Assembly: GCA_965213625.1 (NCBI GenBank)
Contig: CBDBZU010000004.1
Location: forward strand, 2,208,001 to 2,272,000
Direction: 5' to 3'
DNA: 64,000 nucleotides
Source: a bacterium
Lineage (GTDB): Bacteria > UBA8248
Part shown: positions 1 to 64,000 of the stretch, one piece after another
Layout of the letters: each line of letters opens with the position of its first letter
How positions within the stretch are numbered: position 1 is the stretch's first letter
Position numbers and translations under genes: made by a program
Notes under the pieces: generated by a model
What the model was told of the DNA's origin: nothing
The model's database searches: none
The model's input: the letters and a program-made list of their open reading frames with translations, nothing else

Positions 1-1
1 G

Positions 2-598
2 CAGGTCTACCTCCGCGCTCCGCACGCGAATCCCTTCACGGACGAGATCACCTACATGGCCGACATGGCGCTCTGGTTCTTCCAGCCCAGAAAGCCGGTT
101 CGCGTCTACGCGCAGGCGGGCAGCGAGGTGTTCCACGATCATCCAGATGGGATGGGCGATTACGGCTGGGCGGTCGTCACCTTCGACGACGGGGCGGCGG
201 CGTGCCTGGGCGGGAACTGGGCGCTCCCTGAGCACTGGCCCGCCACGGTGGCGACCATCAGCATGGACATCTTCGGGAGCGAGGGCGCGGTCCGCATCGA
301 CGACGGCCACAAGGACGTGATGATGGTGGGCAACGAGCGCGTCCCCTCGCCCTATGCGCCGGATTCCTCGGTGGAGGTCGCCTTCCTGGGCTCCGCCATG
401 CCGGGAGACTGGGCCGTGGGCGATTTCGTGGGGCCGATGCGCGATGAGACGAGGCTGTTCCTGGAGCGCGTCACCACCGGAAAGGAAGTGCCGCTCTGCG
501 ACGCGGAAACGGGCCGCGCCGTGCTCGAACTCACCCTCGCGATGGAAGAGAGCGCCCGCCGGGGCGGCGAGGTCATCGAACTGCCGTTTAAAGGATGA
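2..598 (+). CDS. Gfo/Idh/MocA-family oxidoreductase, C-terminal part (5' truncated by window edge)
   Basis: Frame is open from position 2 (QVYLRAPHANPFTDEITYMADMALWFF...). Strongly paralogous to the C-terminal half of the next gene (RVYAQ, FDDG, GSEGA, GPMRDETRLFLERVT). Confidence 0.85.
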   Translation, partial: QVYLRAPHANPFTDEITYMADMALWFFQPRKPVRVYAQAGSEVFHDHPDGMGDYGWAVVTFDDGAAACLGGNWALPEHWPATVATISMDIFGSEGAVRIDDGHKDVMMVGNERVPSPYAPDSSVEVAFLGSAMPGDWAVGDFVGPMRDETRLFLERVTTGKEVPLCDAETGRAVLELTLAMEESARRGGEVIELPFKG

Positions 599-602
599 AA
601 AT

Positions 603-1691
603 GTGAAGCAAATCGGGTTGGGCATCATAGGTTCCGGGCGCATGGGGCGACTCCGCGCGCATCTGGCTTCGGGCTCGCCCGAGGTGAAATTTCTGGCCTT
701 ATCGGATAGAGACCCGGCGCGCGCCAAGCTCATCGCCGAGGAGACGCAGGCCGATTTCCACTCGGGCGAAAATGAAGAAGTGCTCGCGCATTCCGACGTG
801 GATGCCGTCATCGTCTCGACTCCTGAGTTCGACCATGCAGACGCCGTCTGCCGGGCGCTGGAGCTCGGAAAACCCGTACTGTGCGAGAAGCCGATATCCT
901 TGTCGCTCGATGATGCGGACAGGATTCTCGCGGCGTATGAGAAATCGAATACCGAGCTTTTCATCGGCTACACCCAAAGACAAAGGCGCCGTTTCTTGAA
1001 CGCCAAGGAGCAGATTCAGCGCGGCCGCCTGGGGCATCTCCAGACCGCGCGCGCCACGCTCTATAACGTCACCACCAACGGGGCGGAGATATACAAGCGC
1101 GCCGCGCATGCTGGCCCCGTCACCGACACGCTCACCTACATGGTGGATATCTGCCTGTGGTATTTCGAGGGCAGAAAACCCAAGCGCGTCTACGCCCAGG
1201 GGGGAAGCAAGGTGTTCCCGCACCATCCGATGGGCTGCGGCGATTGGGCCTGGGCGATCCTCACGTTCGAGGACGGCGGCACCGTGAACTTCGGCTGCTC
1301 GTGGATTCTGCCCGACAACTGGCCTGCGAACATCACCTCCATCGACCTCGAAGTCATGGGCACCGAGGGGGCCATCGCAATAGATGACTCACACAAGAAC
1401 GCCGTCATGGCGACGAACAAGGGCGTGCCCTCGCCCTACGTGGACGGCATGTCGTCAGACGTTGTGTTCCTGGAATCCATGATGGCGGGCGACTGGCTGG
1501 TGGGCGATTTTTGGGGGCCGATGCGCGATGAGACGAGGCTGTTCTTGGAACGTGTGACGATGGGCCGGAGCGTTTCGCTCGCGCTTCCCCATCACGCCCG
1601 CACGGTGCTCGAAGTGACGCTCGCCATAGAGCATAGCGCCATGGAAAACAGGCCCATCGATTTCCCGCTCACGGGCGTCCATTCCCATTAA
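603..1691 (+). CDS. Gfo/Idh/MocA-family NAD(P)-dependent oxidoreductase
   Basis: GTG start after AAGGA; Rossmann motif GIIGSGRMG, VIVSTP...H, LCEKP motif. Confidence 0.9.
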   Translation: MKQIGLGIIGSGRMGRLRAHLASGSPEVKFLALSDRDPARAKLIAEETQADFHSGENEEVLAHSDVDAVIVSTPEFDHADAVCRALELGKPVLCEKPISLSLDDADRILAAYEKSNTELFIGYTQRQRRRFLNAKEQIQRGRLGHLQTARATLYNVTTNGAEIYKRAAHAGPVTDTLTYMVDICLWYFEGRKPKRVYAQGGSKVFPHHPMGCGDWAWAILTFEDGGTVNFGCSWILPDNWPANITSIDLEVMGTEGAIAIDDSHKNAVMATNKGVPSPYVDGMSSDVVFLESMMAGDWLVGDFWGPMRDETRLFLERVTMGRSVSLALPHHARTVLEVTLAIEHSAMENRPIDFPLTGVHSH

Positions 1692-1703
1692 GTCCCATTC
1701 GCG

Positions 1704-2075
1704 GTGAACTCCGGGCAACAAATCCTGCTTTCGCATCACAGGTACGAACTCGGAAAAACCGCCTCGGGCGAGCGCTACACGCTCGCTGGCGATCTCGATG
1801 CGGAGGGAGCGGCCCGCGTCCTCGAAGCGATGGAAGCCCAGGTATTAACCACAGACCTCACGAGCCTCGATTTGGAGGATTTGGAACTTTTGGACGGCGC
1901 CGCCGTCGCGCTGATGGTGGACCTCACCCGCCTCCTTTTGAGCGCCTCCGGGCGAGTGCAAGTATTAAAATCTCCGCAGTCTCTGGCGCACACCCTCTAT
2001 AGGGTGGGGATGCTGGAGGGCGATTCGCGCTTAGAACTCATCGAACCCCGCGAGGAAGAGGGAACGACCAATTAA
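1704..2075 (+). CDS. STAS-domain protein (anti-sigma antagonist/MlaB-like)
   Basis: LAGDLD...LDLEDLELLDGAAVALMV pattern typical of the STAS fold. Confidence 0.65.
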   Translation: MNSGQQILLSHHRYELGKTASGERYTLAGDLDAEGAARVLEAMEAQVLTTDLTSLDLEDLELLDGAAVALMVDLTRLLLSASGRVQVLKSPQSLAHTLYRVGMLEGDSRLELIEPREEEGTTN

Positions 2076-2137
2076 GCGTGTGGATGATGCGCCCTCAGCC
2101 TTCATAATCCGAATATACAGGAAATACAGGAGAGGCC

Positions 2138-3025
2138 ATGAGTCCCGTTTCACCCGATGAGCCTTATGAGAGAAAGCGCGTCAAAGTCTTGGACGCGGAG
2201 ATGGCGTATATCGAGGCCGGGGAGGGTGACCCCATCGTGCTCCTGCACGGAAATCCGGCCACCTCTTATCTCTGGCGTAACGTGATCCCCCACTTGGAAG
2301 GCCTGGGCCGGTGCCTCGCGCCCGACCTCATGAACAGCGGGGCGTCGGACAACATTCCGGGGGGCGGCTGCCGCTACGGGGATCACATCCCTTATCTGGA
2401 TGCCTGGTTCGAGGCGGCGGGAGCGACGCAAAATGCGTTCTTCGTGCTCCACGATTGGGGCGCGGCCCTTGGTTTCAACCGCGTCTCCCGCTTCCCGGAG
2501 CAGGTGGTCGGCCTCTCTTATATGGAGTCCATGGTGCGCCCGCGCCTTTGGACCGACATGCCCGAGGATAGAGTCGCGCAGTTCAAGACGCTGCGAGGCG
2601 AGGCGGGGCTTCAAATAGTCATGGAGGATAATTTTTTCGTCGAGACCATGCTCTTCGAGCGGGGTGTCGTGCGAGATTTGAGCGAGGCGGAAAAAGAAGC
2701 CTACCGCGCGCCCACCCAGGATCCGCAGAAAAGGAGGCAGACCCACCAATGGGCGTGTGAGATTCCCTTCGAGGGTGAGCCAAAGGACAACTACGAGATC
2801 GTGAAGCGCTACAGCGATTATCTGCATGCGAGCGAGAATCTCCCCAAATTGTTCATCAACTGCGAGTACGGACACGCGCTCGCGGGGGCCGCGCGCGACT
2901 TCTGCCGCACATGGCCGAACCAGGAGGAGATAACGATACCCACCCGCCACTACGGGCAGGAGGATTGCCCCGATGAGATTGGCCGCGCCGTCGCGGCGAT
3001 TATCCAGAAGGTGAGGGGGAAGTGA
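2138..3025 (+). CDS. Haloalkane dehalogenase (HLD-II, DhaA/LinB-like)
   Basis: LLHGNPATSYLWRNVIPHL, nucleophile HDWG, acid YME, catalytic His in HYGQED. Confidence 0.9.
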   Translation: MSPVSPDEPYERKRVKVLDAEMAYIEAGEGDPIVLLHGNPATSYLWRNVIPHLEGLGRCLAPDLMNSGASDNIPGGGCRYGDHIPYLDAWFEAAGATQNAFFVLHDWGAALGFNRVSRFPEQVVGLSYMESMVRPRLWTDMPEDRVAQFKTLRGEAGLQIVMEDNFFVETMLFERGVVRDLSEAEKEAYRAPTQDPQKRRQTHQWACEIPFEGEPKDNYEIVKRYSDYLHASENLPKLFINCEYGHALAGAARDFCRTWPNQEEITIPTRHYGQEDCPDEIGRAVAAIIQKVRGK

Positions 3026-3061
3026 TTTAGCGCATCACGTTTATAAAGGAGAAACTGGGTA

Positions 3062-3346
3062 ATGACCAAGAACACCAGAATCACGGATGCCAAGATCATG
3101 AACGCGGTGCTTGTCATGCTTAAGGAGAGAGGCCCTCTCAGTGGAACTGAAATAAAGAAGCATGTATTGGAGGCGCTTATCACACGCACTGACTATAAAA
3201 ATGCAGGGTATTTGGAAAGCAAAAAACAAGAAGGAACACAAGAGCATAAATGGGAAATCACCAAGAAGGGTATCGAGGCGCTCGAATTGGATGATGTTGA
3301 TTTATACAAGAAAGCACGTGAAGCAAGCCGAAAAGTCAGGAAATAG
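3062..3346 (+). CDS. Small winged-helix protein resembling an Mrr N-terminal domain (probable remnant)
   Basis: AAGGAG RBS; AT-rich; RTDYKNAGYLES...WEITKKG resembles the Mrr_N C-terminal motif. Confidence 0.55.
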   Translation: MTKNTRITDAKIMNAVLVMLKERGPLSGTEIKKHVLEALITRTDYKNAGYLESKKQEGTQEHKWEITKKGIEALELDDVDLYKKAREASRKVRK

Positions 3347-3371
3347 CGTTTAAGCAAGCTAGGAGAATAAA

Positions 3372-3752
3372 ATGACTATCTACAGATTCGAAGATTTGCA
3401 GGACGTGCGTCAGAACCCCGGCCTCTCCTCAGGCCACGGGGAGACCATCAAGGGGGAGAAGATGTATTTCTGCCACCGCATCTGGGAGGCGGGCACGGAA
3501 GCGAAGCCCCACTACCACGCATGCGAGCAGTTCATCTACATCATGCGCGGAAGGCAGAAGTTCACGATGGGCGGGGAGGTGCACGAACTGGGACCCGGTG
3601 ACGTCATCCACATACCCGCGAACGAGGTGCACGCGGCGGAGATGATCGAGGAGGTCGAAGCCATCTACGTCAAGGACACAACCTGGAGCCTCAAAGGAGT
3701 CGCCGCTGGTGAAGCGGCGCCCGACGCCCCGCCGCCCGATGATCCGTTTTAG
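3372..3752 (+). CDS. Cupin_2 domain protein
   Basis: AGGAG RBS; PHYHACEQFIYIMRG...GPGDVIHIPANEVH cupin motifs. Confidence 0.9.
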   Translation: MTIYRFEDLQDVRQNPGLSSGHGETIKGEKMYFCHRIWEAGTEAKPHYHACEQFIYIMRGRQKFTMGGEVHELGPGDVIHIPANEVHAAEMIEEVEAIYVKDTTWSLKGVAAGEAAPDAPPPDDPF

Positions 3753-3769
3753 GTTTAGCCACCCGCATT

Positions 3770-3794
3770 GTAGGGGTCGTATATATGCGACCCT
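3770..3794. repeat. GTAG-type REP-like palindrome
   Basis: GTAGGGGTCGTATATATGCGACCCT; hairpin GGGTCGTA/TGCGACCC. Confidence 0.55.
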
Positions 3795-3960
3795 CATAGA
3801 GAAGAGAAGGCCACGGGCATCGCAATCCTTCCTCCAGTGTCGCAGCGCGTTCTTATGAAATCGGCGAATGTCAGACAGCGGGCCGATGGGGTGGACGCCC
3901 CCTTCCGGCAGTTTAGAATGTGGCGAGGCAACGTCACACACCGCCCGGAAGGAGGCATCC

Positions 3961-4986
3961 ATGGAAGGAGTCTACATCATCGGCATCGACTTGGCGAAAA
4001 ACAGTTTTCAACTCCACGGGGCGCGCGCGGACGGTTCGGTAGCGTTCCGCAAGAAGCTCGGTCGGGCGGGTCTGCTGAACTTCCTGGCCAAACAGCCGCG
4101 CTGCGTGGTGGCGATGGAGGCGTGCGCGGGGGCGCACCGCTGGGGCCGTGAGATTGCGAAGCTCGGCCACGAGGTTCGGCTCGCGCCGCCGGCCTACGTG
4201 AAGCCGTACGTGAAGCGCCACAAGAACGACGCGGCGGACGCGGAGGCGATTTGCGAGGCGGCCTCACGACCGACGATGCATCTCGTGGCGGTGAAGAGCG
4301 AGGAGCAGCAGACCGAGGGGATGCTGTTCCGGGCGCGGGATTTGCTGAAGCGCCAGAAGACGCAGACGATCAACGCGTTGCGGGGACACCTGGCGGAGTT
4401 CGGGGTGGTCGCGCGGCAGGGTCCGGTGGGCCTCACGCGTCTGGCGGCGGCGGTTCGGGGAGCGGAATCGGGTCTGCCGGTGGCGGTTCGGGAGTTGGGC
4501 GAGGTGTTTCTGGAGCAAATCGCGGGTCTGAGCCGGAAGATCGGGGAGTTGGAGAGTCGGCTTCACGCGAGCGTCCACGCGGACGAGGAGGCGCGGCGTC
4601 TGATGCGTATCCCGGGGGTGGGTCCGGTTACGGCGTCTGCGATCCGTGCCTTCGCGCCGCCGATGGAGAACTTCCGGCGGGGCCGGGACTTCTCGGCCTG
4701 GCTGGGACTGGTGCCCCGGCAACACTCGACGGGGGGCAAGCCCCGCCTGGGCCGGGTATCGAAGATGGGCCAGCGCGACGTGAGGCGGCTGTTGGTCACG
4801 GGCGCGATGTCGGTGATTCGCCAGGCGCTCCGGCGCGGCGCGCCGCCGGGTTCGTGGCTGGCCCGGATGCTGGCGCGCAAGCCGAGGATGCTCGTCGCGG
4901 TGGCGCTGGCCAACAAAATGGCGCGCATCGCGTGGGCGCTGATGCGGAACAAGGACGACTACAGGGAACCGGCGCCCCTCGCCTGA
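3961..4986 (+). CDS. IS110-family DEDD recombinase/transposase
   Basis: GGAGG RBS; IGIDLAK, MEAC, KNDAADA (DEDD); IPGVG; PRQHSTGG (catalytic Ser loop); AVALANK. Confidence 0.97.
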   Translation: MEGVYIIGIDLAKNSFQLHGARADGSVAFRKKLGRAGLLNFLAKQPRCVVAMEACAGAHRWGREIAKLGHEVRLAPPAYVKPYVKRHKNDAADAEAICEAASRPTMHLVAVKSEEQQTEGMLFRARDLLKRQKTQTINALRGHLAEFGVVARQGPVGLTRLAAAVRGAESGLPVAVRELGEVFLEQIAGLSRKIGELESRLHASVHADEEARRLMRIPGVGPVTASAIRAFAPPMENFRRGRDFSAWLGLVPRQHSTGGKPRLGRVSKMGQRDVRRLLVTGAMSVIRQALRRGAPPGSWLARMLARKPRMLVAVALANKMARIAWALMRNKDDYREPAPLA

Positions 4987-5039
4987 GCGGCGGGCGCGCG
5001 GATAGAGCCGGGAGGAATGTGGGCAGGCCACAGGAGGAG

Positions 5040-5230
5040 TAAGGGCAAACGGTCATCGAGACGGGGTCGGGGCAACCAGTTACATGCGACGAGCGAACCA
5101 TCGAGCTCGCCGGGCCGATTCGGACCCGACCCGCGCATCTCCATACGGGCCCGCGGCCGTTACGAAGCGCCGCAACGAAGAGGCCGAATGTACGACTGAG
5201 TCGAACCGCTTTGCGCCGAACCCTCCCAAA
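5040..5230 (+). ncRNA. Putative bridge/seek RNA of the IS1111-type element (ends approximate)
   Basis: Stem GGGTCGGG (5064-71)/CCCGACCC (5125-32) encloses an internal loop whose two strands match the target flanks; a downstream part matches the circle junction. Confidence 0.8.
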
Positions 5231-5237
5231 AAACCGC

Positions 5238-5265
5238 TTGCATTCCAGGGGGGCGTCCATGTACG
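5238..5265 (+). promoter_or_regulatory. -35 half of the IS circle-junction promoter (TTGCAT-18-TACGAT after circularisation)
   Basis: TTGCAT at 5238-43. Joining right end ...GTA-CG to left end AT... yields TACGAT 18 bp downstream. Confidence 0.7.
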
Positions 5266-5272
5266 CATGTAT

Positions 5273-5416
5273 GTCAGACATATATGTCTGACCCTACACG
5301 AACATCGTGGTTTTACGGTGGCGGGCCCAGCCTGTAACCACGTCAGACATCACCAGGGAGAAGAAAGGGTAGGGACAGGTCGCGACCTCGGACAGGCACA
5401 AGGGCCTTGTCCCTAC
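5273..5416. repeat. Cluster of GTAGGG/CCCTAC REP-like palindromes
   Basis: Perfect 20-bp palindrome GTCAGACATATATGTCTGAC (5273-92) followed by CCTAC; GTAGGGACA (5369-77)/TGTCCCTAC (5408-16) IR with internal AGGTCGCGACCT. Confidence 0.65.
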
Positions 5417-5436
5417 AGCCGACATCATCCGATTAC

Positions 5437-5853
5437 CTACACCGTCCCGTAGAGTTCCTCCGCCTTGGCGTCGAGATGCTTGATGATGTCCGCCAGATCG
5501 TCGGGGTAGTGGTGGTCCGCCCCCAGGTCGGGGTCTTCGGCGGGTGATTTCGCCACGAACATCACCGCCTTTTCGGTCAGCGTTCTCCCGCCGTGGAGCG
5601 TCCCTCTGGGAATGTGAAGTATGTCGCCGGGGCCGATGATTCGCTCCTCATCGCCGAGTCTCATGTATCGCTTGCCCTCGATGATGTAGACGTATTGTTC
5701 CTCGTTGTTATGCCAATGAGGTTTGGAGCCCGTGCCCCTGCGGTAGGTGACCATCCCCGCCTTCATGAACTCCCCGGCCAGGGGCTTGTACTCGCCCGGG
5801 TTTCCCGTGCTGAGCTGTACGTTCTCGATGGTGTCGGTGCTGTAAAATGGCAT
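5437..5853 (-). CDS. Cupin_2 domain protein
   Basis: KPHWHNNEEQYVYIIEG...GPGDILHIPRGTLH. Confidence 0.9.
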   Translation of the reverse strand: MPFYSTDTIENVQLSTGNPGEYKPLAGEFMKAGMVTYRRGTGSKPHWHNNEEQYVYIIEGKRYMRLGDEERIIGPGDILHIPRGTLHGGRTLTEKAVMFVAKSPAEDPDLGADHHYPDDLADIIKHLDAKAEELYGTV

Positions 5854-6007
5854 TTTACGCGCTCCTGCAAGTGTTGTGCATACGAGATAGTTGCCAAAAG
5901 GACCCGCGAATCATAACCCGATTCCAAGAAAAGCGTCATCTCGCGTATACTTTCATCATCCGAGAGAGTTGTTTTATTCCAGATTCTTGCATTTGAGGAG
6001 AGAGCGC

Positions 6008-7186
6008 ATGGTCGTCAACGCGGTACGCAAGGTTCCATGGTTCACATACTTTCCCGACAATTATCGCTGGTCTTTCATCGTCTCCATCGGCCTGATGCGC
6101 GTGGCGGGCGGCGGGGCCGATACGGCGGAAATTTTTGAGGTCTGCAGGAATCTGGATAGAGACGTCGGCAACGACGATCTCTGGTTCGATGAGTGGGCAG
6201 GCATGGGTGATCGTTTGCGGGCGATGGGGATGGCGGCTTTGCGGCGCGGCCACGACCTCACGGCGGCGGGCCATTTTTCCCGTTCCGCCACCTATCACCA
6301 GATGGCCGATCGGTTCCGTTTCCCGAAGGACAAGGTATCGCAGGGCGTGTACCGCAAATCCATCGACAGCTTCAAGCGCTACGTCCGCCTGAACGACAGG
6401 CCGAAGACGGAGATCGTCGAGATTCCCTATGAGGGGGGCAAATCGCTGCCCGGCTATTTCATCCACGCAGAGAATACGCGTAAATCAAAACCGCCCGTGG
6501 TCGTGCTCTACACAGGTTTCGACGGCACCAAGGAATCGCCCATGGTTATCTCGGCGTTGGAACTCGCCCGGCGCGGTATGAGCGTGGTGGTGCCCGACAC
6601 CCCGGGCGTGGGCGAGGCCATCCGCTTCCGCAAGATTTTTCTGAGGCACGACTACGAGGTGGCGGGCTCGGCGGTTCTCGACTGGCTGGAGAAGCGTAAA
6701 GACGTGAACGCGAAGCGCGCGGGCATCATGGCGTCGAGCCTGGGGGGATACTACGCGCCCAGAACCGCCAGTATGGAGCGCCGCTTCAAGGCTTGCGTCG
6801 CCCACGGCGCGATTTGGGACTACCACGCCATCTGGAAAAGGCGTATCGACGCGGCGTTCAAGATTCAGCTCCCCTCGCCGGGTAACCACCTGGCGTGGAG
6901 CTTCAATGTCAAGACGGCGGAAGAGGCCCTGGAGAAGCTCGAAGGCTTCCGGCTCGACGGCGTGGTGCAGAAAATGAAGTGTCCCTTTCTGCTGGTGCAC
7001 GGGGAGGACGATCAGCAAATCCCGCTCTCGGACGCGAAATTGCTCTACAAGGCGGCGGGTTCGAAGGACAAGACGCTCCGGGTTTACAAGGGGACCGATG
7101 GCGGCTCCCAGCATTGCCACATGGACTACATCACGCCCGTCGTGGGGCATATGGCGGACTGGATGGCCGAGAAACTGGGCGCGTAA
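6008..7186 (+). CDS. Alpha/beta hydrolase, FrsA / 2,6-dihydroxypseudooxynicotine hydrolase-like
   Basis: GAGGAG RBS; GFDGTKE, nucleophile ASSLGGYYAPR, HGEDDQ, QHCH. Confidence 0.8.
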   Translation: MVVNAVRKVPWFTYFPDNYRWSFIVSIGLMRVAGGGADTAEIFEVCRNLDRDVGNDDLWFDEWAGMGDRLRAMGMAALRRGHDLTAAGHFSRSATYHQMADRFRFPKDKVSQGVYRKSIDSFKRYVRLNDRPKTEIVEIPYEGGKSLPGYFIHAENTRKSKPPVVVLYTGFDGTKESPMVISALELARRGMSVVVPDTPGVGEAIRFRKIFLRHDYEVAGSAVLDWLEKRKDVNAKRAGIMASSLGGYYAPRTASMERRFKACVAHGAIWDYHAIWKRRIDAAFKIQLPSPGNHLAWSFNVKTAEEALEKLEGFRLDGVVQKMKCPFLLVHGEDDQQIPLSDAKLLYKAAGSKDKTLRVYKGTDGGSQHCHMDYITPVVGHMADWMAEKLGA

Positions 7187-7280
7187 GGCCGGACAGGAGT
7201 TTAATGTGGCGTGACTAAGCCGGCCATATGTGCATACCCGCACGAGCGCAGGCGTTTGACGCGTGATTGAGGAGTCATAG

Positions 7281-8105
7281 GTGGCGACGCTGGGAATCGA
7301 GAGCCGGGGAAAGGTCAAGGTCTACTATGAGGAAGAGGGCGCGGGCGAGCCGCTGGTCATGGTGGGCGGCCTGACGGCCACGGTGGAGGTCTGGGGCAAG
7401 CTCCGGGGCCTGCTTGCGGCGAGGTGCCGCCTCGTCATGCCGGACAACCGGGGAACGGGCCGAACGAAAGCGCATCAGGATGACGGCGACCGCGCCCCGG
7501 CGCGCATGGCGGAAGACCTCCTGGGCCTGGTCGACGGACTGGGCCTCGATTCTTTTCACCTGATGGGCGGCTCCTACGGCGGGACCATCGCGCTCTCCTT
7601 CGCGGTGAAACACCTCCAAAGAATAAAAAGCCTCATCGTCGCGTGCTCTCATTTTGGAGGAGTCGATAAGGTCGCATCCGCACCGGGCGTCCGCGAGACG
7701 CGCGCGCGAGGCGGCGCGCCCGATGCGAGTGATGAAGAACGCCGCGCGGCGCTGGAGACGCTCTTCCATCCCCACACGATCGACGAAAGGCCAGAGGTGG
7801 TCGCTTTCTATGACGGCTTCAAGCGCCGCTTTCCCATCAGCAAAGAAGAGATCGAAAGACGCAACAAGGGGATGGCGGAATTTGATGTTTCTGAAGAGAT
7901 CGAGACCTTGCGCGTCCCCACGCTCGTCATCTCGGGCGAGGCGGACGTTCTCGTGCCCACCGAGAACTCAAGGCGCATGGCCGGGAGGATTCCGGGGGCG
8001 GAGTTGGTGATTGTTGAGAACACGGGCCATCATTTTTATTCCGAACAGCCGGAAGCCTCGGCCGAGGCGATTCTGGCGTTTCTGGCGAGGCATAAGTCTG
8101 GATGA
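7281..8105 (+). CDS. Alpha/beta hydrolase (enol-lactonase-like)
   Basis: GAGGAG RBS; DNRGTG, GGSYGG, GEAD, GHH catalytic triad motifs. Confidence 0.85.
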   Translation: MATLGIESRGKVKVYYEEEGAGEPLVMVGGLTATVEVWGKLRGLLAARCRLVMPDNRGTGRTKAHQDDGDRAPARMAEDLLGLVDGLGLDSFHLMGGSYGGTIALSFAVKHLQRIKSLIVACSHFGGVDKVASAPGVRETRARGGAPDASDEERRAALETLFHPHTIDERPEVVAFYDGFKRRFPISKEEIERRNKGMAEFDVSEEIETLRVPTLVISGEADVLVPTENSRRMAGRIPGAELVIVENTGHHFYSEQPEASAEAILAFLARHKSG

Positions 8106-8929
8106 ACGCGCCTGCTTTCGAGACGCTTCTGTTCGAGGTGCGCGGCCACGTTGCGCTCGTGAGCCTGAACCGCCCCGAGCGGCTGAACGCCATGAACCGC
8201 ACGATGCTGCGCGAGTTGAACGAGGCGTGCGATTTCATCGAGGCGGAAGACTCCATATTCGTCGCCGTTCTAACGGGGGAAGGCAAGTCTTTCTCCTCAG
8301 GCTTCGATCTCAAGGAACAGGCTGAGAACACCCCTGTCGGCTTCACCGAGTGGCGGTGCGCGCTCAGACAGGATTTCGACGCCGTCATGCGCTTCTGGAA
8401 TCTCTCGAAACCAACTATCGCCGCCGTTCGCGGACACGCTTTGGCGGGAGGCTGTGAGTTAGCCTTGGCGTGCGACGTCACCGTCGCGGCGGAAAACGCC
8501 GTGTTCGGGGAGCCTGAGCTCAAATTCGGCGCAGGAATCGTCGTCATGCTGCTACCCTGGCTCACGAACCCCAAGCTGGCGAAGGAGATCATCCTGACCG
8601 GGGAGGATGGAGTTCCGGCGGCTGAGGCCCATCGCATCGGGCTGGTGAACCGGGTCGTTCCGGAGGCCGAGGTGATGGATACTGCGATGTCACTGGCCGG
8701 GAAAATGACGCGGATGGACCAGAGCCTTCTGCGTGCCACCAAGCTGGCGCTCAACCGAACCTACGAGATCATGGGAATGGGCCGCGCGCTCGAAGCCGCG
8801 CTCGACCTGGACCTCATGATCGAGGGCAGGGGAACCGAGGATAAGGCCCGGTTCCTGGAGATTGCGCGAACAGAAGGCCTTCGCGCCGCCGTCGTCTGGC
8901 GCGACGCCAGGTTCGAGGGTTCCGAATAA
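8102..8929 (+). CDS. Enoyl-CoA hydratase/isomerase family protein
   Basis: LNRPERLNA, FSSGFDL, AVRGHALAGGCELALACD, FGEPE. Confidence 0.92.
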   Translation: MNAPAFETLLFEVRGHVALVSLNRPERLNAMNRTMLRELNEACDFIEAEDSIFVAVLTGEGKSFSSGFDLKEQAENTPVGFTEWRCALRQDFDAVMRFWNLSKPTIAAVRGHALAGGCELALACDVTVAAENAVFGEPELKFGAGIVVMLLPWLTNPKLAKEIILTGEDGVPAAEAHRIGLVNRVVPEAEVMDTAMSLAGKMTRMDQSLLRATKLALNRTYEIMGMGRALEAALDLDLMIEGRGTEDKARFLEIARTEGLRAAVVWRDARFEGSE

Positions 8930-9004
8930 AAACTCCCCGCGAAATCCTGGGTCGGCTATCATCCGCCGCCTAATTGTGGAATCATGCCGGGCGTTCTCTC
9001 GCAG

Positions 9005-9036
9005 GCGTCATCGCGGATGAGACGCTGTTTTGTTTT
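9005..9036 (+). terminator. Possible intrinsic terminator
   Basis: GCGTCATC-GCG-GATGAGACGC hairpin followed by TGTTTTGTTTT. Confidence 0.45.
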
Positions 9037-9072
9037 GCGCTTTTTTTGTTCATCCAAGGAGGAAGTCAGCAG

Positions 9073-9627
9073 ATGCACCCACTCATCAAGAACCGCAGAA
9101 GCCTGCGCGCGTTTAACGGCGTGCCGCCCGAACCGGAAAAAATCGAAGCCCTGCTCGAGGCGTTCCGCTGGGCGCCGTCCTCGAACAACCGCCAGCCCTG
9201 GCGCGTCATCGTCGTGGAGTCCGAAGAGGCGCAAGCGAAGTTCAACGAATGCCTGAACGAGGGGAACCGCCAGTGGGCGGCTGCCGCCCCGCTCAAGATG
9301 ATTATTCTCGGAAACCCGGAGGAACAGCCCGAGCGTAACGGGCAGGATCGTTACCTGCTCGACGTCGGCATGGCGCTTGAGAATCTCCTGCTTCAGGGCA
9401 GTGATTTCGGGCTGACCGTGCACGCCATGGCGGGGTGGGACGAGGCGAAGGTGCTCGAGAGTTTCAACATACCCGAGCCGTTTCGCGTCGCGGCGCTGTT
9501 CGCCGTAGGGTATCCGGGAAAGACCGAGGAACTGCATCCCGACGTACAGGCCAAGGACAACAAGCCGCCCGCGCGCAAAGACCCCGCCGAAATTTTCTTC
9601 CGGGACGAATTCGGCAAATCGGGATAA
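9073..9627 (+). CDS. Nitroreductase family protein
   Basis: AAGGAGG RBS; RRSLRAF, WAPSSNNRQPWR, AVGYPG. Confidence 0.92.
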   Translation: MHPLIKNRRSLRAFNGVPPEPEKIEALLEAFRWAPSSNNRQPWRVIVVESEEAQAKFNECLNEGNRQWAAAAPLKMIILGNPEEQPERNGQDRYLLDVGMALENLLLQGSDFGLTVHAMAGWDEAKVLESFNIPEPFRVAALFAVGYPGKTEELHPDVQAKDNKPPARKDPAEIFFRDEFGKSG

Positions 9628-9787
9628 GCTTGAAGTCGGCGTTTCGTGGCGCGTTTCGCGTTTGACCCTCTCCGTCCAAGCCCCTAGAATCCGGCTGGTT
9701 CGCGGGATGAGGTTCCCGGCTTTGTGATTTTCAGTGGTTCATGTCGCCTGCTATTTGTCGGTTCTCTTGTCGCTGTAAGGGACGGTC

Positions 9788-10459
9788 TTGTTCTCATCCG
9801 ACTTCATTCAGCAGTTGCTAATTGCTGTGCCGGCCATTCTGCTGGCGCTCACCTTTCACGAGGTGGCGCACGGCTGGATGGCCGACAAGCTGGGCGACAA
9901 CACGGCGCGTATGCTGGGCCGCTTGAATCTCAACCCCATCGTCCATCTCGATCCGCTGGGGACGCTCGCCTTCGTCATCTCCATGGTGGGGGGCGTGGGC
10001 TTCGGCTGGGCGAAGCCTGTGCCTGTAAATCCGGGTAATTTCAGTCACCCCAGACGCGGGATGATGTGGGTGGCCCTCGCGGGACCGGCGACGAATTTCA
10101 TACTGGCCATCATCAGCGGTTTTTTGTTTTCTCTGTTGCGCAGCTCGGGTATGGGCTTCACCTTCGTGGGCGAGCCGCTCATGTTGATGCTGCGGGCGAG
10201 CTTCACCATCAACACCGCGCTCGCGGCGTTCAACCTGATTCCCATCCTCCCCTTCGACGGGGGGAGGATCGTGATGGGGCTTTTGCCCAGAAGATTAGCG
10301 TGGCAATACTCGCGCAGCGAGCCGTTCGGGTTCTTTATCGTGCTGGGCCTTTTGCTGCTGGGTGTGCTTCACACGATTATGATGCCGATTTTCGTCGCTC
10401 TGGCTACGGCCGAGCAGGTTTTTGTGTTAAATCTTCTCAGAATCTTTGGATTGGCGTAG
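9788..10459 (+). CDS. Site-2 protease (M50 family)
   Basis: HEVAH, GWAKPVPVNP, FNLIPILPFDG; hydrophobic. Confidence 0.92.
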   Translation: MFSSDFIQQLLIAVPAILLALTFHEVAHGWMADKLGDNTARMLGRLNLNPIVHLDPLGTLAFVISMVGGVGFGWAKPVPVNPGNFSHPRRGMMWVALAGPATNFILAIISGFLFSLLRSSGMGFTFVGEPLMLMLRASFTINTALAAFNLIPILPFDGGRIVMGLLPRRLAWQYSRSEPFGFFIVLGLLLLGVLHTIMMPIFVALATAEQVFVLNLLRIFGLA

Positions 10460-10495
10460 CGGGTTTTTTGTAGTGAGTGGATCAAGGATACACGG

Positions 10496-11518
10496 ATGAA
10501 GGACAGCCGGAACCAGAAAAACAGGCCGACGCGGTTTCTCTCCGGTGTGCAGCCCTCGGGAAAACTGCACCTGGGTAATTATTTCGGCGCGCTCAAACAG
10601 CACATCGCGCTCCAGGATGAGGCCGAGGCCTTCTACTTCATCGCGAACTATCACGCCATGACGACGGTGCAGGACAAAGACCTGCTGGCGGAGCAGACGC
10701 TTGCCGTGGCGATGGACTACCTCGCTCTGGGGCTGGACCCCGAAAAGGCGGTTTTCTTCCGCCAGTCCGACGTGCCCGAGGTGAACGAACTCGCCTGGAT
10801 GCTCTCCGCCGTCACGGGCAAGGGACTTCTGGATCGTGCCACGTCGTTCAAGGACAAGGTGGCGAGAGGCATCACGCCCTCGATGGGGCTTTACTATTAC
10901 CCGATGCTCATGGCCGCCGACATTCTGATCTACCGCTCCACCATCGTGCCTGTGGGTGAGGATCAGGTTCAGCACCTCGAAATGACGCGGGATATGGCGC
11001 TGGCCTTCAACAACACGTATGGGGAAATCTTCCCCCTGCCCACCGTCAGGCTCGATGCAGGCGCCAAGGTGCCGGGCTTGGACGGCCAGAAGATGAGCAA
11101 AAGCTATGACAACACGATAGAGATTTTCGAGGAGGGAAAACGCTTGAGAAAGCGCGTGATGTCGATTGTTACCGACTCCACCCCGCTCGAAGAACCCAAA
11201 GACCCCGACGCCTGCAATGTGTTCGCCTTGTATCAGCTCTTCTCTGATGAGGCGGAACAGGAGGAGTTGAGGGATAATTACCGGACGCCCGGGTTCGGCT
11301 ACGGCAACGCGAAACAGGTACTCTTCGAGAAGATGGACGCGTATTTCGCGCCTTATCGGGAAGAAAGAAAACGCCTGGAAGGGGATATCGGCTATGTAGA
11401 GGGCGTCCTGGCCGAAGGCGGAGCCAAGGCGAGAGCGGAGGCGCAAGAGACGATGCGCCTCGTCAGGGCTGCGGCGGGAATACCCGGGATGCCCGTATCG
11501 GCGGTCGAAACGACCTAA
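10496..11518 (+). CDS. trpS: Tryptophan--tRNA ligase
   Basis: [36 protein letters not shown]. Confidence 0.97.
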
Positions 11519-11535
11519 AAAGACTGGATGGGAGA

Positions 11536-14387
<2,852 letters not shown>

Positions 14388-14391
<4 letters not shown>

Positions 14392-14897
14392 GCCAAAGTC
14401 TGGGGCTCAAACCGTTTTTCCTCATTGCCGCTCTTTTCGCCTTGGCCGATCAGGCCATCAAGCAGGTTGTCGACAAGACTTTCGCACTCGGCGATTCGCA
14501 CGCCGTTATCCAGGGATTTTTTAACCTTGTATATCTGAGAAATTCCGGCGGCGCGTTCAGCATTCTCGACGGCCTGCCTCCCCTGTGGGGTCGCCTTTTC
14601 TTTATCTGCGCTACCCTGGCGGCTTTGGCGTTCGTCCTCTATCTGTACTGTTCTCATCCGCCGGGAAATCTCTGGGGAAGAGCGGGCATGATTCTCGTTT
14701 TCGGCGGCGGTCTGGGGAATCTGGTCGACAGGGTCGCGTATGGCGAGGTGATTGATTATCTCCTGTTCTATTATGGGCAATACCATTGGCCCGCTTTTAA
14801 CCTGGCGGACTCAGGCATCACGGTCGGGGTCGGTATGATGATACTCGATATCATACGGGGTCCGGCCGAGACCGCATCGACGGGGGAGAGCAGGTAG
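14388..14897 (+). CDS. lspA: Lipoprotein signal peptidase II
   Basis: GTG overlaps the ileS stop; ADQAIK, NSGGAFS, GNLVDR, VIDY, FNLADS. Confidence 0.95.
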
Positions 14898-14960
14898 AAC
14901 GAATCGCCCGGACAATAGCCGGTTTCACGAGAGGTGGATTATCTTTCCGGAGGGTTGGAG

Positions 14961-15503
14961 ATGCTGGGCCCTTTCCCGTTTTCGGGGACGCATGCGAGCC
15001 GGAACAATCCCTCGATAGGCTCGGCGACCAGGGCGCGCGGCTATGCGCGCCATTATTTATGGAACACCTCTATTTTCTGGGGACTGGTTTCCCTGGTGTG
15101 TATTTCGTGCCTGGGATTACTGGTCGCGCAGCGCCCCATTCAACAAGAGACGCTCTTCTACGCCGCCGCATCTGTTCTTGGCGCTTCGCTCGCCTATGCG
15201 TTCTGGAGAACCTCGCGCGCCCTCACGGACCTGATGGGCGAACCCGTGAACTTCGAGGGCCGGGTGGCGTCCAAGTCCTCTTATATCTTCTGGAACAAGC
15301 TCGCTTTTCTGGAGGAGAAGTATCATCTCCAGATCGTACGCGGTATCGGTATGCGTCCGCTGACGCTCGGGAGCGGAAAAAGCATAAGGGAAGGCTGGTT
15401 TCTGGCCGCGCAGGGTTATCACGACCTCCTGGCTCAGGGCGACCAGGTCCGCGGGACAATTTATCCCCGAACGCGCATCGTCGGCACCCTCGTCAAGGTG
15501 TGA
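14961..15503 (+). CDS. Hypothetical membrane protein (2 TM plus soluble C-terminal domain)
   Basis: Fills the lspA-rluD gap; two hydrophobic segments; alternative GTG start at 14934. Confidence 0.6.
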   Translation: MLGPFPFSGTHASRNNPSIGSATRARGYARHYLWNTSIFWGLVSLVCISCLGLLVAQRPIQQETLFYAAASVLGASLAYAFWRTSRALTDLMGEPVNFEGRVASKSSYIFWNKLAFLEEKYHLQIVRGIGMRPLTLGSGKSIREGWFLAAQGYHDLLAQGDQVRGTIYPRTRIVGTLVKV

Positions 15504-15505
15504 GT

Positions 15506-16465
15506 ATGGCGGAGCGAGGCGAGAGGACCTGGACGCTGACCTGCCATGAAGGCGCCAAGCGGATCGATTCGTTCCTGGCCCATAGGCTGAAAGAACTCTC
15601 TCGTTCGCGCGTGCAGGGGCTCATCAGGGACGGCATGGTCTCAGTCGATGGAAGAACCGAGACAAAGGCGGCGCACTCCCTTCCAGGCGGCGCGCGTGTC
15701 GTGGTGACGTTGCCGCCTCCCGTGCCCTCTCACATCGAGGCCGAAGAGGTTGCGCTCGACGTTCGCTACGAGGACGCGCACCTTCTCGTCGTCAACAAGC
15801 CCCCCGGCATGGTGGTTCACCCCGGGGCGGGTCAGCGCAAGGGAACCTTGGCCGCCGCTCTTTTGCATCATTGCATGGGGCAGCTTTCGGGCATCGGTGG
15901 TGTGGAAAGGCCCGGCATCGTTCACCGGCTCGACAAGGACACTTCCGGTCTTCTGATTGCGGCGAAAACAGACGCCGCGCACGGAAAACTCTCCGCCGAC
16001 CTCAAGGCGCGCCGGATTCACCGGCACTATCTGGCCATCGTTCGGGGCATACCTGCGCAGGGGGAAGGGACGATAGACGCCCCCATTGGGCGGCATCCGG
16101 CTCACAGAACGGCCATGGCGGTTGTGGAAAGCGGTCGTCGGGCGGTGACCCATTACAAGGTCCGGGAAGTGCTGGGAGACGCATCGGTTTTGGGTATTAA
16201 GCTGGAGACGGGCAGAACGCACCAGATCAGGGTGCACATGAGCCATATCGGGCATCCCATCGTGGGAGATCCGGTGTATGGCCTGGGGCGGTTGCCGAGA
16301 GGGCCGCGCAAGAAAATAAAATCGAATCAAAAAAGCCTCATCGAGAGACAGGCCCTCCATGCCCACAGGTTGGCTTTTCGCCACCCCATCGACGGGGAAG
16401 AGCGGGAGTTGATGGCCGAACCGCCGGCGGATTTTCTCAAGCTGCTGGAGGATTTGCGGGAATAG
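15506..16465 (+). CDS. rluD: RluA/RluD-family pseudouridine synthase
   Basis: N-terminal S4 domain (RIDSFLA...SRSRVQ), NKPPGMVVHP, GIVHRLDKDTSG, TGRTHQIRVH. Confidence 0.92.
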   Translation: MAERGERTWTLTCHEGAKRIDSFLAHRLKELSRSRVQGLIRDGMVSVDGRTETKAAHSLPGGARVVVTLPPPVPSHIEAEEVALDVRYEDAHLLVVNKPPGMVVHPGAGQRKGTLAAALLHHCMGQLSGIGGVERPGIVHRLDKDTSGLLIAAKTDAAHGKLSADLKARRIHRHYLAIVRGIPAQGEGTIDAPIGRHPAHRTAMAVVESGRRAVTHYKVREVLGDASVLGIKLETGRTHQIRVHMSHIGHPIVGDPVYGLGRLPRGPRKKIKSNQKSLIERQALHAHRLAFRHPIDGEERELMAEPPADFLKLLEDLRE

Positions 16466-16672
16466 CTTTCTGGCAGAGAGTGTTTTATGCCCGAAACGTC
16501 CGTTACGCCATGCGATTTCAGTGCGCTTCATTCCTTGCCTATCGCGTTCGAGGTATGCCATAAGAACCCCTGGTTTATGAAAATACCAATTCAAGCATTT
16601 TAGTACTCCGTACCGAATTTGGAATACCATATGGTCGGATACAATTCATCTCTTTGAAAATTGAGGGTTTAC

Positions 16673-17857
16673 ATGAAAGATGTCGTCATTCTCAGCAGCG
16701 TTCGTTCTCCGGGCGGGGCCTTCGGCGGCACGCTCAAGGGCATGACCGCACCGGAGTTGGGCGTACACATCGCGCAAGAGGCTATTCAAAGATCGGGGGT
16801 GGATCCCGAACATTTCGACGAGACCATTATCGGCCACGGATGGCAGGCGGGCGTGGGGCCCAATTCCGCGCGGCTCATCTCGGTGAGCGCAGGTCTTCCG
16901 AAGGAGACGCCCGCGTACACGATCAACAAGCGCTGCGGTTCGAGCATCAAGGCCGCCGCTCTGGCCGCGCAGGCGATTCGTGCGGGCGATGCGGAGGTCG
17001 TCCTCGCCGGAGGAGTGGAGAGCACCTCCAACGTGCCCTTCGTGAACCCGGGTGCGCGGTGGGGGAACCGCTTCGGGCACGCGCAGTTTCTGGACCTGAT
17101 CTACAAGGACGGCTATGAAGATCCCCTCTCGGGACAGCTCATGGGCGTGACGGCGGAGAATCTGGTGGAAAAATACAACCTGAGCCGAGAGGAGCAGGAC
17201 GAATACGCGCTCGAAAGCCAGGAGAAGGCCGTAGCGGCCATTGAGAGCGGGAAGTTCACCGGGGAAATCGTGCCGGTCGAAATGAAAGGGCGTAAAGGCG
17301 AGGTGAACGTGTTCGATAAGGACGAGACGCCCCGCAGCGGCATGTCGATGGAAAAACTAGGGCGCCTCAGGCCCGTTTTCGACAAGAACGGCTCCGTCAC
17401 CCCAGGCAATTCGTGTTGTCAGGCGGATGCGGCCTCCGCACTCGTGCTGGCGTCGCAGGAGAAGGCGGACGAGTTGGACGCAAAGCCCATCGCCGTCCTG
17501 CGCGGCTACGCCTCAACGGGCGTGGAGCCTCGCTACATGGGGCTGGGTCCCGTCACGGCTATTCCGAAGGCGCTCGAACGTGCGGGTCTCGCGCTCGAGG
17601 ATATGGACTTGATAGAGGTGAACGAGGCGTTCGCCGCCCAGGTCATCGCCTGCGAGCGCGAACTCGAGTGGGACAGAAAAAAGCTGAACGTGCATGGCGG
17701 CGCCATCGCCCTCGGGCATCCGGTGGGTGCTACGGGCGGCAAAATTATCGCCACCTGCCTGAGCGCGCTCGAGCAAAGGGGCGGGCAATTCGGCGTCGTG
17801 AGCGCCTGCATCGGCGGGGGCCAGGGTGTGGCCGTCGTTTTGGAGCGCGTCGCTTAG
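16673..17857 (+). CDS. Acetyl-CoA C-acyltransferase (thiolase)
   Basis: INKRCGSS, NEAFA, GGAIALGHPVGATG, SACIGGG. Confidence 0.95.
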   Translation: MKDVVILSSVRSPGGAFGGTLKGMTAPELGVHIAQEAIQRSGVDPEHFDETIIGHGWQAGVGPNSARLISVSAGLPKETPAYTINKRCGSSIKAAALAAQAIRAGDAEVVLAGGVESTSNVPFVNPGARWGNRFGHAQFLDLIYKDGYEDPLSGQLMGVTAENLVEKYNLSREEQDEYALESQEKAVAAIESGKFTGEIVPVEMKGRKGEVNVFDKDETPRSGMSMEKLGRLRPVFDKNGSVTPGNSCCQADAASALVLASQEKADELDAKPIAVLRGYASTGVEPRYMGLGPVTAIPKALERAGLALEDMDLIEVNEAFAAQVIACERELEWDRKKLNVHGGAIALGHPVGATGGKIIATCLSALEQRGGQFGVVSACIGGGQGVAVVLERVA

Positions 17858-17896
17858 GCGCGGTGATTGTAAGACTTAAGGACGCAAGAGGGTGAG

Positions 17897-18751
17897 ATGG
17901 GGATAGAAAAGGCAATGGTGGTGGGTGCGGGAACGATGGGCGCAGGAATCGCCCAGGTGTTCGCGCAAAACGAGATACCGGTGGTACTGACCGACCTGAA
18001 CGAAGAGATGGTGGTGAAGGCCATCGGGAGTCTCGAGGCGCGCGCGGCGAAACGCGTCGAGCAGGGAAAGATGTCTGCTGAGGCGAAAGACGCCATATTC
18101 TCGCGCATCACGCCGGGAACGGGCTACGCGAAGGCGGCGGATGCGGACATCGTCGTCGAGGCTGTTTTCGAGGACATGGAAATCAAGAAAAAAGTGCTGG
18201 GCGCACTGGATGAGGCGGCGCCCGAGCGCGCGATTGTCGCATCGAACACCACTTCCCTCTCCATCACCGAGATGGCGGCGGCCACTTCCAGGCCGGAGAA
18301 GGTCGTGGGCGTGCATTTCTTCAATCCGCCCCTGGTGATGAAGCTCGTCGAGATCATGCCGGGCCTCGGTACCTCCAGGGAGACGGTGGAAGCGGCGCGC
18401 ACACTCGCCGAGCGGCTCGGCAAGACGCCCGTAATGGCGAATTTCGACAGCCCGGCGGGCATCGGCAGCCGTGTGCTGGCGGGGATGCTCAACGAGGCGG
18501 TGGAGGTATATGCGGGTGGTCTCGCGTCCGCCGAGGACATCGACAAGGCGATGAAGATGGGCGCAGGCCTGCCCATGGGGCCGCTCGAACTCATCGACCT
18601 GATCGGCGTGGACATCCACCTCGCCAAGACGGAGACGCTCTACCGTGAACTGGGAGATACGCGCTACCGGCCCAATTTTCTGTTGCGCAAGATGGTCAGG
18701 GCGGGTCATTTAGGCCGAAAGTCCGGCCGCGGCTTCTTCACCTACGAATAA
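17897..18751 (+). CDS. 3-hydroxyacyl-CoA dehydrogenase (Hbd-like)
   Basis: GAGTMGAG, EAVFE, ASNT, HFFNP, PMGPLEL, GRKSGRGFF. Confidence 0.92.
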   Translation: MGIEKAMVVGAGTMGAGIAQVFAQNEIPVVLTDLNEEMVVKAIGSLEARAAKRVEQGKMSAEAKDAIFSRITPGTGYAKAADADIVVEAVFEDMEIKKKVLGALDEAAPERAIVASNTTSLSITEMAAATSRPEKVVGVHFFNPPLVMKLVEIMPGLGTSRETVEAARTLAERLGKTPVMANFDSPAGIGSRVLAGMLNEAVEVYAGGLASAEDIDKAMKMGAGLPMGPLELIDLIGVDIHLAKTETLYRELGDTRYRPNFLLRKMVRAGHLGRKSGRGFFTYE

Positions 18752-18772
18752 GCATCATATCCTGAGAAAACA

Positions 18773-19924
18773 GTGGATTTTGAACTCAACGAAACCCAGC
18801 GGCTGATCAAGGAAACGGCGGCGGAGTTCGCCCAGAGGCGAATCGTGCCCGTGGCCCGGGAAAACGACGAGAAAGAACGTTACCCGGCGGAGATCGTCGC
18901 CGAAATGGGCGAGTTGGGCATGTTCGGCGGGCCGATTCCCGAGGAATACGGCGGCGCGGGTCTCGACTATATCTCCTACGCCATCATGAACGAGGAGATC
19001 AGCAAGGCGTGCAGTTCGGTGCGCACCGTCTTGTCTGTGCAGCTCTCTCTCGTCGCCACCACGATTCTGAAGTGGGGCAGCGAGGCACAGAAGAAGAAGT
19101 ATCTGCCGAAACTCTGCACGGCGGAATGGATTGGTTGTTTCGGCCTCACGGAGCCGGACGTGGGCTCCGATGCGCAGCACCTGAAGACCTTTGCGCAGAA
19201 GACTGCTGGCGGCTGGAAACTGAGTGGCCAGAAGATATGGATCAGCAACGGCGGCGTCGCGCAACTCGCACTCGTGATCGCGCAGACCGATCGTGAGAAC
19301 CCCCGCAAGATGGCGGCGTTCCTGGTGGAAACCGACCGACCCGGCTTCGAGGCCAAGACAATGCACGGAAAACTGGGTCTCAGGAGCTCGAACACCGCCG
19401 AGCTTTTCCTGGCGAACGTGGAAGTGCCGGATGACGCCTTGATGGGGGAAGTGGGCGATGGCTTCAAGGTCGCGATGAGCGCGCTAGACAACGGTCGCTA
19501 TTCCGTGGGCGCGGGTTGCCTGGGCATCGCACAGGGTTCCCTCGAAGCGTCTGTCGCCTACGCGAAAGAACGCCACACGTTCGGAAAGCCCATCGCGGCG
19601 CATCAACTCGTACAGGACATGATTGCCCGGATGGTAGTCGATATCGACGCGAGCAGGCTCCTGCTCTACCGGGCGGGGGAACTCAAGAACGCAGGGCAAC
19701 CGAACACGCGCGAGACCTCCATCGCCAAATACTATTGCAGCGAAGCGGCCCTTCGCTGCGCGAACGACGCCATTCAGATTCACGGCGGCATGGGCTACAG
19801 CAACGAGTATCCCGTGGAGCGCTATATGCGCGACGCCCGCGTGGCGACCATTTACGAGGGAACCAGCCAGATTCAAAAGATCATCATCGCAGGCTTTGAA
19901 ACCGGAATCCGCGCGTTCGCGTGA
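18773..19924 (+). CDS. Acyl-CoA dehydrogenase
   Basis: FGLTEPDVGSD, KIWISNG, QIHGGMGY, IYEGTSQI. Confidence 0.95.
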   Translation: MDFELNETQRLIKETAAEFAQRRIVPVARENDEKERYPAEIVAEMGELGMFGGPIPEEYGGAGLDYISYAIMNEEISKACSSVRTVLSVQLSLVATTILKWGSEAQKKKYLPKLCTAEWIGCFGLTEPDVGSDAQHLKTFAQKTAGGWKLSGQKIWISNGGVAQLALVIAQTDRENPRKMAAFLVETDRPGFEAKTMHGKLGLRSSNTAELFLANVEVPDDALMGEVGDGFKVAMSALDNGRYSVGAGCLGIAQGSLEASVAYAKERHTFGKPIAAHQLVQDMIARMVVDIDASRLLLYRAGELKNAGQPNTRETSIAKYYCSEAALRCANDAIQIHGGMGYSNEYPVERYMRDARVATIYEGTSQIQKIIIAGFETGIRAFA

Positions 19925-20088
19925 GCGAATAATATCGCAAGTCTTTGAATTTCTGTTATTTGAATGTTGTCAGGCACCCAGTCATCGATTGTTCTCGGAA
20001 TCATGATGCAAGAAACCTCTTGAAATTCGTTCCGATACGCGGTAAGGCTCAAGAAGGGCAGTGATATCAGCCGCTACGCGAGGTTGTC

Positions 20089-21198
20089 ATGACGAATCCC
20101 GAGCAGGAACTGCACAGAACCTCCCTGTATGAAACCCACAAGGCCGCAGGCGCCAAGATGGTGCCCTTCGCAGGCTATGAGATGCCCGTCCAGTACACGG
20201 GCGTCATCGAGGAGCACCGTGCGGTGCGGGAAGCGGCCGGTCTGTTCGACGTGAGCCACATGGGCGAGTTCGAAGCGCGCGGAAAAGAAGCGGGCGCTTT
20301 CGTCCACAAGTTGGTGACGAACAACGTCCGCAAGCTCGAGGTGGGCGGCGTCCTTTATGCGGCCATGTGCAGGGAGGAAGGCGGGATCGTGGATGACCTC
20401 ACGGTCTACCGGCTCGATGATGAGCGCTATATGGCCGTCGTGAACGCGGCGAACATCGAAAAAGACTGGGAGTGGATGGCTTCCCACCACACCGAGGACT
20501 GCGAGTTCGAAAACGTGAGTGAGCGGATTGGCCTCCTCGCCTTACAAGGCCCCAAGGCGGAATACATATTAGGCAAATTGATTCCGGGCGGAGGAGACCT
20601 CGCCGGCATCCCCTACTACGGGGCGCATCACAAGGATGTGGCGGGGTGTGAAGTGCTGGTCTCCCGCACGGGCTATACCGGAGAGGACGGTTTTGAGCTC
20701 TATTGCAAATCGGCAGATGCGCCTGTGCTCTGGGATGCGCTGATGAGCGAGGGCGTGGGCGAGGGTCTCAAGCCCTGCGGCCTCGGCGCGCGGGATACAT
20801 TGCGCACCGAGATGAAATTCGCTCTGTATGGAAACGACATCGATGAGTCCACCCATCCGCTCGAAGCGGGTCTCGGCTGGGTGGTGAGGTACAAGGCGGG
20901 GGATTTCATCGGCCGCGAGAAACTGTTGGCCCTCAAGGCCGAGGGCGTGAAGCGAAAACTGGTTGGATTCGAGATGGTGGATCGTGGTATTCCTCGTCAT
21001 GGAGCGCCCATCCTCATCGACGGCGAAGTGGCCGGTGAGGTGACGAGCGGGACGATGAGTCCCTCTCTTGGCAAAGCCATCGGGATAGGCTACGTTCCTG
21101 CCTCGAATGCAGGTGAGGGTGCTGCTCTCGAAATCGACATCCGCGGCAAAGCGAGGCGGGCGCAGATAGTGAAGACACCTTTTTACAAGAAGAGCTAG
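20089..21198 (+). CDS. gcvT: Glycine cleavage T protein (aminomethyltransferase)
   Basis: FDVSHMG, SRTGYTGEDGFE, GLGARDTLR. Confidence 0.97.
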   Translation: MTNPEQELHRTSLYETHKAAGAKMVPFAGYEMPVQYTGVIEEHRAVREAAGLFDVSHMGEFEARGKEAGAFVHKLVTNNVRKLEVGGVLYAAMCREEGGIVDDLTVYRLDDERYMAVVNAANIEKDWEWMASHHTEDCEFENVSERIGLLALQGPKAEYILGKLIPGGGDLAGIPYYGAHHKDVAGCEVLVSRTGYTGEDGFELYCKSADAPVLWDALMSEGVGEGLKPCGLGARDTLRTEMKFALYGNDIDESTHPLEAGLGWVVRYKAGDFIGREKLLALKAEGVKRKLVGFEMVDRGIPRHGAPILIDGEVAGEVTSGTMSPSLGKAIGIGYVPASNAGEGAALEIDIRGKARRAQIVKTPFYKKS

Positions 21199-21270
21199 CG
21201 GAGAAAATTACATTTTCTCATAACAAATCATCAGAAACTGCCGTCATTTAAGAGGGAGGCATTCAGGAGC

Positions 21271-21660
21271 ATGGAACTACCGAGCGGCCTCAAATATTCC
21301 AGAGAGCACGAGTGGGTGAGAGTAGAGGGAAACATCGCGGTGATTGGGATCACGGACTTCGCCCAATCGGAACTGGGAGACGTAGTGTACGTCGAACTCC
21401 CCGAAGTCGGCGCCGAGGTGGAGGCGAACAACACGTTCGGTGTTGTGGAGAGTGTCAAGGCGGTATCTGACCTTTTCGCGCCTGTCTCCGGCGTCGTCGT
21501 CGAGGCGAACACCACGCTCGAGGATCAACCCGAACTCGTGAACTCCGAGCCCTATGAAGACGGCTGGATGATTCGGGTGGAGATGAAAGACGAGTCGGAG
21601 TTGAACGATCTCCTGGAAGCCGATTCGTACCGGGCTTACACCGAGGAGGAAAGCGGTTAG
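21271..21660 (+). CDS. gcvH: Glycine cleavage H protein
   Basis: [23 protein letters not shown] lipoyl-Lys. Confidence 0.97.
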
Positions 21661-21763
21661 CCCGAACGGCTCTTCTTCGCGCTGGAGGGAGTATTCATCT
21701 CCCGTGAACCGGAGCGGAAATGATTTGTCCGCCTGAATCCCCATAACCTGAAGGGGCGCATTC

Positions 21764-24652
<2,889 letters not shown>

Positions 24653-24654
24653 TA

Positions 24655-25503
24655 ATGGAACGCACAGATTCTGAACCGCAAGAAGTCCCCCATGCACGTT
24701 TCTTAAATACGGGCGAATCTACTGCCGCCTGGAACATGGCGGTGGATGAGTTGTTGTTCGAGTGTTGCCAGACACATCTGAGAGAAGGTCATCCTTCCAA
24801 GGAGGCGCCCCTCACGTTTCGCGTCTACGCATGGTCGCCCCCGGCTATCTCCTTGGGCCGCGGCCAGGCCGCCGAGCGCGATATTTTTCTGGAGAAGTTA
24901 GTGGATGAGGGGATCGACATCTGCCGGAGGCTCACCGGCGGGCGCGCGGTGCTCCATGATTGTGAATTGACGTATTCCATCACGGGTTCGCAGGCACTGT
25001 TGGGTGATGCGATTGGGGAAACGTATCACAAAATCAGCGAAGGACTGGCCGAAGGATTGGCGGCCTTGGGCGCGGAGGTCGAATTGGCTCCCCCGAGCGG
25101 GAGTGCGTATGCTTCGCAAGGCTCTTGCTTTGCCACGGCATCGGTGTGGGAACTCGCGATTGGCGGGAAAAAGATGGTGGGCAGCGCACAATGCCGCGAG
25201 GGCGGCGCGGTTTTACAACACGGAAGCGTGCTGCTCCGCTCCTCGGAGGAGCGACTGGCGGGTCTCCTCAAACCAAGGAGAGCCGAGCGGCTGCTCTCCC
25301 GCAACGCGCACGCGATTGGTCTTTGGGAAGTGTTGGGCGGAGAAATTTCGTTTCATGAGGTGGCCGACTCCTTGAAGGCAGGTTTGGAGAAGGTGTTTGG
25401 TTTTCGCTTTGAACCAGGCGAGTTGTCGGATATTGAGAGTGCGGGAGCTTTGGAAATTTCCCGCGCCCGATACGAAAACCAGGAGTGGACGCTGGCAAGG
25501 TAA
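24655..25503 (+). CDS. Lipoate-protein ligase / octanoyltransferase (LipM/LplA-like)
   Basis: NMAVDE, RRLTGGRAVLH, CF, KMVGSAQ, LQHGS; follows the gcv genes. Confidence 0.85.
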   Translation: MERTDSEPQEVPHARFLNTGESTAAWNMAVDELLFECCQTHLREGHPSKEAPLTFRVYAWSPPAISLGRGQAAERDIFLEKLVDEGIDICRRLTGGRAVLHDCELTYSITGSQALLGDAIGETYHKISEGLAEGLAALGAEVELAPPSGSAYASQGSCFATASVWELAIGGKKMVGSAQCREGGAVLQHGSVLLRSSEERLAGLLKPRRAERLLSRNAHAIGLWEVLGGEISFHEVADSLKAGLEKVFGFRFEPGELSDIESAGALEISRARYENQEWTLAR

Positions 25504-25543
25504 CGAGACGTTTGCCGATTGCATTATTTTACCTTCCATTTCC

Positions 25544-25573
25544 TTGACACTATCGGCGACATGGCCCTATCGT
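25544..25573 (+). promoter_or_regulatory. sigma70-type promoter of tRNA-Gly
   Basis: TTGACA-18-TATCGT, 10 nt before the tRNA. Confidence 0.6.
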
Positions 25574-25583
25574 TCGTATGTAG

Positions 25584-25658
<75 letters not shown>

Positions 25659-25712
25659 TTCTTCGAGCCGGGCGGAAGCCGGAGTTTCCCTCGCATCCAG
25701 GAATCTGTATCC

Positions 25713-26588
25713 ATGTCGCATGACTTTCATTTCAATGGTCTCTCTCTCGATGCAAAGGTTGTAGAGCTTCACACCCATTCGAATATGTCCGATGGCTTGG
25801 AGTCTCCCGAAAAACTCATGCAAAGGGCGAAACGCGCCGGGGTGCGTGCCATATCGCTCACGGATCACGACACGGTTGCGGGTTTGTCTCGTGCGGACGC
25901 GGAGGCGGAAAGACTGGGGATGGATTTTATTCCCGGCATCGAGTTCACATGCGACCATGATGGTCGAAGCGTGCATGTTCTCGGCCATTTTATTCAGCCG
26001 GACGCGCCCCGTCTGGCGGCGCAAATAAAAGTGCGCGGCTTTGCCAGGGTGGAGAGAATGGGTGAGATAATTGATCGTCTCAATCATGCCGGTTTGTGTT
26101 TGGATAAGGAGGATTTTTTCGCCGCCTATGCTGATAGCCCGAGCATCACACGGGGACAGTTGGGCGCATACATGCTCAAGAAAGGGTTCGCCAGGTCACG
26201 CGAAGAAGTTTTTACGAAATACATCGGTGAAAACGCGCCTTGCTACGTGGAACTGAATACGCTTACTCCTTATGACGCGCTAGATCTCATTCATGAAGCC
26301 TGTGGAGTCGCCACTCTCGCACACCCGATGTTGAGCGCGTGTGATGAAATTATCCCGGCCTTGGCGGAAGCGGGTCTCGTGGGCCTCGAAGTGGAGCATC
26401 CCTCGCAGGATTCGGACGCACAGCGCCATTACCGGAAAATGGCCGAAGAACATGGTTTGTTATGCCTGGGAGGATCGGATTGTCACGGTATTCCCCACAA
26501 GCGGGATAGACTGGGACAATTCTCACAGCCCTTGCATTTGTTGCTTGAACTTTCGAAGCGTGTGAATACTCGCCGGGCGGCAACATAA
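25713..26588 (+). CDS. PHP-domain phosphoesterase (TrpH/YciV-like)
   Basis: LHTHSNMSDG, SLTDHDT, GIE, VHVLG, LAHP, GGSDCH. Confidence 0.9.
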   Translation: MSHDFHFNGLSLDAKVVELHTHSNMSDGLESPEKLMQRAKRAGVRAISLTDHDTVAGLSRADAEAERLGMDFIPGIEFTCDHDGRSVHVLGHFIQPDAPRLAAQIKVRGFARVERMGEIIDRLNHAGLCLDKEDFFAAYADSPSITRGQLGAYMLKKGFARSREEVFTKYIGENAPCYVELNTLTPYDALDLIHEACGVATLAHPMLSACDEIIPALAEAGLVGLEVEHPSQDSDAQRHYRKMAEEHGLLCLGGSDCHGIPHKRDRLGQFSQPLHLLLELSKRVNTRRAAT

Positions 26589-26598
26589 GGAACGCTAC

Positions 26599-27666
26599 AT
26601 GGCGCTTCAGGATCAATTCATTCGACGGTGGCGGCTTCTCAGAGCTCTGGAGAGCGGAGAAAGCTGGTCTTATGAAGAACTCCTTGCGCTCTTGGGAAAG
26701 GAGTCCGCTGGAGATATCGCCCAGAAGTGGAGTTTGAGAACGCTTCAAAGGGATATATCGCATTTGCTGAAGGCTGGATTCCCGCTGGAGAGGGTTCGCA
26801 CGGGTCGCAAGATGCGATATCGTTTGTTAAGAGATTATGTGGATTCGGTTCCGAAGCCGTTTTCGCCTTCTCAGTGGGCGTCTTTGTATTACGCCCTTTG
26901 CATGTTGCGGGATATGCCGAGTAGTCCGTTAAGGGAGGAATCGTTCAGCGATAGTGTCAGCGGCGTTTTCAGCCGGTTGCGAAATTACATCCCCGCGGCT
27001 TTGCGCGCATATGCAGAGGGAGTGGAGCCGCGTTATGCCGGTGTCGTAGGGGCGCTGAGGGAGCACGGGCGGCAGCGCAGGGTTGGCGGCATTCTGATCG
27101 AAGCGATAGAGAAGGGAAAACCTGCGAGAATCCTGGCGGCCCGTGCGGGCGAGATTCGTAAACGCTGGTGGAAGATAGACCCCTATCTCCTGCATTTCGA
27201 TGGCGGAAGCTATCATCTACTGGCGCGCGAATCAGAAAAAAATGCCATGGACGTCTGGCATCTGGAGGGCATAGAGAGCGTCCGCGTCATGGCCGGGGCT
27301 TTTCAGATGCCTTTGGGTTTGGATTTGAAGGCTTTGCTGGCCGAGTGCTTGCGCGATGCGATGAATAATGGTTTGAATGTGAGAGTTCGATTCGGGAAGG
27401 ATGTGGCGCTTCATGCAGTTATCGCTTTCATGAAAGAAGCGTTCGGCGAAGTGGAGCAATTGAAAAAATTGAGCAAATCGAGCCGCGATGTCACGGTTCG
27501 GGTAAGTGACGTTTGGGGTTTCAGGCGATGGCTGATGTCTTTCGGTCAGGAAGCGGAGTTGATGGCCCCGGCCGAATTACGCGATGCGTTCGCTCAGGAT
27601 CTGGAAGCTGCCTTGAAGAAGTACCGCAAGGGCCGCCGCGGAAGAAAAGTAGCTAATCCGGCCTGA
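26599..27666 (+). CDS. HTH-WYL-WCX transcriptional regulator (PafBC-like, degenerate WYL)
   Basis: RTLQRDI..L..AGFP wHTH; IDPYLL...YHLLA; WLMSFG.EAELMAPAELR WCX. Confidence 0.8.
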   Translation: MALQDQFIRRWRLLRALESGESWSYEELLALLGKESAGDIAQKWSLRTLQRDISHLLKAGFPLERVRTGRKMRYRLLRDYVDSVPKPFSPSQWASLYYALCMLRDMPSSPLREESFSDSVSGVFSRLRNYIPAALRAYAEGVEPRYAGVVGALREHGRQRRVGGILIEAIEKGKPARILAARAGEIRKRWWKIDPYLLHFDGGSYHLLARESEKNAMDVWHLEGIESVRVMAGAFQMPLGLDLKALLAECLRDAMNNGLNVRVRFGKDVALHAVIAFMKEAFGEVEQLKKLSKSSRDVTVRVSDVWGFRRWLMSFGQEAELMAPAELRDAFAQDLEAALKKYRKGRRGRKVANPA

Positions 27667-27689
27667 TAAATTGTTGAGGAGGGCCTGAT

Positions 27690-27971
27690 ATGAGATTGAG
27701 AAAAGAGATGATTGAACGAATCGCCAACAAGATTGTCGAGCGGCTGATTCGTCGTGAAATGATATCCGAGGATTCGAATGAGGAAGTGCTCAGGACCCGG
27801 ATTACGCACGTCATCGAAGCGGATCTGATGGTGGAAGATCGCCTCAACGACGAGGTCAAAGAAATCCTGCGGGATTTCGAAGAGGAAATGGACAGGGGCA
27901 ACGTGGACTACAGCCGGATGTTTACGATGGTGAAAACAAAGCTTGCGCGCGAGCGAAATCTCGTGCTTTGA
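27690..27971 (+). CDS. DUF507-family protein
   Basis: MRLRKEMIERIA...EDRLNDEVKEIL...VDYSRMF..VK..LARER. Confidence 0.8.
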   Translation: MRLRKEMIERIANKIVERLIRREMISEDSNEEVLRTRITHVIEADLMVEDRLNDEVKEILRDFEEEMDRGNVDYSRMFTMVKTKLARERNLVL

Positions 27972-28022
27972 AGGGGTAGCGAGGAGTTTTCAGTTTTATT
28001 TTAATTTAAGGAGAACGCGGCC

Positions 28023-28298
28023 ATGAAACTCAGCCGCGAGAAGATCAATCATCTGACGAATCTGGTCGTCAAGGACATTGAAGAGTGTGAGGATGTGGAC
28101 TTTCTGGTCGAGCCCCAGGAATTGCGTATGAATGTGTTGCGCGCCATTAGCAATGAGCTGATCATTGATGATGAAATAGAAGAGGAGGTGCGAAGGATTT
28201 TGAGCACCTATTCCAGCAGGTTGGTCGAGGGTAGCCGCGACTGGGAGATACTCTTCAACAAGCATTATGAGCAAGAGGCGAAACGACGCGGCATTTGA
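28023..28298 (+). CDS. DUF507-family protein (second paralogue)
   Basis: AAGGAG RBS; MKLSREKINHL...EGSRDWEILF.K.YEQE. Confidence 0.8.
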   Translation: MKLSREKINHLTNLVVKDIEECEDVDFLVEPQELRMNVLRAISNELIIDDEIEEEVRRILSTYSSRLVEGSRDWEILFNKHYEQEAKRRGI

Positions 28299-28353
28299 TC
28301 TCCTCAACTGGTGCCTATGATATGTTGCCTCCCGATAGCCGAAAAGCGATGAC

Positions 28354-28953
28354 GTGCGCAAAGTTGGTTTGACTGGAGGAATCGCCAGCGGGAAATCCAC
28401 GGTGAGCCGCATGTTCCAGGACCTGGGTGTTCCGGTCATCGACGCGGACGTCATAGCGCGCGAGGTCGTCGCTCCTGGGTCTCGGGCTCTTGAGGCGATC
28501 GTCGACGCTTTTGGCGAAGAAGTCCTTACTGATGAGAAGAGCTTGAACCGCGCCAGACTCGGAGAATTAGTTTTTTCCGACTCTTCAAAAAAGAAGGTTC
28601 TGGAGGGTATCCTGCATCCTGAAATCATCGCCGAGCAAGACAGGCGGCTGAGCGACTTTGAGCGGGAAGGACATGCACCCGTCGCGATTGTGGACGCAGC
28701 CGTCATGATTGAGTCGGGAAGCTGGAAGCGATTCGACTCGCTAGTGGTTGTCGATTGCGATGAATCCCAGCAGATTAGCCGATTACGCCGGCGAAACGCG
28801 ATGAATGAAGAGGAAGCCTTGAGGCGCGTTCATGCGCAGATGCCGCTTTCTGAAAAAGTGAAGTATGCGGATCACGTGATTGACAATCGCGGTTCAATCG
28901 ATGATACCCGTAAGCAGGTAGAGGAGTTGATGAAATTACTTTCTGAGAAATGA
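28354..28953 (+). CDS. coaE: Dephospho-CoA kinase
   Basis: VGLTGGIASGKS, IDAD..AR, LHP, AQMP. Confidence 0.96.
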   Translation: MRKVGLTGGIASGKSTVSRMFQDLGVPVIDADVIAREVVAPGSRALEAIVDAFGEEVLTDEKSLNRARLGELVFSDSSKKKVLEGILHPEIIAEQDRRLSDFEREGHAPVAIVDAAVMIESGSWKRFDSLVVVDCDESQQISRLRRRNAMNEEEALRRVHAQMPLSEKVKYADHVIDNRGSIDDTRKQVEELMKLLSEK

Positions 28954-28964
28954 ATTGAAAAGTG

Positions 28965-28993
28965 TTGACAAAATTGTTTGAACTGATTATTTT
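28965..28993 (+). promoter_or_regulatory. Candidate sigma70 promoter of rho (long leader)
   Basis: TTGACA-17-TATTTT in AT-rich DNA ~410 nt upstream of the rho ATG. Confidence 0.55.
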
Positions 28994-29400
28994 TTTGAAA
29001 CACTTATGAATTCTATTCCTGACACTTTTCGTCGCCCTGAATTTCAAATTCCATCTGATGTGTAACGATTTGGATTTTTAGAAAAGAGAAAATGTATCTT
29101 AGGAAATATAGGCACGCGAAGTTATAGTTCTCTCCGCGTACAAATATGTTCCCATGAATGGGTTCACGCGCGCGCCCATGATTGGCTCTGCAAATTACCG
29201 AATGCGCGCTTCACATCGCACCCGGCGATGAGAACCTGCATTTGAATCTGACATGAAGGAATTTCATTACATCAACTTTACCGCTTGAGGCTAGGAGGAA
29301 AAGTCTCCCCGCGCAGAATGTGGCGAGTGGTGCGACCAGAAGGCGCCATCTCACGTTCCAGGTGGTAAAAAGTGCCCACCCAACCGAGGAGAAGGGAGTT

Positions 29401-30693
29401 ATGGCAACAACAGAAACAAAATCTAGAAGCTTGAACCTGGCGGAACTGAAGAAAAAGACCATTGGAGAACTCAACCAGATTCTCAAGGAGTTCAGTACCG
29501 AAAGTGCCAGCGGACTCAGAAAACAGGATCTGATTTACAAGATACTCGAGGCGCAGTCCGACAAGGACCGCAACGGCGGTGGTGGAACCATCACCGGAGA
29601 GGGCGTACTCGAGATTTTGCCGGACGGATTCGGTTTCCTGCGTTCGCCCGCTTACAATTATCTGCCCGGCCCCGACGACATTTACGTTTCCCCCAGCCAG
29701 ATCCGCCGCTTCGATCTTCGCACCGGCGATACGGTAAGCGGTGAAATCCGCCAGCCGAAAGAGGGGGAGCGGTATTTCGCGCTGTTGAAAGTCGAGAAGA
29801 TCAATTTTGAACCTCCCGAAGCGAGCAAGGACAAAGTTCTGTTCGATAACCTCACCCCCTTGTATCCGGATCGCCGGATACAACTCGAAATATCCGGGGA
29901 AGAGGTCAGTTCGCGCGTACTGGACCTCATGACGCCGATAGGCTTCGGGCAGCGCGGCCTCATCGTCGCCGCGCCCAGAACCGGTAAGACGATGATGCTT
30001 CAGTCCATCGCGAAGAGCATCGCGACGAATCACCCCGAAGTTCACCTGATCGTTCTGCTCATCGACGAGCGCCCCGAGGAAGTCACGGACATGGAACGCT
30101 CCGTACGCGGGGAAGTGATCAGCTCTACTTTCGACGAGCCGGCGTCTCGTCACGTTCAGGTGGCGGACATGGTGATCGAAAAAGCGAAAAGACTCACCGA
30201 GCACAAACAAGATGTCGTTATCCTGCTCGATTCCATCACGCGTTTGGCGCGCGCGCACAACACCATCATCTCGCCGAGCGGAAAGGTTCTCTCTGGTGGC
30301 GTGGACTCGAATGCGCTGCAGCGGCCCAAGCGCTTCTTCGGCGCGGCGCGAAACCTGGAAGAAGGCGGGAGTCTCACCATTCTCGCCACGGCGCTGGTGG
30401 AGACGGGCAGCCGGATGGACGACGTGATTTTCGAGGAGTTCAAGGGCACCGGCAACATGGAAGTGCACCTCGACAGGAAGCTCTCCGACAAGCGCGTGTT
30501 CCCCTCGGTGGACATCAATAAATCCGGCACGAGGAAAGAGGAATTGCTGCTCAGCCCGCAGGAACTCAACCGCGTCTGGGTGTTACGCAAGGTTTTACAA
30601 CCACTTGGCGTGGTGGATTCGATGGAGCTCCTGCTCGAGAAAATCCAGGAGACGAAGACCAACGAGGATTTCCTCGCCTCGATGAACAACTGA
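29401..30693 (+). CDS. rho: Transcription termination factor Rho
   Basis: [35 protein letters not shown]. Confidence 0.98.
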
Positions 30694-30733
30694 CGCTTAA
30701 TGCCAACCTCTTGTTTTTACCTACTTTTGGGGG

Positions 30734-30762
30734 TAGACAAGGCGCTGGAGTTTCGATATAAA
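30734..30762 (+). promoter_or_regulatory. Candidate promoter of rpmE
   Basis: TAGACA-17-TATAAA followed by a CTCTCCT/AGGAGAG hairpin. Confidence 0.4.
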
Positions 30763-30888
30763 GCGCTCTCCTCGTAGGAGAGGGGGCTGGTTTTATTTCT
30801 CGAAAAACCACGTCTATTTAGCGTAATTTATCGAAATTTACGGAATTGTTTCCGACGTTTCGACCCCGAGATTTTGGAGCGCCTGATT

Positions 30889-31440
30889 ATGAAGGCCGAG
30901 ATTCATCCCGAGTTGTTCGAGTGCAAGGTTTCCTGCAGTGGTTGCGGCACCGAATTCACGACGTTCTCCACGCGCAGTGAAATCCGTGTGGAGGTCTGCT
31001 CGCAGTGCCAACCGTTCTTCACCGGAAAACAGGCGCGCATCGTCGATACCGAAGGCCGCGTAGAGAAGTTCGTCAAGAAGTTCGAGGGCAAGGAGGCGCG
31101 GGTCTCCAAGCGCAAGAGAAAGCAGGCCTCCGCCGAGGCGGAACGGGTCGCCCGGTTGGAGCGTGAAGCGAAGCAGGCCGCCGAGAAGGCGGAGGAAGAG
31201 AAAAAGCTCAGAGAGGAAGCCAGGCAGAAGCGGGCCGAGGAGCGCGCCGCGAGGCAGGCCGCCCAGGCGCAGAAAGAAGAATCCGCCGAGGCCGAGGCTG
31301 TCGCCGCCGCTGAGGATGCTTCGCCTGCGCCTGAACCCGCCGGTGCCGATGCGGCTGCCGCCGCGGCTGAAGACGCCGCACCCGAAGCATCGCCTGCGCC
31401 CGAACCGGACGGAGAAGCCGAAAAGCCCGAGGATTCATAA
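30889..31440 (+). CDS. rpmE: 50S ribosomal protein L31 (Zn type) with long C-terminal extension
   Basis: [31 protein letters not shown]; then ~110 aa charged and Ala/Glu/Pro-rich tail. Confidence 0.93.
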
Positions 31441-31560
31441 GCACGGAGCCTACCGTGTTTGCCTGGGGGCCGCCCCTGGGCGGAGGTTCCTCGGCAAACG
31501 CGAATCCGTGGCCTGAGGACGATTCCGGGCCACCCCATTCGCTGCCCGTCGGTTGATCCC

Positions 31561-32652
31561 ATGTTCGAAAAAATCGAACAAATCATCGAAAAACACCAGA
31601 CGCTGGAGATGCGCCTCTCGGACCCGGCCTTGCTCAAGGACCGCAAGAAATTCGAGCAGACCGCGCGCGAGCACAAAGAACTCACCCAGGTCGTCCAGGC
31701 CTTTGAGGAATGGCGCGGTTACGAAAACGCCATCGAGGAGGCGAAGGTCTTGCTCGATGACGGCGATCCGGAGATGAGCGAACTCGCCCAGGCGGAGCTC
31801 GAGGACGCGGGCGCGAAGCGCGAAGAAGTGGAGGAGAGGCTGCGCCGGCTCCTCCTGCCCAGAGATCCGAACGATGAGAAAAACGTCATCCTGGAAGTTC
31901 GCGCAGGCACGGGCGGCCAGGAGGCCGCGCTCTTCGCGGCCGATTTGTACCGCATGTACGTGCGCTACGCCGAGGTCCAGGGCTGGAAGGCGGAGGAGCT
32001 GAGCAAGAGCGAGAGCGACTTAGGCGGCCTCAAGGAAGTATCCGCGCTCATCAAGGGGGCGGGCGCCTACAGCCGCCTGCGCTATGAGAGCGGCACGCAT
32101 CGCGTCCAGCGGGTGCCCGTCACCGAGACCCAAGGCAGAATCCACACCTCCGCGGCCACGGTGGCCGTGCTTCCAGAAGCGGACGAGATAGCGCTCGACA
32201 TCGGCGAGAAGGACTTAAGGATCGACGTCTACCGCTCCTCGGGCCCCGGGGGCCAGAGCGTGAACACGACCGATTCCGCCGTTCGCATCACCCATGTGCC
32301 CACCGGCCTCGTCGTCACCTGCCAGGACGAGAAGAGCCAGCACAAAAACCGCGCCAAGGCCATGAAAATCCTCTCGGCCCATCTGCTGGACATGGAAATC
32401 CAAAAACAGATGTCCGAGCGTTCCGCGCAGCGCAAAAGCCTCGTGGGTAGCGGGGACAGGAGCGAGCGGATCAGGACCTACAATTTCCCCCAGGACAGGA
32501 TTACCGATCACCGCATCGGCCTCACCCTACACGGTCTTCCCGCCTTTATGGAGGGCGGCATCGACGAGATGGTCAAGCGGGTCATCGAGAGCCGTGAGGC
32601 GGAACGTCTGGCCGAACTGGAAGAAAGCACGGAAGCCCACTCCGCGGAATGA
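31561..32652 (+). CDS. prfA: Peptide chain release factor 1
   Basis: PVT anticodon motif (RVPVTE), GGQ, RTYNFPQ. Confidence 0.97.
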
Positions 32653-33539
32653 CCACTTCTCCTCCTGCGGCGCAAAGCGAATCAGGAACAAAAGTATGTG
32701 CCCTGCTCTCCCGTCTGGAAGAGCGGTTCGCCGAGGCGGGCGTGGATGCGCCGGGGCTGGATGCGCGGCTCGTCGTGGCTGTGGTATTAGGCTGCGACAG
32801 GGCGCACCTTCACGCGCATCCTGAAAAAGTGGTATCCGCCGGGGCGCTCGCGCGAGTGGAGGCGCTGGCGCGCAGAAGGGCCGAACGCGAGCCGTTGGCC
32901 TATATCCTGGGCGAGCGGGAGTTCTGGTCCATGACTTTTCTCGTCTCGCCCGACGTGCTGATCCCCAGGCCCGAATCGGAGTTGCTCGTCGAACGCGCCG
33001 TGGCGCTTTTGGGAGAAGGACGAGAGAGCAGGATACTGGACTTGTGCACGGGCAGCGGCGCAGTGGGGCTGGCGATAGCCGGTGAATTAAGCGAGGCGCG
33101 CGTCACTTTGCTCGACCTCTGCCCGAAGGCGCTAAGAGTAGCGAGGCGGAACGCAGATAAATTCGGCCTTGCTAATCGAACGAGGTTTCTGGCCTCTGAT
33201 TTGTTTCAGGCTCTGGTCGGTGAGGAGCGGTTCGAGCTGATCGCCTCGAATCCGCCTTATGTGGCCGAGGGTGAACTGGTTGGCTTGATGCCTGAAGTTT
33301 CATCGTTCGAGCCGCGGCTCGCGCTCGATGGCGGCGCGGACGGGATGGACTTCATCCGGCGCATCATCGAGGCGGCGCCCGCTCATCTCGCGCGCGGGGG
33401 TTTCCTGATGATCGAGATGGACCCGCGCCAGATGACGGAAGCGGGAGCCTTGGCGGAACGACAAGGGGATTATCGCTCGGTGAGCCGGCATGAAGACCTC
33501 GCCGGGCGCGAGAGGGTTCTGGAACTCGAGAGGGTTTAG
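32649..33539 (+). CDS. prmC: Release factor glutamine methyltransferase
   Basis: [26 protein letters not shown]. Confidence 0.95.
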
Positions 33540-33541
33540 TT

Positions 33542-34801
33542 TTGGAGCGATTTCGTATCCGGGGAGGAAGGCCGCTTCGCGGCGAGGCCGAGGCGTCGGG
33601 TTCCAAGAACGCCTCTTTGCCGATTCTGGCCGCCGCCATTCTGGCCGATGGCGTCAGCCATGCGCGGCGCGTCCCGGACCTGCGCGATACGAATACGATA
33701 TTGGCGCTTCTGGGCGAATTCGGCGTAAAGACGCGCGAAGAATCGCCCGGGTGTATCGCCCTGGACGCCACGAACATCACCGGCGGCGTCGCGCCCTATG
33801 AACTGGTGCAGGCGATGCGGGCCTCCATCATGGTGCTGGGGCCATTGCTGGCGCGCTTCGGCTCGGCCCGCGTTTCCCTGCCGGGCGGCTGCGCCATCGG
33901 GGCCAGGCCCATCGATCAGCACCTGAAGGGACTGAGAGCGATGGGAGCGGAGATCGAGATAGAGAAGGGTTACATCGAGGCCAGAGCCCGGAAACTCACG
34001 GGTGCGCGAATATCGTTCGACTTAACGACGGTGACGGGTACGAAGAACCTGATGATGGCGGCTTCTCTGGCGAATGGTGTCACCGTGCTCGAGAATGCCG
34101 CCTTGGAACCCGAGGTTGTCGCGGTCGCGGATTTGTTGAACCAGATGGGCGCGAAGGTGAGCGGTGCGGGCACGCCCGTTATCGAGATCGAAGGGGTGGA
34201 TTCCCTCGGGGGATACGACGCGGTCGTCCCTGCAGACCGCATCGAGGTGGGAACCCTCATGATTGCCGCCGCCATCACGGGAGGGGATTTGAGAATTACG
34301 AATTGTGAGCCGGAGCAGGTGCATGCGCTGGCGCTCAAGCTGAGCGAGGCCGGTCTCGAAGTTTCAGAAGGCGTGGACTGGATTCACGTACGTGGCGACG
34401 GCTCCGTACGGCCCGTGAACGTGAAGACGGCGCCTTATCCCGGATTCCCCACGGACCTGCAGGCCCAGTTCATGGCGTTGATGACGCTGGCGGGCGGAAC
34501 CTGCGTACTTACGGAGACCATTTTTGAGAATCGCTTCATGCACGCCTCCGAGCTTGCCAGAATGAACGCGCGGATTCATATCGACGGCCGGACGGCGCAT
34601 ATCGACGGGGTGGCGCACCTCGCCGGCGCCTCGGTGACGGCGACCGACTTGAGGGCGAGCGCATCGCTTGTTCTGGCGGGTCTGGCGGCGAGTGGAGAAA
34701 CCATCGTTCGCAACGTATATCATATCGACAGGGGATATCAGCGGCTCGAGGAGAGGTTGAGAGAACTCGGCGCGGATATCGAGCGCGAAGTGGAGTCGTG
34801 A
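33542..34801 (+). CDS. murA: UDP-GlcNAc 1-carboxyvinyltransferase
   Basis: [31 protein letters not shown]. Confidence 0.97.
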
Positions 34802-35508
34802 TGAAAGAGAATCAGGAAAAAGAATTGATTATCGCACTTCCGAAGGGAAGAATTTTTACCGATGCCACCGAATGTCTGGTGAAGGCGGGTGTCTTGTCCA
34901 AACCGATATCGGACAAATCCAGGAAGCTTATCCTTCGGGACCCGAAAACGGGCGTCCGGGTCCTGATTCTCAGGAATCACGACGTGCCCATCTACGTCGA
35001 GCGCGGCGCCGCCGATCTGGGCGTTATCGGACGCGACGTTTTGCTCGAACAGGGGCGCGACGTATACGAGCCACTGGACATGAACATGGCGCCGTGCCGC
35101 CTCATGGTGGCGGCGCCCGAGGGCATCGCCTGGGAGGATTTGACTGGGCGGATATCGCTGCGCGTGGCGACGAAGTTTCCCACCATCACCACCCGTTTTT
35201 TCGAGCAGATGGGGGTTCAGGCCAAGATCATCAGGCTTTACGGCAACGTGGAGATCGCGCCCGCCACCGGCGTGGCGGACCTGGTTGTGGATTTGGTGGA
35301 CACCGGTGGAACGCTGCGCGCCAACGGGCTGGTGCCGATTCGCGAGATATTCAGCGCGACCGCCAGACTCATCGCCAACAGGGCGAGCCTGAAGACGAAC
35401 TATAAAAAAGTGAGTGCGATCATCGAACAGTTGAAGGGGGTGATTCCCACAGCCCAAAACCGTTCCGGTAACGGCGCGGGGCCGGCGCCCGGTGAGGAGA
35501 AGGCGTGA
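34801..35508 (+). CDS. hisG: ATP phosphoribosyltransferase, short form
   Basis: IALPKGR, VATKFP, DLVDTGGTLRANGL; no C-terminal regulatory domain. Confidence 0.95.
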   Translation: MKENQEKELIIALPKGRIFTDATECLVKAGVLSKPISDKSRKLILRDPKTGVRVLILRNHDVPIYVERGAADLGVIGRDVLLEQGRDVYEPLDMNMAPCRLMVAAPEGIAWEDLTGRISLRVATKFPTITTRFFEQMGVQAKIIRLYGNVEIAPATGVADLVVDLVDTGGTLRANGLVPIREIFSATARLIANRASLKTNYKKVSAIIEQLKGVIPTAQNRSGNGAGPAPGEEKA

Positions 35509-36836
35509 GACGCTTCAGTTTCGCGGGGGAGAATTTCGCCGCCGGGATCGAGCGCCTCTCTCTGAGCGGAGAAGATGCCTTTTCCCGCGTCGAGGCCGAT
35601 GTGCGCGCGATCATCGAACGCGTACGCGCGGAGGGTGACGACGCGCTCGTTGAGCTTACGAAAAAGTTCGACGGTGTTTCCCTGGACGCCGGGAGCCTGG
35701 TCGTAGGCCAGGAGGAGATGGCGCGCGCGGTCGATACGCTGCCGCCCGAGACGCTGGGCGCCCTGAAACTCGCCGAGGAGCGGATTCGCGCATTCCACGA
35801 GGCGCAGGTTCCCCGAAGGATCACGGCCGAGCAGACACCCGGCGAGCGGCTCTCGTTAGAACCCACCCCGCTCGCAAGTGTGGGTCTCTATGCGCCCGGC
35901 GGCACGGCGGCCTATCCCTCTACTGTGCTCATGAACGCCGTTCCTGCGCGCGTGGCGGGTGTGGACGACCTGGTTTTGTGTACGCCGCCGGGTCCAAACG
36001 GCGAGGTGCCCGCCGCCGTACTGGCGGCGGCTTCTCTGGCGGGTCTCGAGCGCGTCGTGCGCATCGGCGGTGCGCAGGCGATCGCCGCCATGGCGTATGG
36101 AACGAAGAGCGTCCCCCGCGTGGACAAGATAGTGGGGCCGGGCAACGTATACGTCGCCGCCGCGAAGCGCATCGTGCGCGGGCGCGTGGAAATCGATAAA
36201 GAAGCTGGTCCGAGCGAGGTGGTCGTGCTCCTGGACGACCCCGCTCTGGCCGAATGGGCGGCGGCGGATTTGCTCGCCCAGGCCGAGCACGACGCGCAGG
36301 CGATGGCGGTGGGCGTTTGCGTGGGCGCGGGTGTGGCCGACGCCTTAGAAAGAGAAGTGGAAAGCCAATTGCGCGCAGCCTTAAGGAGCGAGGAGATAGC
36401 GCAGGCTTTGGAGAATCGCGGGGCCATCATCGAGGCGGCCTCGCGTGATGAGGCGCTAAAGGTGGCGGAAATGCTGGCGCCGGAGCACCTGGAGATATTG
36501 ATGGAGCGCGCTGAAGAGGCGGCCTCAGGGGTTCGCAATGCAGGCGCGGTGTTCTGCGGGCCGTGGAGTCCGGTTCCTTTGGGCGATTACATCGCAGGCC
36601 CCAACCACGTGCTTCCCACCGGAGGAGCCGCTCGCTTCGCCTCGCCGCTCGGCGTATATGATTTCATGAAATGGACGAGCAAGGTGTGTTTCGATGAGGC
36701 CGCCGCCGCGCGGCTGGCCGAGACTGCGGCGAGACTCGCCGATCTGGAAGGCCTGCCTGCCCATGCGCGGGCCTTGCGCTTGAGGCGTGGCGCTTCTGAA
36801 GAGGACGCTGGCGGGGCGCGCACGGATCAAGCATAA
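35505..36836 (+). CDS. hisD: Histidinol dehydrogenase
   Basis: GGAQAIAA, KIVGPGN, AGPSE, AQAEH, APEHL, GPNHVLPT. Confidence 0.97.
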   Translation: MRRFSFAGENFAAGIERLSLSGEDAFSRVEADVRAIIERVRAEGDDALVELTKKFDGVSLDAGSLVVGQEEMARAVDTLPPETLGALKLAEERIRAFHEAQVPRRITAEQTPGERLSLEPTPLASVGLYAPGGTAAYPSTVLMNAVPARVAGVDDLVLCTPPGPNGEVPAAVLAAASLAGLERVVRIGGAQAIAAMAYGTKSVPRVDKIVGPGNVYVAAAKRIVRGRVEIDKEAGPSEVVVLLDDPALAEWAAADLLAQAEHDAQAMAVGVCVGAGVADALEREVESQLRAALRSEEIAQALENRGAIIEAASRDEALKVAEMLAPEHLEILMERAEEAASGVRNAGAVFCGPWSPVPLGDYIAGPNHVLPTGGAARFASPLGVYDFMKWTSKVCFDEAAAARLAETAARLADLEGLPAHARALRLRRGASEEDAGGARTDQA

Positions 36837-36900
36837 TCGCACTGCCGAAAGGCGGCGTTTTCACTGAAGTTGGAACTTTTCATCCGCCGGGAGAGAGAAG

Positions 36901-37503
36901 GTGGCCGCAAAAGCCAAGCAGAGAAAAGCGCGCGTGAGCAGAAAGACGAAGGAGACCGATTTTTCCGTCGCGGTTAACTTGGACGGCGCGGGGGAGGCCG
37001 AAATCAATACGGGCCTCGGTTTTTTCGATCACATGCTCGCCCAGATCGCCCGCCACGGGCTGGTGGATATGACCGTTCGCGGCAAGGGAGACTTGGACGT
37101 CGACGGCCACCACACGGTGGAGGACGTGGGCATTATTCTGGGGCAAACGCTGGCCAAGGCGCTCGGGGACCGGGCGGGCATCACCCGCTACGCCGACGTG
37201 CGCCTGCCGATGATGGACGCGCTCGTTCACGTGGCGGCGGATTTCGGCGGCAGGGGAAACCTCGTCTTCCGCGCCGCGTTCCCCGAAGCCCGAATCGGCG
37301 AGTTCGACACCTCGCTCGTGCGCGAATTCTTCTGGTCCCTGGCCACCCACGCAGGCGTCGACCTCCACGTCGAGGTCTGCTACGGGGACAACAGCCACCA
37401 CATGGTCGAAGCCGTGTTCAAGGGCTTTGCGCGGGCGTTGCGCGCTGGCGTCGCGCTCGACCCGAGAGATACGAGCGTGCCCAGCACCAAGGGCGTCTTA
37501 TAA
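36901..37503 (+). CDS. hisB: Imidazoleglycerol-phosphate dehydratase
   Basis: [32 protein letters not shown]. Confidence 0.97.
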
Positions 37504-37528
37504 GATATCTTTCTGGAGTTACATCATC

Positions 37529-37841
37529 GGGTTGTTGAAAAAGTTCCCGGGAAGCGATTTTTGTTTCGCGCACGCTTTTGAAGTTCACTCCCCCCTTGAG
37601 GGGGAGTCGATGAAGCCGAGCGGTATTTGCGAAGGCTGAATCGGTGGGGGGTAGAATGCGTTTTATCGCCATTCCGGAATATACCCCCCACCAGTTCGCT
37701 TTCGGGCTTACGTCCTCAACTCACTGACTCCCCCTCAAGGGGGGAGTGGTTGGTTGGCGATTTCAAGGGAGGAGTAAAGTTTCATCCCTCCCTAGTCGGC
37801 TCCATACGTGGAATCACGAAATCGGGGTTTTTCAACAGCTC
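37529..37841. mobile_element. Non-autonomous nested MITE/REP-like element, copy 1
   Basis: Outer IR GGGTTGTTGAAAAA/TTTTTCAACAGCTC; inner perfect 23-bp IR at 37586-37608/37726-37748; homologous to 40845-41180. Confidence 0.8.
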
Positions 37842-37857
37842 CAGAAGGGGGAGTAGA

Positions 37858-38526
37858 ATGACGGCCGAGATCGTCGTAGTCGACTACGGCATGGGAAACG
37901 TCCTGAGCGTCAGGAACGCGCTGGCCAAAATAGGCGCCGAGGCGGTGCTGAGCGACGACCCGCAAGTCCTGGAGGCGGCAACGGGCGTCATCATGCCAGG
38001 CATTGGTGGTTTTCCGGAATGCATGCGCGCCCTGGAGGACGCAGGTCTCACAGGACCACTTCGCCGCGTCATCGAAGAGGGCGTTCCCTACCTCGGGATA
38101 TGCCTGGGTCTTCAGGTTCTTTTTGAGGAAAGCGAGGAGTTCGGTTCCACGCCTGGGCTGGGAATTCTCCCCGGGCGCGTGCGGCGTTTTCCCGAGGGGA
38201 TGACCGAAAACGGCTCAGCACTTCCCCTGAAGGTCCCCCACATGGGCTGGAACCAGCCGCAGTTTCAGAACCACTCCCCGATTCTCGCGGGCGTGCCCCA
38301 GGGAGCGCATTTCTATTTCGTCCACTCCTACTATGCGGAGCCCTCAGAAGCCTCCCGGCCCTGGATTGCGGCGACGTGCGATTTCGGCGTGCCCTTCATC
38401 GCCAGTGTTCATCGGGAAAACCTCTTCGCCACCCAGTTTCACCCCGAGAAAAGCGGTACGCTCGGTTTGGGGATTTTGAGGAAGTTCGTCGACATCTGCC
38501 GCACGCATAAAGCCTTATCCGCATAG
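37858..38526 (+). CDS. hisH: Imidazole glycerol phosphate synthase, amidotransferase subunit
   Basis: VDYGMGN, LGICLG.Q, PHMGWN, YFVHSY, QFHPEKS. Confidence 0.97.
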   Translation: MTAEIVVVDYGMGNVLSVRNALAKIGAEAVLSDDPQVLEAATGVIMPGIGGFPECMRALEDAGLTGPLRRVIEEGVPYLGICLGLQVLFEESEEFGSTPGLGILPGRVRRFPEGMTENGSALPLKVPHMGWNQPQFQNHSPILAGVPQGAHFYFVHSYYAEPSEASRPWIAATCDFGVPFIASVHRENLFATQFHPEKSGTLGLGILRKFVDICRTHKALSA

Positions 38527-38666
38527 GGGCGGCCCCTGCGGCGGGTCACCTTATCCTCTCGCGGGTCCTTTTCTGCAAGAAATCCCCGTAAGCGTTTGCA
38601 ATAAAACCCGTTTGGGTTTAATGAGAGGCGCAAGTGTTGCGGGAATCTCATCTTGAGGATGTCGTT

Positions 38667-39392
38667 TTGCTTCTCATTCCGGCGGTCGATCTCAAGGGCG
38701 GTAAATGCGTGAGGCTCATCCAGGGCCAGAAAGGCCGCGAGATCGTCTATGGTGACGACCCTGTGGCCTGGGCCCTGCGCTGGGTGGAGCAAGGAGCGCA
38801 GCGGCTTCACCTCATCGATCTCGACGGCGCCTTTGACGGCGCGCCAGCCCACATCGACGTTCTGACGCAGGTGGCCGGGGCGGTAGACGTTCCCGTGGAG
38901 TTCGGCGGCGGCGTGCGGTCCGAGGAATCGCTCGCTGAAGTTCTGGAGGCGGGGGCGAGCTTCGTCATCCTCGGTACGAGCGCGCTCAGAAACCCTGAAT
39001 TCTTGGAATCCGCCGCCCGAAATAATCCCGGCAAAATCCTTTTGGGCATCGACGCCAAAGACGGTGAAGTCAGAATCTCGGGCTGGGAGGAGGGAGACTC
39101 GGTATCGCCCGAGTCGCTGGCGAACCGCTTCGCCGATCTCCCCCTGGCGGGAATCATATTCACCGACATCAGGCGCGACGGCACGCTGGAGGGCTTCGAC
39201 CCCGCCCCTACTGTAGCTCTCGCGGAAGCCTGCGGTCTGCCCGTCATCGCCGCAGGCGGGGTGAGCAGGCTCGAGGACGTCACAAAGCTCATCCCCCTGG
39301 AAGATAAGGGCGTCATCGGCGCCGTCGTGGGACGCGCCCTCTATGAGGGGACCATGGATTTCCCAAAGGCGATGGAGATGCTCTCTTGCTAG
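38667..39392 (+). CDS. hisA: ProFAR isomerase
   Basis: TTG start after GAGGA; [34 protein letters not shown]. Confidence 0.96.
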
Positions 39393-40156
39393 CCAAGCGA
39401 ATCATTCCCTGCCTGGACGTCAAGGAAGGCCGCGTGGTGAAGGGCGTGAATTTCGAGGGCCTGCGCGACGCGGGCGACCCCGTGGAGTGCGCCGCGCATT
39501 ATGACGACATGGGCGCGGATGAAATCTGCTTTCTCGACATCACGGCCTCGAAGGAAAAGCGCGGCACCCTGCTCGACATGGTGCGCCGCACGGCGGAGCG
39601 CGTGTTCGTTCCCTTGACGGTGGGCGGCGGCGTGCGCGAGGAGCAAGACGTGCGCGATCTGCTGCGAGCAGGGGCGGACAAGGTGAGCATCAACAGCGCG
39701 GCGCTCAGGGACTCAGGACTTCTCAAGCGCTCGGCGGAGCGCTACGGGAGTTCCACCATCGTGTGCGCCATCGACGCCAAGCGCGTCTCGGAAGATGCGG
39801 ATGCGCCCCGTTGGGAGGCGTTCACGCACGGGGGTTCGCGGCCCACCGGACAGGACGCCGTGGCCTGGGCGGAGGAGGCGTGCGAACTGGGCGCGGGCGA
39901 GATTCTCCTCACCAGCATGGACAGGGACGGAACCAAGGACGGGTATGACCTGGCCCTCACGCGCACGATTGCCGAGCGTGTGGGCGTGCCCGTCATCGCC
40001 TCGGGCGGCGTGGGGAATCTGGAGCATCTTTACGATGGTTTGGAGGAAGGCTGCGCCGACGCCGTGCTGGCCGCCTCGATATTTCACTTTGGCGATTATT
40101 CGGTCGAGGAGGTGAAAGTCTATCTGCGCGAGCGCGGCGTGGAGGTGAGGCTGTGA
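39386..40156 (+). CDS. hisF: Imidazole glycerol phosphate synthase, cyclase subunit
   Basis: [35 protein letters not shown]. Confidence 0.97.
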
Positions 40157-40827
40157 GCGAGGTGGAAATCCCCGAAATCAAGTGGAACGAGCAGGGCCTT
40201 GCCCCCGCCGTCTGCCAGGATGCGGGAACGGGGCAGGTCCTGACCCTCGCTTGGGTGAACGAAGAATCGCTCCGCTTGACGCTGGAGAAGGGAACCGTCC
40301 ATTTCTGGTCCCGCTCCCGAGGGGAGCTCTGGCACAAGGGCGAGACCTCGGGAAATTATCTGCATCTGGTCTCGGCGAGGCTCGATTGCGACGCGGATGC
40401 GCTGGTGTTCATCGTGCGGCCCGACGGGCCGGCCTGCCACACGAACCGGATGTCGTGTTTTTTTAACGAAATCCCCGTGCCCGAGCGGGAAGGAGAGGGC
40501 GAGGCGCTCGATTTCGATCAGAACCTGCTTGAATCGGTATATCGCCTGATCCTGGACAGGAAAAAGGCGGGCGAAACGGATTCGAGCTACGTGGCGCGCC
40601 TGTTCGCCAGGGGCGAGGAGCGTGTGCTGGAGAAGATAGACGAAGAGGCCGCCGAGGTCGTCACGGCCATGCGCGAAGAGGGCCCCGACGCGATAACGAA
40701 CGAGGTGGCCGACTTGTGGTTCCATACCCTGGTGGGGATGGCCGCGCACGACGTGCCGCCGGGGCGGGTTTTTGCGGAATTGGCGCGCCGGTTCGGGCGC
40801 GGCGGGAGGCCCGAGTCCGAGAGATAG
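40153..40827 (+). CDS. hisIE: Bifunctional PRAMP cyclohydrolase / PRATP pyrophosphatase
   Basis: WSRSR, KGETSGN, DCDAD, ACHT..SCF; then SYVARL, KI.EEAAE, EVADL. Confidence 0.95.
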
Positions 40828-40844
40828 GACGTTCCCGGCCAAAT

Positions 40845-41180
40845 GGGCTAGTTGAAAAAGTCCCTGGGAAACGATTCGGGTTGCGCGCTCGCTTTTGAAT
40901 TTCACTCCCCCCTTGAGGGTCGGTCTATCCTCCTCGGGTAGACCGACGGTGAGGTATGGGAGTTTTACCCCCGAAACTGAACCGGTGGGGGTATATTTCG
41001 AAATGGCGATAAAACGCATCCTACCCCCCACCGAGTCAGCCTTCACCTATCGGTTCGGCTTCCTCGTCTGGCTTTCCCCTCGGGAAGCCAGACCCTCAAA
41101 GGGGGGAGTGAAGTTTCATACCTCCTCGCTCGGTTGGTTACATACGCAGAATCACGAGGTCGGGATTTTTTCAAAAACCC
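40845..41180. mobile_element. Non-autonomous nested MITE/REP-like element, copy 2 (inner segment inverted)
   Basis: Outer parts are co-directional with copy 1; the inner segment matches the reverse complement of copy 1's; extra hairpins in both arms. Confidence 0.8.
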
Positions 41181-41235
41181 CAAAATTGGGCGAATTCCGC
41201 CCGAAGCGATGATTGTTTCATTATATTCATTATGT

Positions 41236-41264
41236 TTGACAATTTTCGGCTCCGCTCCTATATT
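41236..41264 (+). promoter_or_regulatory. Near-consensus sigma70 promoter
   Basis: TTGACA-17-TATATT, ~325 nt upstream of mutS2. Confidence 0.65.
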
Positions 41265-41588
41265 GACTTCTAATAGTATGGGGTAGTGTGCACTTTGTAG
41301 CGCCCGATTATATAAGCAGTTGAAATTCAAAAAGATACGGGATGGCTGAGGGTCATCCCCTCATTTTATTCATGGACGCTGCGTTCTTCGGTCTGTCTTG
41401 AAGAACGCTCGACGAAAAGGACCCCGATTACCATTTCGCCCCACCGGTGTTTCCACTGATTCCAGACCGGGATGCCGGAAGAGCACCGCCTGTTTTTCAA
41501 TCGAGATTTTCGGAAAACGCCGTTTTGCCCCGGTAGTGGGCGAAGCGCATTATTTATTGTTGAATCTATTATCCGTGGATGATGGTTG

Positions 41589-43943
41589 ATGGATGATCGC
41601 ACACTGCAAGGCATTGAATTCGCAAGTGTTCTGAAGCTGCTGGAGGCTCGCTGCGCCTCTGCCTCCGGCGCGGCGGCGGCCGCAGCGCTTAAGCCGTCCA
41701 CCTCGTCTTTCAAGGTCGATACCCTGCTCGATGAGACCGATGAAGCGGTGGCGCTACTCGCCGCCGGGGAATACTTGCCGCTGGCTGCCTTCGATGACCC
41801 CGAAGAGTGGCTCGAGGACATCAGACGCCGGGGAGGGAACCTTGAGGGCGAGAAATTCCTCTCGATTCTCGCTTTGCTGAACCTCGCCTCCGAGGTGCGC
41901 CGTTTCGTGGAGGAGCGCGCCGAGAGGCTGCCCAGGCTCAGGATGCGCATTCACGGCGCGGACATGCAATATCCTCTGGCCGCGCGTATCAGGCGAATTC
42001 TCGATGAGCGCGGCGAGGTGCGCGACGACGCGAGCCCCGAACTTAAGGAATCGAGAACAAAGCAGCGCGCGCTCAGGGCCGAGATACGCCGCCTGCTGGA
42101 CAGGGTGATGGCGACGCACGCGAATGCGATACAGGAAAACCTGATCGTCCAGCGGCGCGAGCGGTATCTTGTTCCCGCCAAGACAACCTACAAGCGCTCC
42201 TTCGAGGGCGTGATACAGGATCGCTCCGCGAGCGGGGAGACCCTGTTCGTCGAGCCGCTTTCGGCGGTGCCCGTCAACAACGCCATCGCCGAGGAGCGCG
42301 AGGCCGAACGCGCGGAGTTGGAGAGAATCCTGCGTGAGTTGACCGCAGAGGTGATGGCGGCGCGCGAGGCAATCGTTTATCTGGTGCAATGTCTGGCCGG
42401 GCTCGACCTCATCTGGGCGAAGGCGCGTCTGGGAGTCGATTGGCGCGGCGCGCGCGCTCAAGTGAGCGCGGAGGGAAGCATCCGGTTGCGAGCAGCGCGT
42501 CATCCCCTCCTCACGGCGGGCGTCGGCGCGGTGCCGAAAGAACAGGTGGTGCCCATCGACCTCGAGGTCGGGGGGGAGGGGGTTCGTCAACTACTTATCA
42601 CGGGGCCCAACACGGGCGGCAAGACGGTGGCCCTCAAGACGGTGGGCCTTTGCGTGGCGCTCCACCAGTGCGGCGTGCCCATACCGGCTGCGCCCGAGAG
42701 CGCCCTGCCCGTCGTCAAGACGCTCGTCGCCGACATCGGCGATGAACAGGACATTCAGCAGAACCTGAGCACCTTCTCGGGCCACATGGCGCGCGTCTCG
42801 GGCGCGGTGCGCGAGGCGAGGGAGGGCGTGCTCGTGCTCCTGGACGAGTTGGGTTCCGGCACCGACCCCGCGGAGGGTTCGGCCATCGGCGTCTCCGTGC
42901 TCGAGCATCTGGCGGCGAGCGGCGCGCTTTGCATCGTGACGACGCACCACGACGCCCTCAAGCATTACGCCTATCAGGCCGCGCACGCCGAGAACGCCTC
43001 GGTGGAGTTCGACGCCGATGACCTCTCGCCCACCTACCGGATCCGCATGGGCGCGGCGGGGCCGAGCAACGCCATGTCGGTGGCCGAGAAGATGGGTCTG
43101 CCCGAATCCGTGCTGGCGCGCGCGGATGCCCTCCTCATGAAAGGTCCTGTCCAGGTGGATCGCCTGATGGCGAACCTCTCCGATCAGGCGCGCGAGATGG
43201 AAGAAAAAGAGGCCGACCTCTCGGCCCGTCGGGTGCGGCTCGAAGCGCGCGAGGGGCAAGTCGAGTGCCAGTTAGGCGAAGAGGCGCGCCAGAGAGGCGA
43301 TGAGGCGGCCCGGTTCCTCAAGGACTTGCGGCGCGAGGCCGACGGCCTTTTGAACGAGATGCGCGGGGCCCTCGAAATGGAGGAGGCCAAGCGTATCGCG
43401 CGCGAGCGCATCCGTGAATTGAGCGCCAGAATCGAAGAAGCGCTTCCTCCGGGGCAAGAGGAGGCGGCGACGCGCGCGCCGGTTTCGTGCCGCGTGGGAG
43501 ACAGGGTGCGCATCCCGCTCATGAACTGCACGGGCGAGGTGGCCGCCTTACACGGAGAGGATGAGCTGACCGTGTCGGTAAACGGCAAATCCCTGCGCCT
43601 CTCCAGCAGCGTGGTGGAGGTTCTGGACGATACGCCGGTCGCGCCTCCACGCAGGAGCACGGTGACGCACGACGTCTTGTCGAGGGGAGATGATTTCTCG
43701 CCCGAGCTTCAACTGCGCGGCGTACGCGCGGAGCGCGCCATCGAGATGGTGGATAAATATCTCGACGACGCCGCGCTCGTGGGAATCGCGTCGGTTCGCA
43801 TCGTTCACGGCAAGGGAGAGGGGGTGCTCTCCCAGGTCATCGCAGAGAGGCTCAAGGAACACACCCTGGTGACGAAGTTCGGCCCCGCGCGGCCCGAAGA
43901 AGGCGGCTGGGGCGTTACGAACGTGGAGTTGGCCCTGCGCTGA
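41589..43943 (+). CDS. mutS2: Endonuclease MutS2
   Basis: SASGETLFVEP, ITGPNTGGKT, DIGDEQ, STFS.H, LLDELGSGTDP, C-terminal Smr (IVHGKG). Confidence 0.95.
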   Translation: MDDRTLQGIEFASVLKLLEARCASASGAAAAAALKPSTSSFKVDTLLDETDEAVALLAAGEYLPLAAFDDPEEWLEDIRRRGGNLEGEKFLSILALLNLASEVRRFVEERAERLPRLRMRIHGADMQYPLAARIRRILDERGEVRDDASPELKESRTKQRALRAEIRRLLDRVMATHANAIQENLIVQRRERYLVPAKTTYKRSFEGVIQDRSASGETLFVEPLSAVPVNNAIAEEREAERAELERILRELTAEVMAAREAIVYLVQCLAGLDLIWAKARLGVDWRGARAQVSAEGSIRLRAARHPLLTAGVGAVPKEQVVPIDLEVGGEGVRQLLITGPNTGGKTVALKTVGLCVALHQCGVPIPAAPESALPVVKTLVADIGDEQDIQQNLSTFSGHMARVSGAVREAREGVLVLLDELGSGTDPAEGSAIGVSVLEHLAASGALCIVTTHHDALKHYAYQAAHAENASVEFDADDLSPTYRIRMGAAGPSNAMSVAEKMGLPESVLARADALLMKGPVQVDRLMANLSDQAREMEEKEADLSARRVRLEAREGQVECQLGEEARQRGDEAARFLKDLRREADGLLNEMRGALEMEEAKRIARERIRELSARIEEALPPGQEEAATRAPVSCRVGDRVRIPLMNCTGEVAALHGEDELTVSVNGKSLRLSSSVVEVLDDTPVAPPRRSTVTHDVLSRGDDFSPELQLRGVRAERAIEMVDKYLDDAALVGIASVRIVHGKGEGVLSQVIAERLKEHTLVTKFGPARPEEGGWGVTNVELALR

Positions 43944-43972
43944 TTCTTTGCTTTTTTTATGAGGTTGCTGGA

Positions 43973-45859
43973 ATGGGACGGGTACCTGAAGAGGTGGTCG
44001 ATCAGATACGGGACGGCGCTCCGATTGAAGACGTCGTCGGCGAGTTCGTGAACCTCAAGAAGGCCGGCACGAACTTCAAGGGGCTTTGTCCGTTCCACGA
44101 CGAGAAAACGCCTTCGTTCAACGTGAACCCGCGCATGGGTATCTACAAATGTTTCGGCTGCGGAGCGGGGGGCAACGTCTTTCAGTTCCTGATGCAGCAC
44201 GAAGGCATGAATTTTCCGGAAGCGCTCTCGCGCCTGGCCAAGCGCCAGGGAATCGACCTCACCCGCTATGAGGATTCCCGGGAGAGGAGTCCGCAGAAGC
44301 CCGACGCGCGCCGGAAGATACTGGCGGCGAATCGCCTGGCGGCCGATTTCTTCAAGGCGGCGCTCGAGAGCAACCCCGGCGAGCGGGGCCGCAAGTATCT
44401 GGAGGAGCGCGGCGTCACGGAAGACGCCCTCGCGAGGTTTCGGGTCGGGTTCGCGCCCCCGCGCTGGGACGCCCTCATCAAGGCCGCGGGCAAAAGGGGC
44501 GTATCGCCGGATGACCTCGCGGAGGCGGGTCTCGCGGTGCGGAGTGAAGACGGAAGTCGGATTTATGATCGCTTCAGAGACCGCATCATGTTCCCCATCC
44601 GCAACCACGAGGGCGAAATCGTGGGCTTCGGCGGGCGTTCGCTGCCCGACAGCGATTCGCGCCACGCCACCGCGAAATACGTGAATTCGCCGGATACGGC
44701 GCTCTTCAAGAAGGGCAGGACACTCTATGGCTTTTATGAAGGCAGGGAGGCGATTCGCGAGAAAAAGCGCGCCCTGGTGACGGAGGGGTATTTCGACGTC
44801 ATATCGCTTTGGCGGCATGGGTTCCGGGAGGCCGTAGCGCCCCTCGGCACCGCGCTGACCGCCGAGCACATCAGGAGCTTGCGGGCGCACGCCGAGGAAC
44901 TCGTGTTCGTCTTCGATCCCGATGCCGCCGGTCTCGCGGCGTCTGAGCGCGCGGGTTCGGTGGCGGGGCGTATGCTCGGCCTCGCAGGCGCGCCCGATCT
45001 GCTCGTGGCCAGTGATTTGATGCGCAAGAATTTCATCGATCGCGACGGGGCGGGCGCCGTGCGCCTCAAGGTGGTGAACCTGCCTGAGGGGCGCGACGTC
45101 GATACGTTTTTGGGAGAAAACGGGGCGGAGGATTTCGCCGGCCTCCTCTCCTCCGCGCAGGGAATCCTGGAGAACACCATCCAGACGGCGATGTCCGGAA
45201 TCACCGCTGGCGCGAGCCAGGCCGAGAAAATCGAGGGCATCCAGCGGCTCTTGCCCATCCTCGGGACTTGCCACCGCAGCGTTCAGGACCAATATTTGGC
45301 CTTGTTGGAGGATCAGCTCGGGATCCCCTATCCCACGCTGACGGCCATGGTGAGGAGAATGCTGGCGGAAAACGCCCGGGAAAGCTCGCCCCGAAGAGAG
45401 GAAGAGAAGGTCGATCTGCTGGGAGTGAACCTCGAGCGTCCAAAGTTCGAGATGGACGCCCTGCAGCTTTTGCTGATGAAGCCGGAGTTGGCGTCCGAGG
45501 TGCCCGATGGCTTGTTGACCGACCCGGCGGTAAACGAGGTCCTCTCCCTCATGAAGTCACAGGATGCGGCCTCGCTCACGGCGGCTTCCATCGCGGACAG
45601 GCTGGAGAGCCCCGCCGCGAGCGCATTGGTGGTGGAGTTGGCCGTCGTCGAGGTGGAGCCCGAAGAAGTGGAGGCGGAGCTTTTCGATTGCATCGAGAGG
45701 CTCAAGGAGCGCCGCCGGCGAAAGGTGGAAGAGGATTTAATGAAGCGCATCGAACAGACGCGCAGGCAAGAGGGGGAGGATTCCCCTGAAATGTGGAAAC
45801 TTCTGGAGCGGAAAAACGCGCTTCTGCGCGAGCGGCAACGAACGGCCTCGCCGCGCTGA
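43973..45859 (+). CDS. dnaG: DNA primase
   Basis: CPFH.EKTPSF...CFGC Zn finger, FGGR, KYVNSP, EGYFD, FDPD.AG. Confidence 0.97.
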   Translation: MGRVPEEVVDQIRDGAPIEDVVGEFVNLKKAGTNFKGLCPFHDEKTPSFNVNPRMGIYKCFGCGAGGNVFQFLMQHEGMNFPEALSRLAKRQGIDLTRYEDSRERSPQKPDARRKILAANRLAADFFKAALESNPGERGRKYLEERGVTEDALARFRVGFAPPRWDALIKAAGKRGVSPDDLAEAGLAVRSEDGSRIYDRFRDRIMFPIRNHEGEIVGFGGRSLPDSDSRHATAKYVNSPDTALFKKGRTLYGFYEGREAIREKKRALVTEGYFDVISLWRHGFREAVAPLGTALTAEHIRSLRAHAEELVFVFDPDAAGLAASERAGSVAGRMLGLAGAPDLLVASDLMRKNFIDRDGAGAVRLKVVNLPEGRDVDTFLGENGAEDFAGLLSSAQGILENTIQTAMSGITAGASQAEKIEGIQRLLPILGTCHRSVQDQYLALLEDQLGIPYPTLTAMVRRMLAENARESSPRREEEKVDLLGVNLERPKFEMDALQLLLMKPELASEVPDGLLTDPAVNEVLSLMKSQDAASLTAASIADRLESPAASALVVELAVVEVEPEEVEAELFDCIERLKERRRRKVEEDLMKRIEQTRRQEGEDSPEMWKLLERKNALLRERQRTASPR

Positions 45860-45936
45860 AGCTTTTTTGAGGGTTTTGTTTTTGTCATGAATTCGCAGTG
45901 CTTTAACTGCCTGGCCGGATGAAAAGGAGAGTCACA

Positions 45937-47721
45937 TTGGCGCAAGCGACGCAGGCGAAAAAAGAGAAAAAAGTAGATGACGTCAAGAATCTGATCGACC
46001 TCGGGAAGGAGAAGGGCTTTCTCACCTATGAAGAGGTGAACGACGTTTTGCCGCCCGACGTAACCTCGCCCGAGGTCATCGATGACATCATGGTGCTCTT
46101 CAGCGACATGGACATCGAGATTCTCGACACCGAATCGGCGGAGAAGCGCGCCGCCAAGAAAAAGAGCGAGTCGGGGAGTTCGGGGAAAGAGGGATCGGAG
46201 ACGATTAGTTCGTTCGATGATTCCACGTACGGGAAAACCGACGACCCCATGCGCATGTACCTGCGAGAGATGGGGCAGATTCCCCTCCTGAGCCGGGAGG
46301 GCGAAATTACGATCGCAAAGAAGATTGAAGAGGGCCAAATCGAAGTGTGCCAGGCGGCGGTGAGCACACAGGTGGCGATTGACGCCGTCCTGGACCTGGC
46401 CGATCAACTCAAGAAAGGTGAACTCGGCGTGACCGAACTCGTCGTCGTCACGAACGAGACGGCCTCGGATGATGAGGAGCGGGAAAAGCCGACGTATGAA
46501 GAGGACAAGCGGCGCATCCTGAAACTCGTGACCAGGCTGAAAACGCAACTCCGCACCCTGGAGAAGAGAAAAACGGAGAAAGACAATCCCGCCAACTTGC
46601 AGAGAGCGCGCGACAGGGTGGCGGCCTGCATCCGTGAGATGAACCTGCGGCCCGAGCGCGTCGACAGCATCGCCGAACGGGTGAGGTCCTATGTCGAGAC
46701 GATGCGCAAATATCAGGAGGAGATCCAGGGATATCTCCGGCAGGTGGAGATGGAGGAATCCGAACTGCGGTCCGTGATTCGCGAGATCACAAAGGCGAAG
46801 GGCAAAAATGGCGGCCCCGCGATTCGAACCGTCGGGGAGAAGCGTATTCCCGTCAGCATTCTCTCCGAGTATGATCGCCGCATCAAAAACGTGCGCCGCA
46901 AAATTCGCGCGACGGAAAAGGAGGCGGGCGCCTCGCGCGAGGACCTCGAGAATTCCCTGAAGATGATCCGCCGCGGCCGCCGCAAGGACCGCCGGGCGAA
47001 AAAAGAGCTCGCCGAGGCGAATCTGCGTCTCGTCGTGAGCATCGCCAAGAAATACACGAACCGGGGGCTCCAGTTCCTGGACCTGATTCAGGAGGGCAAC
47101 ATCGGCCTGATGAAGGCGGTGGACAAGTTCGAATACAAGCGCGGCTACAAGTTCAGCACCTATGCCACCTGGTGGATTCGCCAGGCCATCACCCGGGCGA
47201 TTGCCGATCAGGCGCGGACGATCCGCATCCCCGTGCACATGATCGAGACTATCAACAAGCTCATCCGCACCTCGAGGCAGCTCATTCAGGAACTCGGACG
47301 CGAGCCGCTGCCCGAAGAAATCGCCGTGAAGATGGATATGCCCGTCGACAAGGTGAGAAAGGTGCTCAAGATTGCCAAGGAGCCCATCAGCCTCGAGACG
47401 CCCATCGGCGAGGAGGAAGACAGCCAGTTGGGCGACTTCATCGAGGACAAGAAGGCCGAGGTGCCGCAGGATTCCGTCATCAAGCTGAACCTCAAGGAAC
47501 AGACACAGAAGGTGCTCCAGACCCTCAGCCCGCGCGAGGAGAAGGTGCTGCGCAAGCGCTTCGGCATCGGGGCGGAGAACGAGCACACGCTCGAGGAGGT
47601 AGGGCAGGATTTCGACGTGACCCGTGAGCGCATCCGCCAGATCGAGGCGAAAGCGCTCAGAAAACTTCGCCATCCTTCACGGAGCAAGAAGCTCAAGAGC
47701 TTTATCGAAGAAGAAGTGTAA
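45937..47721 (+). CDS. rpoD: RNA polymerase sigma factor RpoD
   Basis: TTG start after AAGGAG; [40 protein letters not shown]. Confidence 0.97.
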
Positions 47722-47848
47722 GCCGTAAACCTCGCGCGATTGACATTGAACGCGCGCGGGGCCATATATGCACAGCGAACGCGCGGCGCCCGAGGCGGAG
47801 GACTCACCGATCTCCCGATGCGCCCCTCTTGAAGGACGCGTTGCTATC

Positions 47849-47923
47849 GGGCCCATAGCTCAGCGGTAGAGCCGCCGGCTCATAACCGGCTGGTCCTTGG
47901 TTCGAATCCAGGTGGGCCCACCA
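47849..47923 (+). tRNA. tRNA with CAT anticodon (probably tRNA-Ile2, lysidine-modified)
   Basis: GGGCCCA/TGGGCCC acceptor, GCCGG-CTCATAA-CCGGC, GGTTCGAATCC, CCA. Position after rpoD favours Ile2 (inference). Confidence 0.92.
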
Positions 47924-47968
47924 AGCGATTTCTGGCTGATAACCAAACGATGCGAGGAGTATGACGTA

Positions 47969-48721
47969 GTGCACCCGGAATTGGCGGCCTTGATGGAACT
48001 TCAGGCGATCGATGTAAAGTTGGATCAATGCCGCGATGCGATTTCGCAAATCCCTGCGTTTATCGAAAAGGAAAAACAATATCTGGCGAGTTTCGAGTCA
48101 TCCGTTGAGGAACTCGAAGGGGAAGTAGAAGCCGCCAGGAAGAAACTGCGTGATGCGGAGGGTGAAATCCAATCCTTCGATCAGAAGCTCAGAGACACGC
48201 GCGGCAAGCAGACGCTTGTCAAGACGAACGAGGAATATCGCGCCCTGGGCACAGAGATCGAAGGGTATCAAAACCGAATCAGCGCTCTTGAGGATACCGT
48301 TCTCGAGATCATGGAAAGTATGCCGGCGCACGAAGAGAAACTCGCCGGTGCGCGTGAGGAGTTGGAGGCGGCCCGCGGCAAGGTGCAGGGCGAGGTGAAG
48401 AAGCATGAAAACCATCGCGCGGATTTCGAACGTGAACTAGGCGAACTTCTCGATAAGTCGAAAACCCTCGCAGGCGGCGTGGGCGAAGAATGGATGAAGC
48501 GCTACCAGGGCTTGAGAAAAGCCCGGAAGGGGTTGGCCGTCTGCGCGGTCGTCAATCGCACCTGTCAGGGCTGCCGCACGGCGGAGACCATCAAGCGCTT
48601 TTTGGAGATCAGGGATTCTGAGGACAGGATTTACGAGTGCTCGAATTGCAAGCGCATCCTCTATTACCAGGAAGAGGGTGAGGGTGTGGAGTTGAGCTTA
48701 CCGGCGGTGGACCCTGAATGA
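47969..48721 (+). CDS. Coiled-coil plus C4 zinc-ribbon protein (DUF164/CT398-like)
   Basis: GAGGAG RBS; L.ELQAID; long coiled coil; CQGC...CSNC.RILY. Confidence 0.88.
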   Translation: MHPELAALMELQAIDVKLDQCRDAISQIPAFIEKEKQYLASFESSVEELEGEVEAARKKLRDAEGEIQSFDQKLRDTRGKQTLVKTNEEYRALGTEIEGYQNRISALEDTVLEIMESMPAHEEKLAGAREELEAARGKVQGEVKKHENHRADFERELGELLDKSKTLAGGVGEEWMKRYQGLRKARKGLAVCAVVNRTCQGCRTAETIKRFLEIRDSEDRIYECSNCKRILYYQEEGEGVELSLPAVDPE

Positions 48722-49131
48722 GGACGGGCCACCTTCGGATTCACACGGATGGCGCTGCCCGGGGGAATCCGGGCCCAGCAGGCGCCGCCGCTTTGTTGTA
48801 TGACGATGCGGGCAATTGCGTGGCCGAAGAAACCAGGTATCTGGGAACGGCGACGAATAACGTGGCGGAATACCAGGCGTTTTTGCTGGGCCTTGAGCGT
48901 GCGATGAAACTCGGCGCCAGGAGCGTGGAAGTCGTGACGGATTCCGAACTCATGGCCCGCCAGTGGAGCGGAGAATATCGGGTCAGGAACAAGGCCCTCA
49001 AGCCCTTGTATGAGCAGGCGAAGGAAGCGGCCCGAATAATCGGCTCCATCGAGGTGCGCCATGTGCGCCGCGGCGAAAACACGGCGGCCGACGCCGCCGC
49101 CAATCGCGCCATCGACAGCGGGATGGATTGA
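48718..49131 (+). CDS. Ribonuclease HI family protein
   Basis: TDGAARGNPG, TNNVAEY, DSEL, N.AADA.AN. Confidence 0.92.
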   Translation: MRTGHLRIHTDGAARGNPGPAGAAALLYDDAGNCVAEETRYLGTATNNVAEYQAFLLGLERAMKLGARSVEVVTDSELMARQWSGEYRVRNKALKPLYEQAKEAARIIGSIEVRHVRRGENTAADAAANRAIDSGMD

Positions 49132-49200
49132 CGAGACGCAAGCATGAGCGAAGCTGGCCACCGGTTGTGCGTGCAACGGCGCTGGAGTATGAAATATCTA

Positions 49201-49565
<365 letters not shown>

Positions 49566-49722
49566 TCGATTTTGTTCAAATGCGCGCGCTTCATTAACCG
49601 CGAAAACGCCCGCCTCGCGTTTCCCGATGCACAGATTGGGTTGACCGTTCGAAGACGGGCGAGAGTAAAGGCGGGAAGTGGCGCGTTTTCTTCTCGAACA
49701 GTACAAAGGAAGACACAGGCGC

Positions 49723-50967
49723 ATGGAATCCCAGGTATCACCCAAAACATTGGAGCCATCGCTCATCGCCGCCGAGGCGGCTCGGGCGGCGGAGGCGATA
49801 TCCCCTCATTTGAGACCGACCCCCGCCCGACTGAGCGAGAATTTCTCCGAGCAGTTGGGAGTGGAGATTTATCTCAAGCCGGAAAATTTTCAGCGGACGG
49901 GTTCGTTCAAGGTGCGCGGCGCCCTGCACGCACTCCAAAAACTGGAGCCCGCGCAACTCCAGTGGGGCGTCGTCACCGCAAGCGCGGGCAACCATGCCCA
50001 GGGCGTGGCCTTCGCAGCCAAGCAGTTGGGCGTCAGGGCCCTCGTGGTGATGCCCGAAGCCACCCCGAACACCAAACTAGACGCCGTGCGGGCCCTGGGC
50101 GCTGAAACGGAACTTTACGGCGCATCTTTCGATGACGCCTATGCGCGCGCCCACGCCTACGAGGAAGAGCGCGGCCTCACGATGATACCGCCTTTCGATC
50201 ACCCCGACGTCATTGCGGGCCAGGGTACGCTGGGCCTCGAGATTTTGGAAGAAGTGCCCGATGTGGGGACCATCCTCGTTCCCGTCGGAGGTGGCGGCCT
50301 GATCTCGGGCCTCGCCGCGGTGGTGAAGACCCGTAAACCCGACGTCCGCCTCATCGGCGTGGTGGCGCAGGGCGCCGCGGCGCTCATGCGCTCGCTCGAT
50401 GCGGGGAAAATCGTCGAATCGAAAACGGTCCAGACGATTGCGGACGGCATCGCCGTCAAGAGAAACGGAGAACTTTGTTTTCCCCTGATTCAGGACCTCG
50501 TGGATCAGGTGGTATCGGTTTCGGACGATGCGATGGCCAACGCCATCCTGGGACTCCTGGAGCGTGAGCGGATGCTGAGCGAGGCGGCCGGGGCTTCCTC
50601 CCTCGCGGCGCTCATCGAGAGAAAAACCAGGGTGAGCGGCAAGGTGGTCGCCCTGATCAGCGGCGGGAATCTGGACGTCAACCTGCTCTCGCGCATTATC
50701 GGCAAGGGTCTGGCGCTCGCGAACCGCTTCGCGCGGATACAGGTGCCGCTGCACGATGCGCCCGGCGCGCTGATGCGTCTCTCTAAAATCGTGGCCGATT
50801 GCCGGGTGAACATCATCCACATCGAGCACGACAGGCTTTCGACGGAAGTGCCCATCAACCATACCCTCTCGACCCTCCACATGGAGGTGCGCGGACGGGA
50901 ACATCTCGAACAACTCATACAGCTTCTCCTCCAGGAAGGATATGAAGTGCGCCGGGAGGAAGCATAG
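49723..50967 (+). CDS. ilvA: Threonine ammonia-lyase with C-terminal ACT domain
   Basis: KPENFQRTGSFKVRGA, ASAGNHAQG, PVGGGGL, SGGN, D.PGAL ACT domain. Confidence 0.9.
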   Translation: MESQVSPKTLEPSLIAAEAARAAEAISPHLRPTPARLSENFSEQLGVEIYLKPENFQRTGSFKVRGALHALQKLEPAQLQWGVVTASAGNHAQGVAFAAKQLGVRALVVMPEATPNTKLDAVRALGAETELYGASFDDAYARAHAYEEERGLTMIPPFDHPDVIAGQGTLGLEILEEVPDVGTILVPVGGGGLISGLAAVVKTRKPDVRLIGVVAQGAAALMRSLDAGKIVESKTVQTIADGIAVKRNGELCFPLIQDLVDQVVSVSDDAMANAILGLLERERMLSEAAGASSLAALIERKTRVSGKVVALISGGNLDVNLLSRIIGKGLALANRFARIQVPLHDAPGALMRLSKIVADCRVNIIHIEHDRLSTEVPINHTLSTLHMEVRGREHLEQLIQLLLQEGYEVRREEA

Positions 50968-50970
50968 CCC

Positions 50971-52512
50971 ATGAACGAAAAGCGCCGCGCCATCATCAGC
51001 GTGAGCGACAAGAGGGGCGCCGCCGAACTGGGCGCCGCCCTGGCCGATGCGGGTTGGGAGGTGCTCTCCACCGGCGGTACGGCCAGATCGCTGCGCGATG
51101 CGGGCGTCCCCGTGCGCGAGGTTTCCGATTATACGGATCAGCCCGAAATCATGGGCGGGCGCGTCAAGACGCTTCACCCGAAAGTTCTGGGCGGCATTCT
51201 GGCGCTCTTGCCCGAGCAGGAAGAGGAGATGCGCGCGAACGATATCGCGCCCATCGACCTGGTGGCGGTGAATCTCTATCCCTTCCGGGAGACTGTCGCC
51301 AAACCAGGCGTCACGCGGGCGGAAGCAATCGAGCAGATCGATATCGGCGGCCCCACCATGGTGCGCGCGGCTTCCAAGAACCATGGCCGCGTGGCCGTAC
51401 TCGTCGATCCGGACGACTATCAGGACGCCATCGGTCACATCCGAAACGGCGGACAATTTCCGCCCGATTGGCTGGCGGGTTTGGCGCTCAAGGCGTTTCG
51501 TCACACAGCGAGTTATGACGCCGCCATATCCGGCTATCTGGGCGATGGTGATGCAGGCGCACTGCCCGAGCGGATCGAGATGAATCTCGACCGCGTCCAG
51601 TCGCTTCGCTACGGAGAGAATCCCCACCAGAAGGGCGCGCTATATCGCCTGGATGGCGCAGGCGGTTTTTCTCTTTGCGATGCGGAAATCCTGGGCGGCA
51701 AGGAACTCTCCTTCAACAATCTACTCGATGCCGCCGCCGCCGCCGAACTTGCGCATGATCTGGAAGGCGTGGGCTGCGCCATCATTAAGCACACCAATCC
51801 TTGCGGCGTGGGATTGGGGGATACCCAGGCGGCCGCCTATGAACGCGCGCTCGCATGCGATCCGGTATCGGCCTTCGGCAGCGTGATTGGCTATAACCGC
51901 AAAGTCGACGCAGATACGGCCGAGGCCATGCGTAAACTCTTCGTCGAGGCCGTGGTCGCCCCCGATTTCGACGATGAAGCGCTCGCCATTATGCGGAAGA
52001 AGAAAAATTTAAGAATCCTGCGCTTACATGGTCTGGGGGGCGATACCGCGCCTGCGGGGTTGGACATGCGCTCGATTCCCGGCGGCGTTCTCTTGCAAGA
52101 GCGCGACAGTCTGTCGGACGAGGAGTTTCACTGGGATGTCGTCACCCCCCGTGCGCCCTCAGCGGATGAGGAAAATGCGCTCAGAATCGCCTGGCGCGTG
52201 GCGCGCCACGTAAAGAGCAACGCCATCGTCATGGCCGATAAAGACGGCACGGTTGGCGTGGGCGCGGGCCAGATGAGCCGTGTGGATTCCACCCGTCTTG
52301 CGGCGGAGCGCGCTTTTTTGCCGCTCGCAGGCTGCGCCCTGGGGTCGGACGCCTTCTTCCCCTTCCGCGACGGTATCGACGCCGCGGCCTCCCACGGAGT
52401 GAAGGCGATAGCCCAGCCGGGCGGTTCCATGCGCGATGAAGAGGTCATCGAGGCTGCGGCAGAGCACGATATCGCCATGGTCTTCACGAGCAGACGCCAC
52501 TTCAGACATTGA
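50971..52512 (+). CDS. purH: Bifunctional AICAR formyltransferase/IMP cyclohydrolase
   Basis: SVSDK, GRVKTLHP, IDIGGP, YGENPHQ, SDAFFPF, RHFRH. Confidence 0.98.
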   Translation: MNEKRRAIISVSDKRGAAELGAALADAGWEVLSTGGTARSLRDAGVPVREVSDYTDQPEIMGGRVKTLHPKVLGGILALLPEQEEEMRANDIAPIDLVAVNLYPFRETVAKPGVTRAEAIEQIDIGGPTMVRAASKNHGRVAVLVDPDDYQDAIGHIRNGGQFPPDWLAGLALKAFRHTASYDAAISGYLGDGDAGALPERIEMNLDRVQSLRYGENPHQKGALYRLDGAGGFSLCDAEILGGKELSFNNLLDAAAAAELAHDLEGVGCAIIKHTNPCGVGLGDTQAAAYERALACDPVSAFGSVIGYNRKVDADTAEAMRKLFVEAVVAPDFDDEALAIMRKKKNLRILRLHGLGGDTAPAGLDMRSIPGGVLLQERDSLSDEEFHWDVVTPRAPSADEENALRIAWRVARHVKSNAIVMADKDGTVGVGAGQMSRVDSTRLAAERAFLPLAGCALGSDAFFPFRDGIDAAASHGVKAIAQPGGSMRDEEVIEAAAEHDIAMVFTSRRHFRH

Positions 52513-52513
52513 G

Positions 52514-53947
52514 ATGCCCCAAAATATCCTCGCCCCTCCCGTTCTGGAAGATTCGCTTGCGCCCGTAGAGACGCTGAGGCGCGTAGAGGTTTTTTTAAGC
52601 GCCCTGGCCGCACTGCCCAAAAAATCCTGGCGCACGCGGATTGACCCTCGCGGCATCAAGGTGGAAGGGCCGGGACTCACCAGGGCCGCACGATTATACG
52701 AAATCCTCGAAGTTCCCGGTGCGTGGCAGTCTGTGATTCACGTCGTAGGAACGAGCGGCAAAGGCTCCACTGCGCTGATGATAGCGCAGTCCCTCCTGGC
52801 GTCGGGCAAGAGAACGGCGGCTTTTTTCTCACCCCACCTCACCTCGATAGTCGAGCGTTTCTGGATTCGGGGTCGCTTCGCAGAAGCAGGCCTCATCGGA
52901 CGATGCGCGAAAGAACTCGCCGACGCGGTTGCCCGGATGGCGGGAGAACCCGAATACGGGCCGCCATCGTTTTTTGAGTCGACTCTCGCGCTTTTGCTCT
53001 TGATGGCCAGGGAGGAAGATTGTGAATACCTCGTTCTGGAAGCGGGGCTGGGCGGCGCGTTTGACGCCACGAACGCCGTGGGACCCGCCGTCCTCGACGT
53101 AATTACCTCTATCGGTCTGGACCACACTGATTTGCTCGGTGATTCCATCGCGCAGATCGCACGGGACAAGGCCGGCATCATCACGGAAAAAGGCCGCGTC
53201 ATATCACAAAGTCTGCTTCCTGACGCGCGCGCCGAAATTGAACGAGTCGCCCATGAGCGAGAGGCCGGTTTGTTTCCTCCGCCCTGCGTGGAGAATCTGG
53301 ATCTGCGCTCCGGCGGCGTTTCTTTCGATCTTGCATTCGATGACGACATCCGGTGGGGGGATTTTTCGACTCCCATGCCCGGCGCGCACCAGGCCGTAAA
53401 CGCGAGCCTCGCCGCAGAGGCGGGCCGACTCCTGGGGTTGGGAGAACAGGAGGTGCGTTGGGGCGTCACATCCACACGCCTGCCTTGCCGTATGGAAGTG
53501 GTGCAGTGCGGCCCGCAGGTCCTGCTCGATGGCGCGCACAACCGCGACAAGGCGCAAGCGCTGGTAGAGGGCGTCTCGAGCCGGGAGTTCGAGCGACTCA
53601 TCTTTGTTCTTGGAGCGGTGAACGACAAGGATTTCGCGGGAATGGCGGAGGTGTTCGCTCCTGTGGGCGACAGGTATTTCGTCACGCTTCCACCCGCGAG
53701 CGCGCCCAGACCGGGCCTCGCGCCGGATGTTTTCGCACAAGCGCTCAAAGAAGCGGGGGCTGCAGGCGTGGAGACGCGAATCGACGCATGGGGAGCGCTC
53801 GACGAAGCGCTCGATGAGGCAGGGGAGGAAGACCTCATCGTCATCACGGGGTCGATGTTCATTGCGGGAGAACTCAGGCGCCGCTGGGTGAGCGAGGAGC
53901 GAATCGTGGAGAGCGGCAGCGCGTTTCCGCCGGAGGCGCGCCAGTGA
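52514..53947 (+). CDS. folC: Folylpolyglutamate/dihydrofolate synthase
   Basis: HVVGTSGKGST, SPHL...ER, EAGLGG.FDATN, DH..LG, DGAHN. Confidence 0.9.
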   Translation: MPQNILAPPVLEDSLAPVETLRRVEVFLSALAALPKKSWRTRIDPRGIKVEGPGLTRAARLYEILEVPGAWQSVIHVVGTSGKGSTALMIAQSLLASGKRTAAFFSPHLTSIVERFWIRGRFAEAGLIGRCAKELADAVARMAGEPEYGPPSFFESTLALLLLMAREEDCEYLVLEAGLGGAFDATNAVGPAVLDVITSIGLDHTDLLGDSIAQIARDKAGIITEKGRVISQSLLPDARAEIERVAHEREAGLFPPPCVENLDLRSGGVSFDLAFDDDIRWGDFSTPMPGAHQAVNASLAAEAGRLLGLGEQEVRWGVTSTRLPCRMEVVQCGPQVLLDGAHNRDKAQALVEGVSSREFERLIFVLGAVNDKDFAGMAEVFAPVGDRYFVTLPPASAPRPGLAPDVFAQALKEAGAAGVETRIDAWGALDEALDEAGEEDLIVITGSMFIAGELRRRWVSEERIVESGSAFPPEARQ

Positions 53948-54825
53948 TGGAGGGCCTGCGCTTCTCATCTGCGGAGTGGACACCTGCGCCCGCCGTGAAA
54001 TGTCGCGGGCGCGTGCTCGGTTTCGAGCAAGTGCGCATTATGGGTGTCTTGAACGCAACGCCGGACAGCTTTTCCGACGGCGGAGATTTTTTCGACCTTG
54101 ATGCGGCGCTAGAACAGATCGCGCGAATGACGGAAGAGGGCGCCGACGTCATCGACATCGGCGGCGAAAGCACCCGGCCCGGATCGAGCGGTGTGGACGA
54201 GGAAGAGGAAATCCGGCGGATACTCCCGATCTTGGAGCATATGGATATGGATGGGGGCCCCCTCGTCTCGGTCGATACCTCAAAGGCCGGCGTGGCGCGG
54301 GCGGCGCTCGAGGCGGGCGTTCACGTCATTAACGACGTCACGGGTCTTCGCGATCCCGAGATGCGCGCGGTCATAGCCGAATCAGGCGCCGCGGCCATCG
54401 CCATGCATATGAAGGGCGAGCCGCGCACGATGCAGGCAAACCCCGAATACAAGGATCTCCTGGGCGAGTTGTCGGAATATCTTCGTGAAAGCGCGCGGCT
54501 GGCCGAGTTGGACGGGGTCGTGTCCGTTCTGGTCGACCCGGGCGTCGGTTTTGGGAAATCGTGGGATCATAACCTCGAGATATTGAGAGAGATGGGTGTG
54601 CTGAGAGATTTGGGCTATCCCCTGGTCGTCGGTGTTTCGAGAAAGGGTTTTATCGGGGAGATCACGGGTGTCGAGGCTGCGGGAGAGCGGATAATCGGCT
54701 CGAAGGTCGCCGAGGCTTTCGCCGTTATCGGCGGAGCGGACATGATCCGTACCCACGACGTGGGGGCGGCCGTCGAGGCGGTGCGCATGGGCGAGGCCAT
54801 TTGCAGGGGAAGCGTTCGCACTTGA
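53947..54825 (+). CDS. folP: Dihydropteroate synthase
   Basis: MGVLNATPDSFSDGG, GGESTRPG, DPGVGFGK, SRK, RTHDV. Confidence 0.97.
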   Translation: MEGLRFSSAEWTPAPAVKCRGRVLGFEQVRIMGVLNATPDSFSDGGDFFDLDAALEQIARMTEEGADVIDIGGESTRPGSSGVDEEEEIRRILPILEHMDMDGGPLVSVDTSKAGVARAALEAGVHVINDVTGLRDPEMRAVIAESGAAAIAMHMKGEPRTMQANPEYKDLLGELSEYLRESARLAELDGVVSVLVDPGVGFGKSWDHNLEILREMGVLRDLGYPLVVGVSRKGFIGEITGVEAAGERIIGSKVAEAFAVIGGADMIRTHDVGAAVEAVRMGEAICRGSVRT

Positions 54826-54929
54826 GAATGTTTCATCCAGCCAACCTGCGCCAGGATTGAACAAACGGATTATATGATTCGTCCGAATCTTGTTTTTTTA
54901 TTATTTCGTTATAAAGGAAGACCGGTGTC

Positions 54930-55790
54930 TTGATTGAATATATCTTCGAGTTCTGGTGGATGCTGCCTGTCGCTTTTTGCGTGTGCCTCACGGCGACGAG
55001 TACGAGCGTGGAGGGCGCGGTTTTCTTCGCGCCCATTTTCATCCTTCTTTTCCCCTGGGCGGCGGGTGTGACCATCGTCCCCCTGGAGGCCGTTTTTCTC
55101 GCGCTTTCCATCGAGATTTTCGGGTTCGGCAGCGCGCTCACCGGCTATATGAGAAGAAGACTGGTGGATTACGAGATCGCCAAGAAGGTGCTCGTCGTAT
55201 CCATCCCCGTGGGCATGGCGTTCGGTTTCCTGGCCCATTCGGTGCCCGCCAGACTCATCCTGGGCCTTCTGGGCGGGATGATGGTGCTTCTTTCGGTCGC
55301 CATGCTCTACGCTTTCCTGCAAGGCGGAATCCAAGAGGCGGAACAGGCCGAGGGAGCCGGTAAACCCACCCGCACGGATGCGGCGGGCAGGAGGTACTGG
55401 TATCGCTACGAGCACGGGGCTTTCGGCCACAGTTGGTCGGCGCTCGGAGGTGTTCTCGTGGGTTTTACGGGCATCGGCATCGGGGAGCTCACGACCACCG
55501 CCTTGATAGTCAAGGACAAGCTGCCCGTTCGCGTGGCGGTGGGCACGGGAATCCTGATCGTCTTCGCGACGGTGCTGCCCGCCACCCTGGTGCATGCCTA
55601 CGTGTTTTCATCCGGCGAGGTGAACGTGCACTGGAACATCCTGTTCATGACGATCCCCGCGGTCGCCTGCGGCGGTCAGATATCGCCCTTCATCAACAAC
55701 CGCGTCGATGGCGAAAAGATGAAGGTGTTTCTCTCCTTCGTCTTCATATTCGTGGGCGTATTGCTTCTCTGGCGCTCCCTGGGCGGCTAG
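54930..55790 (+). CDS. TauE/SafE (DUF81) family membrane exporter
   Basis: Multi-TM; GAVFFAP, GIGIGE, AVGT repeated halves. Confidence 0.7.
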   Translation: MIEYIFEFWWMLPVAFCVCLTATSTSVEGAVFFAPIFILLFPWAAGVTIVPLEAVFLALSIEIFGFGSALTGYMRRRLVDYEIAKKVLVVSIPVGMAFGFLAHSVPARLILGLLGGMMVLLSVAMLYAFLQGGIQEAEQAEGAGKPTRTDAAGRRYWYRYEHGAFGHSWSALGGVLVGFTGIGIGELTTTALIVKDKLPVRVAVGTGILIVFATVLPATLVHAYVFSSGEVNVHWNILFMTIPAVACGGQISPFINNRVDGEKMKVFLSFVFIFVGVLLLWRSLGG

Positions 55791-55800
55791 GCGCGACCTC

Positions 55801-56799
55801 TTGGTTGAGCACAACCAACCCATCGTCGTCGTAGGCCCCGGCGCCGTCGGCTCCATACTTGCAGCGCAACTGCAGAAAAACCTCCCCGAGCGCAAAGTGT
55901 ATCTGGCGGGTTCGGCTCACCCGAGCCCGGAGACGTCCGCGCATCTGGCTGAAATAGAAAAGAACGGCGTCAAGGTCCACGGCGAGTCGGCCTGTGCCGC
56001 GCGACCCCTGGTGTGCAGGGGAGCGGTGGATATCACGGCCTCTTATCTTTTTTTCACCGTGAAGGCGGGGCGAGTCGAAGCGGCGTCGGCGGCGTTTTCA
56101 AACATGGCGGGCGAGGGGACAGTCACGGCCGTATTTTCGAACGGGCTGGACGTTTGCAAGGATCTCCCGCCCTCTTATCGGGAACGCGGGGTCGTGCGGG
56201 GCCTCATCAACACGGGGGCGGAGATCACGCAGCCGGGGCACGTGAACCAGTTCGGCGCGCTGGACGTCACCCTCGCCCCTGAGCCGGGAGCCGCGGGTGA
56301 CGCAGCGCACGTGAGGCGATTGGCGGAATTCCTGGAACCTCTCGGAATACGCGTCCGCCAGAAACGCGACGGAAAAGAGGCGGAGTGGATAAAGGCGGTG
56401 GCCAACGCTGTCATCAACCCGCTGGGGGCCGCGCTTGAGCTCAGAAACGGCGAGTTGCTGGAAACGCCATCCGCCGCAGTGCTCGTAGACGCCCTGGCGA
56501 AGGAGTTGCAGGCGCTCATCGACGCAGAAGGCATGACGCTCGACGCTCTTGCGATCGTCCGCGAAACAGCCCGCGCAACGGCGGGCAACAGAAATTCCAT
56601 GTGGCAGGACTTGATGCGGGGCCGCCGAAGCGAGATCCGCGAAGTGACGGGACGCTTTATCGAGCGCGCGGATGCGCTCGGGGTCTTGTTTTCCGCCCAT
56701 AAATCGCTGTATTATCGGGTATTATCTCTAGAAAAAGATTCTTCCTCCCGTGATGCGCATGGCGATGAGCGCCTTGACATCGAAGGAGGAAATTCATAA
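55801..56799 (+). CDS. panE: Ketopantoate reductase
   Basis: GPGAVG, TVKA, NGL, W.KAVANAVINPL, NSMWQD...GRRSEI; adjacent to panB. Confidence 0.85.
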   Translation: MVEHNQPIVVVGPGAVGSILAAQLQKNLPERKVYLAGSAHPSPETSAHLAEIEKNGVKVHGESACAARPLVCRGAVDITASYLFFTVKAGRVEAASAAFSNMAGEGTVTAVFSNGLDVCKDLPPSYRERGVVRGLINTGAEITQPGHVNQFGALDVTLAPEPGAAGDAAHVRRLAEFLEPLGIRVRQKRDGKEAEWIKAVANAVINPLGAALELRNGELLETPSAAVLVDALAKELQALIDAEGMTLDALAIVRETARATAGNRNSMWQDLMRGRRSEIREVTGRFIERADALGVLFSAHKSLYYRVLSLEKDSSSRDAHGDERLDIEGGNS

Positions 56800-56810
56800 T
56801 CATTACAAGC

Positions 56811-56839
56811 TGTGCCGGGAGCCGCTGGCCCTGGACACA
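56811..56839 (+). ncRNA. Candidate pan-motif-like cis-regulatory hairpin
   Basis: TGTG-CC-GGG-A-GCC(gct)GGC-CCT-GG-A-CACA; stem with two bulged A's in the panB leader. Confidence 0.45.
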
Positions 56840-56904
56840 TTGACGTGAAAGCAAAGTATCTCATTCAGCCCTGCAACAGGCGTTCACCCAGAGAGGGAGC
56901 GACC

Positions 56905-57777
56905 ATGAGCACAAAAAGCCTCGCCAAGCTGTATTCCAACGGTAAAAATTCCACCAACGGTAACGGCGCGCACAAGAAAACGCGCAGAAAAGTCACCACC
57001 GCCACCATTCGGGCGCGCAAGGGCGGGAAGAAAATCACCTCCGTCACCGCGTACGACTACCCCACGGCGAAACTCGTGGATGGCGCCGACGTGGACGTCA
57101 TTCTGGTCGGCGACAGCCTGGGGATGGTGGTTCTGGGGTATCCCGACACGACCAAGGTGACTCTGGGCGATATGGTGCACCACACCCGGGCCGTGAGCCG
57201 CGCGAATCCCAAGGCGCTGCTCGTGGCCGACCTGCCGTTTCTGAGCTTTGGGGTCAGCGTGCGCGACACCATTCTGAACGCGGGCCGCCTCATCCAGGAG
57301 GGCTGTGCCGAGGCGGTGAAGCTCGAGGGCGGCGTACGCGTGAAAGACGAGATACGCGCGGTGGTGGACAGCCAGATTCCCGTGATGGGGCACGTGGGCC
57401 TCACCCCCCAGAGCGTCCATGCGTTCGGCGGCTTCAAGGTGCAGGGAAAGACCGACGAAGGGGCGGATCAGGTGCTGCGCGACGCGGTGGCCGTGCAGGA
57501 GGGCGGCGCATTCTCCATCGTGCTAGAGGGCATTCCGTCGGCCCTGGGCGCCCGCGTGACGCGAGAAGTCGATATTCCCACCATCGGCATCGGGGCAGGC
57601 CCCGATTGCGACGGCCAGGTGCTCGTCACCCACGACATGCTTCGTTTGTTCAGCGATTTCACGCCGAAATTCGTGCGCGTGTATGCCGATGTCGGAGAAA
57701 TGACCACCGAAGCGGTAGAACGCTACTGCCAGGAGGTGAGAGAAGGCGCGTTTCCTGCGGAGGAGCATTGTTTCTGA
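56905..57777 (+). CDS. panB: 3-methyl-2-oxobutanoate hydroxymethyltransferase
   Basis: TAYD, LVGDSLG, AVKLEGG, GHVGLTPQ, IGIGAG..CDGQVLV. Confidence 0.98.
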   Translation: MSTKSLAKLYSNGKNSTNGNGAHKKTRRKVTTATIRARKGGKKITSVTAYDYPTAKLVDGADVDVILVGDSLGMVVLGYPDTTKVTLGDMVHHTRAVSRANPKALLVADLPFLSFGVSVRDTILNAGRLIQEGCAEAVKLEGGVRVKDEIRAVVDSQIPVMGHVGLTPQSVHAFGGFKVQGKTDEGADQVLRDAVAVQEGGAFSIVLEGIPSALGARVTREVDIPTIGIGAGPDCDGQVLVTHDMLRLFSDFTPKFVRVYADVGEMTTEAVERYCQEVREGAFPAEEHCF

Positions 57778-57917
57778 TATTCCTCATCCCGGCCTGGCCT
57801 CGGGGTTTGTTCAGAAGGTGGATTCTTCTTAGAGGAAATTCACGCCTCTCTTTTTTTTATCAGTAGAGTCCCGGACATGATTCCCAAGCGCATCTGAACG
57901 CATGGCGGGGGGTATCC

Positions 57918-58634
57918 ATGACAGCGCTGGCGCAGGCCGTAAGGTTCTTGACGGTTTTGCCATGGCCGGGTGCGCCTCGGGAACATGAGCCTGTCGACAT
58001 GGCGCGCGCGCTCGTGCGCTTCCCTTTCGTTGGCCTGCTGATCGGAGTGGTCCTCTTCGTTTTGGACTGGGCGCTTGCAAGTGTCTTTTCCGTTTCGGTG
58101 CGAAGCGTCCTGCTCATTTTCACACTCATTGTTTTGACCCGAGGAAATTCCCTGAGCGGATTGTCGGATTTCGCGGCAGCGCTTGGGTCTGGAAATCACG
58201 CAAAAGAAGGGTCCCCGGTATCGATGGGCTTCCTGCTCATCCTCGGCGCGCTCCTGCTCAAAATTGTCGCCCTAAGTGAATTGCAGGGAAAAGAGCGCTA
58301 CCTTGCGCTCCTGGTCTCGCCCATCCTCGCCCGCGCGGCGATGGCCAACCTCATCGCGTCGTCTCCGGCCGCGCAGGAAGTGGGGGAGGCGAATAGCCTG
58401 GGAATCACTCGGCCGTCAAGCCCGCGAGAAGGATATATTGCGCTGGGCTGGTCATTTCTGCTCTGCTTTCTCCTGGCATGGTTCTGGGGACTATTCCTGG
58501 CTATCGTGGCCGTGGGTGTTACATGGGGTCTCAAGCGCCTCCTCGGTAAACCAGACAAGAAGCCAAGGGATGCGCCCGGCGCCGCGAGTGAAATCGTCGA
58601 GACCATGACTCTTGTTCTTTTTTCTTCATGGTAA
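57918..58634 (+). CDS. CobS-like membrane protein (signature motifs degenerate)
   Basis: A..FLT.LP, FP.VG..IG, L.LK..AL, GA..E..E match CobS, but HxDG and MKDS motifs are absent. Confidence 0.7.
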   Translation: MTALAQAVRFLTVLPWPGAPREHEPVDMARALVRFPFVGLLIGVVLFVLDWALASVFSVSVRSVLLIFTLIVLTRGNSLSGLSDFAAALGSGNHAKEGSPVSMGFLLILGALLLKIVALSELQGKERYLALLVSPILARAAMANLIASSPAAQEVGEANSLGITRPSSPREGYIALGWSFLLCFLLAWFWGLFLAIVAVGVTWGLKRLLGKPDKKPRDAPGAASEIVETMTLVLFSSW

Positions 58635-58847
58635 AAGATTTTTTCCTGTTTTTCCCATCCTGGTTATAGCACTCTCCCACATTTCCCCACTATGATTTTT
58701 ATTAAAGTTTAACTTCAGTGTATTAAAAAGAATTATTAAGGTAATACTTTAAATTATTTGTCCAGATAAGATGATAATTATATGATATATTTACTGGTTT
58801 ATATTTACAGAAACCATTGTTTTTTATTACTTTTTTAAATTTTCGTG

Positions 58848-58912
58848 TTGACAGAGATTCTATCCGGGGGTATATATGTAAATTCAGGTGGGAGAATATG
58901 GGGTAAAGTGGG
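58848..58912 (+). promoter_or_regulatory. dcw promoter with MraZ-binding repeats
   Basis: TTGACA-17-TATATA, then GTGGG/ATGGG/GTGGG at 58888, 58898 and 58908 (10-bp period). Confidence 0.75.
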
Positions 58913-58925
58913 AGGTGCAGGCAGG

Positions 58926-59375
58926 ATGCTCATCAGTTCCCATGCGGTCTCTGTGGATGCGAAGGGTCGGGTCAGTATTCCGGCGCGGTTCAGGGAATAT
59001 CTGAGCGCCAAATACGGCGACCAGGTCGTTCTTCTCGGCAAGGACGGCTGCATATTCGCGTATCCCGTGGAGGAGTGGAAGCGCAGGTTCAGCGAGAAGC
59101 TCAGTGAGCTTTCCACCTCCACCAAAGAGGTTCGCCGCACTCTACGCAGGCTCTATGGCCGCGCCGAATCATGTGAGTTCGACCGGCAAGGCAGGATCCT
59201 ACTGCCCTCCAAACTGCGAACAAGTTCTTCCATCGAGAAAGAAGCCGTTATCGTTGGCATCGAGAACAAGCTCGAGATTTGGGACAAGGGAAGATGGGAT
59301 CAGGAAATGGGTGATGTGGACGATGGGGCCGCTGATGAACTTCCAGATGAGGATTTGATCGAATTCGAATTCTGA
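58926..59375 (+). CDS. mraZ: Division/cell wall cluster regulator MraZ
   Basis: VDAKGRVSIPARFR, DRQGRILLP, LEIWD. Confidence 0.95.
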   Translation: MLISSHAVSVDAKGRVSIPARFREYLSAKYGDQVVLLGKDGCIFAYPVEEWKRRFSEKLSELSTSTKEVRRTLRRLYGRAESCEFDRQGRILLPSKLRTSSSIEKEAVIVGIENKLEIWDKGRWDQEMGDVDDGAADELPDEDLIEFEF

Positions 59376-59399
59376 TGCGGGCTCAAAGGGGGAGCGAGG

Positions 59400-60404
59400 G
59401 TGTTTGCCGCACTGGAAAAACCAATTTCAAGCGAATATGCCGCAAAGGAATATTTTTGCGGTGAGAATATGGAAATGACGGCATCTCACGTCCCGGTCAT
59501 GGTTCAGGAGGTCTTGCGCTTCCTGGCGCCATCTCCGGGCGCTGTGTTCTTGGATACTACCTTGGGCGGAGGGGAACATGGCGACGCGGTTTTGGATGCG
59601 GTTCAGCCATCGGGTGTGCTGATCGGCTGTGACCGGGACCGGGATGCTGTCGAAATCTGCAGGAAGCGGTTGGCGAAACACGGGCCCGCCGCCAGAATTC
59701 ATCATGCGCATCATGGCGAAATGAAGCGCATCGTGAGGGCTGAGGGGTATGAGTCGGTCGACGGCGTATTGTTCGACCTCGGCCTTTCCTCGATGCAGCT
59801 CGACACGCCCGGCCGCGGGTTCCGCATGAACGCGCCCGAGCCGCTGGACATGCGAATGGACCAGACGCAGGGGCCGACCGCGGCGGATTTGGTCAATCAA
59901 TTGCCGGAAGAAGAACTCGCCAATCTCATCTATCGATATGGGGAAGAACGCCACTCCCGCGCCATCGCGCGCGCCATCGGACGGGCGCGCGCGGGTGCGG
60001 GTGGAGGCGTGAGACATTGCGATGAACTCGCATCGATCATCGCCTCTGTAGCCGCCAGGAGGAGCGGCCGCCGCGGGAGGAGTTGGCGCATTCATCCTGC
60101 CACCAGGACGTTCCAGGCGCTGCGCATCGCCGTGAACCGGGAGATGGAGACGCTCGAGGAATCCTTGCGCGATGCGGTGGACCTCCTGCGTCCGGGCGGG
60201 CGCATCGTTGTCATCAGCTTCCATTCGCTCGAAGACAGAATCGTCAAGAATCTCTTTCGTGAACTCGCAGGCGGCGATGAGCCGACCCTCGAAATACTCA
60301 CGCGCAGAGTCGTACGGCCCGATGAGTCGGAAGTGAGAGAAAACCCGCGCAGCCGCAGCGCGAAACTTCGCGCCGCCGAGCGCCTCGGGGGTTCTGGAAG
60401 ATGA
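59400..60404 (+). CDS. rsmH: 16S rRNA m4C1402 methyltransferase (start may be 59469/59475)
   Basis: HVPVM, D.TLGGG.H, DLGLSS.QLD, HPATRTFQALRI.VN, SFHSLEDR, NPRSRSAKLR. Confidence 0.97.
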   Translation: MFAALEKPISSEYAAKEYFCGENMEMTASHVPVMVQEVLRFLAPSPGAVFLDTTLGGGEHGDAVLDAVQPSGVLIGCDRDRDAVEICRKRLAKHGPAARIHHAHHGEMKRIVRAEGYESVDGVLFDLGLSSMQLDTPGRGFRMNAPEPLDMRMDQTQGPTAADLVNQLPEEELANLIYRYGEERHSRAIARAIGRARAGAGGGVRHCDELASIIASVAARRSGRRGRSWRIHPATRTFQALRIAVNREMETLEESLRDAVDLLRPGGRIVVISFHSLEDRIVKNLFRELAGGDEPTLEILTRRVVRPDESEVRENPRSRSAKLRAAERLGGSGR

Positions 60405-60763
60405 GGCGCTCGAAAAACCGGAGCGGGTGGCGAGAGAGGTTAGGCGCGTTTTTTTCCGGCAAGGAATCCGTCGGCTCGAGCATTTCGCTGCTTAAAGCAG
60501 GTTTGTGCATTACTTTCATCGCATGCAGCGCCGCCGCTTTGGTGTGGCCGCATCTGGAAATGGTGAAGATCGGCTATCGCCTGGCGTATTTAGAAAACCA
60601 AAGAGATAAGCTCATGCAGGACAGGCGTGTCTTGCGTATAGAAGTGGCGGCGCTTCGTCAGTTGGATCGCATTGAGTCGATTGCGCGAAAAAAAATGGAA
60701 ATGGTTTTTCCAGATCCCGGGCAAATAGTGTATGTAAAAGTAGGGCCCGGAAGTGTAGAATAA
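60401..60763 (+). CDS. ftsL: Cell division protein FtsL
   Basis: Single TM, coiled coil, RIESIAR..M..P; lies between rsmH and ftsI. Confidence 0.85.
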   Translation: MRRSKNRSGWRERLGAFFSGKESVGSSISLLKAGLCITFIACSAAALVWPHLEMVKIGYRLAYLENQRDKLMQDRRVLRIEVAALRQLDRIESIARKKMEMVFPDPGQIVYVKVGPGSVE

Positions 60764-60800
60764 CCATCACTTCCTCCTCCCGCCCTTGGCAGGTTGGTCC

Positions 60801-62654
60801 ATGAAGCAGGGCTTCTCTCGTCGCTTGATGGTTTGCGGCTCCTTGGTGGTGTTTGGATTCTGCATGTTGGGCGTCAAGCTCTTCATCATCCAAATCCGCG
60901 ACCGTGACCACCTCGTGGCCTATGCGGAGCGCCAGTTGCGCCGCACGCTCGCGGTACGCCCCAGGCGCGGAGACGTCGTGGATGCGCGGGGACGGCCTCT
61001 GGCTGTGAGCATCAAAGCGCCTTCTCTTTTCGCCAACGCCAGGGTAGTGGCTGATCCCAGGAAAACTTCACTCGAGCTCAAAAAAATACTGGGCGGCTCG
61101 GCGAAAGAATATTTCGAAAAATTGAATGGCCGCCGCAGTTACGTGTGGCTCAAGCGGAAGATAAATCCCGATCAGCAGAGAAAAATCGAAAAATTGGGGA
61201 TAGACGGCCTGGGTTTCGTCACCGAGAGCAGGCGGTTCTATCCAAAGCGTGAACTCGCTTCGTCTCTGGTCGGCTTCGTCGGCGTGGATGACGCGGGCAT
61301 GTACGGTGTTGAGCAATCCTACCAGGAGCACATGGGGGGGCGAGTAGGGCGCATCCGTATCCAGCGCGACGCGAAGGGGAGGTCGGTTCATCCCGAATCC
61401 AGGGTACTCGTGCCCGCGCGTCCGGGCGCGGACGTTCGTCTCACCATCGATGAGGTGCTTCAGTATATCGTCGAAAAAGAGTTGAGCGCCCAGGTCCGCC
61501 GGGTGGGCGCGCGGCGCGCTATCGGGGTGATGGTCGAGCCTCAAAGTGGAAGGATTCTGGCTCTGGCGTCCGTGCCGGGCTTCAACCCCAACACGTATAA
61601 ACAATATGGCGCATCCCTTTGGAAAGAGCCCGCCATTCAGGAATTCTACGAGCCCGGCTCGACGTTCAAGTTCGTCACGGCGGCAGCCTATCTGGATGCA
61701 GGCGAATTGCTCTCGAAAAAGTATTTTGCCGAAAACGGCTCCTACAAGTTTGGAGGGGGGCGTTACACACTCCGCGATCACAAGAAATACGGCTGGCTCA
61801 CAGCCGAAGAGGTGATAACGAACTCATCGAACATCGGCGCCTTCAAGATGGCGCGTGATATCGGCAAGCACCAGCTCTATTTCATGGCGCACCGATTCGG
61901 TTTTGGACGCAAGACGAGTATCAGTTTCCCCGGAGAAGCCCGGGGTGTACTCCGTGCGCCGAAGAAATGGTCGAAAACCTCGTTGGCGGCGGTAGCTATC
62001 GGTCAGGAAGTAGGCGTCACCCCGCTTCAGATGGTGATGGCCGTGGCCGCGGTGGCGAACGGCGGCCTGATGCCCAGGCCCGTGCTGCACGATTCTATCG
62101 AACGCGACGGCAAGAGGACGCTCCCGGCCCAGGGGCCTGGGTTCAGGCGCGTTCTCTCGCGCCGTGTGGCAAAGCGTCTCGGTGCACTGATGAGAAAAGT
62201 TGTGGCCGAGGGTACGGGGAAGAAGGCCGAAATACCAGGCTATGGAGCGGCTGGGAAGACGGGCACGGCGCAGAAGGTTCTCCCGGGCCAAAGGGGTTAC
62301 AGCCGCTCGGATTTCATTATGTCGTTCGTGGGATTCGCTCCCTATGAGAATCCCCGCTTCGCCCTTATCGTCATCTTCGACGAGGGCAATGCGCCCGGAG
62401 GCGCATGGGGGGGGACGATTGCGGCGCCGGTTTGGCGGCGAATCGCCTGGCAGGCGCTGCGCTACATGCGTGTGCCTCCGAAGGGAGCCAGGGTGTTGCA
62501 GGTGGCGGACTCGCGCCCCCGGGTCCGTGTTCGCGCAAATGCGGAAAACGGAAATCGAACGATAGGCGAGAAGATTCTGGACGCAGCAAGAGATGTGCGC
62601 CGTTATCTGCATGGTGATCGAGCGCAGGCGGCTTCATGGGATGCGGTGCGTTGA
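60801..62654 (+). CDS. ftsI: Class B penicillin-binding protein (FtsI/PBP3)
   Basis: RG...D..G, RFYP, G..GVE, YEPGSTFK, SSN, GKTGTAQK. Confidence 0.92.
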   Translation: MKQGFSRRLMVCGSLVVFGFCMLGVKLFIIQIRDRDHLVAYAERQLRRTLAVRPRRGDVVDARGRPLAVSIKAPSLFANARVVADPRKTSLELKKILGGSAKEYFEKLNGRRSYVWLKRKINPDQQRKIEKLGIDGLGFVTESRRFYPKRELASSLVGFVGVDDAGMYGVEQSYQEHMGGRVGRIRIQRDAKGRSVHPESRVLVPARPGADVRLTIDEVLQYIVEKELSAQVRRVGARRAIGVMVEPQSGRILALASVPGFNPNTYKQYGASLWKEPAIQEFYEPGSTFKFVTAAAYLDAGELLSKKYFAENGSYKFGGGRYTLRDHKKYGWLTAEEVITNSSNIGAFKMARDIGKHQLYFMAHRFGFGRKTSISFPGEARGVLRAPKKWSKTSLAAVAIGQEVGVTPLQMVMAVAAVANGGLMPRPVLHDSIERDGKRTLPAQGPGFRRVLSRRVAKRLGALMRKVVAEGTGKKAEIPGYGAAGKTGTAQKVLPGQRGYSRSDFIMSFVGFAPYENPRFALIVIFDEGNAPGGAWGGTIAAPVWRRIAWQALRYMRVPPKGARVLQVADSRPRVRVRANAENGNRTIGEKILDAARDVRRYLHGDRAQAASWDAVR

Positions 62655-62662
62655 ACGGAGCA

Positions 62663-64000
62663 ATGGTCGTGAGTGAGAAAAACGCCTCATTTGAGGAATT
62701 AACGCAGGCATTGACCGGAGAGAGAGGTACGGGAGATTTCTCCGCGCTAATTACCGGCGTGGCCTACGATTCGCGCATTGTCCAGCCGGGCGACGTATTC
62801 GTTGCGGTCGCTGGTTTCCAGGTCGACGGGCACGACTTCGTCAAAGACGCGGTCGAGAGAGGTGCCGCCGCCCTCGTCGTGGAGAGGCGAATAGAGGGCG
62901 TCCCCCCCGAGGTGCCCCAGTTTATCGCGCCTTCCGGACGCGAGGTCTTATCCCGCATCGGCGATGCGTTCTATGGGCATCCCTCGGGAGATCTGGCGCT
63001 CATCGGCGTCACGGGCACCAACGGCAAGACGACTACCGCGTTTCTTATCGACGCGATTCTCCGCTCATCGGGCAGGCGCACCGGCTTGATGGGGACGATT
63101 CATTACCGTGTGGGCGATGAGGTGTTCGAGGAGCCGCGCACCACATCGGAAGGCCCCGACGTTCAGCGGTATCTACGCAGGATGGTGGACGCAGGCGCTT
63201 CTCATGCCGTGATGGAAGTGTCGAGTCACGGACTGTCCCTGGACAGACTGCTCGGTTGTGAATTTCAGGCGGCGGTTTTTACGAATCTCACCCAGGACCA
63301 TCTCGATTTTCATGGCGACATGGAATCTTATTTTCAGGCGAAATTAAAGCTGTTCAGAGAGTTTTCGCCCGCAAACTCCATCGTCAACGTCGATGACGCC
63401 TTCGGGAAAAGAATCGCTGCGGAAGTGCGGGGAGATGTCTGGACGTACGCCCTGGACACCGGGGCGGACCTCGGCGTGGAGGACCTCTCGAACTCATCAG
63501 CAGGCATGTGTTTTCAGATGCTGACGCCCGCCGGAGCGGTGAGGGTCGAAACGGCGCTCATCGGCCACCACAACCTGAGCAACATCCTGGCCGCATCGGC
63601 GGCGTGCCTCTCCCAGGGTTTGACGCCCGATGAAGTGGCGGCGGGGGTCGCGTCTTTGGAGAACATCCCCGGACGTTTCGAGAAGGTCGACATGGGCCAG
63701 CCCTTCCTGGTGGTGGTGGATTACGCGCACACCGAGGACGCCCTCGCCCGCGTGCTGGAGTTCGCCCGGCCCGTCACGGAGAAGAGAATTCTTACCCTCA
63801 TGGGATGCGGGGGCGACAGGGACATAAAAAAACGTCCCCTCATGGCCGCCGCCGCCCTGCGGGCGAGCGACTACGTGGTGATGACGTCCGACAATCCGCG
63901 CACCGAAGACCCTGCGTCGATCCTGAGAGAAGTCGAATCCGGCGCCGCTCTCGCTTCCGGGAGCGATGGTCGCTGGCGCAGCATTCTGGACAGGCGCGAG
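62663..64000 (+). CDS. murE: UDP-MurNAc-tripeptide synthetase, meso-DAP type (3' truncated by window edge)
   Basis: Read manually because it is absent from the ORF track: YDSR, DGHDF, GVTGTNGKTT, MEVSSH, DYAH, GCGGDRD, SDNPR. Confidence 0.95.
   Translation, partial: MVVSEKNASFEELTQALTGERGTGDFSALITGVAYDSRIVQPGDVFVAVAGFQVDGHDFVKDAVERGAAALVVERRIEGVPPEVPQFIAPSGREVLSRIGDAFYGHPSGDLALIGVTGTNGKTTTAFLIDAILRSSGRRTGLMGTIHYRVGDEVFEEPRTTSEGPDVQRYLRRMVDAGASHAVMEVSSHGLSLDRLLGCEFQAAVFTNLTQDHLDFHGDMESYFQAKLKLFREFSPANSIVNVDDAFGKRIAAEVRGDVWTYALDTGADLGVEDLSNSSAGMCFQMLTPAGAVRVETALIGHHNLSNILAASAACLSQGLTPDEVAAGVASLENIPGRFEKVDMGQPFLVVVDYAHTEDALARVLEFARPVTEKRILTLMGCGGDRDIKKRPLMAAAALRASDYVVMTSDNPRTEDPASILREVESGAALASGSDGRWRSILDRRE

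Follow-up and report, generated by a model that had tools for sequence, protein, structure and literature searches.

The insertion sequence at 3884-5265 of the window (the whole stretch of 64,000 nucleotides that was analysed; all positions refer to it, and the features described lie on its plus strand) can be assigned, with a probability of about 0.9 that takes in its RNA-guide reading, to the IS110 family, subgroup IS1111; it sits in a palindrome that resembles a REP, of the type GGGC-CG-CATGTATGCGGCCC. Most likely, its 341-aa DEDD recombinase is guided by an RNA encoded in the 277 nt that follow the gene. This is the seekRNA or bridge RNA arrangement published in 2024 and the mechanism is not new; the element or a close relative may already figure in the supplementary target logos or bridge RNA tables of those studies (PMC11187229, PMC11208160). 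In it the seekRNA/bridge RNA code can be seen in a clean natural form, with a readable address, a CG core, and both empty and filled sites in one genome. In addition, genome annotation, in which 3′ regions of this kind are left unannotated, could gain from the alignment of its relatives described below.

Recombinase and ends of the element

Re-reading of the coordinates gives an element of 1380 bp plus one shared CG, the dinucleotide found at each junction (3884-3885 and 5264-5265). The transposase gene (3961-4986, with AGGAGG 5 nt upstream) encodes 341 aa with both IS110 domains, DEDD_Tnp_IS110 (PF01548, 2.3e-12) and Transposase_20 (PF02371, 5.5e-23). The product matches the NCBIfam model NF033542, 'IS110 family RNA-guided transposase', with 316.5 bits (cutoff 140) and over its full length (1-341 of 343), and the alignment of its homologues begins at residue 1. 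Inspection by eye of the translation, aligned to the ISCro4 transposase, places the catalytic residues at D10, E53, D90 and D93 and a GLxPxxxxTG motif at G249-L-x-P252-x4-T257-G258. A motif of the form G--P----S(t)G, with a conserved S/T-G, is given as characteristic of the family in the excerpts of Siddiquee et al. cited here and below (2024, PMC11187229).

The layout of the element is that of an IS1111 member. Non-coding DNA amounts to 277 nt downstream of the gene (4987-5263, predicted to encode the guide RNA) against 75 nt upstream, and a long downstream non-coding region together with a recombinase of 330-350 aa is how the excerpts of PMC11187229 define the subgroup. Near the ends lie 11-bp subterminal inverted repeats, TGGACGCCCCC at 3892-3902 and its partner GGGGGCGTCCA at 5249-5259, separated from the cores by terminal extensions of 6 nt on the left (ATGGGG, 3886-3891) and 4 nt on the right (TGTA, 5260-5263). 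For IS1111 elements, a repeat length of 7-17 bp, with short extensions at the termini, is reported in the part of Durrant et al. (2024, PMC11208160) used here, and the order core, 6 nt, TGGA[CT] at the left end is common to the parsed relatives of the present element.

Two candidate promoters were noted. Upstream of the transposase gene, TGGACG-16 nt-TAGAAT (3892-3919) resembles a promoter by consensus match, with one such site here and 0.1 on average in shuffles. At the other end, TTGCAT (5238-5243) falls in a region that reads CTTGCA in nearly all aligned relatives and is possibly the -35 box of a circle-junction promoter, TTGCAT-18 nt-TACGAT; this candidate reaches only 7/12 of the consensus and would be completed only at the circle junction. 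Junction promoters have been described for IS1111 elements, according to excerpts of PMC11187229.

Target site, genomic copies and empty sites

The left target half, CGGGC, runs into the left CG core (3879-3885), and the right CG core continues into the right target half, CATGTATG (5264-5273); both halves were delimited from the sequence, the other copies and the empty sites, and the target as written for insertion is CGGGCCGCATGTA. The sequence-only reading had proposed that removing the element at the shared CG core leaves an empty target, CGGGC-CG-CATGTA, and this target turned out to be real. The same genome holds nine uninterrupted GGGCCGCATGTATG sites, most of them REP-like palindromes, with the sequence GGGCCGCATGTATGCGGCCCCTACA, and the orthologous intergenic site of the congeneric genome G004, which lacks the element, reads ...GTGGGCCGCATGTATGCGGCCCCTACAC.

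Five copies occupy five different places in the host genome, three of them identical with 1382 bp and two identical with 1037 bp, the latter carrying an in-frame deletion of 345 bp in the gene. All five sit in the predicted site, with [C/A]GGGC-CG on the left and CG-CATGTATG on the right, so that position and orientation within GGGC-CG-CATGTATG are fixed (5/5 copies); in one of them (copy C) the B strand of the RNA loop described below matches the site at 6/7 positions only. Together with the overlap of the two loop strands on CG, the copies and the empty sites bear out the earlier proposal of a CG core and a target of about 13 bp. It is improbable that the element, correctly identified, is an immobile relic whose gene or RNA is silent in this host. 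Such a state would fit the deletion seen in 2/5 copies, whereas the full copies, each at a site of its own, show 100% identity over all 1382 bp, and the ORF has its full length when compared with the family model. That identical copies lie at separate sites points to recent movement, and the identity of the two deletion copies to each other, at two further sites, implies that the deletion form moved as well. We infer that the element may be intact and potentially reprogrammable.

The left flanks of copies B, D and E share the same 46 bp, found only at these three places, and the sequence to the left of this flank has no resemblance to the target. Empty sites for the 46-bp flank were sought in the orthologous intergenic regions of five congeners, which were too divergent. 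A BIME subfamily, gene conversion or co-mobilisation are possible sources of the shared flank.

Proposed guide RNA and its agreement with the flanks

Helix covariation delimits a predicted long RNA of about 159 nt (5050-5208), closed by helix P1 (5050-5053 with 5205-5208, and 5056-5059 with 5201-5204; compensatory change at 5/7 pairs). Within it, fold and covariation outline a target-binding domain (5064-5132) formed by an outer stem (GGGTCGGG 5064-5071 with CCCGACCC 5125-5132), an inner helix (C5076-G5123, C5077-G5122, G5079-C5121), an internal loop and a hairpin (CGAGC 5090-5094 with GCTCG 5105-5109). One strand of the loop, the T guide TACATGCG (5081-5088), is the reverse complement of CGCATGTA, the top strand of core plus right flank (5264-5271). 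The other strand, the B guide (5111-5119), begins with CGGGCCG (5111-5117), identical to left flank plus core (3879-3885), and continues with AT (5118-5119), the first two bases of the left end. A second hairpin (5148-5185) combines GGCC 5148-5151 paired with 5182-5185 and GCGGC 5153-5157 paired with GCCGC 5169-5173.

Every coordinate that the sequence-only reading gave for the guide strands, the outer stem and the inner hairpin is correct on direct reading, and the stem and hairpin appear in both the MFE and the centroid fold of 5040-5265; in the MFE of this single sequence, parts of the loop strands are engaged in local pairs as well. The stability of 5040-5265 folded alone is not above that of shuffles (z = +1.30; 181/200 shuffles fold as well or better), so stability is no argument here and covariation was relied on instead. 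A search of 3500-5700 with the Rfam 15 covariance models gave 0 matches at E up to 1, which says no more than that the curated models include none that fits. Of 500000 random 13-mers from the genome, 148 had both an 8-nt complement and a 7-nt identity with a common central dinucleotide anywhere in the 277-nt region; among 20000 dinucleotide shuffles of this region, 5 contained such a pair. Both counts were made with no requirement that the two matches lie on opposite strands of one loop.

In the proposed mechanism, a guide RNA would be transcribed from the 277-nt region, and its covariation-supported internal loop would present two strands: TACATGCG would pair with the top strand of core and right flank, and CGGGCCG with the bottom strand of left flank and core. 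The two guides would overlap on CG, the presumed place of strand exchange, to give a 13-bp address, and ATGTACG (5188-5194) and CTCCAT (5139-5144) would read the junction of the donor circle. By extension from the published mechanism of the family, the RNA would be bound by the recombinase, excision would yield a circle, and altered loop strands would result in an altered target.

The relatives of the element carry the main evidence for this reading. The starting set comprised 82 elements (80 homologous loci plus the copies A and F), of which 66 had enough flank and 45 of these passed a filter on inverted repeats and geometry. A MAFFT alignment was used, and one element without the TGGA motif (L026) and one with a short flank (L083) were dropped, leaving 43 rows with 39 distinct guide pairs; the structure alignment (A1) has 37 rows, L047 and L076 being excluded as misaligned or aberrant. 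Among the 21 loci that failed the filter, which are not counted, there is a subclade with a different repeat, of the TGTGACCGCCCC type, in which T, read by eye, is GTGCAACA adjoining TG-TTGCAC.

Across the 37 relatives, the 31 pairs of six helices are 91.3% paired, against 24.4-45.6% with the partners slid, and 17 pairs show change on both sides; none of 500 shuffles reaches any of the five measures. Helices 2-4, in the target-binding domain, have 94.9%, 94.6% and 83.8% of cells paired, and helices 5 and 6 of the second hairpin 100% and 98.9%, helix 5 being invariant. Within this conserved scaffold both loop strands are hypervariable in the 39 non-redundant relatives and match the flanks of their own element. 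The longest exact match to own flanks averages 5.82 for the T strand and 5.90 for the B strand, against 3.20 and 3.00 for the flanks of other elements (n = 39 guide pairs); T+B reaches at least 12 in 23/39 own pairs against 7/1482 cross pairs. The summed guide-flank score of 457, compared with a permuted mean of 247.5 (sd 9.8), is reached by 0/10000 permutations, figures that overstate independence because the relatives are kin. The natural cores are CG, TG, AG and CA, with guide and DNA in agreement, and the core in the B strand equals the left DNA core in 36/39 relatives. T+B stays below 12 in 16/39 relatives, which could reflect crude parsing of boundaries, decayed flanks or off-target insertions. 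Small as it is, this alignment of 39 elements offers natural data from which design rules for IS1111-type recombinases could be derived.

The same agreement is seen at the genus level (30 congeneric loci, 5 of them unparsable), where changes of one or two guide bases track REP variants and congeners have been retargeted between these variants. In G008, T is TATATGCG and B is GGGTCG at a site GGGT-CG...CG-CATATATG; in G002, B is CGGGACG at CGGGA-CG; in G011, T is ATATATGTCC at AGGT-CG...CG-GACATATATG. In the host genome itself, a second family includes an interrupted copy, similar to copy F, with B = GTATGCG adjoining the flank ATGTATG-CG. Copy F (76% identical) lies at a site that matches its own guides only partly, with 5 exact positions for T and 3 for B. 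In this way the covariation between loop strands and flanks that the sequence-only reading had asked homologues to display was found in relatives and congeners alike, and its family assignment, downstream position of the RNA and loop anatomy survived testing by profile matches, copies and covariation.

These data also weigh on two other explanations of the matches. It is very unlikely that the recombinase itself reads the REP hairpin and the subterminal repeats, with the RNA complementarity a by-product or regulatory only. This would accord with the older view of how IS1111 elements target REP and attC structures, and the manner in which the ends are bound is given as not known in the excerpts of Siddiquee et al. 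(PMC11187229); against it, guides and flanks covary across relatives with recombinases 57-80% identical, and the seekRNA is reported there as essential and programmable in four IS1111 members. Less probable still, the matches would be mere repeat homology, the non-coding region having captured a REP fragment without RNA function: the target is indeed a REP-like palindrome with many occurrences in the genome, and palindromes ease chance matches by complement and identity, but a conserved hairpin separates the matching segments in a scaffold common to 39 relatives, these relatives mostly have flanks other than this REP, which nevertheless agree with their own loop strands, one-base guide changes follow REP variants in congeners, and both matches would arise by chance in about 3 of 10000 cases.

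As to expression of the guide region, six sequencing runs recorded as RNA contain element-like words, each at 0.05-0.12 of the sampled words. Contigs from four runs cover 4948-5273, 4901-5234 and 5004-5155, with 90-99% likeness, and carry 5083 C>T, the T-strand variant of G008. The same contigs also cover parts of the gene; 4408-4879 is without cover in all four runs, a gap that proves nothing with contigs. Two runs (X18 and X20) have identical tables and are perhaps one data set filed twice. As contigs, from which strand, ends and level are unreadable and which may contain DNA, these data are at most a weak sign of transcription.

Possible donor side of the RNA and known systems

Two segments 3′ of the target-binding domain resemble the ends of the element. 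The D guide ATGTACG(A) (5188-5195) repeats the final 5 nt of the right end followed by the core and, with the bracketed A, also the first base of the left end. Its first seven positions (5188-5194) are 7/7 identical to right end plus core in 33/39 relatives, with 16 distinct sequences, and 0/10000 permutations reach this identity. The candidate donor-side guide CTCCAT (5139-5144) complements the left extension ATGGGG with one G-U pair. The corresponding segment of the relatives is fully paired to the left end in 24/39 when G-U is allowed, with Watson-Crick pairs at all six positions in only 8/39, and its complement score is reached by 12/10000 permutations; a role of CTCCAT as reader of the left end is suggestive only. 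In the covariation structure, the predicted donor strands flank a hairpin and do not form a plain internal loop.

The odds seem balanced that the 3′ half (5133-5208) is the reader of the donor. ATGTACG, as copy of right end plus core, and CTCCAT, as complement of the left end, would then be the single-stranded joints of a three-way junction that P1 closes. Under the same even odds, the clade, with cores CG, TG, AG and CA, would possess a complete two-substrate bridge RNA unlike the two internal loops of IS621, and the deletion copies would show that RNA and ends are mobile in trans. The segment is the counterpart of that portion of the long seekRNA for which Siddiquee et al. did not settle a role, as far as the excerpts of that study go (PMC11187229).

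Among known systems, the closest by description are ISEc11, ISPa11, ISKpn4 and ISPst6 (excerpts of PMC11187229), which share with the present element a recombinase of about 340 aa, subterminal inverted repeats and a long downstream non-coding region. Their seekRNAs carry the match to the top strand 5′ of that to the bottom strand, with an overlap of the two at the insertion point, and here T (5081-5088) likewise lies 5′ of B (5111-5117) with overlap on CG. Short seekRNAs of 70-100 nt and long ones of 145-170 nt are reported in the same source, to which the 5064-5132 domain and the 5050-5208 structure, respectively, are comparable. ISPa11 also targets a REP. On the other hand, the target CGGGC-CG-CATGTA and the host group differ from those of the four elements, and the RNA here is predicted. 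More generally, Durrant et al. (2024, PMC11208160, in part) predicted that 93.0% of IS1111s carry a bridge RNA in their right end.

IS621 (excerpts of PMC11208160; structures 8wt6 etc.) is likewise a DEDD recombinase system, whose bispecific RNA recognises both strands of target and donor around a core dinucleotide, as proposed here. Relative to the present element, its strand matches come in the opposite order (excerpts of PMC11187229). The proteins are distantly related, with a phmmer E of 2.3e-08 over the C-terminal 120 residues only, and the RNA lies 3′ of the gene here and 5′ in IS621. The core is CG here and CT in IS621. Moreover, the donor strands are predicted here to be single-stranded joints around a hairpin inside P1, apparently not a second internal loop.

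ISPpu9 and ISPpu10 of Pseudomonas putida are also IS110-family elements inserted in REP sequences, and modular or defective derivatives accompany them in the same genome, as is the case here (Pares-Guillen et al. 2025, PMC12288879, in excerpts). By description, the small RNA Ssr9 downstream of ISPpu9 is reported in that source as not required for transposition, whereas the downstream region of the present element carries the target-matching strands.

The element and its recombinase

The IS1111-type element is bounded by the CG dinucleotides at 3884-85 and 5264-65 on the forward strand and comprises 1380 bp plus one shared CG, and direct reading of the window bore out every coordinate of the sequence-only reading, including those of a guide loop that matches the element's own insertion site. 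In the congeneric genome G004, the orthologous intergenic site of this copy reads uninterrupted (...GTGGGCCGCATGTATGCGGCCCCTACAC), which fixes the element boundaries and shows a single CG before insertion. The 6-nt extension ATGGGG lies inside the left core, and the 11-bp subterminal inverted repeats occupy 3892-3902 and 5249-5259, the right one being followed by the 4-nt extension TGTA. A promoter-like sequence on the plus strand precedes the transposase ORF (3961-4986, plus strand; 341 aa, AGGAGG upstream), downstream of which lies a 277-nt non-coding region.

The transposase carries the Pfam domains DEDD_Tnp_IS110 and Transposase_20, and matches NCBIfam NF033542 ('IS110 family RNA-guided transposase') over the full model length with 316.5 bits (cutoff 140). 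By eye, D10, E53, D90 and D93 were found together with a GLxPxxxxTG motif, while the PDB matches, weak and restricted to the C-terminal 120 residues, are the ISCro4 and IS621 transposases only. The frame is also open upstream (3868-3960), across the left end and on into the flank, where an ATG stands at 3868, beyond the element's boundary; this would allow read-through from beyond the element, which is probably of no consequence.

Guide strands, flanks and RNA scaffold

In the guide loop, the 5' strand (T; TACATGCG, 5081-5088) is the 8-nt complement of core plus right flank, and the 3' strand (B; CGGGCCG, 5111-5117) is a 7-nt copy of left flank plus core. With 500000 random 13-mers of the genome, both matches turned up at any position of the non-coding region in 148 cases, and with dinucleotide shuffles of that region in 5 of 20000; they are thus more than chance.

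Scanning one genome per species yielded 80 related loci, mostly from Alphaproteobacteria judging by record titles, with recombinases 57-80% identical. Their junctions were placed by fixed geometry, with 6 nt between the core and TGGA[CT] on the left and 4 nt between TCCA and the core on the right, and 39 non-redundant guide pairs were compared with flanks. The mean longest exact match was 5.82 nt for T strands against the complement of their own core plus right flank, versus 3.20 against those of others, and 5.90 versus 3.00 for B strands against left flank plus core. A summed T and B match of at least 12 was reached by 23 of 39 own pairs versus 7 of 1482 cross pairs; among the high-scoring cross pairs, several combine elements whose guides are nearly identical. 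The match was poorer in 16 of the 39. The total score of 457, compared with 247.5 (sd 9.8) after permutation and equalled in none of 10000 permutations, confirms that loop strands and flanks covary across homologues, as the sequence-only reading would predict. The core within the B strand equals the left DNA core in 36/39, clade cores being TG (20), CG (15), AG (2), CA (1) and AA (1).

The 3' regions of the relatives align well around a conserved scaffold (GGCAAACGGTC...GGGATCGGGAAAACCAG / TTGGACCCGATCC / CTCCATACGGGCCCGCGGC...GCCGC...GAGGCC), in which two short hypervariable stretches flank a small hairpin on either side. A six-helix structure evaluated on 37 sequences (RNAalifold and pair count) has 91.3% of its cells paired, versus 24.4-45.6% with slid partners, and shows two-sided changes in 17 pairs, with 0 of 500 shuffles matching any measure. 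The outer stem and inner hairpin proposed earlier correspond to its helices 2 and 4. A short helix, CC.G at 5076-5079 with 5121-5123, closes the loop, and the 159-nt structure as a whole is closed by helix P1 (5050-5059 with 5201-5208). A fold of the window sequence by itself was not informative (z = +1.30).

Siddiquee et al. 2024 (PMC11187229) showed for four IS1111 members that an essential RNA, co-purifying with the transposase, derives from the 3' non-coding region; this RNA has a short and a long form, carries the top-strand match 5' of the bottom-strand match, overlapping in the target, and is reprogrammable when the flanks of the donor are altered as well. In the study of Durrant et al. 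2024 (PMC11208160), 93.0% of IS1111s had a bridge RNA predicted in their right end. The window's element agrees with IS1111 in every sequence-level feature that could be compared, and therefore belongs to an already known kind. From the strong comparative signal together with the published family mechanism, which support the RNA-guided reading, we infer that this element would be RNA-guided, and that it would produce the RNA, form a circle and be reprogrammable; that mechanism is already published for the family. RNA-library contigs 90-99% alike cover 4948-5273 (X18, X20), 4901-5234 (X22) and 5004-5155 (X23), and contigs of the four runs also cover parts of the transposase gene; their strand and ends are unreadable and they may stem from DNA, which makes them at most a weak hint of expression.

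Genomic copies and REP-like targets

The host genome (4.15 Mb, 4 contigs) contains three copies of 1382 bp, 100% identical, and two identical 1037-bp copies at different target sites (G000:C4:592776-593812, plus strand; 2342100-2343136, minus strand), in which a 345-bp in-frame deletion removes residues 97-211, leaving a 226-aa product. Ends and guide region are intact in both, and this shortened form has evidently been mobile, presumably using recombinase supplied in trans. All five copies, in five different places, lie between [C/A]GGGC|CG and CG|CATGTATG, so that the expectation of a common kind of site held.

The joined, element-free sequence GGGCCGCATGTATG occurs nine further times in this genome, and six of these sites continue as the palindrome GGGCCGCATGTATGCGGCCCCTACA; the target is therefore a REP-like repeat. 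REP targeting is known in the same family for ISPa11 (PMC11187229) and ISPpu9 (PMC12288879). Several REP families, including GTAGGGGTCGCATATATGCGACCC, GTCAGACATATATGTCTGAC and GGGCCGCATGTATGCGGCCC, are abundant in this genome (in the window at 3760-3800 and 5272-5300) and genus-wide, with dozens of 26-30-nt matches per genome in the genus. Three of the five copies (B, D and E) have the same 46 bp on their left side, consisting of a REP, a 17-nt spacer and CGGGC (G000:C4:592730-592775, 1823692-1823737 and 2343137-2343182), which is found nowhere else in this genome, the spacers of the nine empty sites all differing. This sharing may reflect a BIME subfamily, gene conversion or co-mobilisation; in five congeners the orthologous regions have diverged too far to choose among these explanations.

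Retargeting and the donor side

Different sister elements of the genus target different REP variants. The window's strands correspond to the site CGGGC|CG...CG|CATGTA; an 88%-alike element in G008 carries T TATATGCG and B GGGTCG at GGGT|CG...CG|CATATATG, one in G011 carries T ATATATGTCC and B AGGTCG at AGGT|CG...CG|GACATATATG, and one in G002, compared for the B strand only, carries CGGGACG at CGGGA|CG. These sequences suggest retargeting between sites within the genus, and not every copy fits. One G011 copy (L120) matches its T strand over 4 nt only, and the 76%-identical sister element in the host genome (copy F; L006, G000:C4:927589-928965) has different loop strands predicting GTAAG-CG-TTCGGTCC, its actual site, GGGTATC-CG-TTCATC, matching its own guides only in part. 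A second F-like element (L009/L010, G000:C4:4129761-4132490) is split by an insertion of 1345 bp that codes for a transposase of the Mutator family (IS256-like; PF00872, 1.2e-66); the B strand of this F-like element, GTATGCG, matches the flank ATGTATG|CG.

On the donor side, the second hairpin (GGCC/GGCC, GCGGC/GCCGC) is invariant, with a donor-guide-like segment downstream, where ATGTACG (5188-5194) equals the final five nucleotides of the right end followed by the core. Of 39 relatives, 33 show such identity, carrying 16 different sequences between them, and none of 10000 permutations was as high. Upstream of this hairpin lies CTCCAT (5139-5144), which is able to pair with ATGGGG, the extension of the left end; corresponding pairing is found in 24/39 allowing G-U and in 8/39 by Watson-Crick pairs (a score attained in 12 of 10000 permutations), so that this left-end complement is no more than suggestive. 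The AT following the B strand (5118-19) is also how the left end begins, so that nine bases of the integrated left junction are repeated in the 3' loop strand; this would be compatible with a function in excision, though both are conserved. In one relative (L015, OZ244799.1) the right end carries a tandem duplication, the ~70 bp from a donor-guide-like ATATACG to the true end being present twice, as though the donor-guide DNA, with its identity to end plus core, had acted as a pseudo-end.

Follow-up and report, generated by a model that had tools for sequence, protein, structure and literature searches.

The window, by which we mean the whole 64,000-nucleotide stretch of bacterial DNA that was analysed, carries an intact 1,380-bp insertion sequence of the IS1111 group (positions 3886–5263 plus one CG), which occupies the site GGGC-CG-CATGTATG in the shoulder of a REP palindrome. 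Comparison with its relatives suggests that the non-coding region 3' of the transposase gene encodes a bridge RNA, or long seekRNA, of about 160 nt, which would fold as a three-way junction. Besides guides for the target, this RNA holds a strand (5188–5194) whose sequence follows that of the element's own right end and CG core from relative to relative. We think it likely that the explanation holds as a whole, that is, an IS1111 element with a bridge RNA, donor and target guides and a promoter at the circle junction; its parts differ in strength and are graded where they are discussed.

The element, its ends and its target

The 341-aa open reading frame is a DEDD transposase gene, matching Pfam PF01548 (2.3e-12) and PF02371 (5.5e-23), and its protein scores 316.5 bits against NCBIfam NF033542 ('IS110 family RNA-guided transposase'), for which the cut-off is 140. 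Its translation includes GLVPRQHSTG, an instance of the GL-P----S/TG motif of the C-terminal domain given for IS1111 transposases (Siddiquee et al. 2024, PMC11187229). The remaining marks of the group are also present: a DEDD N-terminal (RuvC-like) domain together with PF02371, subterminal repeats within the 7–17 bp range, more non-coding sequence downstream of the stop codon (277 nt) than upstream of the start (75 nt), and site-specific insertion without target duplication, since five copies sit on one REP shoulder with a single CG in common. The subterminal inverted repeat is 11 bp long and leaves terminal extensions of 6 nt on the left and 4 nt on the right. To the IS621 chain the transposase shows distant similarity only (E 2.3e-08 over residues 211–330). 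The features of the element are as follows.

3884–3885, + strand: left copy of the CG core, the target-derived crossover dinucleotide (seen at both junctions of all five copies; 2-base ambiguity at the empty-site joint)
3886–3891, + strand: left-end terminal extension ATGGGG, the right donor in circle-junction terms (first common bases after the core)
3892–3902, + strand: left subterminal inverted repeat TGGACGCCCCC, 11 bp, inverted relative to 5249–5259
3961–4986, + strand: transposase gene, 341 aa (PF01548, PF02371, NF033542, GLVPRQHSTG)
5249–5259, + strand: right subterminal inverted repeat GGGGGCGTCCA, inverted relative to 3892–3902
5260–5263, + strand: right-end terminal extension TGTA, whose last two bases with the core and the left-end AT give TACGAT
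5264–5265, + strand: right copy of the CG core (five-copy comparison and empty-site contig)

We placed the ends by comparing the copies with one another and with uninterrupted sites. The element's own genome holds five copies at 100% identity, three of full length and two internally deleted. What these copies have in common begins at (C/A)GGGCCG-ATGGGG on the left and stops at CCATGTA-CGCATGTATG on the right; outside they diverge. The flank bases that they share, GGGCCG and CATGTATG, are the normal left shoulder of the REP palindrome GTCrGACATATATGTCyGAC, which occurs in 26 places at up to three substitutions, three of them adjoining copies of the element, and which gggcCGCATGTAT normally precedes. 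The shared flank bases therefore lie outside the element, and the uninterrupted target is GGGC-CG-CATGTATG, with one CG on each side of the insert. With its borders the element reads GGGC-CG-[ATGGGG...CCATGTA-CG]-CATGTATG, on which the five copies, the 26 REPs and an empty-site contig agree. That contig (1,469 nt, depth 13.1), from run X7 of a related organism, joins 3883 to 5264 and skips 1,380 bases; two letters at the joint fit either side, which is an empty site with a single CG. The ends, the junction and the CG core given in a preliminary description of this DNA are thus correct, as the five copies, the REPs and the run X7 joint all bear out. We are nearly certain that the ends, and with them the right-end guide described below, have been correctly assigned.

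A duplicated ATGTCAGACA (3868–3878 and 5269–5279) was considered as an alternative pair of ends or as a 10-bp target duplication, and was rejected because it is absent at the other four copies and because the empty-site joint falls at the CG. It flanks the window copy alone and is probably a REP half-site left of the target rather than a target duplication. At least three different families of REP-like palindrome flank the element (3769–3798, 5272–5291 and 5369–5416), each recurring often in the genome, and the left flank of three of the copies carries an identical 42-bp unit beginning GTAGGGGTCGCATAAATGCGACCC.

The two deleted copies (G000:C4:592771-593820 and G000:C4:2342068-2343141; L005/L008 and L004/L007) share an identical in-frame deletion of 345 bp in the transposase gene, corresponding to about 4249–4593 of the window, with 7 bp of microhomology and 226 aa left. 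Both keep the two ends and the whole RNA region, so that they could be mobilised in trans. The same genome also holds a second IS1111 relative (G000:C4:927466-929080, here L006) with 76% nucleotide identity to the window element. L006 has a right-end extension (TACA) and guides of its own, and a different flank that is imperfectly matched (7/9). A further copy at 74–77% identity (L009/L010) is split by about 1.3 kb.

Fold of the non-coding region and target guides

Relatives were collected in a scan of one genome per species, which gave 544, the best 80 of which were retained. Together with the window and the second element of its own genome, these 80 loci made 82 rows for examination, 52 of which had the left-end motif and a matching inverted repeat. 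Alignment A2, drawn from these best 80 of 544 relatives, the window and the second own-genome element, consists of 43 distinct rows. Dropped from it were L021 (right-end duplication), L037 and L082 (aberrant non-coding region), L028, L070 and L075 (right end wrongly picked by the script), L034 and L048 (exact duplicates), and L053, whose guide block was misaligned and which, as originally aligned, is a row against the guide reading. The fold and the target guides that the alignment defines in the window are listed here.

5050–5208, + strand: predicted bridge RNA or long seekRNA, a three-way junction (43-row alignment)
5050–5056 with 5202–5208: P0, the closing helix
5064–5071 with 5125–5132: P1, in the target arm
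5076–5077 with 5122–5123: P1b, in the target arm
5091–5093 with 5106–5108: P2, in the target arm
5148–5151 with 5182–5185: P3, in the third arm
5153–5157 with 5169–5173: P4, in the third arm
5083–5089, + strand: right-target guide ACATGCG, complementary to the top strand of CG+CATGT
5111–5119, + strand: left-target guide CGGGCCG + AT (CGGGCCGAT), identical to the top strand of the left flank, the core and the first two left-end bases

Across the 43 rows, 92.9% of the cells assigned to helices are paired, against 23–45% when the partners are slid by 1–3 columns; 18 of the 29 pairs show changes on both sides, as compensatory change would produce, and no shuffle out of 500 reached any of five fold measures. 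The weakest helix is P0 (79.7% of cells paired, both-side changes in 5 of its 7 pairs), which RNAalifold missed and which was added by eye and then counted; in the window its lower part pairs in a shifted register. P3 is invariant and hence uninformative either way. Folding of the single sequence gave no signal (z of +0.80 for 4987–5265 and −0.03 for 5045–5215), and an Rfam scan at E up to 1 returned no matching family for the non-coding region, so the fold is derived from the present alignment. The target arm takes up about 70 nt and the whole junction about 160 nt, the added part holding the donor strands described below.

Both target guides sit in the internal loop of the target arm. Homologues of 5083–5089 match the reverse complement of the core plus right flank at no fewer than six of seven positions in 29 of 39 rows, and homologues of 5111–5119 are identical to the left flank, core and left-end start at eight or more of nine positions in 24 of 39. 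For each guide, none of 2,000 locus swaps reached the observed mean, and column 5116 shares 0.87 of 1.08 bits of mutual information (MI) with the core. In the RNA, 5083–5089 would pair with the top strand of the core and right target, and 5111–5117 with the bottom strand of the left target and core. The top-strand guide thus lies 5' of the bottom-strand guide, the same order as in the IS1111 seekRNAs, for which Siddiquee et al. (PMC11187229) report the top-strand match 5' of the bottom-strand match. Along the RNA this order is the reverse of that in IS621, while the IS621 rule (PMC11208158), bottom strand for the left half and top strand for the right, is retained.

Donor strands in the multiloop

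Two single strands of the multiloop are candidates for reading the donor, that is, the element's own ends.

5188–5195, + strand: left-donor guide ATGTACG(A), in the multiloop strand between P3 and P0
5139–5144, + strand: candidate right-donor guide CTCCAT, in the multiloop strand between P1 and P3

The motifs on which the preliminary description had built its donor reading, ATGTACGA at 5188–5195, CTCCAT at 5139–5144, ATGGGG at 3886–3891 and TTGCAT at 5238–5243, are all found at those positions. Taken by itself, the window gives them little weight: 82 of 2,000 dinucleotide-type shuffles of 4987–5243 (4%) contained an exact core-spanning junction match of 8 nt or more in either sense, and a 6-mer able to pair with ATGGGG, one wobble being allowed, turned up in 22%. 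It is the relatives, and not the window, that carry the finding.

Positions 5188–5194 are identical to the top strand of the right-end ATGTA plus the core CG. In A2 the homologous seven bases equal the last five right-end bases and the core in 39 of 42 rows, and the 7-mer matches in 41 of 43 when the core of either flank is accepted. Perfectly matched guide and right end occur in 12 distinct haplotypes, with versions that include TGTA-CG, TACA-CG, TATA-CG, TAGA-CG, CAGA-TG, AACA-TG and CAAA-AG. When identical haplotypes were collapsed to 15, guide and right end agreed at 101 of 105 positions, compared with a mean of 71.4 and a maximum of 89 after swapping, and none of 10,000 haplotype swaps reached the observed score. 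In an unbiased scan of the approximately 200 columns of A2, the top columns were 5189 for right-end position −4 and 5191 for −2, each with MI equal to the full entropy (1.46/1.46 and 1.22/1.22 bits), and 5193, along with 5116 at the value given above, for the core. The second element of the same genome, L006, illustrates the pattern: its right end is CCATACA-CG where the window has CCATGTA-CG, and it carries ATACACGA at the position of ATGTACGA, two matched changes. A distant clade with the inverted repeat ACCGCCCC (seven loci and L072) likewise combines TACACA-TG ends with ACACATG, and TATACA-TG ends with ATACATG.

We interpret 5188–5194 as a true donor-reading guide for the right end, which is as well supported as a comparison of sequences allows. 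Its RNA form, AUGUACG, would recognise the last five right-end bases and the core by pairing with their bottom strand. The preliminary description had proposed that a second loop recognises the donor, and that this independently supports the assignment of the ends. Donor reading is upheld by the tracking of right end and core and by its top-ranked MI, and the same tracking does lend the ends independent support, but there is no second internal loop: in the 43-row fold the donor segments are two single strands of the three-way-junction multiloop.

It had also equated all of 5188–5195 with the sequence spanning the circle junction. In the window all eight bases do agree, the last of them, A5195, being the A of the left end where the flank would have C. 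The agreement is not specific to the circle junction, though: among 40 rows, the homologue of A5195 is the base that opens the left end in 27, and 10 of the remaining 13 have the base of the right flank there. With the eighth base split across the family in this manner, the guide suits the circle as well as the integrated or inserted state, and position 5195 may act like the handshake guides of IS621. A different reading, which we consider possible but on balance unlikely, is that 5188–5194 reads the boundary between the integrated right end and its flank for excision, the likeness to the circle junction being incidental. Of the eight matching bases, seven (ATGTA+CG) exist in the circle and the integrated form alike, the division of the eighth base among the relatives suits such a boundary, and excision of IS1111 elements is reported to need correct flanks and the RNA (PMC11187229); the eighth base of the window, on the other hand, is that of the left end. 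The two roles are in any case compatible, because the loops of IS621 are described as serving insertion and excision alike (PMC13626964).

For the left end, CTCCAT occupies the strand where symmetry with the target loop predicts a guide for the left-end top strand, and it could pair with the top-strand ATGGGG, with a G-U at left-end position 5. The ATGG of the left-end extension is retained in 41 of 43 relatives, and CCAT and ATGG are both near-invariant, so that their agreement proves nothing. Only left-end positions 1–5 look paired, and positions 1–4 never vary. At position 5 the 43 rows comprise 22 Watson–Crick pairs, 15 wobbles and 6 mismatches. Telling versions are CGCCAT with ATGGCG (twice) and CACCAT with ATGGTG (once); CACCAT is also found with ATGGGG (three rows) and with ATGGGT (one row). 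Over 20 collapsed haplotypes, 34 of 10,000 swaps reached the count of paired rows and 501 the count of Watson–Crick pairs. Column 5140 ranks second for position 5 with an MI of 0.48 bits, which is background, since unrelated columns reach 0.39–0.50; position 6 shows no covariation with the candidate guide among the 43 rows of A2, and the core is not complementary to the two bases (AC) that follow CCAT. Of the complementarity that had been proposed between CTCCAT and the left end, the location and the ability to pair are therefore retained, but covariation does not back it beyond background at position 5 and is lacking at position 6. We lean modestly towards CTCCAT as the left-end donor guide, in which case CUCCAU (5139–5143/4) would probably pair with the top strand of the first five left-end bases. 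CCATCG at 5099–5104, the reverse complement of CG+ATGG, was examined as a better left-end guide that would include the core, and was rejected because it is retained neither in the 76% relative nor in the family alignment.

One of the rows dropped from A2 bears on the guide-coding DNA itself. Compared with L022, L021 (L021:2508-2890) contains a 70-bp tandem duplication bounded by the guide-coding DNA (ATATACG) and by the right end plus core (ATATACG), so two identical sites have recombined, by the recombinase or by slippage.

The predicted circle junction and related systems

With both sets of guides in place, the RNA and the DEDD/serine recombinase would align the donor and target cores, and strands would be exchanged at the CG. 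The donor in this scheme would be a circle in which the right end meets the left, and it is there that the preliminary description had placed a new promoter.

5238–5243, + strand: TTGCAT, the −35-like part of the proposed junction promoter (TTGC spacing in relatives)

On joining of the ends, TTGCAT from the right end would come to stand 18 nt (5244–5261) before TACGAT, composed of TA (5262–5263), CG and the AT of the left end. In 40 of 43 rows, TTGC precedes the junction hexamer at a distance of 17 nt (38 rows) or 18 nt (2 rows, one being the window), and CTTGC is near-invariant with variable neighbours. Once the ends are joined, 40 of 40 hexamers show A2 and T6; in the integrated state, where the right end is read on into its flank, 3 of 39 do. 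The integrated hexamer of the window, TACGCA, is without T6. The arrangement has a −35 in one end and, at a distance within 16–18 nt, a −10 completed by the other. TTGCAT-18-TACGAT agrees with 3 + 4 of 12 consensus positions, which is below the threshold of the promoter scan. What the scan picked out was another site, within the left end (3892–3919, described below), and this counts against the junction promoter. Junction promoters have been reported for ISEc11 and ISEc21 (PMC11187229) and for IS621 (PMC13626964). We regard TTGCAT/TACGAT as a plausible junction promoter, somewhat more probable than not to be one, and it would probably read into the transposase gene and on into the RNA. That the promoter is created only at the junction, and that excision switches on expression, are readings that the conserved TTGC spacing and the published junction promoters of relatives make reasonable.

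A less probable account, although not a negligible one, is that the matches in the window arose by chance and that TTGCAT/TACGAT is no promoter, TTGC being conserved for other reasons, for instance because the transposase contacts it beside the inverted repeat or because the RNA has its 3' end there. The shuffle frequencies of the window-only 8-mer and 6-mer fit this account, as do the 7 of 12 consensus positions that the promoter scan left unreported and the case of ISPpu9, a member of the IS110 family that forms circles without a junction promoter (PMC12288879). For the 8-mer, however, chance is excluded by the family haplotype and MI data, and in favour of the promoter stand the closely held TTGC spacing and the gain of A2 and T6 in the hexamer only on joining.

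A search of the contigs of runs X1, X5, X7 and X8 gave no joint that 'goes back' from one end of the element to the other; contigs drop rare forms, so the missing circle joint is uninformative. A junction word of 18, 22 or 26 nt likewise has 0 hits in the assembly.

The closest parallels among described elements are ISEc11, ISPa11 and ISKpn4 (PMC11187229), which are like the window element in having a transposase of about 340 aa, subterminal repeats with short extensions and long non-coding sequence after the gene, and in making no target duplication; ISPa11, moreover, is reported to target REPs as the window element does. According to Durrant et al. (PMC11208160), members of IS1111 carry the sequence of the bridge RNA in their right end, and 'many IS1111 orthologues' are predicted to have donor-binding nucleotides within a multiloop. 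The ISEc11 promoter Pjunc (Prosseda et al. 2006, via PMC13626964 and PMC11187229) is described as having its −35 in the right end and a −10 completed by the left on circling and as reading into the transposase gene, as predicted for the window; the window promoter differs in being predicted from its sequence, with a weak consensus match.

IS621 (Durrant et al. 2024, PMC11208160; Hiraizumi et al. 2024, PMC11208158) resembles the window element in having one RNA for target and donor, in reading left halves on the bottom strand and right halves on the top around a 2-nt core, in extra bases after the core, which in the window RNA recall handshake guides, and in a promoter rebuilt at the RE-LE junction, which for the window is a prediction. 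The window element differs from IS621 in that its RNA comes after the gene and not before it, its inverted repeats are long, its family has CG or TG as core where IS621 has CT, and its donor guides occupy the multiloop of a three-way junction where those of IS621 have an internal loop. Bridge RNA biology is already known from this work and that of Siddiquee et al. (2024), and the element is no new kind of system.

What the comparison adds concerns the long RNA of IS1111 elements. Siddiquee et al. leave the role of the 145–170-nt RNA open and define target matches only; the long RNA of the window adds a strand that covaries with the right-end extension and core. They also report that an 82-nt short seekRNA of ISEc11 with only target matches sufficed for transposition of a mini-IS (PMC11187229), so that donor reading by RNA may not be essential in every IS1111 element. 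With its short target arm and longer whole junction, the window element agrees with this account as well as with that of Durrant et al. Our literature search found no experimental test of donor reading in an IS1111 element. It is quite improbable, in our view, that the ends are instead recognised by the protein through the subterminal inverted repeats, the long RNA being dispensable and the identity of guide and right end being kept at the DNA level, for example with guide-coding DNA as an alternative end or through homogenisation by recombination: the sufficiency of the short ISEc11 RNA and the L021 duplication, whose exact boundaries indicate that the two DNA sites can recombine, are in keeping with it, but the guide segment lies between two covarying helices of a conserved fold, in an arrangement like that of the RNA's own target guides, the identity stops exactly at the variable extension and core with differing bases on either side, and twelve matched versions would need repeated homogenisation.

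Preferring a donor-reading RNA, we suggest donor reading as a function of the IS1111 long RNA, whose published experiments defined target matches only, and single out positions 5189–5193 and the 4-nt right-end extension. That natural variation alone, in twelve matched versions, reveals an IS1111 RNA tracking its own right end is a modest addition, and it comes with a precise placing of the ends, core and target, and with an RNA fold, for an RNA-guided transposon that had no annotation and is present in five genomic copies. More tentatively, and with the odds somewhat against it, the IS1111 long seekRNA could be a bispecific bridge RNA whose three-way-junction multiloop forms a donor site that is read unevenly, by a variable 7-nt strand for the right-end extension and core and by a near-fixed CCAU for the left end. 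The base after the core, switching between circle (27/40) and insertion product (10/13), could then set the balance of insertion and excision by clade, and the guide-coding DNA could act as a pseudo-end, as the L021 duplication may illustrate.

Two further observations concern the left end. The promoter scan reported a site within it, TGGACG-16-TAGAAT (9/12; 3892–3919), which points into the transposase gene and was found once against 0.1 expected from shuffles; its TAGAAT is shared only with L022, so this promoter-like site is not a feature of the family. Apart from the window and L022, which are without it, most relatives (L023–L099) conserve a hairpin-like GGCATCGC(A/G)ATGTGCC in the 5' untranslated part of the left end.
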